Translations under genes and position numbers: made by a program
Source of the DNA: a bacterium
Lineage (GTDB): Bacteria > JAMCPX01
Length of the DNA stretch: 33,542 nucleotides
Reading direction: 5' to 3'
Assembly (NCBI GenBank): GCA_021789095.1
Contig: JAJYJX010000003.1
Span: 1-33,542, forward strand
Part shown: positions 1 through 33,542 of the stretch, piece after piece
Layout of the letters: every line of letters starts with the position of its first letter
How positions within the stretch are numbered: position 1 is the first letter of the stretch
The notes under the pieces: generated by a model
What the model was told of the DNA's origin: nothing
The model's database searches: none
What the model saw: only the letters and a program-made list of their open reading frames with translations

Positions 1-298
1 AAATGAGATTGTTCAGTACCTGACGTGGTATATTGAGCTTCTCTATCAGATCCGGAGGTATCTGGCCGTTAAATTCTTTGCTGTATGCATTGATCGTGTT
101 TTTGTATGCCCTGCTGAAATTATCCAGGGATATGGCTTCACGGTTAACAACGGCAACCGTGCCCTCTGACAGGCCAGCACCGCAGCTTTTCAGGATGCCG
201 AATATGCCGCCAAATCCTCCTAAAAAGGTAAGTGCAATAATGAAGTATAACACCTTCAAACCCCAATTCCCGGTATATTTTCTTATGTAATTAAGCAT
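1..298 (-). CDS. ppiD: SurA N-terminal domain / PpiD-like periplasmic chaperone, 5' part only (runs off window start)
   Basis: Not in ORF track. Manual translation from ATG 298: MLNYIRKYTGNWGLKVLYFIIALTFLGGFGG...TVAVVNREAISLDNFSRAY..., open to position 1. N-terminal TM helix plus VAxVNxxxI is typical of PpiD. Confidence 0.72.
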   Translation of the reverse strand, partial: MLNYIRKYTGNWGLKVLYFIIALTFLGGFGGIFGILKSCGAGLSEGTVAVVNREAISLDNFSRAYKNTINAYSKEFNGQIPPDLIEKLNIPRQVLNNLI

Positions 299-361
299 AC
301 TTATTCACTATATTAAGCAATAATAAAAAATCAAGTTATTTGCCTGTCACTCCCGTTGTTG

Positions 362-453
362 ACCCCGTTAGAAAGCAAGCCCCGCCATTTATGGCGGGGT
401 GGATATATAATGTGTTTGGGCGTGGATACATGCCGCAAATTTTCTAACGGGGT
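362..453. mobile_element. MITE-like element, ACCCCGTTAGAAA terminal-IR family
   Basis: Perfect 13-bp inverted ends ACCCCGTTAGAAA (362-374) / TTTCTAACGGGGT (441-453), with internal hairpin CCCCGCCAT-TT-ATGGCGGGG. Confidence 0.65.
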
Positions 454-488
454 TGACTTATGCATGTTTTTATGAAAATTGATAACAT

Positions 489-1265
489 ATGTATACAATA
501 GATCTTCATGGGAAAATCGGGCTTGTAACAGGCGTGGTAAACAAGTACAGCATATCCCTGCACATTGCAAGGAAACTGCACCAGGCCGGTATGGGGCTTT
601 ATTTCACGTATGCAAATCCGTCATTGAAGGAAAGGGTGGAAGAGGTAATAACGGATCTTAACCCACTTGGCTTGTTTGAGTGCGATGTTCAGAACGAGGA
701 CATGATAAAAGGCGTATTCGGGCAGATTAATAAAACGCATGACAAAATCCACGCACTTGTCCACAGTATTGCCTATGCGCCGAGGGAGGAACTCGGCGGC
801 AGTTTCATAAATAGTACAACCAAACAGGGATTTATGACAGCACTGGACATAAGTGCTTATTCCCTTATTCCGCTTTCAAGGCATGCTGTGCCGCTTATGA
901 AAGAGGGTGGCAGTATCATAGCCATGACATACATCGCTTCTCAGGTTGTTATACCCGGCTACAACGTAATGGCAATTGCGAAAGCTGCTCTTGAAAATAT
1001 CATCAGATACATTGCCTATGAGGTCGGGAAAAACGGGATAAGGGTAAACGGGATATCAGCAGGCCCTGTGAAAACCCTTTCAGCAAGAGGCATAAAAGAT
1101 TTTATGAAAATGCTCGAATATTATCCCCAGAGAGCGCCCCTCGGCAGGAACATAACAGCGGATGAGATCGGGGATGCGGCCCTGTTCCTTGTATCCCCCA
1201 TGAGCAGTGCCATAACCGGCGATATCATCTTTGTCGATGCAGGCTTCCATATAGTGGGGATGTAG
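489..1265 (+). CDS. fabI: Enoyl-ACP reductase
   Basis: 258 aa SDR with VHSIAYA, SAYSL, YNVMAIAKAALE (catalytic Y..K), RVNGISAGPVKTLSA and FVDAG. Confidence 0.95.
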   Translation: MYTIDLHGKIGLVTGVVNKYSISLHIARKLHQAGMGLYFTYANPSLKERVEEVITDLNPLGLFECDVQNEDMIKGVFGQINKTHDKIHALVHSIAYAPREELGGSFINSTTKQGFMTALDISAYSLIPLSRHAVPLMKEGGSIIAMTYIASQVVIPGYNVMAIAKAALENIIRYIAYEVGKNGIRVNGISAGPVKTLSARGIKDFMKMLEYYPQRAPLGRNITADEIGDAALFLVSPMSSAITGDIIFVDAGFHIVGM

Positions 1266-1268
1266 GGA

Positions 1269-2759
1269 TTATCTCAGGTTGTTTATCCTTCCCGCAGTTT
1301 TCCATTTTGAGCCATTGGCTTCATTGTGAGGTGCTTCGATAGTTTTATGATTACTCATTTCGGACATGCCGCTTACTATTGCCGCCATGATCCATAACTG
1401 TGATGCGTCCTTTGTAAAGCCGTCCATCTCCTGTTCAAGGAACCCTGTATTTATGTCTCCCTTTATGAATCGTTCGTGTTTGAACAGCCACCTGTAAAGC
1501 GGTATGGCTGTTGAAATACCTACAATCCTGTATTCGGACAGCGCCCTTTGCATGCGCGCAATTGTTTCCTGCCTGTTTTTGCCGTGGGCCTGGAGCTTGG
1601 CTATCAGGGAATCATACCAGCCGGGCACCTCAAAGCCTTCGTAAACGCCGCTGTCAATCCTTATGCCTGCTCCCTGAGGCTCCCTGAGATATGCTATCCT
1701 GCCCGGTGTCGGTGCAAAATCATTCAAGGGATCTTCTGCAACGATCCTGCACTCCATAGCACTACCTGACAGTCCTATATCAGACTGCTTGAACGCGAGC
1801 CTGTCCCCGTTTGCTATCCTTATCTGTTCTTTTACAAGATCAATGCCTGTTACAAGCTCGGTTACCGGATGTTCTACCTGAAGCCTTGTGTTCATTTCCA
1901 TGAAGAAGAGCTCACCGCGGTCATCCATGATAAATTCAATGGTGCCGGCATTGTAGTAGCCCGCTGCCTTTGCAGCGGATACTGCCATTGCGCCGACTTT
2001 TGATCTTTTGCCGGCCGTCATCACAGGCGACGGGCTTTCTTCTATAAGTTTTTGATGCTTCCTCTGGATAGAGCACTCCCTTTCATTAAGATGTATAATA
2101 TTGCCGTACTTATCGCCTAATATTTGAAATTCGATATGGCGCGGGTTTTTTATGAGTTTTTCTATGTATAAAGAGCCGTCGCCAAAAGCTGATAAAGCCT
2201 CTGAAGACGCACGTTCAAATGCAGATTCAACATCGCTTGCCTGTTCAACCAGTCTCATGCCCTTGCCGCCGCCTCCGCTTACAGCCTTCAACATGAAAGG
2301 ATAACCTATATCTTTTGCAATCTTTTTGGCATGGCGCACATCAGGTACGGGATCAACGGTTCCCGGCACAATTGTTACACCAGCGGCCTTTACAAGCCTT
2401 CGTGCATGGATCTTATCGCCCATCGCTTTTACGGATTGGGGTGATGGTCCTATGAACACAATCCCGCTGTCAGAAATTTTTTTCGCAAATTCCGTATTTT
2501 CAGCAAGAAAGCCGTACCCGGGATGGATTGCTTCTGCTTTACACGCCTTGGCAATATCAATAATCTTGTCCATGTTCAGGTAGCTTTCTGAAGGCTGGGG
2601 CATGCCAAGATAATACGCTTCATCAGCCATTCTCACATACAGGGCATTCCTGTCCGCATCCGAGTAGACAGCAACTGCCTCGATGTTCATCTCGTGGCAC
2701 GCGCGTATGATCCTTACCGCTATCTCCGATCGGTTTGCTATCAGTATTTTTTTGAACAT
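1269..2759 (-). CDS. accC: Biotin carboxylase subunit of an acyl-CoA carboxylase
   Basis: MFKKILIANRSEIA, HPGYGFLAEN, GGGGKGMR, RECSIQR, EMNTRLQVEHPVTE; no biotinyl domain. Confidence 0.93.
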   Translation of the reverse strand: MFKKILIANRSEIAVRIIRACHEMNIEAVAVYSDADRNALYVRMADEAYYLGMPQPSESYLNMDKIIDIAKACKAEAIHPGYGFLAENTEFAKKISDSGIVFIGPSPQSVKAMGDKIHARRLVKAAGVTIVPGTVDPVPDVRHAKKIAKDIGYPFMLKAVSGGGGKGMRLVEQASDVESAFERASSEALSAFGDGSLYIEKLIKNPRHIEFQILGDKYGNIIHLNERECSIQRKHQKLIEESPSPVMTAGKRSKVGAMAVSAAKAAGYYNAGTIEFIMDDRGELFFMEMNTRLQVEHPVTELVTGIDLVKEQIRIANGDRLAFKQSDIGLSGSAMECRIVAEDPLNDFAPTPGRIAYLREPQGAGIRIDSGVYEGFEVPGWYDSLIAKLQAHGKNRQETIARMQRALSEYRIVGISTAIPLYRWLFKHERFIKGDINTGFLEQEMDGFTKDASQLWIMAAIVSGMSEMSNHKTIEAPHNEANGSKWKTAGRINNLR

Positions 2760-2805
2760 ATCGTTTCTCTATTATTGTGAATGCCAAACAACTGATTTAA
2801 TTTCA

Positions 2806-2873
2806 GTCATTCCGTGCTTGACACGGAATCCAGTTTTTTTCCCTTTCTGGATTCCCGCTTTCGCGGGAATGAC
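2806..2873. repeat. Family A palindrome doublet (A2 + inverted A1)
   Basis: GTCATTCCGTGCTTGACACGGAATCCAG (2806-2833), pyrimidine spacer, CTGGATTCCCGCTTTCGCGGGAATGAC (2847-2873). Confidence 0.9.
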
Positions 2874-2900
2874 GAGGAAAGCATGTCTTCAATCTATGGA

Positions 2901-4451
2901 TCACAGCGGTATGTTCCCGTGTTTTTTCTTGGGATTGGTATCGCTCTTGTTTTTCAGCATGCGCAGGGCTGAAATGATCTTGAACCTTGTTTCCGAAGGC
3001 TTTATGACCTCGTCGATATACCCGAGTTCCGCTGCCTTCCACGGCGAAGCGAACTTTTCCCTGTAGTCATCTATAAGCTGGGCGCGCTTTGTTTCAGGAT
3101 CATCCGCCGAGTCTATCTCCTTCCTGAATATTATATTAACCGCACCGTCAGGGCCCATAACTGCAATCTCCGCACTCGGGTATGCATAGTTGATATCGGC
3201 CCGTATGTGCTTGCTTGACATAACGTCATAGGCACCGCCGTATGCCTTTCTTGTTATAATGGTGATCTTGGGCACGGTTGCTTCTGCAAAGGCAAAGAGC
3301 AATTTTGCACCATGCCTTATTATGCCCCCGTGCTCCTGCACGGTCCCGGGTAAGAATCCGGGCACGTCCTCAAGCGTGATCAGCGGGATGTTGAATGCAT
3401 CGCAAAACCTGACGAACCTTGCACCCTTTACTGACGCATCTATGTCCAGGGTACCTGCAAGATAAGCTGGCTGGTTTGCAACAATGCCGACCGGCATGCC
3501 GCCGTAACGCGCAAAGCCTACGACGATATTGGGCGCGTATGACTCATGCACCTCAAGGAAATACCCATCGTCAACTGTTGAAAAGATCAGCTCTTTTATA
3601 TCATACGGTTTGTTCGGCTGGTCCGGTATAAGGTTTTCAAGCTCCGGTGACAGGCGTTGTTGTGGATCGGTGGTTTCCCTGTAAGGAGGATCATCAATGT
3701 TATTTGAAGGTATAAACCCGATCAGTTCGCGTATACCTGCAAGACATTCCTCGTCATTATCGAATACAAAGTGAGCAATGCCGCTTTTCGTGGCGTGGGT
3801 CATTGCACCGCCGAGTTCTTCCTTTGTCACTTCTTCATGAGTTACCGATTTTACGACATCAGGGCCAGTTACGAACATGTAGCTCGTGCCTTTTGTCATA
3901 AAGATAAAGTCTGTTATCGCGGGTGAATAGACCGCACCGCCCGCGCATGGCCCCATGACCGCAGAGATCTGCGGAATAACGCCCGAGACAAGCACATTGC
4001 GCAAAAAAATGTCGGCATAACCTCCGAGGCTCTCGACCCCTTCCTGGATCCTCGCACCGCCGGAATCGTTCAGGCCGATCAGGGGTGCCCCGTTTTTTAA
4101 AGCAAGGTCCATGATCTTGCAGATCTTCTTTGCATAGGCTCCTGAGAGTGAGCCGCCGAACACCGTGAAGTCCTGGGAAAACACATAAACAAGCCTCCCG
4201 TCTATAGTGCCGTAGCCGGTAACAACGCCGTCGCCAAGATACTTCTGCTTGTCCATGCCGAAATCAACGGCCCTGTGAAGGACGAATTTATCGAGTTCTA
4301 CAAAACTGCCTTTGTCCAGCAGCAGATCAATGCGCTCTCTTGCAGTCAGCTTGCCGGCCTCATGCTGTTTCTTGATGCGCTCCTCGCCGCCGCCAAGTTC
4401 GGCCTCCCTGTTCATCCTTTCAAGTTCTTTTATGCGCTTTTCGTGGGACAT
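2901..4451 (-). CDS. pccB: Acyl-CoA (propionyl/methylmalonyl-CoA) carboxyltransferase beta subunit
   Basis: [48 protein letters not shown]-terminal KKHGNIPL. Confidence 0.93.
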
Positions 4452-4469
4452 AATTTACCTCGATCTTCT

Positions 4470-4649
4470 GTCATTCCCGTGAAAACGGGAATCCAGTTCT
4501 TTAAATGAATATATAAGAGAAAATTCAATGCTATGCAAGGAAACAGTTTAATAGTGTTATTCCTGCGGAAGCAGGAATCCAGTTTTCTCTTTTGTTTCTT
4601 ACAGAATGAAGGAACGAGAGCCTGGATTCCGCATCAAGTGCGGAACGAC
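4470..4649. repeat. Three family A palindromes
   Basis: A1 at 4470-4496; doublet of A1 4556-4582 and inverted A2 4622-4649. Confidence 0.85.
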
Positions 4650-4705
4650 GGAATAAAGCCGCCCCGATTTATCAGTACGGCAGTCCCCTGAAGAAGAACA
4701 GAAAA

Positions 4706-5557
4706 TTACTCCTTAAACCTCGGTATTTGTGCAGTTACCTTGCCTGTGGAGGGGGCATACTCATAAGGCATATTACCGATAGGATCGGGCAGTTGTGCAA
4801 GAATGCCTTTTTCAACAAGTTCTGATAATGACGACGGAAATCTACGGAACCGTTTTTTGTATTCCTGAACTGCCTGATTCAGCATATCGACATTCTTTTT
4901 CTGGGTAAGAACTGCGATGTTGTTCTTCGCGGCTGATCGTATGAATTCATTGTCAGACATCTTTGCAATGGCCTCCCACATCTCAATACCCTGATCGGGT
5001 GATGCAAACTTGCCCAGTGCATACGGAGCAAAGGTCTTGTACTGACTGGGCATATCAGGCAATGTATTTGCGATGCTGAAATACTTGTAGGCGTTATTAT
5101 AATCTTTACCCATGTAATATATAAATCCAAGGCCGAATGCAGGCCTCCAATCTTTGGGATTGTTTTTCACTCCTTTATCCCCGAGCAGTATTGCATCCTT
5201 AGAATCATTTGCCCATGTTGCGAGAAAAGCAGAACCAAAGTTATATGCATTGATAAACTTCGGATCAAGGGATGTTACAATATCCAGAATGTGATAAAGA
5301 TACGGGTATGTGTTGCCCGAAATGGCATGTTGCCCTATGTATTGGATAGACCTTAACCAGAAAATATCTGCAAGCAGGTTATTATATCCGAAAGCGATGT
5401 TCTTTATGAAACTTGTTTTAGGGAAATAAAACAACTCAGGTATTGGGTTACTGTTTTCAGGTGATGTTTGATCAATGATTTTGCCAAGGGGATAGAGGGA
5501 AAAAGCGAGCATCAGGAAAATTATGGTCAGTGTAAATGTCTTAATAATACGGTTCAT
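4706..5557 (-). CDS. Membrane-anchored TPR-like pilin-locus protein (PilG/XapA-like)
   Basis: N-terminal hydrophobic segment, LADIFWLRSIQY, LDPKF..AY, helical TPR-like repeats; lies downstream of pilin and ABC genes. Confidence 0.7.
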   Translation of the reverse strand: MNRIIKTFTLTIIFLMLAFSLYPLGKIIDQTSPENSNPIPELFYFPKTSFIKNIAFGYNNLLADIFWLRSIQYIGQHAISGNTYPYLYHILDIVTSLDPKFINAYNFGSAFLATWANDSKDAILLGDKGVKNNPKDWRPAFGLGFIYYMGKDYNNAYKYFSIANTLPDMPSQYKTFAPYALGKFASPDQGIEMWEAIAKMSDNEFIRSAAKNNIAVLTQKKNVDMLNQAVQEYKKRFRRFPSSLSELVEKGILAQLPDPIGNMPYEYAPSTGKVTAQIPRFKE

Positions 5558-5579
5558 TAAAGGTACTCCTTAATCTTTT

Positions 5580-5673
5580 CTGGATTCCCGCCTTCGCGGG
5601 AATGACAGGAAAAGGAAATTTGTCATTCCTGCCCGTGGGCTTCTCCGAAGGTATGCTTGAGCAGGAATCCAGT
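5580..5673. repeat. Left ~94-bp direct repeat (inverted A1 + long-loop A3)
   Basis: Matches 6010-6102 with 5 substitutions and 1 indel by manual alignment, including the AT-rich linker. Confidence 0.9.
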
Positions 5674-5709
5674 CTGCTTTTGTCCCGCATTTGATATAAA
5701 ATCCAGATA

Positions 5710-6000
5710 TTATTTACAAACATCATCATATAAATCTTTCCATTGAGGATTATTACTCTCAATGAGAGTCAGTTTCCATTTTCTTTGCCAATTTTTTATT
5801 TGTTTCTCTCTCATAATTGCTGCCTCTGCTGATTCATGTATCTCATACCATACAAGCTGGTGCACATTATACTTCTTGGTAAAACCGTCAACCACATTAT
5901 TTTTATGTTCATAAATACGTTTAACGAGGTCTGATGTTACGCCGGTGTACAAAGTACCATTTTGTTTACTGGCAAGTATATAAACATAGAATCTTTTCAT
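5710..6000 (-). CDS. Stand-alone GIY-YIG nuclease
   Basis: 96 aa: FYVYIL...LYTGVT.DL.KR..EH, A..REKQIK.W.R.WK..LIE..NP.W.DL; conserved Tyr, Arg and Glu present. Confidence 0.92.
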   Translation of the reverse strand: MKRFYVYILASKQNGTLYTGVTSDLVKRIYEHKNNVVDGFTKKYNVHQLVWYEIHESAEAAIMREKQIKNWQRKWKLTLIESNNPQWKDLYDDVCK

Positions 6001-6009
6001 TTATATTCT

Positions 6010-6165
6010 CTGGATTCCCGCTTTCGCGGGAATGACGGAAAAGAAAGTTTGTCATTCCTGACCGTGGGCTTCTTCGAAGGTATGCTTGAGCAGGAATCCA
6101 GTTCCTCTTTTTTGTCATTCCGTGCATATATTTTGTCTACTCCGCACTTGTGCGGAGGAATCCAG
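6010..6165. repeat. Right direct repeat (6010-6102) plus a composite family A unit (6114-6165)
   Basis: CTGGATTCCCGCTTTCGCGGGAATGAC; GTCATTCCTGACCGTGGGC...GCAGGAATCCAG; GTCATTCC...TCCGCACTTGTGCGGAGGAATCCAG. Confidence 0.88.
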
Positions 6166-6179
6166 TCTTTTTTCTCTAT

Positions 6180-6983
6180 TCACCGCATCTCCTTCTTATT
6201 GAATACAACCGCAGACAACATCAACATGATGACAATATAAATAACCGTATAAACTACAAGTAACACAAGGTGCTGAGCAGACGGTACAATGCCGTAAATA
6301 GCAAGGTCACGCAGATTTAAATTGCTGAAGTTTGGAAGGATATAATAAATGATCTTGAGTAATGCCTTTGCTGCCTGACTGTTTACCTTATCTACCAAAG
6401 ACTTTATCGTATCAAGCCCGTTGCCGATAATGTAGACAAAGAAGGTAATGATCGATGCAACAATGGGTGATGTAAATGTGGAAAAGAATATGGAAATGGC
6501 AATCACAATGAGCATGGCAAGGTATGAGTAGACAATAGCGAGAATGATATCTCCGATAAATATCGTCCTTATTGTCCATTGGGAATAGTAGACATTTCTG
6601 TTAAAGGAAAAGAGGATCGCAAAAAAGATTATCGTCATGAATATTGTAACGACAAACACCAGAGACGCAAGCCCGAGGAACCTGCCGACCAGGTATTCGG
6701 ATCTTTTTATGGGTGTTGTAAGGATTGTATAGATGGTCTTTTGCTCTATGTCTTTGTAAATTATGGATGCACCCATGAAGATTGCTATAAGCACACCGAA
6801 GATCATGATACTTGCAAGTCCTACATCCTGTGTGATCTTTATGTATTCACCCATACTCAGTGCTGCAAGACCGTATGATGCAAACATCATGAGCAAGGCA
6901 AACAGCAGAAGCAGGTAAAGTATCCTTTCCCTTATGCCTTCTTTAAAGCCTGTCGAGGCAATGGCAAAAATCCTTTTAAACAT
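6180..6983 (-). CDS. ABC-2 type permease (PilI/Xap-like)
   Basis: About 6 TM helices; DIEQKTIYTILTTPIKRSEYLVGRFLG motif; AAGGAG SD upstream. Confidence 0.88.
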   Translation of the reverse strand: MFKRIFAIASTGFKEGIRERILYLLLLFALLMMFASYGLAALSMGEYIKITQDVGLASIMIFGVLIAIFMGASIIYKDIEQKTIYTILTTPIKRSEYLVGRFLGLASLVFVVTIFMTIIFFAILFSFNRNVYYSQWTIRTIFIGDIILAIVYSYLAMLIVIAISIFFSTFTSPIVASIITFFVYIIGNGLDTIKSLVDKVNSQAAKALLKIIYYILPNFSNLNLRDLAIYGIVPSAQHLVLLVVYTVIYIVIMLMLSAVVFNKKEMR

Positions 6984-6997
6984 TAATTCTCCTTTCC

Positions 6998-7285
6998 GTT
7001 AATCCGCGCTTGATGCGGAATCCAGTTTCTTTCTGTGTCATTCCGTGCACAGACACGGAATCCAGTTCTTCTCTTCTCTGGATTCCCGCCTTCGCGGGAA
7101 TGACACACAAAAAATATTTGCTTGCGTTAGCATAATACATCACATTGGTTCTCCGTCATTCCTGCCCGTGGACATCTTCAGAGATATTCTTGAACAGGAA
7201 ACCAGTTTCCATCTGTCATTCTGAGCGGCGACGAAGACGCCACGAAGAATCTAAATCTTAGACTCTTCGTTTCACTCAGAGAGAC
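6998..7285. repeat. Cluster of family A units and a family B doublet
   Basis: A units at 6998-7025, 7037-7065, 7078-7104 (inverted) and 7155-7205; B doublet GTCATTCTGAGC..GAAGAATCT (7215-7252) / AGACTCTTCG..CTCAGAGAGAC (7260-7285). Confidence 0.85.
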
Positions 7286-7296
7286 AAATAAAATCA

Positions 7297-8409
7297 TTAG
7301 GCTTGCTCCTTTATCATCTTCGATATCAGCGTTTCCAGAGACTGCCTTACCGGCTCTACCTTTATAATACTGAACCCGTTTTTGATAAGCTCTGATAAAA
7401 TGGTATTTGTTTTTTCCATATCATTCACGTGAAATATGCATTGTTCATTGTTGCAGGTAATGTTCTTTACAAGTTGTTTTATGTTATTACTAATTTTCTC
7501 CTCTCCCCTTGTGGGAGAGGTAGGGTGAGGGGTAAAAGCAGTTATATTCACGCTTGTTGCACCTGTATCAACAAGCTCGCTTACAGTGCCGATCTTAATG
7601 ATCTTGCCTGTTCTGATAACAGCTACGTGGTCGCACAGCTCCTCGGCATCCGGAATAATATGTGAGCTGAAGAATATGGTCTTGCCCTGCTTTCTGAGCT
7701 TACGCAGGATCTCCTTGAATTCCGCCCTGCCGATCGGATCAAGCCCGCTCATAGGCTCGTCGAGGATCAGAAGCTCCGGATCATTGATAAGCGCCTGTGC
7801 CATGCCGAGTCTTTGCAGCATACCCTTGGAAAAGGCGCGAAGCCGGGTATGAATTGCATCTATCAACCCGACAAGCTCAAGCTTTTCTTTTATAAGAGCA
7901 TCAACAGTTCCCCTCACCTTATTCCTCTCCCCAGAGGGGAGAGGGGGGGGTGAGGGGGTATCTTCTTCTCCTTGCCCAAGCCCAGCCTGGGTACCTCCCT
8001 CCTCTGTCATTCCGTGCTTGACACGGAATCCAGATTGTTTTTCAGAGAGAGAGGTAGGATGAGGGGAGTCCTTCATATTATACAGCCTTGCATAAAGCTT
8101 CATAATTTCAAACGCAGTAAGATAAGAATAAAAATTGGGCGTTTCCGGCAGATAGCCTATATTATTTTTCACATCAGTATCATCAAGGTCTTTATCAAAA
8201 AGCTTTATACTGCCGGAATCATACTTCAGAAGGCCAAGGATGGATTTGATAAGGGTTGTCTTGCCAGCGCCATTCGGGCCAAGGAACCCGAAGATCTCCG
8301 CCTTTTTTACGGAAAGATCCACATCCTTCAACGCCTCATACCTGTGTACAAACCCGCGCGGGTAGGTTTTGTTCAATCCTTTTATTTGTATAACTGCCTG
8401 TTCACTCAT
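7297..8409 (-). CDS. ABC transporter ATPase (PilH/XapD-like) with in-frame repeat-derived insertions
   Basis: Walker A GPNGAGKTT, signature FSKGMLQR, Walker B LLILDEP, H-loop SSH; ~53-aa non-canonical insert before the signature. Confidence 0.92.
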   Translation of the reverse strand: MSEQAVIQIKGLNKTYPRGFVHRYEALKDVDLSVKKAEIFGFLGPNGAGKTTLIKSILGLLKYDSGSIKLFDKDLDDTDVKNNIGYLPETPNFYSYLTAFEIMKLYARLYNMKDSPHPTSLSEKQSGFRVKHGMTEEGGTQAGLGQGEEDTPSPPPLPSGERNKVRGTVDALIKEKLELVGLIDAIHTRLRAFSKGMLQRLGMAQALINDPELLILDEPMSGLDPIGRAEFKEILRKLRKQGKTIFFSSHIIPDAEELCDHVAVIRTGKIIKIGTVSELVDTGATSVNITAFTPHPTSPTRGEEKISNNIKQLVKNITCNNEQCIFHVNDMEKTNTILSELIKNGFSIIKVEPVRQSLETLISKMIKEQA

Positions 8410-8474
8410 AATTGGTCCCTTTCTTAATTATTTAATACAAACGAAATAAATATGTTTGTATAACCTCAAAGATC

Positions 8475-8546
8475 GTCATTCCCGTGAAAACGGGAATCCA
8501 GTTTTATACATGAAAGATCTGGATTCCGTATCAAGTACGGAATGAC
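8475..8546. repeat. Family A doublet (A1 + inverted A2)
   Basis: GTCATTCCCGTGAAAACGGGAATCCAG (identical to 4470-4496) and CTGGATTCCGTATCAAGTACGGAATGAC. Confidence 0.9.
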
Positions 8547-8851
8547 AATTTAATGTTACATTCTTAATCTGCACAAGCAGTGCCCTTTTCTGCTTGTCTT
8601 TACCGATGAGCTCTTTCCTCGTAAAGGTAGTAGACATTTTTAATGTGCCGCTACTCTTTTAATATCTATTTTTATTCCCCTTGTCATATCATCCAATTAA
8701 TTATATTCCGCATTCTCTAAAGCTTTTTGAATATAATCAACCAACATAGTCCCTTTCTCCTTTGCCAACCTCATACTTATATATATTATAATTCATTAAA
8801 TGACTCAAACAAAGCCATTGGCCCAAATGAAAACGAAACACTCCATTCTTC

Positions 8852-9055
8852 GTCATTCCGTGCATAGACACAGAATTCAGTCTCTTTCTTCTGGATTCCG
8901 TATCAAGTACGGAATGACGGAAGAAGCCGTTCGTCATTCCTACCGGTGGGCATCTTCGAAGGTATGCTTGAACTGGAATCCAGCTTTTCTCTGTCATTCC
9001 GAACTTGTTCCGGAATCTCAGGTTTTTTTAGACCCTGAAACGAGTTCAGGGTGAC
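8852..9055. repeat. Cluster of five family A-like palindromes downstream of pilA
   Basis: Units at 8852-8880, 8891-8918, 8933-8983 (A3), 8993-9019 and 9030-9055. Confidence 0.85.
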
Positions 9056-9069
9056 AGAAATAACGCCAT

Positions 9070-9098
9070 AAAAAAAGCCCCGCCGAAGGCGGGGCTTT
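9070..9098 (-). terminator. Rho-independent terminator of pilA
   Basis: Minus strand GCCCCGCC-TTC-GGCGGGGC followed by T7, about 30 nt after the pilA stop. Confidence 0.88.
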
Positions 9099-9127
9099 GA
9101 ACATTCATATTCATCATTTTCAAACTG

Positions 9128-9712
9128 TTAGTTGTGATCAATAAAAAACGCTGTGTTTGATGCCTGGATTACGTTACCACCAACCTGTATTATAGTATCG
9201 CTACATCCACCCAATGCCCATGCAGTAAATGGTGCAGCGGTGTTTGTGATATATTGAATTCTACCAATTACAGCCCCTGGACAAGGTTGTCCGTTAGCTG
9301 GAACCACCGCAGGAAACCACGCAGCAATACTAACAGGGGGGTCGCTTGTTACTACTGCGGGTAAATCTGCCACCGCAGATGGTATACCAATTGGAGGCGC
9401 TGTAGGACAACGAGTTATAGCACCACTGTTGCTGTAATATCCAGGATTATATGGATCATTGGGGGGGGTGTTGTTTGGTAACCTGCAAGTATATTGCCCA
9501 TCAGTAGTAATATCTACAGGATATGTGCCTCCTGTACCTACCGCATAATCTTCAAGTGCAAGCTGGAATGTATGCATAGCACCTTTTACAGATGCCTCTC
9601 TTGCCCTTCTCTGCATTGCGATGAAGTTTGGGATGGCGATTGCCGCGAGTATACCGATGATCACAACGACGACCATCAACTCGATCAACGTAAAACCTTT
9701 TTGTCCTTTCAT
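9128..9712 (-). CDS. pilA: Type IVa major pilin
   Basis: Class III leader MKGQKG|FTLIELMVVVVIIGILAAIAIPNF (G-1, F+1, E+5, P+22); AGGAGG SD at 9721-9726; own promoter and terminator. Confidence 0.93.
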   Translation of the reverse strand: MKGQKGFTLIELMVVVVIIGILAAIAIPNFIAMQRRAREASVKGAMHTFQLALEDYAVGTGGTYPVDITTDGQYTCRLPNNTPPNDPYNPGYYSNSGAITRCPTAPPIGIPSAVADLPAVVTSDPPVSIAAWFPAVVPANGQPCPGAVIGRIQYITNTAAPFTAWALGGCSDTIIQVGGNVIQASNTAFFIDHN

Positions 9713-9749
9713 AAACTTTTCCTCCTTTTAATTTTATACCTGTTTATTA

Positions 9750-9766
9750 TGCATGGAATATGCCAG
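9750..9766 (-). promoter_or_regulatory. Sigma54 (-24/-12) promoter of pilA
   Basis: Minus strand CTGGCATATTCCATGCA has GG-N10-GC spacing; pilA is commonly RpoN/PilR dependent. Possible activator site TGTC-N9-GACA at 9835-9851. Confidence 0.75.
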
Positions 9767-9903
9767 TAGAATTGATGTTTAACATGCTGAAAAGCAATGT
9801 CTTTTTTTGAGAGAAAAAACCATGACTTGTTAAATGTCTGGGATTATGACAAAAAACGGCAGATAAAGAACTGGATTTTCCTGCATAAGGGCTGTGTCAT
9901 AAT

Positions 9904-9991
9904 GTCATTGCGAGGAGCGTAGAGACGAAGCAATCTCTAACCCATTGAAAAACAATAGATTGCCACGCTCCCTTCGGTCGCTCGCAATGAC
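9904..9991. repeat. Family C palindrome doublet
   Basis: GTCATTGCGAGGAGCG..GAAGCAATCT (9904-9936) / AGATTGCCACGCTCCCTTCGGTCGCTCGCAATGAC (9957-9991). Confidence 0.85.
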
Positions 9992-10024
9992 AATAACCCG
10001 AGTTTTCAACAGCCTGAAAAAAAA

Positions 10025-11203
10025 TTAACTTAATAGGTTCCTTACCCATTCAGAGAATTTAAACCATGGAATTGCCATATTATTGTATGGCAGTTTTATT
10101 GTTTCATTTACTCTGCATACAAGAACACCTTCCTTTGCAGCATCTTTACCTGCAAGCACCTTAAATTTTTCCAATGATTTTAAGTGTCCTTCTAATGGTG
10201 TTGAAGTCAGCTTTATTTCTATAGGACAGAGCTTTTCTCCAATTTGAATAATCAGATCGACTTCGAGTCCATCATGTGATCTCCAAAAAAATATGTCTCT
10301 TCGCCGCTCTAACATAGTAAACAGCTTAACTGTTTCGTTTATAATTAACTCTTCAAATAAACTACCCGCCATAGCACCAGATATTGCAGCATCCGCATCA
10401 GGCTGACGGGTAAGCTCACATACTATTGCGGGGTCCAAGAAATAGAGTTTCGGTGATTTTATTAATCTTTTCCCGTAATTTTTATAATAGGGCTGAAGAA
10501 AAAAGCAAAGATACGATGCTTCTAAAATACTTGCCCATGATTTAATGGTAGGAACAGAGACTCCGCATTTCTTTGACAATTGGGATGCATTAAAAACCTG
10601 TCCATTGTAAGTTGCACATAAGCCAAGAAACGTCTCAAATGCGTGCAGGTCTTTTATATTTAGCAATTGTCTTACATCCCTCTCAATATATGTTTGTATA
10701 TAAGAGCGTATCCATAAATCCCTTTTTGCAGGGTAAATACAGGGTTCGGGGAAAAAGCTATTCCATATTGCATCTTTAATGTTCTGCTTTTTGTATTCAA
10801 GTATACTGAATGGTAATAGTTCAAAGATCGCAATCCGCCCGGCAAGGGATTCCGTAATATTCTTCATGAGGCTGAACTGTTGGGAACCGGTAAAAAGCCA
10901 TTTTCCCATCTTGTTCCTGTTGCGATCTATGCGAATTTTTATATAAGAAAACATCTCCGGCACATATTGAATCTCGTCAAGGATTACCGCCTTGTCCTCA
11001 AAACGATCGAGAAATCCATTAGGGTCTGATTGAGCAAAATTTCTTTCTATCGGGTCCTCCATGTTAACATATTGATAACTTTTACCGAACTCATGCAAAA
11101 GGAAGGTTGTTTTACCGGATTGTCTTGGTCCGGTAACAAGTACAGCAGGAAACATGGATAGTGCTTTTTGTAATTCCCTTTTGATCAGCCTTTTTATATA
11201 CAT
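10025..11203 (-). CDS. AAA+ ATPase (AAA_14 + DUF4143-like)
   Basis: GPRQSGKTT, ILDEIQ, TGS, YIERDV, KSPKLYFLD, C-terminal EVDLII...PIEIK nuclease-like motif. Confidence 0.9.
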   Translation of the reverse strand: MYIKRLIKRELQKALSMFPAVLVTGPRQSGKTTFLLHEFGKSYQYVNMEDPIERNFAQSDPNGFLDRFEDKAVILDEIQYVPEMFSYIKIRIDRNRNKMGKWLFTGSQQFSLMKNITESLAGRIAIFELLPFSILEYKKQNIKDAIWNSFFPEPCIYPAKRDLWIRSYIQTYIERDVRQLLNIKDLHAFETFLGLCATYNGQVFNASQLSKKCGVSVPTIKSWASILEASYLCFFLQPYYKNYGKRLIKSPKLYFLDPAIVCELTRQPDADAAISGAMAGSLFEELIINETVKLFTMLERRRDIFFWRSHDGLEVDLIIQIGEKLCPIEIKLTSTPLEGHLKSLEKFKVLAGKDAAKEGVLVCRVNETIKLPYNNMAIPWFKFSEWVRNLLS

Positions 11204-11209
11204 AAGCCT

Positions 11210-11238
11210 ATTTTAAAGTAGAACTTTAAATTTGTCAA
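11210..11238 (-). promoter_or_regulatory. Sigma70 promoter with overlapping operator-like palindrome
   Basis: TTGACA (11238-11233), 17 nt, TAAAAT (11215-11210); palindrome TTTAAAGT-AGA-ACTTTAAA at 11212-11230. Confidence 0.72.
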
Positions 11239-11307
11239 CCTTAGTATTAACCTCCTTATTCCCCCTTGTTAGGGAGGAGATAAAGACATGGATTCCCCCG
11301 CATCAAG

Positions 11308-11444
11308 AGGCTATCCGATAATCTACCAAACCCAACGTTGTCATTCTGAATGGAGCGAAGCGGAATGAAGAATCTCATAAATTCAGTAAGATGTATTCTT
11401 TAGATTCTTCGGCTACACCCCAGAATGACATTGTCGGACGGCCT
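11308..11444. mobile_element. MITE-like element carrying a family B doublet, nested in a family A palindrome
   Basis: Ends AGGCTATCCGATAAT / ATTGTCGGACGGCCT (12/15 complementary); TCAAG on both sides; internal doublet 11340-11376 and 11402-11429. Confidence 0.6.
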
Positions 11445-11543
11445 GTCAAGTGCGGAACAGGCTCCGCCATCCCTCGATACTGGTAGGATACTGGTAGATT
11501 GCTTCGCTATTGCTCGCAATGATAATAAAGTATGATGGGTATA

Positions 11544-11975
11544 TCAATTATGATCGCAGAATATGCTGCCATTATACATTATCCAGTTGCCGCCGGAGTT
11601 TATAGTATTACTCTGTCCTGCCATTGCCCATTGAGTGTTAGCGGGGCTATTGCCATCATCGGTTAAATACAATATCTGACCCGGCATAATCGCGGCACCT
11701 GCCCATGTAGCGCATTTGGTAAGTGGAGTTGGATCTGCTACAGGAGAAAAATCAGCGGGCTTGCATATATCTCCGCCAGTATATAGAGGGAAATTATACC
11801 TGAGGCCGCAATATGGATCATTTGGCGGAGTGCCTCCTATAAATTGTTTCAGGAAAATAGAATTGTTCCGAATATCACCCGAAGCTAGTGCAGGGGGATA
11901 GGAACCGCTTGTAAAAGTAGCGTAGCATTGTAAAGCAAGCTGGATTGAATGCATGGATGCTTTTATAGATGCTTT
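11544..11975 (-). pseudogene. Second pilin copy lacking leader and hydrophobic N-terminal helix (silent cassette or truncated gene)
   Basis: Shares with PilA: ASxKxxMHxxQLAL..YA, GxYP, TPPNDPY, TxWAxxGxSxTI, GGN and terminal DHN. The frame is open upstream to a stop near 12111 but has no GFTLIE or TM segment. Confidence 0.7.
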
Positions 11976-12061
11976 AAGGTAATCTATTGATATACAATTG
12001 ATTTTTTGATTGCAGTATGCAGAGAGACGTAAATTGCTGTAATATGGACAAATAACGGAGG

Positions 12062-12175
12062 TTATTTCTTCTTCTTTTTTATCTGGACTTTGCTGGCTTG
12101 TATCCGTTGTTTATCCCGTGTCTTTGCCTGTGTATTTTTGATAATAAGGGTTTTGGGCAGATTTTTAAATCGCAT
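12062..12175 (-). CDS. Small basic protein, 37 aa (paralog B)
   Basis: AAGGAG SD 5 nt before ATG; MRFKNLPKTLIIKNTQAKTRDKQRIQASKVQIKKKKK; 15/37 ungapped identities with the ORF at 12446-12583. Confidence 0.62.
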   Translation of the reverse strand: MRFKNLPKTLIIKNTQAKTRDKQRIQASKVQIKKKKK

Positions 12176-12222
12176 ATTTACTCCTTTATAAAATAAATTC
12201 AATATTCAATATTTAACATTCA

Positions 12223-12453
12223 AGGGTTATCCCGAAAAATGCAATAAGGAAGTTTGCTCATTCGCTCACCCCTGCGATCCACCTAAGACATGTAAGTTTT
12301 TTGTCATAAAGGATGTTAAAGTCCTCTGTAAGTTTATATGCAGTCACCTTTCGCATTGTTTTACTGATATTCGAAGAATACCTTTGTTTGACGCAGCTTA
12401 TCGCTCATTGCTCAAACTTCCTTATTTCCAAATGCATTTTTCGGGTTAAGCCT
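12223..12453. mobile_element. 231-bp MITE-like element
   Basis: Ends AGGGTTATCCCGAAAAATGCA / TGCATTTTTCGGGTTAAGCCT, plus inner IR AATAAGGAAGTTTG (12244-12257) / CAAACTTCCTTATT (12413-12426). Confidence 0.7.
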
Positions 12454-12583
12454 GTTTTAACAGGAGTCTTTTAAGGTGTTTTTTGTGTTCGAGCTTTTTT
12501 GTTCTTTCTATTTTGTACTTGTTGTGGGTCTGGGCAATCGCTATCCTGTTGACCAGTATTTTGGGAAGATTCATAAATCTCAT
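12446..12583 (-). CDS. Small basic protein, 45 aa (paralog A)
   Basis: AAGGAGG SD; MRFMNLPKILVNRIAIAQTHNKYKIERTKKLEHKKHLKRLLLKQA; stop codon lies inside the MITE end. Confidence 0.62.
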   Translation of the reverse strand: MRFMNLPKILVNRIAIAQTHNKYKIERTKKLEHKKHLKRLLLKQA

Positions 12584-12746
12584 AAATACCTCCTTTCAAC
12601 CCTCAAAAGGATTGAGTATGAGATTTTTCCTTTTATTATAATAATACTAAAGCATAGAAAGTAAACCCCGTTGGAAAGCTTGCAACAGTCGCGAACTGCC
12701 CTGTACCAAAAGCGCAGGGCGTCATGTAAGCCGAAAACACCGGGTC

Positions 12747-12816
12747 GTCATTCCGTGCTTGATACGGAATCCAGCGGCTTTCAAAATTACTAGATTCCCG
12801 CTTTCGCGGGAATGAC
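12747..12816. repeat. Family A doublet (A2 + inverted A1)
   Basis: Units at 12747-12774 and 12790-12816. Confidence 0.88.
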
Positions 12817-12941
12817 AATTATAAAAATTTGCCGATTCATCCCTGTACCAAGAGCGCAGGAAGTTCTTGGCTGTCATTCAGTTTCAAGCTCGTCTATCTT
12901 CTTCGGGATTATCCTTTATGCAGGTAAAACCGAAAGACTTT

Positions 12942-13583
12942 TTAACGGAGTAAAATAAATGAAAGCACGTTGCTGAGCCAGTGGAACAGCACTGCGCCGG
13001 ATATGTTGTCGTCTTTTTCCCTGAGCCAGCTGAAAACAAGGCCCGGGAAGAACATAGCCAGCCTTGAGATGTCCTGTATGACGATAAGATGACCGGCCGC
13101 GAACAACACATTTACCATAAGAAAAGAAAACCCTATTCTGGCACCGAATACGTTTACCTTTTTCTTGTCACACTGCCTTAGCTCTGACTGCAGGTAACCC
13201 CTGTAAAATACCTCCTCTGGTATGGCAACCATGAGCAGGTCGTTCAATGCAAATATAAGTATATGCATTGGTAAAATTGAAAATGACAGAGTCTTTATAC
13301 CGTAGAAATGCCTCATATAGATATAAAAACCAATGGCATATAAAGGGAAAATAAGGAAGGACAAAAGCAAAGCCCTTGCAATGGATTTTAGTAAACCTTT
13401 CTTGCTTATACCGTAGAAAGCCGGCTGCTGCTTTTTTATAAATAAGAATATCACAGGTACATACAGAAATAATACAGCAATAATAACGCCGAGGTAAGGC
13501 TTAAACAAGGCCAGCTTGTTTGCCGCAAATATGGCAAGCAATGCAACGGCGTAGATTATGTATGGTGTTTTACAATGTTTCAT
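12942..13583 (-). CDS. CPBP (Rce1/Abi) intramembrane glutamic protease, myxosortase-like
   Basis: EEVFYRGYLQ, FAAGH and HWLSN motifs; multiple TM helices. Confidence 0.85.
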   Translation of the reverse strand: MKHCKTPYIIYAVALLAIFAANKLALFKPYLGVIIAVLFLYVPVIFLFIKKQQPAFYGISKKGLLKSIARALLLSFLIFPLYAIGFYIYMRHFYGIKTLSFSILPMHILIFALNDLLMVAIPEEVFYRGYLQSELRQCDKKKVNVFGARIGFSFLMVNVLFAAGHLIVIQDISRLAMFFPGLVFSWLREKDDNISGAVLFHWLSNVLSFILLR

Positions 13584-13646
13584 TTAGTTTTATATTAAAT
13601 CTCCGTATCTTACTTTTATAGTTCCCTGCTTTTGCAGGGACGACGT

Positions 13647-13695
13647 CTGGATTCCCGCTCCCCGTTGTCACGAGGGCAAGTTTCGCGGGAATGAC
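13647..13695. repeat. Inverted A1 palindrome with ~22-nt loop insertion
   Basis: CTGGATTCCCGC[TCCCCGTTGTCACGAGGGCAAG]TTTCGCGGGAATGAC; a degenerate unit precedes it at about 13622-13643. Confidence 0.75.
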
Positions 13696-13710
13696 GGAGA
13701 AAGGTATTTA

Positions 13711-16308
13711 TTATTTCTTATCCATATCCTCTTTCAGCTTAATCAGAAATTGCAGCGCATCTAACGGCGTCATATTCTCGGGATTAATCGTCCTTAACAT
13801 GTCAAACACCTTTGCATCGTTTGCTTTAAACAATGCGTACTGCACTGTATGCGATTCAGCACCTTCAGCGAGTCTCGGCAGGCCGAGACTGTCTATTTCC
13901 CCGTCCTGCAGCCTTTTTAATAATTTCTGTGCAAGGGCGACAACATCCTTCGGCAGGCCTGCCATCTTTGCAACCTCAATACCGAAGCTCTCGCTTGACC
14001 CGCCGTCAATGAGCTTTCTTACAAAGATAAGCTTGCCCTGCCACTGTTTTACAGGTATGGACTGGTTTATTGCTTTCGGGTGACTCTGCCCGAATTCGAT
14101 CAGTTCATGGTAGTGCGTCGCGAACAGGGTTTTTGCCCCGATATTATTTGCTATGTAATCAAGCACAGACCATGCAATGCTTATGCCGTCGTACGTGCTT
14201 GTGCCCCTGCCTATCTCGTCAAGGATAATCAGGCTTTTGTTTGTAGCGTTGCTGAGTATGTTTGCCGTTTCTGTCATCTCAACCATAAATGTGCTCTGTC
14301 CCCTTGCAAGATGGTCTGATGCCCCGACCCTTGCAAAGATCCTGTCCACAATGCCGAGTCTTGCCTGTTTTGCAGGAACAAAACACCCGATCTGTGCCAT
14401 AAGCACAATCAAAGCAGACTGTCTTATGATTGTTGATTTGCCGGACATATTCGGGCCTGTTATTATGATGACCTGCCTGTCAGCGCAGTTCAAGGTAATA
14501 TCATTCGGTATAAAGGCCGTGTCCTTCAGGTGCTGCTCTAAAACAGGGTGCCTTGCGTCCTTCAGATCTATTACATCGCCGTCATCCATAACCGGCTTTG
14601 TATATTTGTTTCTGACGGCAATCTCCGAAAAGTTTGACAGCACATCGATGGCTGCTATGGCTGAGGCTGTTTTGAGAATGCGTGACGCATTTTTAGAGAT
14701 GGTTTCATTTAATGTTCTCAGGTAACTGTCTTCGAGCTGTTTTATCTCCGCCTCTGCACCAAGCAGTCTGGATTCCATCTCCTTGAGCTTTGGCGTTATA
14801 AACCTTTCTCCGCTGGCAACGGTCTGCTTCCTTATATAATCGTCAGGCACAAGGCGTAGGTTAGGCCTTGTAACATCTATATAATATCCGAAAACGCTGG
14901 AGTATCCTACCTTGAGCGAGCTTATGCCTGTCCTTGCACGCTCTTCCTGTTCAAGGCGCTTGAGCCACCCCTTTGTATCCTTTACAAGCCCCTTTAATTC
15001 ATCGAGCTGTGTATGAATGCCCTTCTTTATGAACCAGCCGTGCTCTGTCTGTTCATCGGTTAGATCTATTGTATTGTTTATAACAATCTTAATATCGGAA
15101 AGTTCATCTATGGCCCCATATAACCTCAAAAGCAGCGGAACTTTTTTTTCGATCATATGCCTTATGTCTTTTATCGCGTCCATAGACAAGGTAAACCTCT
15201 GAAGGGATTGAGGCGTTAATGTCATGTTATGTGCCTTTGCAACGCTGCGCTCGATATCGCCTATATCCTTCAGCCTGTTCCTGAGCTCTGCCCTTGCAAC
15301 TGGCTCATTAAAGAAATACTCCACAACAGTATGGCGTTCCAATATTTCATTTGTAGAAACGGATGGGAACCTCAAATAATTGCGAAGCATCCTTGACCCC
15401 ATGGGTGTTATTGTTTTGTCCATTACACCGATAAGACTTATCTTTTCAGAGGCGTCTATAATAGAGTTGAACAGCTCAAGGTTGCGTATGGTTGCATTGT
15501 CCATATAAAGATAGGACGAGGGCAGGACATTTCTTATTATTATGTTGCTTATGGGTGTTTTTGTGTCTTCAAGATAGCGGAACAAGGCGGATACAACCGA
15601 TAAAAGTATTGCATTATCATGTGCACCTGCGCCTGTGAGCTGATCGCCCCATAGTGCCGTGACCCTGTCCTTTATGGTGTCCCATTCGAAATACTGCTCG
15701 GGCACAGGGGTGAGTATAAACGGGACCTCTGCCCCGAACAGGCTGATAACCATAGAAGGCAATGATTTGTCTTTGTAGATCAATTCTTTTGGCATAAGCT
15801 TTTTTATCTCGGAGAACACCTGGTCAGGATCAGCGGTTGACAGCAAAAATAGCTCAGATGTGGATGGTTCAAAGAACGCTATTCCATAACCGTTTTGTGT
15901 ATAAGCAAGTGCTGATATGTAATTTGTCTGGTGCGATTCGAGCATGTCCGGATCATAGATAAGTCCCGGCGTTGCAACCCTTATAACGTCCCTTTTTACA
16001 ATGCCCTTTGCCTTTGCAGGGTCCTCTAACTGCTCGCATATTGCAACCTTGAAACCTGAATCCAAAAGCTTTTTTATATAAGGTACTGCTGCATGATAGG
16101 GCACGCCACACATGGGCACGGGGTCTGCAACGTCCTTGTGCCTGGATGTCAGGGTGAGGTCGAGTATAGGCGCAACCGTTACCGCGTCTTCGAAGAACAT
16201 CTCGTAGAAGTCGCCGAGCCTGTAAAAAAGTATTGCGTCTTTGTATTTCGATTTTATTTCAAGGTACTGCTGGATTAAAGGGGTAGGGGACTTGGGCATG
16301 GCCATCAA
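13711..16308 (-). CDS. mutS: DNA mismatch repair protein MutS
   Basis: TPLIQQY, RLGDFYEMF, GPNMSGKST, STFMVEM, DEIGRGTST, FATHYHEL. Confidence 0.97.
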   Translation of the reverse strand: MMAMPKSPTPLIQQYLEIKSKYKDAILFYRLGDFYEMFFEDAVTVAPILDLTLTSRHKDVADPVPMCGVPYHAAVPYIKKLLDSGFKVAICEQLEDPAKAKGIVKRDVIRVATPGLIYDPDMLESHQTNYISALAYTQNGYGIAFFEPSTSELFLLSTADPDQVFSEIKKLMPKELIYKDKSLPSMVISLFGAEVPFILTPVPEQYFEWDTIKDRVTALWGDQLTGAGAHDNAILLSVVSALFRYLEDTKTPISNIIIRNVLPSSYLYMDNATIRNLELFNSIIDASEKISLIGVMDKTITPMGSRMLRNYLRFPSVSTNEILERHTVVEYFFNEPVARAELRNRLKDIGDIERSVAKAHNMTLTPQSLQRFTLSMDAIKDIRHMIEKKVPLLLRLYGAIDELSDIKIVINNTIDLTDEQTEHGWFIKKGIHTQLDELKGLVKDTKGWLKRLEQEERARTGISSLKVGYSSVFGYYIDVTRPNLRLVPDDYIRKQTVASGERFITPKLKEMESRLLGAEAEIKQLEDSYLRTLNETISKNASRILKTASAIAAIDVLSNFSEIAVRNKYTKPVMDDGDVIDLKDARHPVLEQHLKDTAFIPNDITLNCADRQVIIITGPNMSGKSTIIRQSALIVLMAQIGCFVPAKQARLGIVDRIFARVGASDHLARGQSTFMVEMTETANILSNATNKSLIILDEIGRGTSTYDGISIAWSVLDYIANNIGAKTLFATHYHELIEFGQSHPKAINQSIPVKQWQGKLIFVRKLIDGGSSESFGIEVAKMAGLPKDVVALAQKLLKRLQDGEIDSLGLPRLAEGAESHTVQYALFKANDAKVFDMLRTINPENMTPLDALQFLIKLKEDMDKK

Positions 16309-16341
16309 AGCGCTCTGTTATTCCGATCCACTCTTTATTCC

Positions 16342-16407
16342 GTCATTCCGCACTTGATGCGGAATCCAGGTTTTTGTCTTCTGGATTCCCGTTTTCACGG
16401 GAATGAC
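16342..16407. repeat. Family A doublet (A2 + inverted A1)
   Basis: GTCATTCCGCACTTGATGCGGAATCCAG, 11-nt spacer, CTGGATTCCCGTTTTCACGGGAATGAC. Confidence 0.9.
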
Positions 16408-16433
16408 AACAGAGGGAATGTTATTTATTGCAG

Positions 16434-18671
16434 TCATTTCTTTTCCACATAGTCACAGTCCTTGTTCGGACAGGCAACCACCACCCCGTCTTTCTTTGTG
16501 TACTTCTCTATAAGGTACTTCGATCCGCATTTGAGGCATGTCTTGTTTACCGGTTTGTTCCAGGATACAAAATCGCATTTCGGATAATTGGTACATCCAT
16601 AAAACAGCCTGCCTTTTTTCGTCGAGCGCTCTGCGATATCTCCGCCGCACGCAGGGCATGTTACGTCTGTTGTGTAAGGCTTTGTATTCTTGCACTCCGG
16701 ATAGTTTTCACATGCAAGAAAGCGTGCGCCTGATCTTGTGCGCTTTATGAGCATGGAGCCTCCGCACAATTCACATTTTAAATCGGACTTCTCATTTTCT
16801 ATGACGGTTATCTTTCCATTCTCATCCCTCTTAAAGTTCTTTGTGTTCCTGCATTCCGGGTAATTCGAGCATGCGAGGAACATGCCGTTGCGTCCCCATT
16901 TTATAACCATAGGTGAGCCGCATTTCTCGCATATAATGTCGGTTTTCTCTTCCGTTGCCTTCATATTCTTCATCTGTTTGCCTGCTTTGGCTACAAGCTG
17001 TTCAAAAGACCTGTAAAAGGACTTTAAAAGTTCGATGTAATTCGCATTGCCCTCTTCGACATTGTCCAGCTTGTCTTCCATGTCTGCTGTGAATCCGATA
17101 TCAAGGATCTGGGGGAAATTCTTTATAAGCATATCGGTCACAATCCTGCCGAGTTCGGTCGGCATAAACCTGCCTTCCTCTTTAACCACGTAACCGCGTT
17201 GCTGGATCGTTTGCAGGATCGTGGCATACGTGGACGGCCTGCCGATGCCTCTTTCTTCAAGCTCCTTTACAAGGGATGCCTCTGTATACCTCGGGGGCGG
17301 CTCTGTAAAGTGTTGATGCGGTGTTATATCCTTTAACAGGAGCCGGTCGTTGCTGTTCAGTTTTGGCAGTATGGTCTCTTCCCTTTGTTCATCATACACC
17401 TTGAGATAACCGTCGAACTCGAGCGTTGAACCCAATGCCCTGAAAATGAACCTCCCGCCTTTGATCTGGACAACCATCTGCCTGAATACGGCAGGCATCA
17501 TCTGGCTTGCGACGAACCTTTCCCAGATTAACCTGTAAAGCGCGTATTCCTGATCCGAAAGGTATTTCTTTACCTTATCCGGAGGCAGGTCAAACCTTGT
17601 CGGTCTGACAGCCTCATGTGCATCCTGGGCTGATTTTTTATTTTTATACGCATTCGGAGACAACGGCAAATAGCTTTTGCCGTATGCGTTATGTATGTAT
17701 CCTCTGACATTTGATAATGCCTCATCCGCTATCCTTACGGAATCCGTTCTCATGTAGGTTATAAGCGCTGTATGGCCTTCTTTACCGAGCTCAACGCCTT
17801 CGTAAAGCTTCTGCGCAATCTTCATTGTCCTATCTGCCGTAAACCTGAGCCGTTTGATCGCTTCCTGCTGGAGCGTACTTGTTATGAACGGCGGCATCGG
17901 ATAAGACTTTCTTTCCTTATGCTCGATGCCTGCAATGATAAAGTTCTGTTTTTTGATCTCATCAGTTATAGAGTCCGCCTTACCCCTGTCTGCAATATCC
18001 ACGTTCTTATCATCGATGCTGAAAAGCTTTGCCTCGAACACATCCCTGACAGGCGTTATGAAATTGCCGGTGATTGACCAGTATTCCTGCGGTACAAATG
18101 CCTCCCTCTCCTGTTCCCGGTCACAGATAAGCCTTACTGCAACGGACTGGACCCTTCCTGCGCTCAGTCCCCTTCTTACCTTTTCCCAGAGCAGGGGACT
18201 TATCTTATAACCTACCAGCCTGTCGAGTATGCGCCGTGCAAGGTATGATTGATACATGTTTTTGTTTAAAGACCCGTGATTCTTTATCCCGTTAAGAACG
18301 GCAGGCTTTGTGATCTCATTGAACATCACCCTGTAGATCTTTGCTTTTGTATTGTTTAATTCATCTGCTATGTGCCATGCTATTGCCTCCCCCTCCCTGT
18401 CAGGGTCGGGTGCAAGATAGATGACACCGGCATTCTTTGCCGCCTTTTTAATGGCAGCTAAGACCTTCAGCTTGTTCTTCAGTACCTCGTAGTCCGCCTT
18501 GAAAGTTTTTGTATCAACACCCAGCTTCGACTTTGGGAGGTCCTTTATATGTCCCATTGAGGCAACAACATCATAGTTGTTGTCCAGAAACTTTTTAATG
18601 GTCTTTGTCTTCGCCGGTGATTCTACAATAATCAGATATTTGTCCCCGTGTTTTTCATCAGGCATGTTCAC
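16434..18671 (-). CDS. topA: DNA topoisomerase I
   Basis: IVESPAK, DPDREGE, SAGRVQS, ITYMRTD, GIGRPSTYA; C-terminal Cys4 zinc ribbons. Confidence 0.97.
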   Translation of the reverse strand: MNMPDEKHGDKYLIIVESPAKTKTIKKFLDNNYDVVASMGHIKDLPKSKLGVDTKTFKADYEVLKNKLKVLAAIKKAAKNAGVIYLAPDPDREGEAIAWHIADELNNTKAKIYRVMFNEITKPAVLNGIKNHGSLNKNMYQSYLARRILDRLVGYKISPLLWEKVRRGLSAGRVQSVAVRLICDREQEREAFVPQEYWSITGNFITPVRDVFEAKLFSIDDKNVDIADRGKADSITDEIKKQNFIIAGIEHKERKSYPMPPFITSTLQQEAIKRLRFTADRTMKIAQKLYEGVELGKEGHTALITYMRTDSVRIADEALSNVRGYIHNAYGKSYLPLSPNAYKNKKSAQDAHEAVRPTRFDLPPDKVKKYLSDQEYALYRLIWERFVASQMMPAVFRQMVVQIKGGRFIFRALGSTLEFDGYLKVYDEQREETILPKLNSNDRLLLKDITPHQHFTEPPPRYTEASLVKELEERGIGRPSTYATILQTIQQRGYVVKEEGRFMPTELGRIVTDMLIKNFPQILDIGFTADMEDKLDNVEEGNANYIELLKSFYRSFEQLVAKAGKQMKNMKATEEKTDIICEKCGSPMVIKWGRNGMFLACSNYPECRNTKNFKRDENGKITVIENEKSDLKCELCGGSMLIKRTRSGARFLACENYPECKNTKPYTTDVTCPACGGDIAERSTKKGRLFYGCTNYPKCDFVSWNKPVNKTCLKCGSKYLIEKYTKKDGVVVACPNKDCDYVEKK

Positions 18672-19768
18672 TCCATTTTAACGAATCTTTGTCCCGGCAG
18701 TTGTTTTACAACGCCGGTCAGCTCCATTTCAGTAAGAATACTCATTACTTTAGAAGTGTCAAATTTCGATCGTGCTATAACCGTATCGAGATCAACAGGC
18801 TCCCCGGATAAAATAGAAAGGATGCACGCGTGTGATTCAGGCATAACCGTTTTTTTGTCTCTTTCGGCAGGCATACAGGCCTTTATTTCCCTTACAAGAT
18901 TATCTACGGAATCAACCATATTCCCGACCTGTTTTATGAGCCTGTTTGTTCCCTGGCTCATCATGGAATGGATCTGCCCCGGAACCGCAAATACCTCCCT
19001 GCCCTGATCAAGTGCGTGCGATACCGTGATCATTGTACCGCTGTTCAGAGATGCCTCTGTCACGATCACTGCAACGGACAGTCCGCTTATAATGCGGTTC
19101 CTCTCCGGAAAGTTTACGTCCAGCGGAGGTGTGCCGGCAGGATATTCGGTAAGGATCAATCCATACTTTGCTATGTCCTGTGCGAGCTGTTTGTTCTCGG
19201 GAGGGTAAATCCTGTTTATGCCTGTTCCCCATACAGCTATGGTTCTGCCCTTATGCTTTATTGCGGTCTTGTGGGCTATGGAATCTATGCCCTTTGCCAT
19301 ACCGCTTACGATTGTGAACCCTTCACCGGTCAGTGCAGAAGCGATCTCCCTTGTTATATTTTCGCCGTAAGCTGACGGGAAACGCGTGCCGACAATGGCA
19401 ACGCACGGTCCCTGCAATGGCGTGTCCGGCATGCCGCGCGCATAAAGGTATGGCGGCGGATCGCTTATCTGCTTGAGCAATTCCGGATACCGGGCGTCAT
19501 TCAGTGTTATTATGTCTGCTTTCTGCTGCTTTATTCTGTTCAACTCTTCCTTCGCCTCATCAAAGGCGCGAAAACGCCTGATCCTGCTGACAACAGTACC
19601 GGAAATACCCTCGACCTGCCCCAGCTCCTCGGCTGATGCAGAAAAAACAGCCCGTGCGTTATGGAACGATGCTATGAGCCTTTTGTAGAAAACGTTCCCT
19701 ACACCTTCCACTTGTTTCAGGGCAATCCAGTAAATCAGTTCATCTCTTGCATTCGTATTTAAAGACAT
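18668..19768 (-). CDS. dprA: DNA processing protein DprA
   Basis: AIVGTR, IVSGMAKGID..AH, FPERNRIISGLS, GREVFAVPG; C-terminal winged helix; ATGA overlap with topA. Confidence 0.96.
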   Translation of the reverse strand: MSLNTNARDELIYWIALKQVEGVGNVFYKRLIASFHNARAVFSASAEELGQVEGISGTVVSRIRRFRAFDEAKEELNRIKQQKADIITLNDARYPELLKQISDPPPYLYARGMPDTPLQGPCVAIVGTRFPSAYGENITREIASALTGEGFTIVSGMAKGIDSIAHKTAIKHKGRTIAVWGTGINRIYPPENKQLAQDIAKYGLILTEYPAGTPPLDVNFPERNRIISGLSVAVIVTEASLNSGTMITVSHALDQGREVFAVPGQIHSMMSQGTNRLIKQVGNMVDSVDNLVREIKACMPAERDKKTVMPESHACILSILSGEPVDLDTVIARSKFDTSKVMSILTEMELTGVVKQLPGQRFVKME

Positions 19769-19811
19769 TGTTTATGCACTTTATACAGAGTTGATAGAAA
19801 TCATCAAGTAA

Positions 19812-19914
19812 ACCAGGTTAGAAAGGACGCAGCTTTGAACCACGCCCTTTCGATAAGGAATTCAAATTCTATCCCCGTATCTCCGCCATAAATAGCGGGG
19901 CTTTCTAACGAGGT
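19812..19914. mobile_element. Degenerate ACCCCGTTAGAAA-family element
   Basis: ACCAGGTTAGAAA ... TTTCTAACGAGGT; internal CCGCCATAAATAGCGGGG matches the reverse complement of the hairpin in 362-453. Confidence 0.55.
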
Positions 19915-20009
19915 AAAAAAAACAGGTGCCCCTGTATATATGCCCGCTGGAATCGCCGTGTTATGCACAAATTGAAAAACTATATACAATATGTTAATTT
20001 TAACATATA

Positions 20010-20921
20010 ATGAACCGGTTTATTGAGGCATTCAGGACATATCTGAGCATAGAGAAGGGCGCATCCGTTAATACCGTCGATGCCTACCTCTCGGATCTGG
20101 AACAGTTCTCCGGGTTTTTAAACGGTCTCCATCCGGCACGATCAATTGAATCAGCGGGCATGATTGAAATAAGGAGCTTTATCGCCTTGCTCCTGAAAAC
20201 AGAAAAGAAAAGTTCTGCCGGAAGGAAGCTTGCAGCCTTAAAAACATTCTACAAGTTTATGCTCAGGGAGCATGTAATAGAGATGAATCCCGCTGAACTG
20301 ATATCGATACCGAAAAAGGACAAGCTCCTTCCCGGGTTCCTCAATGTGGATGAGGTCTTTGGACTTGTCGAGCTGCCCGAGGGAGACAAGGTTTTTGCCA
20401 TGAGGGACAGGGCGATCCTTGAGTTGTTTTATGCAAGCGGGCTGCGTGTTTCGGAGCTCACAGGGCTGGATATTGAAAATATTGATATTAATATAGGCTA
20501 TGTAAGGGTTATCGGAAAAGGTAAGAAAGAGCGCATTGTTCCGGTTAACAGGAAAGCCCTTCAGGTCGTCCGGCAGTACCTTGAAGCGAGGCATTCGGCC
20601 TTAAAGGATAAAACAGAAAAATCGCTTTTTATAAATAAATACGGCAAGAGGATTACAAGAAGGGGAGTGGGACTTATTGTGAAAAAATATATGATAAAGT
20701 CAGGTATAAACAAACACATCAGCCCGCATTCCTTGAGACATACATTTGCAACACACCTGCTTGACGCAGGAGCGGATTTAAGATTGATACAGGAGCTCCT
20801 CGGGCATTCCAGCATATCAACGACCCAGGTTTACACGCATACAAGCATGGACAGGCTGATGAAGGTTTATGATGATGCTCATCCGCGGGCACATAAGAAG
20901 AAAGACGAGAGTAGTCAGTAG
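20010..20921 (+). CDS. xerC: Tyrosine recombinase XerC
   Basis: RDRAILELFYASGLRVSEL, GKGKKER, HSLRH, LLGH, TQVYTH; conserved position before hslVU. Confidence 0.9.
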   Translation: MNRFIEAFRTYLSIEKGASVNTVDAYLSDLEQFSGFLNGLHPARSIESAGMIEIRSFIALLLKTEKKSSAGRKLAALKTFYKFMLREHVIEMNPAELISIPKKDKLLPGFLNVDEVFGLVELPEGDKVFAMRDRAILELFYASGLRVSELTGLDIENIDINIGYVRVIGKGKKERIVPVNRKALQVVRQYLEARHSALKDKTEKSLFINKYGKRITRRGVGLIVKKYMIKSGINKHISPHSLRHTFATHLLDAGADLRLIQELLGHSSISTTQVYTHTSMDRLMKVYDDAHPRAHKKKDESSQ

Positions 20922-20967
20922 CTGGTAAAGAGGAAATAAAAAATAACAGATAGAATATACCATTTTT

Positions 20968-21030
20968 GTCATTCCGCACTTGATGCGGAATCCAGTATTT
21001 TTTCTGGATTCCTGCTTTCGCAGGAATGAC
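20968..21030. repeat. Family A doublet (A2 + inverted A1)
   Basis: 20968-20995 is identical to 16342-16369; partner at 21004-21030. Confidence 0.9.
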
Positions 21031-21045
21031 GGCAAGGGAGAAGAT

Positions 21046-21573
21046 ATGTTTAAAGGAACGACGATCATAGCGGTAAGGCACAACAACAAGGTTGTCATGG
21101 CAGGCGACGGTCAGGTAACCCTCGGCGACACCATAATGAAACATACCGCAAAAAAGGTCAGAAGGCTTTATAATGATACAGTGCTGGCGGGTTTTGCGGG
21201 CTCTACTGCGGACGCCTTCACGCTGTTTAACAAGTTCGAGACGAAACTGGAGGAGTTCAGGGGTAACCTTCTCAAGGCCGCGGTCCAGCTCGCAAAGGAC
21301 TGGCGGACGGACAAGATACTGCGCAGGCTCGAAGCGCTTTTGATTGTAGCTGATAAATCCACATCACTTGTACTTTCCGGCACAGGGGATGTAATAGAAC
21401 CGGATGACAATATAGTTGCAATAGGTTCAGGCGGTAGCTATGCGCTTGCAGCGGCAAGGGCAATGGTAAAATTCTCCAATCTGGGTACGAGGGAGATAGC
21501 CGAGAACGCAATGAAGATCGCAGCGGATATATGTATTTACACAAACAGCAATATTACAGTAGAAGAACTATAA
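21046..21573 (+). CDS. hslV: ATP-dependent protease peptidase subunit
   Basis: [31 protein letters not shown]; start placed at ATG 21046 after GGGAG. Confidence 0.95.
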
Positions 21574-21587
21574 AGAGGTAAAACATA

Positions 21588-23006
21588 ATGAGAAAAACAA
21601 AGAACGCTCTGACCCAGATGGAAAGGCCCGAACAGATAGAGCCCAGTGACACACTGCTTCCTGTAACTATAGTGCAGGAGTTAGACAGGTATGTAGTGGG
21701 CCAGAACGACGCCAAGAAAATGGTTGCAATCGCACTGCGGAACAGGTGGCGCAGGCAGCATGTACCTCCGGAGATCAGGGACGAGATAGCACCTAAGAAT
21801 ATCATTATGATAGGGCCTACCGGCATAGGTAAAACAGAGATAGCGAGAAGGCTTGCCAAGCTTGCACAGGCGCCTTTCATAAAGGTTGAGGCTTCAAAGT
21901 ATACAGAGGTTGGTTATGTAGGAAGGGATGTCGAATCGATAGTAAGGGATATTGTGGAAATAGCGGTAAAAATGGTCAAAGAGGAAGAGGAGGAAAAATT
22001 ACTGCCAAAGGCTGAAGAGCTTACAGAGGAGAGGCTTCTCGATCTGCTGCTGCCGATCAAGAAAAAACCGGTCAACAACAAACAGCCGGAGACGGAACAG
22101 AAGGTGCTTGAGGTTGTTGAGGACACAAAAACAACAAGGGAAAAATTCAGGGTAATGCTCAGGGAGGGCAAATTTGACAACAGGTATGTGGAGATGGACA
22201 TACAGTATATGCCTATGCCTGTCATAGAGGTTTTCTCGGGTATGGGCAGTGATGAGATGGAGTTTAACCTGAGAGAAATGTTTGAGACCATGCTGCCGAA
22301 AAAGACAAAGAAAAAGAAGATAAAGATAAACGAGGCAAGGGAGATCATCATGCAGCAGGAGCTGGAAAAGCTCGTTGATATGGACAAGGTTGTAAAGACA
22401 GCCATAAAAAGGGTCGAAGAATCCGGGATCGTTTTTATTGATGAAATAGACAAGATAGCAAGCAAGGAATCCGGCTACGGCCCTGATGTTTCAAGGGAAG
22501 GCGTACAGAGGGATCTTTTGCCGTTGATAGAGGGCACGACCGTAATGACGAAGTACGGCATGGTAAGGACCGACCACATGCTTTTTATAGCGGCAGGGGC
22601 TTTCCACGTAAGCAAACCGTCCGATCTTATACCCGAGATCCAGGGAAGGTTCCCGATAAGGGTCGAACTTGAGCCTTTGACAAAGGATGATTTTGTACGG
22701 ATATTGACGGAACCCGACAATGCATTGACAAAGCAGTACATAGAGATGATGAAAACAGAAGGTGTGGAGCTTAATTTTACGAAGAGCTCGATAGAAAAGA
22801 TTGCGGAAATAGCGAGTATAAGCAACGAGAGGATGGAAAATATCGGAGCAAGGAGGCTTCATACAGTTATGGAAAGGCTTCTTGAGGATATATCCTTTGA
22901 TACGTCAAAATACAGGGGCGGGAAGTTTAACATAGATGAAAAGTATGTTGAGGACAAACTGAATCCGATACTCAAGAACGAAGACCTGAGCAAGTATATA
23001 CTGTAA
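21588..23006 (+). CDS. hslU: ATP-dependent protease ATPase subunit
   Basis: [46 protein letters not shown]. Confidence 0.97.
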
Positions 23007-23008
23007 TA

Positions 23009-23875
23009 ATGGAAAAGTATATTCAAAAAGCGTCCGTTCTTATAGAAGCTTTGCCGTACATTAAAAAATTCTACGGTAAGACGTTCGTGTTCAAATTCGG
23101 CGGCCATGCAATGCTTGATGACCAATTAAAAGAAAACTTTGCCAGGGACATCATCCTTTTATGGTACGTCGGCCTGAAGCCCGTGGTAGTGCACGGAGGA
23201 GGCCCGCAGATCGATGAACTGTTAAAGCAGCTGGGCAAGGAGAGCAGGTTTGTTGACGGCCTTCGCGTAACAGACGAAAAGACAATGGATGTTGTTGAGA
23301 TGGTGCTGGTAGGCAAGATCAACAAGGAGATAGTTGGATTGATCAACCATTTGGGAGGCAAAGCTGTCGGCATAAGCGGTAAGGACGGCAAGCTCATGGT
23401 GGCAAAAAAGGTGGAGATGAAGGACAGGGGAAACGGCAACATGCTTGATATGGGCAGGACCGGGGATATTGTCAGCGCCGACACAAAGATCATAAGAACG
23501 CTCGAACAAAACCATTTCATACCTGTTATAGCCCCTGTTGCTGTCGGAGATGACGGCCAGGCTTTCAATGTCAATGCGGATGTTGCTGCTGCAAAAATAG
23601 CCTTATCGCTTAAGGCAGAAAAGCTTATCATGCTCACGGATGTTGATGGCGTTATGGACAACAACGGCAGGCTGATATCTGCCATAAAATCAAAGGATGT
23701 TGAAAATCTTATAAGCTCAGACATTATAAAGGGCGGTATGATACCAAAGGTAAGGTATGCTGTTGACGCAATCGGGCACGGCGTCAAGAAATGCCATATC
23801 ATAGATGGAAGGATCCCCCATGCGGTCCTTCTCGAGATATTCACGCCTGAAGGCGTGGGGACCGAGATAACTTAA
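23009..23875 (+). CDS. argB: Acetylglutamate kinase
   Basis: EALPYI, KFGG, VHGGGPQI, GLRVTD, NVNAD, GGMIPK. Confidence 0.96.
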   Translation: MEKYIQKASVLIEALPYIKKFYGKTFVFKFGGHAMLDDQLKENFARDIILLWYVGLKPVVVHGGGPQIDELLKQLGKESRFVDGLRVTDEKTMDVVEMVLVGKINKEIVGLINHLGGKAVGISGKDGKLMVAKKVEMKDRGNGNMLDMGRTGDIVSADTKIIRTLEQNHFIPVIAPVAVGDDGQAFNVNADVAAAKIALSLKAEKLIMLTDVDGVMDNNGRLISAIKSKDVENLISSDIIKGGMIPKVRYAVDAIGHGVKKCHIIDGRIPHAVLLEIFTPEGVGTEIT

Positions 23876-23908
23876 ATAGTCGTGAGGTTTGAGCAGCGGG
23901 GCAAAGAA

Positions 23909-25126
23909 ATGAAGAAAAATAATATTATAACGCTTACCGATGATTTCATCATGCACACCTATAAGAGGATCCCTGTTGTTATAACAAGGGGCAAGGGAAT
24001 ATACCTATGGGACGTCAACGGGAAAAAATACATGGATTTTCTCGGTGCAAGGGGTGCTGCCAATACGGGTTACTCGAATCAAGATGTTATAAAGGCAATT
24101 ACAGCGCAGGCAAAAAAGCTTATACTTGTAACGAATGATTTTTATACGAAGCCGCAGGCAGAGCTGGCTCAGCTTCTTGTAAAAAACTCTTTTGCCGACC
24201 AGGTGTTCTTCTGCAACAGCGGTGCAGAGGCGAATGAGGGCGCGATTAAACTCTCCCGGCTCTATTCGTACAAAAAATACGGGCAGGGCAGGTATGTTGT
24301 TGTAAGCGCTGGCAATTCATTTCACGGCAGAACGTACGGGGCGCTTTCAGCAACAGCGCAGAAAAAGTACCAGACCGGCTTTGGGCCTATGGTGCCGGGA
24401 TTCAGGTATGTGGATTTTAATGATATGGATGCTATGAACGCAGCGCTCGGTGATGATGTGTGTGCGGTTATACTGGAGCCTGTCCAGGGGGAAGGCGGAG
24501 TTTATCCCGTATCTCAGGATTATATCAGGTTTGTAAGGGAGCAAACGCAGGGTAAGGACATCATTCTTATAATGGATGAGGTGCAGGTGGGGCTGGGCAG
24601 GACAGGCAGGTTGTTTGCTTATGAAAACTACGGGATAAGCCCCGATATTGTTACCATTGCAAAATCCATCGCAGGCGGCATGCCCATGGGAGCAATACTT
24701 GCATTAAAAAAAATTGCGAAATTTTTTGATTACGGTACACACGGCACAACGTTCGGGGGCTCGCCGATCGCCTCAGCCGCAGGCATAGCTGCTGTAAAGT
24801 ATATCATCGGGCGAAAACTGCCTGACAAGGCTAAAAAGCTCGGCATAATTGCACTCAAGAGGCTTTTAAGCCTCAAACAAAAATATGCCGATAAAATAAA
24901 AGACATAAGGGGCGTGGGACTTGTTATCGGTATAGAGTTTTATGACAACTCTCTTGCATCGCAGGTTTTCGATGAATGTCTGAAAGCGGGTTTGATCGTC
25001 AATGTGACCAACGGGAATATTGTAAGGTTCCTGCCGCCGCTTGTTATAACAGAAAACGAGCTGAACAAGGGCATGGATATATTTGAAAATTCACTGAAGC
25101 GCATTACCGTCAGACCACACCTATAA
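23909..25126 (+). CDS. argD: Acetylornithine aminotransferase
   Basis: NSGAEANE, FHGRT, EPVQGEGG, DEVQ.G.GRTG, IAK, HGTTFGG; start ATG 23909 (GTG 23882 possible). Confidence 0.92.
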   Translation: MKKNNIITLTDDFIMHTYKRIPVVITRGKGIYLWDVNGKKYMDFLGARGAANTGYSNQDVIKAITAQAKKLILVTNDFYTKPQAELAQLLVKNSFADQVFFCNSGAEANEGAIKLSRLYSYKKYGQGRYVVVSAGNSFHGRTYGALSATAQKKYQTGFGPMVPGFRYVDFNDMDAMNAALGDDVCAVILEPVQGEGGVYPVSQDYIRFVREQTQGKDIILIMDEVQVGLGRTGRLFAYENYGISPDIVTIAKSIAGGMPMGAILALKKIAKFFDYGTHGTTFGGSPIASAAGIAAVKYIIGRKLPDKAKKLGIIALKRLLSLKQKYADKIKDIRGVGLVIGIEFYDNSLASQVFDECLKAGLIVNVTNGNIVRFLPPLVITENELNKGMDIFENSLKRITVRPHL

Positions 25127-25270
25127 AAAGCAGCGAGGTTTGTGAAGTGAGTGATGGATGTCCCGAATGAACAAGCAAACCTCGGCATTGAACTTTCTGG
25201 GATAATTTGATTTAACCCGGCAGCCATGCTATTTTCAGTTTCTAAATAATTATTTAAACAAGAGGAGCAT

Positions 25271-26176
25271 ATGGCTAAAAGGGACCTGATCAGCATATTC
25301 GACTTAAAGAAAGCCGAGATCGAAAACCTCATAAAAGACGCAAATATCCTGAAAAAAGAGAAAAAACGCAGCCGGCCATTGAGGGGCAAAACCCTTGCAA
25401 TGATCTTCGAGAAAGCCTCTACAAGGACAAGGGTGTCGTTCGAAGTCGGCATGTACCAGCTTGGCGGGACGGCTTTGTACCTCAATGCGAACGACCTCCA
25501 GCTTGGCAAGGGAGAAACTATAGAGGATACTGCAAAGACATTGTCAAGGTATGCAGACTGTATAATGCTCAGGACATTCGCCCACGACAATGTCGTCAAA
25601 CTCGCATCTGCAGCGTCAGTACCCGTTATCAACGGATTGTCCGACCTTTCACATCCATGCCAGATATTGAGTGATTTATTCACGGTATATGAGAAAAATA
25701 AAAACTACAAAAAACTTACCTATGCTTATATTGGTGACAGTAACAACGTTTTAAACTCATGGATTGAAGCCGCAGGGGTGCTGGGACTGCACCTGAAGAT
25801 TGCCACACCCCGGTCATTTGCACCGTCGGGTGCGATACTCGAAACTGCCCGGGAATTCAATCAAACAGGTATAAAGCTGTATAACGATCCAGATGAAGCT
25901 GTTAAGGATGCCGACGTTATTTATACAGATGTCTGGGTAAGCATGGGCCAGGAAAACAAGAGAGAAGAGAAGATCAAGGATTTTGCCGGCTTCCAGGTCA
26001 ATTCCGTGCTGGTCAATAAGGCTAAACACAATGCAATTGTTATGCATTGCCTGCCCGCGCACAGGGATGAAGAAATAACATCAGAAGTGCTGGACGGAAG
26101 ACAGTCAGTCGTGTTTGATCAGGCAGAGAACAGGCTTCACATGCAGAAGGCAATATTAAAACTTTTGATTAAATAA
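25271..26176 (+). CDS. argF: Ornithine carbamoyltransferase
   Basis: STRTRVSFE, HPCQ, DVWVSMG, HCLP, AENR; GAGGAG SD. Confidence 0.96.
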   Translation: MAKRDLISIFDLKKAEIENLIKDANILKKEKKRSRPLRGKTLAMIFEKASTRTRVSFEVGMYQLGGTALYLNANDLQLGKGETIEDTAKTLSRYADCIMLRTFAHDNVVKLASAASVPVINGLSDLSHPCQILSDLFTVYEKNKNYKKLTYAYIGDSNNVLNSWIEAAGVLGLHLKIATPRSFAPSGAILETAREFNQTGIKLYNDPDEAVKDADVIYTDVWVSMGQENKREEKIKDFAGFQVNSVLVNKAKHNAIVMHCLPAHRDEEITSEVLDGRQSVVFDQAENRLHMQKAILKLLIK

Positions 26177-26191
26177 TATTGGAGGGAATTC

Positions 26192-27583
26192 ATGGAGGCG
26201 AAACTTCACACCATTATTCTTGCAGCAGGCGAAGGCAAAAGGATGAAATCAGACATACCCAAGGTCTTCCACCCCGTAGGAGGGCTGCCAATGATAGAGT
26301 ATGTATTAAGGCGAGCAATAGAACTGCCTTCGGACAGGGTTATTGTTGTTGTAGGCACAGGTAAGGAAATAATAATGGACTATGTTTCAAAAAGGTACGA
26401 GGATGCCCTGTTTGTCCATCAGGATAAACAGCTTGGAACTGCGGATGCCGTAAAATCAGCAGCGCAGGAACTGTCACAGCTCGAAGGTGATGTGCTTATA
26501 CTCAACGGCGATGTTCCCCTGATCAAGCATACGCTTATAAAAGACTTTTACGAGCAGTATAAAAAATCGCGGGCCTCTCTCGGGTTTATCACTGCAACGC
26601 TTGATAATCCCGAGGGCTATGGAAGGGTTGTCAAAAGGTCCGGTAAGTTTCTGATCGTTGAAGAAAAGGATGCGGATGAAAGGATCAAAAAGGTAAAGGA
26701 AATCAACGCAGGCATATACATAGTGGCATGCAAGCTGCTTTTAAAAGCCGCGGAGAAGGTTAAGCCTTCCCGGGTAACAGGGGAGTATTATCTGACGGAT
26801 ATCGTAGGGATTATTCAGTCAATGAAGAAAAAGGTCACGAATTATCATACGGACGATACCGATCAGGTGCTCGGTATAAATGACAGGAAGGCGCTGGCGC
26901 ATTCTGAAAAAATACTGAACCGGAGGAAGCTGAACAGGCTTATGTCGGGGGGCGTAACCATTTTCGATCCCGATAACACATACATCGAGCAGGATGTCGT
27001 AATCGGCAAGGACAGTATCGTGTACCCGAACTGTTTTATAATGAACGGGACAAAGATCGGGAGAAGGTGCACGATATGGAACGGTTCGATTATAAAAGAC
27101 GCCAAATTAAATGACGGTGTCGAGGTAAGGCCGTATTCTATCATAGAACAGAGCATCATAGGCAGGGACGCAGTTCTCGGACCGTTTGCAAGGATCAGGC
27201 CTGAAAGTGTTCTGGATGACAATGTGCATATAGGTAATTTCGTGGAGATCAAGAAATCATCCCTTGGAAAAGGAACAAAGGCAAACCACCTTTCTTATAT
27301 AGGAGACGCGACCATAGGCAGCAGGGTTAACATAGGCGCAGGAACGATTACATGCAACTATGACGGCTTCAGGAAGAATCCAACGGTCATTGAAGACGAG
27401 GCTTTTATAGGCAGTAACACCGCGCTTGTTGCACCTGTACGTGTTGGAAAAGGCGCGATGATCGGTGCTGCATCTGCAATAACAAAAGATGTACCGGAAA
27501 ACGCCCTTGGCATAGAAAGGGCGGAACAGCGCAACATAGAAAGTTATGCCATAAAAAGAAAAAACAGACTGGGGCATAAATAA
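26192..27583 (+). CDS. glmU: Bifunctional UDP-GlcNAc pyrophosphorylase / acetyltransferase
   Basis: LAAGEGKRMKS, QLGTADAV, EYYLTD, hexapeptide repeats, GNFVEIK, ITCNYDG. Confidence 0.96.
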   Translation: MEAKLHTIILAAGEGKRMKSDIPKVFHPVGGLPMIEYVLRRAIELPSDRVIVVVGTGKEIIMDYVSKRYEDALFVHQDKQLGTADAVKSAAQELSQLEGDVLILNGDVPLIKHTLIKDFYEQYKKSRASLGFITATLDNPEGYGRVVKRSGKFLIVEEKDADERIKKVKEINAGIYIVACKLLLKAAEKVKPSRVTGEYYLTDIVGIIQSMKKKVTNYHTDDTDQVLGINDRKALAHSEKILNRRKLNRLMSGGVTIFDPDNTYIEQDVVIGKDSIVYPNCFIMNGTKIGRRCTIWNGSIIKDAKLNDGVEVRPYSIIEQSIIGRDAVLGPFARIRPESVLDDNVHIGNFVEIKKSSLGKGTKANHLSYIGDATIGSRVNIGAGTITCNYDGFRKNPTVIEDEAFIGSNTALVAPVRVGKGAMIGAASAITKDVPENALGIERAEQRNIESYAIKRKNRLGHK

Positions 27584-29412
27584 TGTGCGGCATAGTCGGA
27601 TATATAGGCAAAAGACACGCCCTGCCCATAATACTGGACGGCTTGAAAAGGCTCGAGTACAGAGGCTATGACTCATCGGGTGTTGCCATACTTACAGACA
27701 AAGGACTCAGCATAAAGAGAAAAAAGGGCAAGATAAAAGACCTCATTGAACTCGTCGAGCACGAGTCTATTGACGGCACAACAGGACTCGGGCATACACG
27801 CTGGGCAACTCACGGAAAGCCTTCGGACGAAAATGCACATCCGCACAGAGCAGGGGATGTTGTTGTAGTGCATAATGGGATAATAGAAAACTATACAGAG
27901 CTCAGATCGGCATTAAAGGGCAGGGGGCATCATTTTAAATCTGAAACCGATACCGAGATCATAGCCCATCTTATAGAGGACCATATAAAATCAGGCGAGT
28001 CATTCGAACAGGCTGTGCTTTCAGCTGTTAATCAGCTGAAGGGATCGTTTGCACTGGGCATCATGCATATAAAAACACCGGACAAACTTATAGCGGTGAG
28101 GGAGTCAAGCCCGCTTGTGCTGGGATTCGGTAACAGCGAAAACATCTTTGCATCAGACATGCCCGCCATTCTTCCTTACACAAACAAGATGCTGTTCATG
28201 AATGACGGCACTATGGCAGTTGTAACGGCGGACGTCGTACAGCTTACTGATTTTTCAGGCAAAAAGCTTGCTGCACAGCCAAAACAATTTGACATAAGTC
28301 CTGCGATGGCAGAAAAGGGCGGGTACAAGCATTTCATGCAGAAAGAGATCTTTGAGCAGCCCCATGCAATAACAGATACCATGCGGGACAGGATCCTGTT
28401 CGATACAAAGGAAGTAAATCTCGCGGAAGCAAGGATAGAAGAGAAACTCCTGAACTCGCTGAAGAGGATAAATTTTGTAGCATGCGGCACGTCCTACCAT
28501 GCCGGCCTCGCAGGCAAGTATATTATAGAAGAGATGACAGGCATACCGGTTGATGTCGATGTTGCGTCCGAGTTCAGGTACAGGAGCCCTCTCGTCGAAA
28601 AGGAAACGCTTACGATTGCAATATCCCAGTCGGGTGAAACGGCTGATACCATAGCGGCTATAAGACTCGCGAAAAAACATGGCAGCAGTGTTTTAAGTAT
28701 ATGCAACGTAATGGACAGCACTATTGCAAGAGAGTCCGATCATGTTCTTTACACGCATGCAGGGCCCGAGATAAGCGTTGCATCGACAAAGGCCTTTACA
28801 TCTCAGCTCACTTCAATCTATTTGCTGGCCATACATATCGGCAGGAGACTGAACAGGATCCCGAAACAGCAGGCAATAAAGTATGTCGACACCCTTATTG
28901 CGATCCCATCCATGCTGGACAATATACTGAAACAGGAAGATACACTTGCAGGCATTGCAAAGGAGTATTCAAAACATTCCGATTTCCTTTATCTGGGCAG
29001 GGGCATCAGCTACCCGGTTGCACTTGAAGGTGCGTTGAAACTCAAGGAGATTTCTTACATACACGCAGAGGGATATCCTGCCGGAGAGATCAAGCATGGC
29101 CCTATCGCCCTTGTAAGCCCCGATATGCCTGTCGTGTTTGTAGCAGTAAAGGGAAGAGTTTATGAAAAGATCAAAAACAATATTGAAGAAGTCAAGGCAA
29201 GGGACGGGAAGATCATAAGCATTACGACTGTTGACGGTGAAGAGATACAAAAACTTTCAGATGCCTCCTTTTTTATTCCCGAGACCGATGAAATGTTTAC
29301 GCCTATCCTGTCAGTGGTGCCGCTTCAGCTGTTTGCGTACCATATTGCCGTGCTGAACGGCACCGATGTCGATCAACCCAAGAACCTGGCAAAAAGCGTT
29401 ACCGTAGAATAA
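27583..29412 (+). CDS. glmS: Glutamine-fructose-6-phosphate aminotransferase
   Basis: MCGIVG, HTRWATHG, SQSGETAD, VASTK, KHGP, NLAKSVTVE. Confidence 0.98.
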   Translation: MCGIVGYIGKRHALPIILDGLKRLEYRGYDSSGVAILTDKGLSIKRKKGKIKDLIELVEHESIDGTTGLGHTRWATHGKPSDENAHPHRAGDVVVVHNGIIENYTELRSALKGRGHHFKSETDTEIIAHLIEDHIKSGESFEQAVLSAVNQLKGSFALGIMHIKTPDKLIAVRESSPLVLGFGNSENIFASDMPAILPYTNKMLFMNDGTMAVVTADVVQLTDFSGKKLAAQPKQFDISPAMAEKGGYKHFMQKEIFEQPHAITDTMRDRILFDTKEVNLAEARIEEKLLNSLKRINFVACGTSYHAGLAGKYIIEEMTGIPVDVDVASEFRYRSPLVEKETLTIAISQSGETADTIAAIRLAKKHGSSVLSICNVMDSTIARESDHVLYTHAGPEISVASTKAFTSQLTSIYLLAIHIGRRLNRIPKQQAIKYVDTLIAIPSMLDNILKQEDTLAGIAKEYSKHSDFLYLGRGISYPVALEGALKLKEISYIHAEGYPAGEIKHGPIALVSPDMPVVFVAVKGRVYEKIKNNIEEVKARDGKIISITTVDGEEIQKLSDASFFIPETDEMFTPILSVVPLQLFAYHIAVLNGTDVDQPKNLAKSVTVE

Positions 29413-30563
29413 TGGAACATTTATCCATTCTTTTTGATCTGTTTCTGATCTTTGTCAGTGCGAAACTCTTCAACTATCTCTTTCAAAAGATAAAAATACC
29501 CCCGATGATCGGTGAGATCGCCGCAGGCCTTGTCATAGGTGCAGGCGGTCTGCACCTGATAAAGGAAACCCCATTGCTTGATGCCTTTTCCGAGCTTGGT
29601 GCAATGATGCTCCTGTTTGTCGTCGGCCTTCATACGAGACTGAAGGACATGTTGAAAATAGGCGTCGATGCTACCGTTGTCGCCGTACTCGGTGTTGTTC
29701 TTCCCATGGTGCTGGGATATTCCTTTATTCTGTTTACGGAACACAAAGGCATTGAAGCGTTGTTTGTGGCAACAGCGCTGGTCGCAACGTCCGTGGGCAT
29801 AACAGCAAGGGTACTGAAAGACATGAATCTTGAGAATACTGTTTCAGCAAAGATCATACTTGGTGCCGCTGTTGCTGATGATATCCTCGGCTTGCTCGTG
29901 CTTGCAGTTGTAACAGGTGAGACCAACGGCAGTATCGATGTGTATAAGATCCTGTCATTATTCATTATCGTGGTTTTGTTTCTTGCGGGTATTTTCCTTA
30001 TAGGGAGCAGATCAATAAAAATGCTCAAGACAAGGCTGGAAAAGATGAAACTGGAAAAAAACGAATTTATCCTGAGCATGACGATCCTTCTCGGCCTTTC
30101 GTTCCTTACGTCTTATATCGGCATGGCAAGTATTGTTGGCGCTTTTTTCGCGGGATTGCTGATGGCGGAGCTTGAGGACCAGCACCTCGGGGACATGTTT
30201 GATTCCATATACGAGTTTCTGGTGCCGTTCTTTTTTGTCATGATAGGCATGAAGATCCAGCCGCACCTGCTCCTGAACAGCAGCATACTGCTGATAGCTG
30301 TGATCTACACGCTTATTGCAATTGCAGGGAAATATGTGGGCTGCGGCCTTGGCGCGGCACGGTACGGGTTCGGGGTGATGAACTTTGTAGGGCTGGGCAT
30401 GATACCGCGCGGGGAGGTAGGCATGATCGTTGCCCTTATCGGACTGAACATGGGCGTTATCAGCAGCAGTGCCTATGCGCTCATTATATTTATGGTCGTG
30501 GCAACAACACTGATCACGCCGTTCCTGCTGTCGTTTGCAGCAAAACACTGGCAGGTGAAATAA
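29412..30563 (+). CDS. CPA2 cation:proton antiporter
   Basis: Polytopic membrane protein; ATSVGIT, AAVADD, GMIPRGEV; TAATG coupling to glmS. Confidence 0.88.
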   Translation: MEHLSILFDLFLIFVSAKLFNYLFQKIKIPPMIGEIAAGLVIGAGGLHLIKETPLLDAFSELGAMMLLFVVGLHTRLKDMLKIGVDATVVAVLGVVLPMVLGYSFILFTEHKGIEALFVATALVATSVGITARVLKDMNLENTVSAKIILGAAVADDILGLLVLAVVTGETNGSIDVYKILSLFIIVVLFLAGIFLIGSRSIKMLKTRLEKMKLEKNEFILSMTILLGLSFLTSYIGMASIVGAFFAGLLMAELEDQHLGDMFDSIYEFLVPFFFVMIGMKIQPHLLLNSSILLIAVIYTLIAIAGKYVGCGLGAARYGFGVMNFVGLGMIPRGEVGMIVALIGLNMGVISSSAYALIIFMVVATTLITPFLLSFAAKHWQVK

Positions 30564-30648
30564 ACCCCGTTTAGAGACATATTTCTAGTAGAGGTAATTT
30601 TATCACAGAACAAAATTGACTTTTTATTATACGTGCCTCTAACGGGGT
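30564..30648. mobile_element. ACCCCGTTAGAAA-family element between convergent genes
   Basis: ACCCCGTTTAGAG ... CTCTAACGGGGT. Confidence 0.55.
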
Positions 30649-30675
30649 AACCCACCCTTGGAAATCCAGCCGTAG

Positions 30676-32142
30676 TCATCTGATTGTCTGCATAAACCTT
30701 TTGGCATGTCTATCATACTTCAATATAACCGTTTTTTTCTCTCCGGATGAAACCTTTATTTTCACTGTCCTTGTTCCGTACAACCTGTTTTTGAAAATAA
30801 GCGTGTATGCGCCGGATGGAATTTGCAGGCGGCTTAAAGGTGTTGGTCCGGCATACTTTTCAGTGCCGTGATCAACTATATAGACTTTTGCCCACGGGAT
30901 CGCATTGATAACAAGTGTTGCATGCGCAGCAGATGCAGGCTGTTTATGTTCAGTGGCATGGTGCTCAACAGGTACAGGATCATGGGCTTGCACCTTCGGT
31001 ATAACAAACGGATTGCTTGTACCGGAATACGGCCCAGAATACGGTATGATTGGCGATGCGGCGGGGTTTTTATGTACTGACTTTTTGTATTGAACAAACA
31101 CCATTGTGCTTACCATGAGAATTACCAGACAAATAACGCCTGCAATATACAGCAGGCCGGGATCCCTCTTTTTATCCTGTTTGTTATCACCGGTCATACG
31201 CGTATGCCTGCTGTCTTCATATGCTTGCACACTGAACAGTTTATTCAGGTGCTCCGAAAGCAGCTCCCTGGCTGAACCGCTGTCATGCATGTAATGCTCA
31301 AGGGCTTTCTTAAACGATGCCGGATCATAAAACCTGTCGGACGGTGCAGGGGACAACGCTTTTATCACTATATCATTCAGGCTGTATGGTATTGATGGAT
31401 TGAGCTGTAAAGGAGTGTGTTCAATGTTTGCTGACTGGACCTGCCGTAAAAGTATCATATCGGTATCACCGGAATAAGCCTGTTTGTGCGTGATAAGCTC
31501 GTATAAAACAAGTGCTGTTGAATACAGATCACTTCTATGATCCAAAACCTCGCCCCTTGCCTGCTCGGGTGACATATACCTGATCTTGCCTTTTAATGTG
31601 CCAGCTGTCGTTGTTGTTATTGAACCTCTGACTTTCGCTATGCCGAAGTCCGTCAGCTTGACATCGCCTTCATACGACAGGAGTATGTTCTGGGGCGTGA
31701 TGTCCCTGTGCACAATACCAAGGCCTTCGCCCCGGGTATCTTTAAGTTTGCAGGTATATGCAATGGCATTCAGTATCTCCGTAATGATGTAGACGGAGAT
31801 TTCCATCTGCGGGTCAATAGCATTACTGATGAGTCCATGAATAAACCTGGACAGATCAATACCATCGACATACTCCATTGTTATATACAGTCTTTTATCT
31901 ATCTCACCGAAATCCACTATCTGAACGATATTTGGGTGTACCAGCTTTGCACTGATCCTTGCTTCATCCGTAAACATCCTTACAAAGGCAGGGTCGCAGA
32001 TTAATTGCTCATGGATCATTTTAAAAGCGACAGTCTTTTCAAAATTGTGAGGACCTGTCATGACGGCTTTGTAAACATCGGCCATACCGCCGCTTGCTAT
32101 AAGCTTTATGATTTTGTATCTGCCGAAGTTTTTATTGTTCAT
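30676..32142 (-). CDS. Membrane-bound Hanks-type Ser/Thr kinase with PEGA-like C-terminal domain
   Basis: GGMADVY, VAFK, HRDITPQN, DFG, YMSPE; TM LLYIAGVICLVILMVSTMVFV; INAIPWAKVYI..GPTPL tail; ATG 32142 preferred over 32151. Confidence 0.9.
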   Translation of the reverse strand: MNNKNFGRYKIIKLIASGGMADVYKAVMTGPHNFEKTVAFKMIHEQLICDPAFVRMFTDEARISAKLVHPNIVQIVDFGEIDKRLYITMEYVDGIDLSRFIHGLISNAIDPQMEISVYIITEILNAIAYTCKLKDTRGEGLGIVHRDITPQNILLSYEGDVKLTDFGIAKVRGSITTTTAGTLKGKIRYMSPEQARGEVLDHRSDLYSTALVLYELITHKQAYSGDTDMILLRQVQSANIEHTPLQLNPSIPYSLNDIVIKALSPAPSDRFYDPASFKKALEHYMHDSGSARELLSEHLNKLFSVQAYEDSRHTRMTGDNKQDKKRDPGLLYIAGVICLVILMVSTMVFVQYKKSVHKNPAASPIIPYSGPYSGTSNPFVIPKVQAHDPVPVEHHATEHKQPASAAHATLVINAIPWAKVYIVDHGTEKYAGPTPLSRLQIPSGAYTLIFKNRLYGTRTVKIKVSSGEKKTVILKYDRHAKRFMQTIR

Positions 32143-32476
32143 CAATGACAACCCTGTCCCCGGGTCTGATATCGAACCGTGAAGACAAACCGTATTTTAT
32201 CTCAAGAACACTGCAAGCCCTTTTAACTGGCATAGAGAACCTGAACGGTTTGAGATGTTTTACAGCAATAACTTCCAATGAGCTGTTCAGAAATATCGCA
32301 TCAATGCTGAAAAGCATGAACATGCTGTGCACACAATTGCACCCCGTTATAAGCAATGCGCAATCATCGGGCAAATCACACCTGAACATCAAGCCTTTCA
32401 ATCTGTCGGGAATTGTACCGGCGATGAACAGTTTAAAGCATGCCTTACTGCTTGTCCCGTTAGAAAGCCTCGCCAT
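32132..32476 (-). CDS. DUF192 family protein
   Basis: R.KGLMFR, VHSMFMLFSIDAIFL, VLEI, I.PGD; start uncertain, ATG 32476 avoids overlap with the upstream gene. Confidence 0.8.
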   Translation of the reverse strand: MARLSNGTSSKACFKLFIAGTIPDRLKGLMFRCDLPDDCALLITGCNCVHSMFMLFSIDAIFLNSSLEVIAVKHLKPFRFSMPVKRACSVLEIKYGLSSRFDIRPGDRVVIDEQ

Positions 32477-32547
32477 TTTCAGCCCAGAGCTGATCCGTCT
32501 CTGACAGAATGGCAGGAATAATATGATAAACCCCTTTCTAACGGGGT
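32456..32547. mobile_element. ACCCCGTTAGAAA-family element spanning a gene junction
   Basis: CCCGTTAGAAA from 32456 ... TTTCTAACGGGGT (32535-32547). Confidence 0.6.
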
Positions 32548-33542
32548 TTGCAGGTGATGATGTGCTCTTTGATCTTTTTATAAACATCAGAGCCCCCCTG
32601 CGCGATTATGGCTGCCTGTTTATAAAGCCTGCATGCCTCCGGCTTGTTTGCGCCTGACAGGACATAAGCCCTTTTATAGAGCTCGTTTGCCTTTTCATTT
32701 AATGCAAGAAACCCGGCTGCAGCCTCTGAGTTTGAAGGATCGCATCCTGACGACTTTTCGAAATATCCGTTTGCCTGCTGATACGATTGTTTCGCAAGGG
32801 CTTCTTTGCCGAGCATGCTGTATGCACCGGCCAGAAAAAGGTTTATTGCAGACCTGCAGGAAGAATCATGGATATTTAATAAAGAATCGAATCTTTTTGC
32901 CTTCTCCAAATATGCTGCAGCAAGATTGTAGCGTTGCTGTGCATGGGCAGTTTTGCCAAGATTCAGATACTTGTTTATAGTGCCTGCAATAACGAGCTTT
33001 CTTGTATTACTTTCAGAATGCGTTTCTGACCACAGCTTCATTGCTTTATCAAGCTCGCATCTTCTATATGCATTATCTCCGTCATCGTGTTCAATACTGC
33101 TTTTACGGATATGCTTCGGGCCAGGATTGCGGGCAGTGCGCACATGGATCATGGACAGGAGTTCTTTGGAGTCCTGGTTTGAGGGGTCCATTTTTATTAT
33201 GTCATTTGCCAGTTCTTCTGCCTCTTTAAACATGCCGCTGGAGTACATTGTTGTTGCGGTTTGAAGTTCGGCATTCAATTGTTTCTGCTTTATTTGCCGG
33301 ATAAGAATTTCAGCCCTTTCCCTGTAAAGGGCATTTGACGTAAAGGCTGAGAGGGCATTGCAGGCTTCCGTAAGCATGCCAGACGCTTGCATTTTCTGTG
33401 CAGAGTCCCATGCATCTTCAAGCCTTTGCAGCCCTGAGAGCTGTTTGTCCAGGGATGATATGGTTTGCGAAGTGTAGCCACGGTGCTTGATAATACCCGA
33501 TAGCCGCTGTGCTGTCTGGATATCGCTATGTTTTAAGGCTGT
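32538..33542 (-). CDS. TPR-repeat protein, 3' part (frame open to window end)
   Basis: Helical repeats ending DPSN (IIKMDPSNQ, SGCDPSNSEA); manual translation shows no stop between 33392 and 33542. Confidence 0.75.
   Translation of the reverse strand, partial: TALKHSDIQTAQRLSGIIKHRGYTSQTISSLDKQLSGLQRLEDAWDSAQKMQASGMLTEACNALSAFTSNALYRERAEILIRQIKQKQLNAELQTATTMYSSGMFKEAEELANDIIKMDPSNQDSKELLSMIHVRTARNPGPKHIRKSSIEHDDGDNAYRRCELDKAMKLWSETHSESNTRKLVIAGTINKYLNLGKTAHAQQRYNLAAAYLEKAKRFDSLLNIHDSSCRSAINLFLAGAYSMLGKEALAKQSYQQANGYFEKSSGCDPSNSEAAAGFLALNEKANELYKRAYVLSGANKPEACRLYKQAAIIAQGGSDVYKKIKEHIITCKPR

Follow-up and report, generated by a model that had tools for sequence, protein, structure and literature searches.

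What is a small nuclease gene doing in the space between two inverted palindromic repeats, and does its product spread the repeats around it? The question was raised by the ssn gene at 5710..6000 (minus strand, stop codon included) in the window, i.e., the whole 33,542-nt stretch of bacterial DNA that we analysed. The sequence-only reading of this DNA had taken the gene and the flanking palindromes for a minimal selfish system, analogous to RAYT-REPIN. In our Pfam analysis, the genes next to ssn encoded a TPR protein and an ABC-2 permease, as that reading had them, and the ORF was indeed AT-rich, with a GC content of 32.6% vs 44.8% for the window. We found one ssn copy in this genome.

Based on the ORF list, Pfam and homology, ssn is predicted to encode an Ssn-family nuclease of 96 aa that consists of a single GIY-YIG domain. 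The Pfam profile search matched PF01541 (GIY-YIG) to residues 4–76 with E 1.2e-17, and no second domain was found in the 96-aa product at the curated cut-off. As reported by Chenal et al. 2025 (Nat Commun, PMC11893778), SsnA of N. meningitidis (NMV_0044, 94 aa) binds the NTS/SRM motif as ssDNA and cuts a few nucleotides upstream of it in vitro. The Neisseria protein compared here was the N. gonorrhoeae homologue, standing in for N. meningitidis SsnA. In BLASTP, the two proteins shared 55 of 90 residues (61%; E 4e-44), in an alignment that starts at residue 6, and tblastn gave 61.8% identity with E 3e-32; through this homologue, the match lies well within the E < 1e-10 to Neisseria SsnA by which Chenal et al. 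2025 delimit the family. By their Y-11-Y-47-E spacing, Tyr7, Tyr18 and Glu65 correspond to Tyr6, Tyr17 and Glu64 of the published SsnA, and they were invariant across 17 aligned homologues. Alanine mutants of these three SsnA residues kept binding and lost cutting (Chenal et al. 2025, PMC11893778). The nearest PDB structure by sequence was 1zg2 (E 2.6e-5), which belongs to a different small GIY-YIG family, and the NCBIfam search of the ssn product returned no family-level match, only a sub-threshold one to TIGR01453. The ssn product is thus very probably a site-specific ssDNA endonuclease of the Ssn family, encoded in the usual compact cassette, and its cleavage activity in the host organism is a prediction from its homology to the SsnA of N. 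meningitidis.

The two ends of the cassette differ in their state of preservation. The 5′ end is an intact 27-nt SRM/NTS hairpin of the CGTC-1 type with an 8-bp stem and a 4-nt loop, which lies on the coding strand at 6010..6036 (minus), 9 nt before the ATG at 6000. Its minus-strand sequence, GTCATTCCCGCGAAAGCGGGAATCCAG, matches the NTS consensus and folds as DNA with -9.0 kcal/mol. The 3′ end is a decayed SRM of the 28-nt class at 5682..5706 (plus), inverted relative to the gene and 3 nt past its stop codon. Its best alignment to the 26 short repeat variants of the genome scored 12, compared to a maximum of 9 among 2000 random genomic 25-mers, and its fold of 0.0 kcal/mol indicates that the hairpin has been lost. 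Both repeats had been noticed at these distances by the sequence-only reading.

The cassette is further bracketed by long-loop elements. A 51-nt long-loop SRM at 6051..6101 (plus) pairs with 6010–6036 to form a head-to-head dimer (6010–6102), and another at 5622..5672 (plus) pairs in the same way with a 27-nt SRM at 5580..5606 (minus; fold -8.9 kcal/mol) to form the first dimer copy (5580–5673). The 27-nt SRM at 5580–5606 is the same-strand partner of 6010–6036, 430 nt apart, and lies upstream of the TPR gene, 22 nt from its ATG. Both 6010–6037 and 5580–5607 were matched by the published SRM search sequence. A 52-nt SRM-ended element at 6114..6165 (plus) occupies the space between the dimer and the stop codon of the permease gene. 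The direct repeats of about 94 bp that had been described around the gene are real: 5580–5673 and 6010–6102 (94 and 93 nt) share 88 matches, with 5 substitutions and 1 indel, and BLAST extends the match to 107 nt at 90.7%. They are two copies of the head-to-head SRM dimer, each composed of a 27-nt and a 51-nt unit, which is a standard form of this repeat family and not a target duplication; the same dimer recurs at C59:8911–8983 and on the contigs C39 and C190. No target duplication around the cassette was evident beyond the whole repeat dimers. A scan of 5400–7300 gave five promoter-like sites, compared to 5.4 expected, and no terminator; that ssn is co-transcribed with the operon is no more than a guess.

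The repeats are abundant well beyond the gene. In the window, GGAATCCAG was observed 25 times vs 0.27 expected, and GTCATTCC 25 times vs 1.03 expected. The SRM search sequence had 43 matches in the genome, whereas 15 dinucleotide shuffles gave 6.3 on average and never more than 12. The richest genomes of Chenal et al. 2025 (PMC11893778), with > 200 SRMs, are well above this count. The 27-nt class consists of (C/T)GTC, ATTCCCGC, GAAA, GCGGGAAT and CCAG, and the 28-nt class carries a 5-nt loop, CTTGA. The inner stem was perfectly complementary in 77 of the 81 short elements, which show it in 9 versions. We also observed SRMs in frame within a coding gene.

The partnership of the gene with the repeats was examined at 80 homologue loci from many phyla and unrelated genomes, retrieved with the single ssn protein as query. 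An SRM lay at most 100 nt from the gene at 49 of them (upstream at 33, downstream at 31, on both sides at 15). The SRM density was 4.15 per kb within 100 nt, compared to 0.091 per kb beyond 300 nt, a 45-fold difference. The orientation SRM(+)–ssn–SRM(−) is fixed: 31 of the 34 upstream matches were on the plus strand (3 on the minus strand), and 29 of the 32 downstream matches were on the minus strand (3 on the plus strand). The strict SRM pattern had no match within 100 nt at the other 31 loci; in 11 loci that we inspected, mostly ones lacking a strict match, long-loop or variant hairpins were present. Moreover, the repeat subtype tracks the protein clade. Proteins with the KxWxRxWK motif adjoined GTC(A/G)TTCC elements in 70 of 82 cases and in none the ATTGCGA type only, and all seven KxGxRxxK proteins adjoined the ATTGCGA type. 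Both the enrichment of palindromes near homologues and the co-variation of nuclease clade with repeat subtype had been put forward as checks on the sequence-only reading. Its pairing of a GIY-YIG enzyme with GTCATTCC-type palindromes is borne out, with a close SsnA homologue and repeats that fit the NTS/SRM motif.

The usual cassette comprises an SRM hairpin on the coding strand, a gap of 7–13 nt, the gene and an inverted SRM, and the one described here occupies the repeat-filled spacer of an ABC-transporter operon. From the homology to SsnA of N. meningitidis, we propose the following mode of action. The enzyme would bind the hairpin when the DNA is single-stranded, for instance in the template of the lagging strand or in DNA that enters by transformation or conjugation. 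It is expected to recognise its target by the GTC tag that precedes the stem and the C that follows it, and to cut a few nucleotides 5′ of this tag, sparing duplex DNA, RNA and the complementary strand. The cellular role is probably the control or processing of SRM-bearing ssDNA, with the gene persisting as a cassette that is prone to gain and loss.

The gain and loss of the cassette could be followed in relatives. The sample comprised 61 genomes, i.e., this genome (G000) and 60 relatives, and a close ssn homologue was present in 12 of them, G000 included. It occurred in 8 of the 16 genomes with at least 10 short SRMs vs 4 of the 45 others, a threshold that was set after the data had been seen and a comparison among related genomes that are not independent. 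One of the eight SRM-rich relatives lacking a close ssn is 100% complete. Some relatives held several ssn copies and broken fragments, with 11 matches in G049 and 8 in G059. Five related MAGs share the ABC ATPase / permease / TPR operon, with permeases that are 86–96% identical. In G000, a clade A cassette follows the permease; in G002 and G011, a clade B cassette is found there, with ssn 55–56% identical to that of G000; in G005, clade B precedes the permease and a solo SRM marks the other site; and G007 has no cassette. These four cassette states in one operon (two spacers, two clades, or absence) support turnover, not Ssn as the mover. Because the right flanks of the five MAGs do not align, the insertion boundaries cannot be placed. 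The neighbour of the ssn copy on contig C71 of G002 had no match in this genome.

A rival reading is that Ssn itself drives this turnover. According to this selfish reading, Ssn would cut the hairpins and host repair or recombination would paste copies, so that SRMs and cassette would spread as REPINs do by RAYT, with the 430-nt unit (6036 to 5606) as the transferred piece. The inverted, IS-like SRM ends of fixed orientation agree with this, as do the four operon states, the patchy distribution (12/61 genomes), the copies and broken fragments in G049 and G059, and the SRMs in frame inside a coding gene. The family also reaches far, with 60–77% identity to MAGs labelled Nitrospirota, Aminicenantes, Dehalococcoidia, Patescibacteria and others. 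The 34 matching records of a plasmid collection, for the most part large replicons from Rhizobium, Sphingobium, Sinorhizobium and Shinella, include 33 that are typed non-mobilizable, and they say little about transfer; a phage collection gave no more than four GIY-YIG matches, all distant (< 40% identity), with no sign of phage carriage. Nevertheless, the genome holds a single copy whose 3′ end has decayed, no evident target-site duplication surrounds it, half of the SRM-rich genomes (8/16) have no close ssn, and the operon states, from five MAGs only and with unplaced boundaries, reveal turnover but not its agent. To our knowledge, GIY-YIG enzymes hydrolyse DNA, and we know of no strand joining, strand transfer or covalent intermediate among them. 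In four sequencing runs of one study, the assembled short contigs break at repeats, and the joints either have short sides of 19–36 nt or derive from repeats elsewhere; they gave no reliable sign of an empty allele or a 430-nt circle junction. We therefore consider selfish spread by Ssn unlikely, although the same idea was raised in the Discussion of Chenal et al. 2025 (PMC11893778). The earlier proposal, in which the enzyme would spread or maintain the palindromes, goes beyond what either our analysis or that paper demonstrates, and its further suggestion of gain or loss by repeat-repeat recombination is compatible with the cassette states in relatives, although the empty allele and the circle could not be read from the runs.

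We can also tentatively imagine a more specific course of events, which we hold to be possible but on the whole doubtful. Ssn cassettes would home to their own hairpins: the nuclease would cut ssDNA 5′ of a resident SRM, and host recombination between SRMs would copy the gene in or delete it. The 430-nt unit and the dimers would then be the footprint of this process, each clade would travel with its own repeat subtype, and the SRM-seeded operon spacers would serve as reused landing pads.

Another possibility is that Y1 (HUH) transposases elsewhere in the genome move the SRMs and that Ssn only acts on them. The earlier statement that no RAYT or other transposase is present holds for the window: no transposase Pfam family was found in the 24 ORFs scanned (ssn together with 23 of the 25 ORFs that reach 110 aa), the sole recombinase among these being a XerC-like gene adjoining hslVU, and this contig has no Y1 transposase. 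It does not hold for the genome, where three Y1_Tnp matches were found, all outside the window, i.e., an IS200-like gene of 141 aa on C189, one of 221 aa on C43 and one of 323 aa on C143. An SRM pair starts 26 nt past the stop codon of the C143 gene, which is weak evidence because intergenic SRMs are common here, and the 129 nt present upstream of that gene contain no SRM. The C189 gene has no SRM on its 13-kb contig, and the C43 gene is ~ 6.8 kb from the nearest SRM. In addition, the article on CGTC REPs (PMC3733652) concludes that these repeats have no dedicated transposase, the RAYT genes being flanked by GTAG repeats or unrelated TIRs. Movement of the SRMs by Y1 transposases thus appears improbable. 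Least probable is a coincidence, an unrelated small gene in repeat-rich intergenic DNA: with 25 of the 119 GGAATCCAG sites of the genome in 1.6% of its bases, this contig is unusually repeat-dense and any small gene on it could therefore be repeat-flanked, but such a coincidence is contradicted by the recurrence of this repeat, with distance and orientation kept, across the 80 loci from unrelated genomes, 45 times denser than in the wider flanks, by the clade/subtype pairing, and by the biochemically demonstrated partnership of SsnA with its repeat (PMC11893778).

The preferred reading, an Ssn-family nuclease in its usual cassette, makes this locus a new example and not a new kind of system, because the arrangement was first published in 2025. 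Chenal et al. 2025 (PMC11893778) already describe the association, note that the NTS-ssnA-NTS arrangement resembles an IS and draw the parallel with RAYT/REP; the sequence-only reading had left the question of novelty to a literature search. The instance itself is ordinary, and it adds a further uncultured lineage to the known range of the Ssn/SRM system. The published gene-repeat association was independently reproduced on 80 other loci, and the fixed, head-out way in which the hairpins flank the gene is useful beyond this instance. The pairing of clade and hairpin subtype offers ready-made enzyme/site pairs for ssDNA tools, and one conserved operon with four cassette states is a small natural experiment on the idea of cassette and repeat mobility.

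In comparison with the SsnA system, the protein described here is likewise a single GIY-YIG domain of ~ 95 aa with the same Tyr/Tyr/Glu residues, the repeat follows the NTS consensus almost letter for letter, and the repeats flank the gene, are enriched across the genome and are clustered. Unlike Neisseria, the bacterium that carries this gene is uncultured and comes from a mine-drainage metagenome, where the system is known from sequence. The 3′ repeat of this copy is decayed and two head-to-head dimers bracket the cassette, unlike at the SsnA locus. The downstream repeat is inverted with respect to the gene here and in most homologues, whereas in N. gonorrhoeae a repeat in the gene's own orientation directly follows the stop codon.

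By their CGTC or TGTC tag, their 8-bp stem with AT as its first bases, their loop of 4 or 5 nt and their CCA tail, the repeats are REPs of the CGTC-1/CGTC-2 type, to which dRS3 of Neisseria belongs (Di Nocera, De Gregorio & Rocco, BMC Genomics 2013, PMC3733652); that study identified no enzyme dedicated to these REPs. Head-to-head dimers are frequent in both; the 51-nt long-loop versions with the same ends, which are also common here, set our repeats apart from the CGTC REPs as described. With REP/REPIN-RAYT systems, the locus shares short hairpin repeats and their dimers, a single-copy enzyme gene between its own repeats and the recognition of ssDNA hairpins, the last predicted for the ssn product. 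The tag is CGTC/TGTC for SRMs and GTAG for REPIN/RAYT. RAYT is an HUH tyrosine enzyme that acts through a covalent intermediate, whereas Ssn would be a hydrolytic GIY-YIG enzyme, for which a transposition step is hypothetical. The locus is thus not a REPIN/RAYT pair, since the flanked gene encodes a GIY-YIG protein, the tag is (C/T)GTC, and the Y1_Tnp genes are on other contigs, two of the three not beside SRMs. Nor is it an autonomous IS, given one copy and no duplication beyond the dimers, although inverted ends are present. Finally, GIY-YIG homing endonucleases of the I-TevI type have the same catalytic domain, and their break-induced copying offers a possible selfish model. In these enzymes, the catalytic domain is accompanied by a distinct DNA-binding domain, the substrate is duplex DNA, and the genes reside in introns or are free-standing in phages, whereas the ssn product is a bare domain for which homology predicts an ssDNA substrate.

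The ORF scan of the window placed the ssn gene at 5710-6000 on the minus strand, encoding a 96-aa product with a GIY-YIG Pfam domain over residues 4-76 (E 1.2e-17). The gene lies within the 622-nt spacer between an ABC-2 permease gene (6180-6983, minus) and a TPR-protein gene (4706-5557, minus), with an ABC ATPase gene (7297-8409, minus) further up, beyond the permease. Read in the ssn direction, the permease stop is followed by a 52-nt and a 51-nt repeat, both inverted relative to ssn, and by a forward 27-nt repeat whose end is 9 nt 5' of the ssn ATG. Three nucleotides past ssn there is a decayed, inverted 25-nt repeat, then an inverted 51-nt repeat and a forward 27-nt repeat; the TPR-gene ATG comes after a further 22 nt with AAGGAG. 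All intact units in the spacer start with GTCATTCC and end with GGAATCCAG. The decayed unit is a genuine repeat remnant, with a top alignment score of 12 against the genome's 26 short variants (maximum 9 for 2000 random 25-mers). Its pairing is gone (0.0 kcal/mol vs -9.0 for the intact upstream unit).

The sequence-only reading described the gene as AT-rich, bracketed by ~94-bp direct repeats and without a RAYT or other transposase in the window; these points, its coordinates and its distances were all correct on recheck. The direct repeats (5580-5673 and 6010-6102) share 88 identical positions, with 5 substitutions and 1 indel, and each is a head-to-head pair of one 27-nt and one 51-nt unit. 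The same pair type, with different spacers, occurs at 8911-8983 and on C39 and C190 (two other contigs). The two dimer copies around ssn are mutual closest relatives (90.7% over 107 nt vs 82-84% to the third window copy). GC content is 32.6% in the ORF, 44.8% in the window and 40-41% in the two neighbour genes. No transposase was found by the Pfam scan of the window ORFs or with the Y1 profile on the contig.

By its sequence, the 96-aa protein is assigned to the Ssn family. Searching a plasmid collection by tblastn gave a 2.17-Mb N. gonorrhoeae record (61.8% identity, E 3e-32). BLASTP against the N. gonorrhoeae homologue, used as reference instead of N. meningitidis SsnA itself, aligned the protein from residue 6 with 55 of 90 residues identical and E 4e-44, far within the E < 1e-10 criterion of Chenal et al. 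(2025, PMC11893778). Tyr7, Tyr18 and Glu65 align with Tyr, Tyr and Glu of that homologue and are invariant across 17 aligned homologues; their spacing (11 and 47 residues) is that of the published Tyr6, Tyr17 and Glu64. In SsnA, a 94-aa GIY-YIG protein, Y6A, Y17A and E64A kept binding but lost cutting (PMC11893778). The NCBIfam profile search gave no family-level match, and the nearest solved structure by sequence, 1zg2 (E 2.6e-5), belongs to another small GIY-YIG family.

A second small GIY-YIG gene of the genome (contig C172 of G000, the window's genome, 298-575) encodes an 86-aa protein that shares 41% identity with the Ssn of the window and looks UPF0213/SLX1-like by eye. It is wholly within inverted arms CCCCGTTAGAG...CTCTAACGGGG that together span 278 nt, and its stop codon lies in the right arm. 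Genome-wide, the same arms also enclose 41 gene-less stretches of 78-205 nt, some sharing interiors and others unrelated; copies in the window lie at 363-452 and 32342-32546. The relative G002 has such a cassette at the same site (protein 98% identical), and more distant homologues are located at tRNA gene ends. The arrangement resembles a further nuclease-plus-repeat pairing, distinct from that of Ssn.

The window contains 25 sites of GGAATCCAG (0.27 expected) and 25 of GTCATTCC (1.03 expected), and the whole assembly (2.15 Mb, 203 contigs, 92% complete) contains 119 and 152, respectively. There are 94 complete exact-ended units in the assembly, most of them 27 or 28 nt long, alongside a long-loop class of 47-56 nt. 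Since the inner 3-bp stem is perfectly complementary in 77 of the 81 short units, in nine complementary versions, whereas the outer ATTCC/GGAAT pairs, the GTC tag and the CCAG tail are invariant, the hairpin is maintained and its ends are constrained in sequence. With 1.6% of the assembled bases, the window contig has 25 of the 119 sites (binomial tail 5e-21), a figure that needs caution because repeat-rich regions of a MAG may be under-assembled elsewhere. We also observed that, in four sequencing runs (label: mine drainage metagenome), the stretches carrying the 27-nt SRM (the family's hairpin repeat; 5540-5603 and 5988-6051) reached summed contig depths in the thousands, whereas the organism's flanking unique sequence had a depth of ~5-9; the same repeat is therefore apparently common to many community members.

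Repeat-derived sequence is also found inside the ABC ATPase gene, as in-frame inserts at ~7950-8060 and near 7420-7460, one of which is an SRM (8006-8033) translated as ..SGFRVKHGMTEE... The relatives G011 and G007 have different inserts at the same point, after NMKDS, so this loop tolerates recurrent insertion of repeat DNA. Among the genes located where the contig is rich in SRMs are mutS, topA, dprA and a pilin-like gene with an N-terminal methylation motif (window 13711-19768 and 9128-9712). DprA, DNA-processing protein A, is the single-strand DNA mediator of natural transformation; as transformation is modulated by SsnA in Neisseria, this proximity merits attention, although dprA is a widespread gene.

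The gene-repeat association was checked across prokaryotes, each species being represented by one genome; the candidates examined included 548 relatives. Of these, the 80 best loci (59-77% identical to the window protein) carry labels such as Nitrospirota, Thermodesulfovibrionia, Aminicenantes, Desantisbacteria, Dehalococcoidia, Patescibacteria, several proteobacterial classes and others. The published pattern in its strict form placed an SRM within 100 nt of the gene in 49 of the 80 (upstream 33, downstream 31, both 15), and the density was 66 in 15.9 kb near the gene (4.15/kb) vs 16 in 175 kb beyond 300 nt (0.091/kb). Orientation hardly varied: upstream SRMs were forward in 31 cases and inverted in 3, and downstream ones inverted in 29 and forward in 3. 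Eleven loci inspected by hand, most without a strict match, showed same-ended forward hairpins 7-10 nt 5' of the ATG, some long-loop, and inverted copies overlapping the C-terminus and sometimes providing the stop codon. Orientation and spacing across the loci thus define the canonical cassette in this clade as SRM(+) - 7 to 13 nt - ssn - SRM(-), tags outward. The window copy has exactly this form, except that its 3' end is decayed, and, as originally noticed, shares its geometry with the window's short-spacer doublets. We must also note that the inverted downstream layout is not universal, since in N. gonorrhoeae the repeat directly after the stop has the gene's own orientation.

Protein clade and hairpin subtype go together, a covariation that the sequence-only reading had suggested as a check. 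Among 97 loci (17 from sampled relatives and the best 80 of the species scan), 82 proteins have a KxWxRxWK motif; 70 of them are within ~120 nt of GTC(A/G)TTCC elements, 12 are beside neither type and none is beside the GTCATTGCGA type alone. All seven KxGxRxxK proteins adjoin the GTCATTGCGA type, although they represent fewer than seven independent events, since the number of source genomes is six and some of these are close relatives.

Close ssn homologues (E 1e-28 or better) were found in 12 of the 61 sampled genomes (G000 and 60 relatives), including G000 and three of the 11 others in its own family. G000 has 81 short GTCATTCC...GGAATCC units, and 15 other sampled genomes have at least 10. 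A close ssn is present in 8 of the 16 genomes with at least 10 units vs 4 of the 45 others (Fisher p 0.0012, with a threshold picked after the counts were known and related genomes that are not independent). The other eight repeat-rich genomes, of which one is 100% complete, lack a close ssn, so the repeats can persist without it or with an undetected partner.

The ABC ATPase/permease/TPR operon is kept in four sister-genus genomes, with permeases 86-88% identical to that of G000. Where G000 has a clade-A ssn (the window's type) after the permease, G002 and G011 have a clade-B ssn (a diverged type) at that position, between GTCATTGCGAG-type hairpins; the two clade-B copies are 55-56% identical to the G000 one and 96.8% to each other. 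G005 carries a clade-B ssn, 81% identical to the G002/G011 copies, in the other spacer, before the permease, and its post-permease spacer has one solitary forward hairpin, which immediately follows a left flank with homology to the G002 one. G007 has ssn in neither spacer. The operon neighbours are ~12-14% diverged vs 44% between the two ssn clades, hence the shared site in G000 and G002/G011 is not simple orthology. This comparison, whose right-hand boundaries are not alignable, is good evidence that cassettes have been gained, lost or replaced in SRM-seeded spacers, and does not indicate the mover. At ssn's place, ~190 nt after the permease stop, G007 (L039, contig C305) has a different small gene starting MKIYYNKKLKHLAARLRNNSTKAEIKLW.., DUF559/Vsr-like by eye and flanked by another hairpin family (..cccctcttattagaggggagg..), which suggests that the permease-TPR spacer collects small nuclease genes.

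These differing operon states would suit a selfish element in which the nuclease itself spreads the repeats and the cassette, as would the IS-like cassette ends, the patchy, cross-phylum distribution and the multi-copy genomes with broken fragments (G049, G059). On the coding strand, two forward 27-nt units lie 430 nt apart (6036 and 5606), and cuts 5' of both in single-stranded DNA would release exactly the dimer-bracketed unit. We nevertheless regard this explanation as less likely than not, given that G000 has a single, half-decayed copy, that target duplications are missing and that GIY-YIG enzymes act by hydrolysis. The searchable literature yielded no account of mobile Ssn cassettes; in the passages covered, Chenal et al. 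raised it as a hypothesis only in their Discussion (PMC11893778).

It is much less probable still that SRMs are moved by Y1 (HUH) transposases encoded elsewhere in the genome. Three Y1 transposase-like proteins are encoded on contigs C189, C43 and C143, one typical IS200-like (141 aa) and two longer and RAYT-like, and an SRM pair starts 26 nt past the stop of the C143 gene. However, only this one of the three has an SRM nearby, with none in the 129 nt available upstream, and RAYTs were tied to GTAG-tagged repeats, not CGTC ones, in the part of Di Nocera et al. (2013, PMC3733652) considered. Pure coincidence of gene and repeats is excluded by the SRM enrichment and orientation in the 80 homologue loci, where the association was repeated independently.

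The locus is a further instance of the published Ssn/SRM system. The sequence-only reading, which took the gene and palindromes for a candidate autonomous element, is confirmed in its observation and right in substance regarding the partnership of nuclease and palindromes, but the system had already been described (Chenal et al. 2025); its most ambitious part is that the nuclease would spread the repeats. The passages of that paper covered here (PMC11893778) give the Neisseria NTS as CGTCATTCCCGCGMAVGCGGGAATCYRG, together with a degenerate SRM search sequence. SsnA bound NTS only as single-stranded DNA and cut a few nucleotides upstream, cutting depending most on the three nucleotides before the palindrome and binding on the C after it. 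Homologues had at least one adjacent repeat in 71% of cases and repeats on both sides in 42%, and 81% of genomes with >200 SRMs encoded a homologue; enzyme/site pairs were anticipated, without a mapping in those passages. The window's 27-nt unit agrees with the NTS consensus, and the SRM pattern matches 6010-6037 and 5580-5607, two of its 8 sites in the window; genome-wide it has 43 (mean 6.3, maximum 12 in 15 dinucleotide-preserving shuffles). The units also agree with the CGTC-1 and CGTC-2 REP families, which, as described in the part of Di Nocera et al. (PMC3733652) considered, have a CGTC/TGTC tag, an 8-bp stem, a 4- or 5-nt loop, a CCA tail and head-to-head dimers, and "apparently lack a dedicated transposase".
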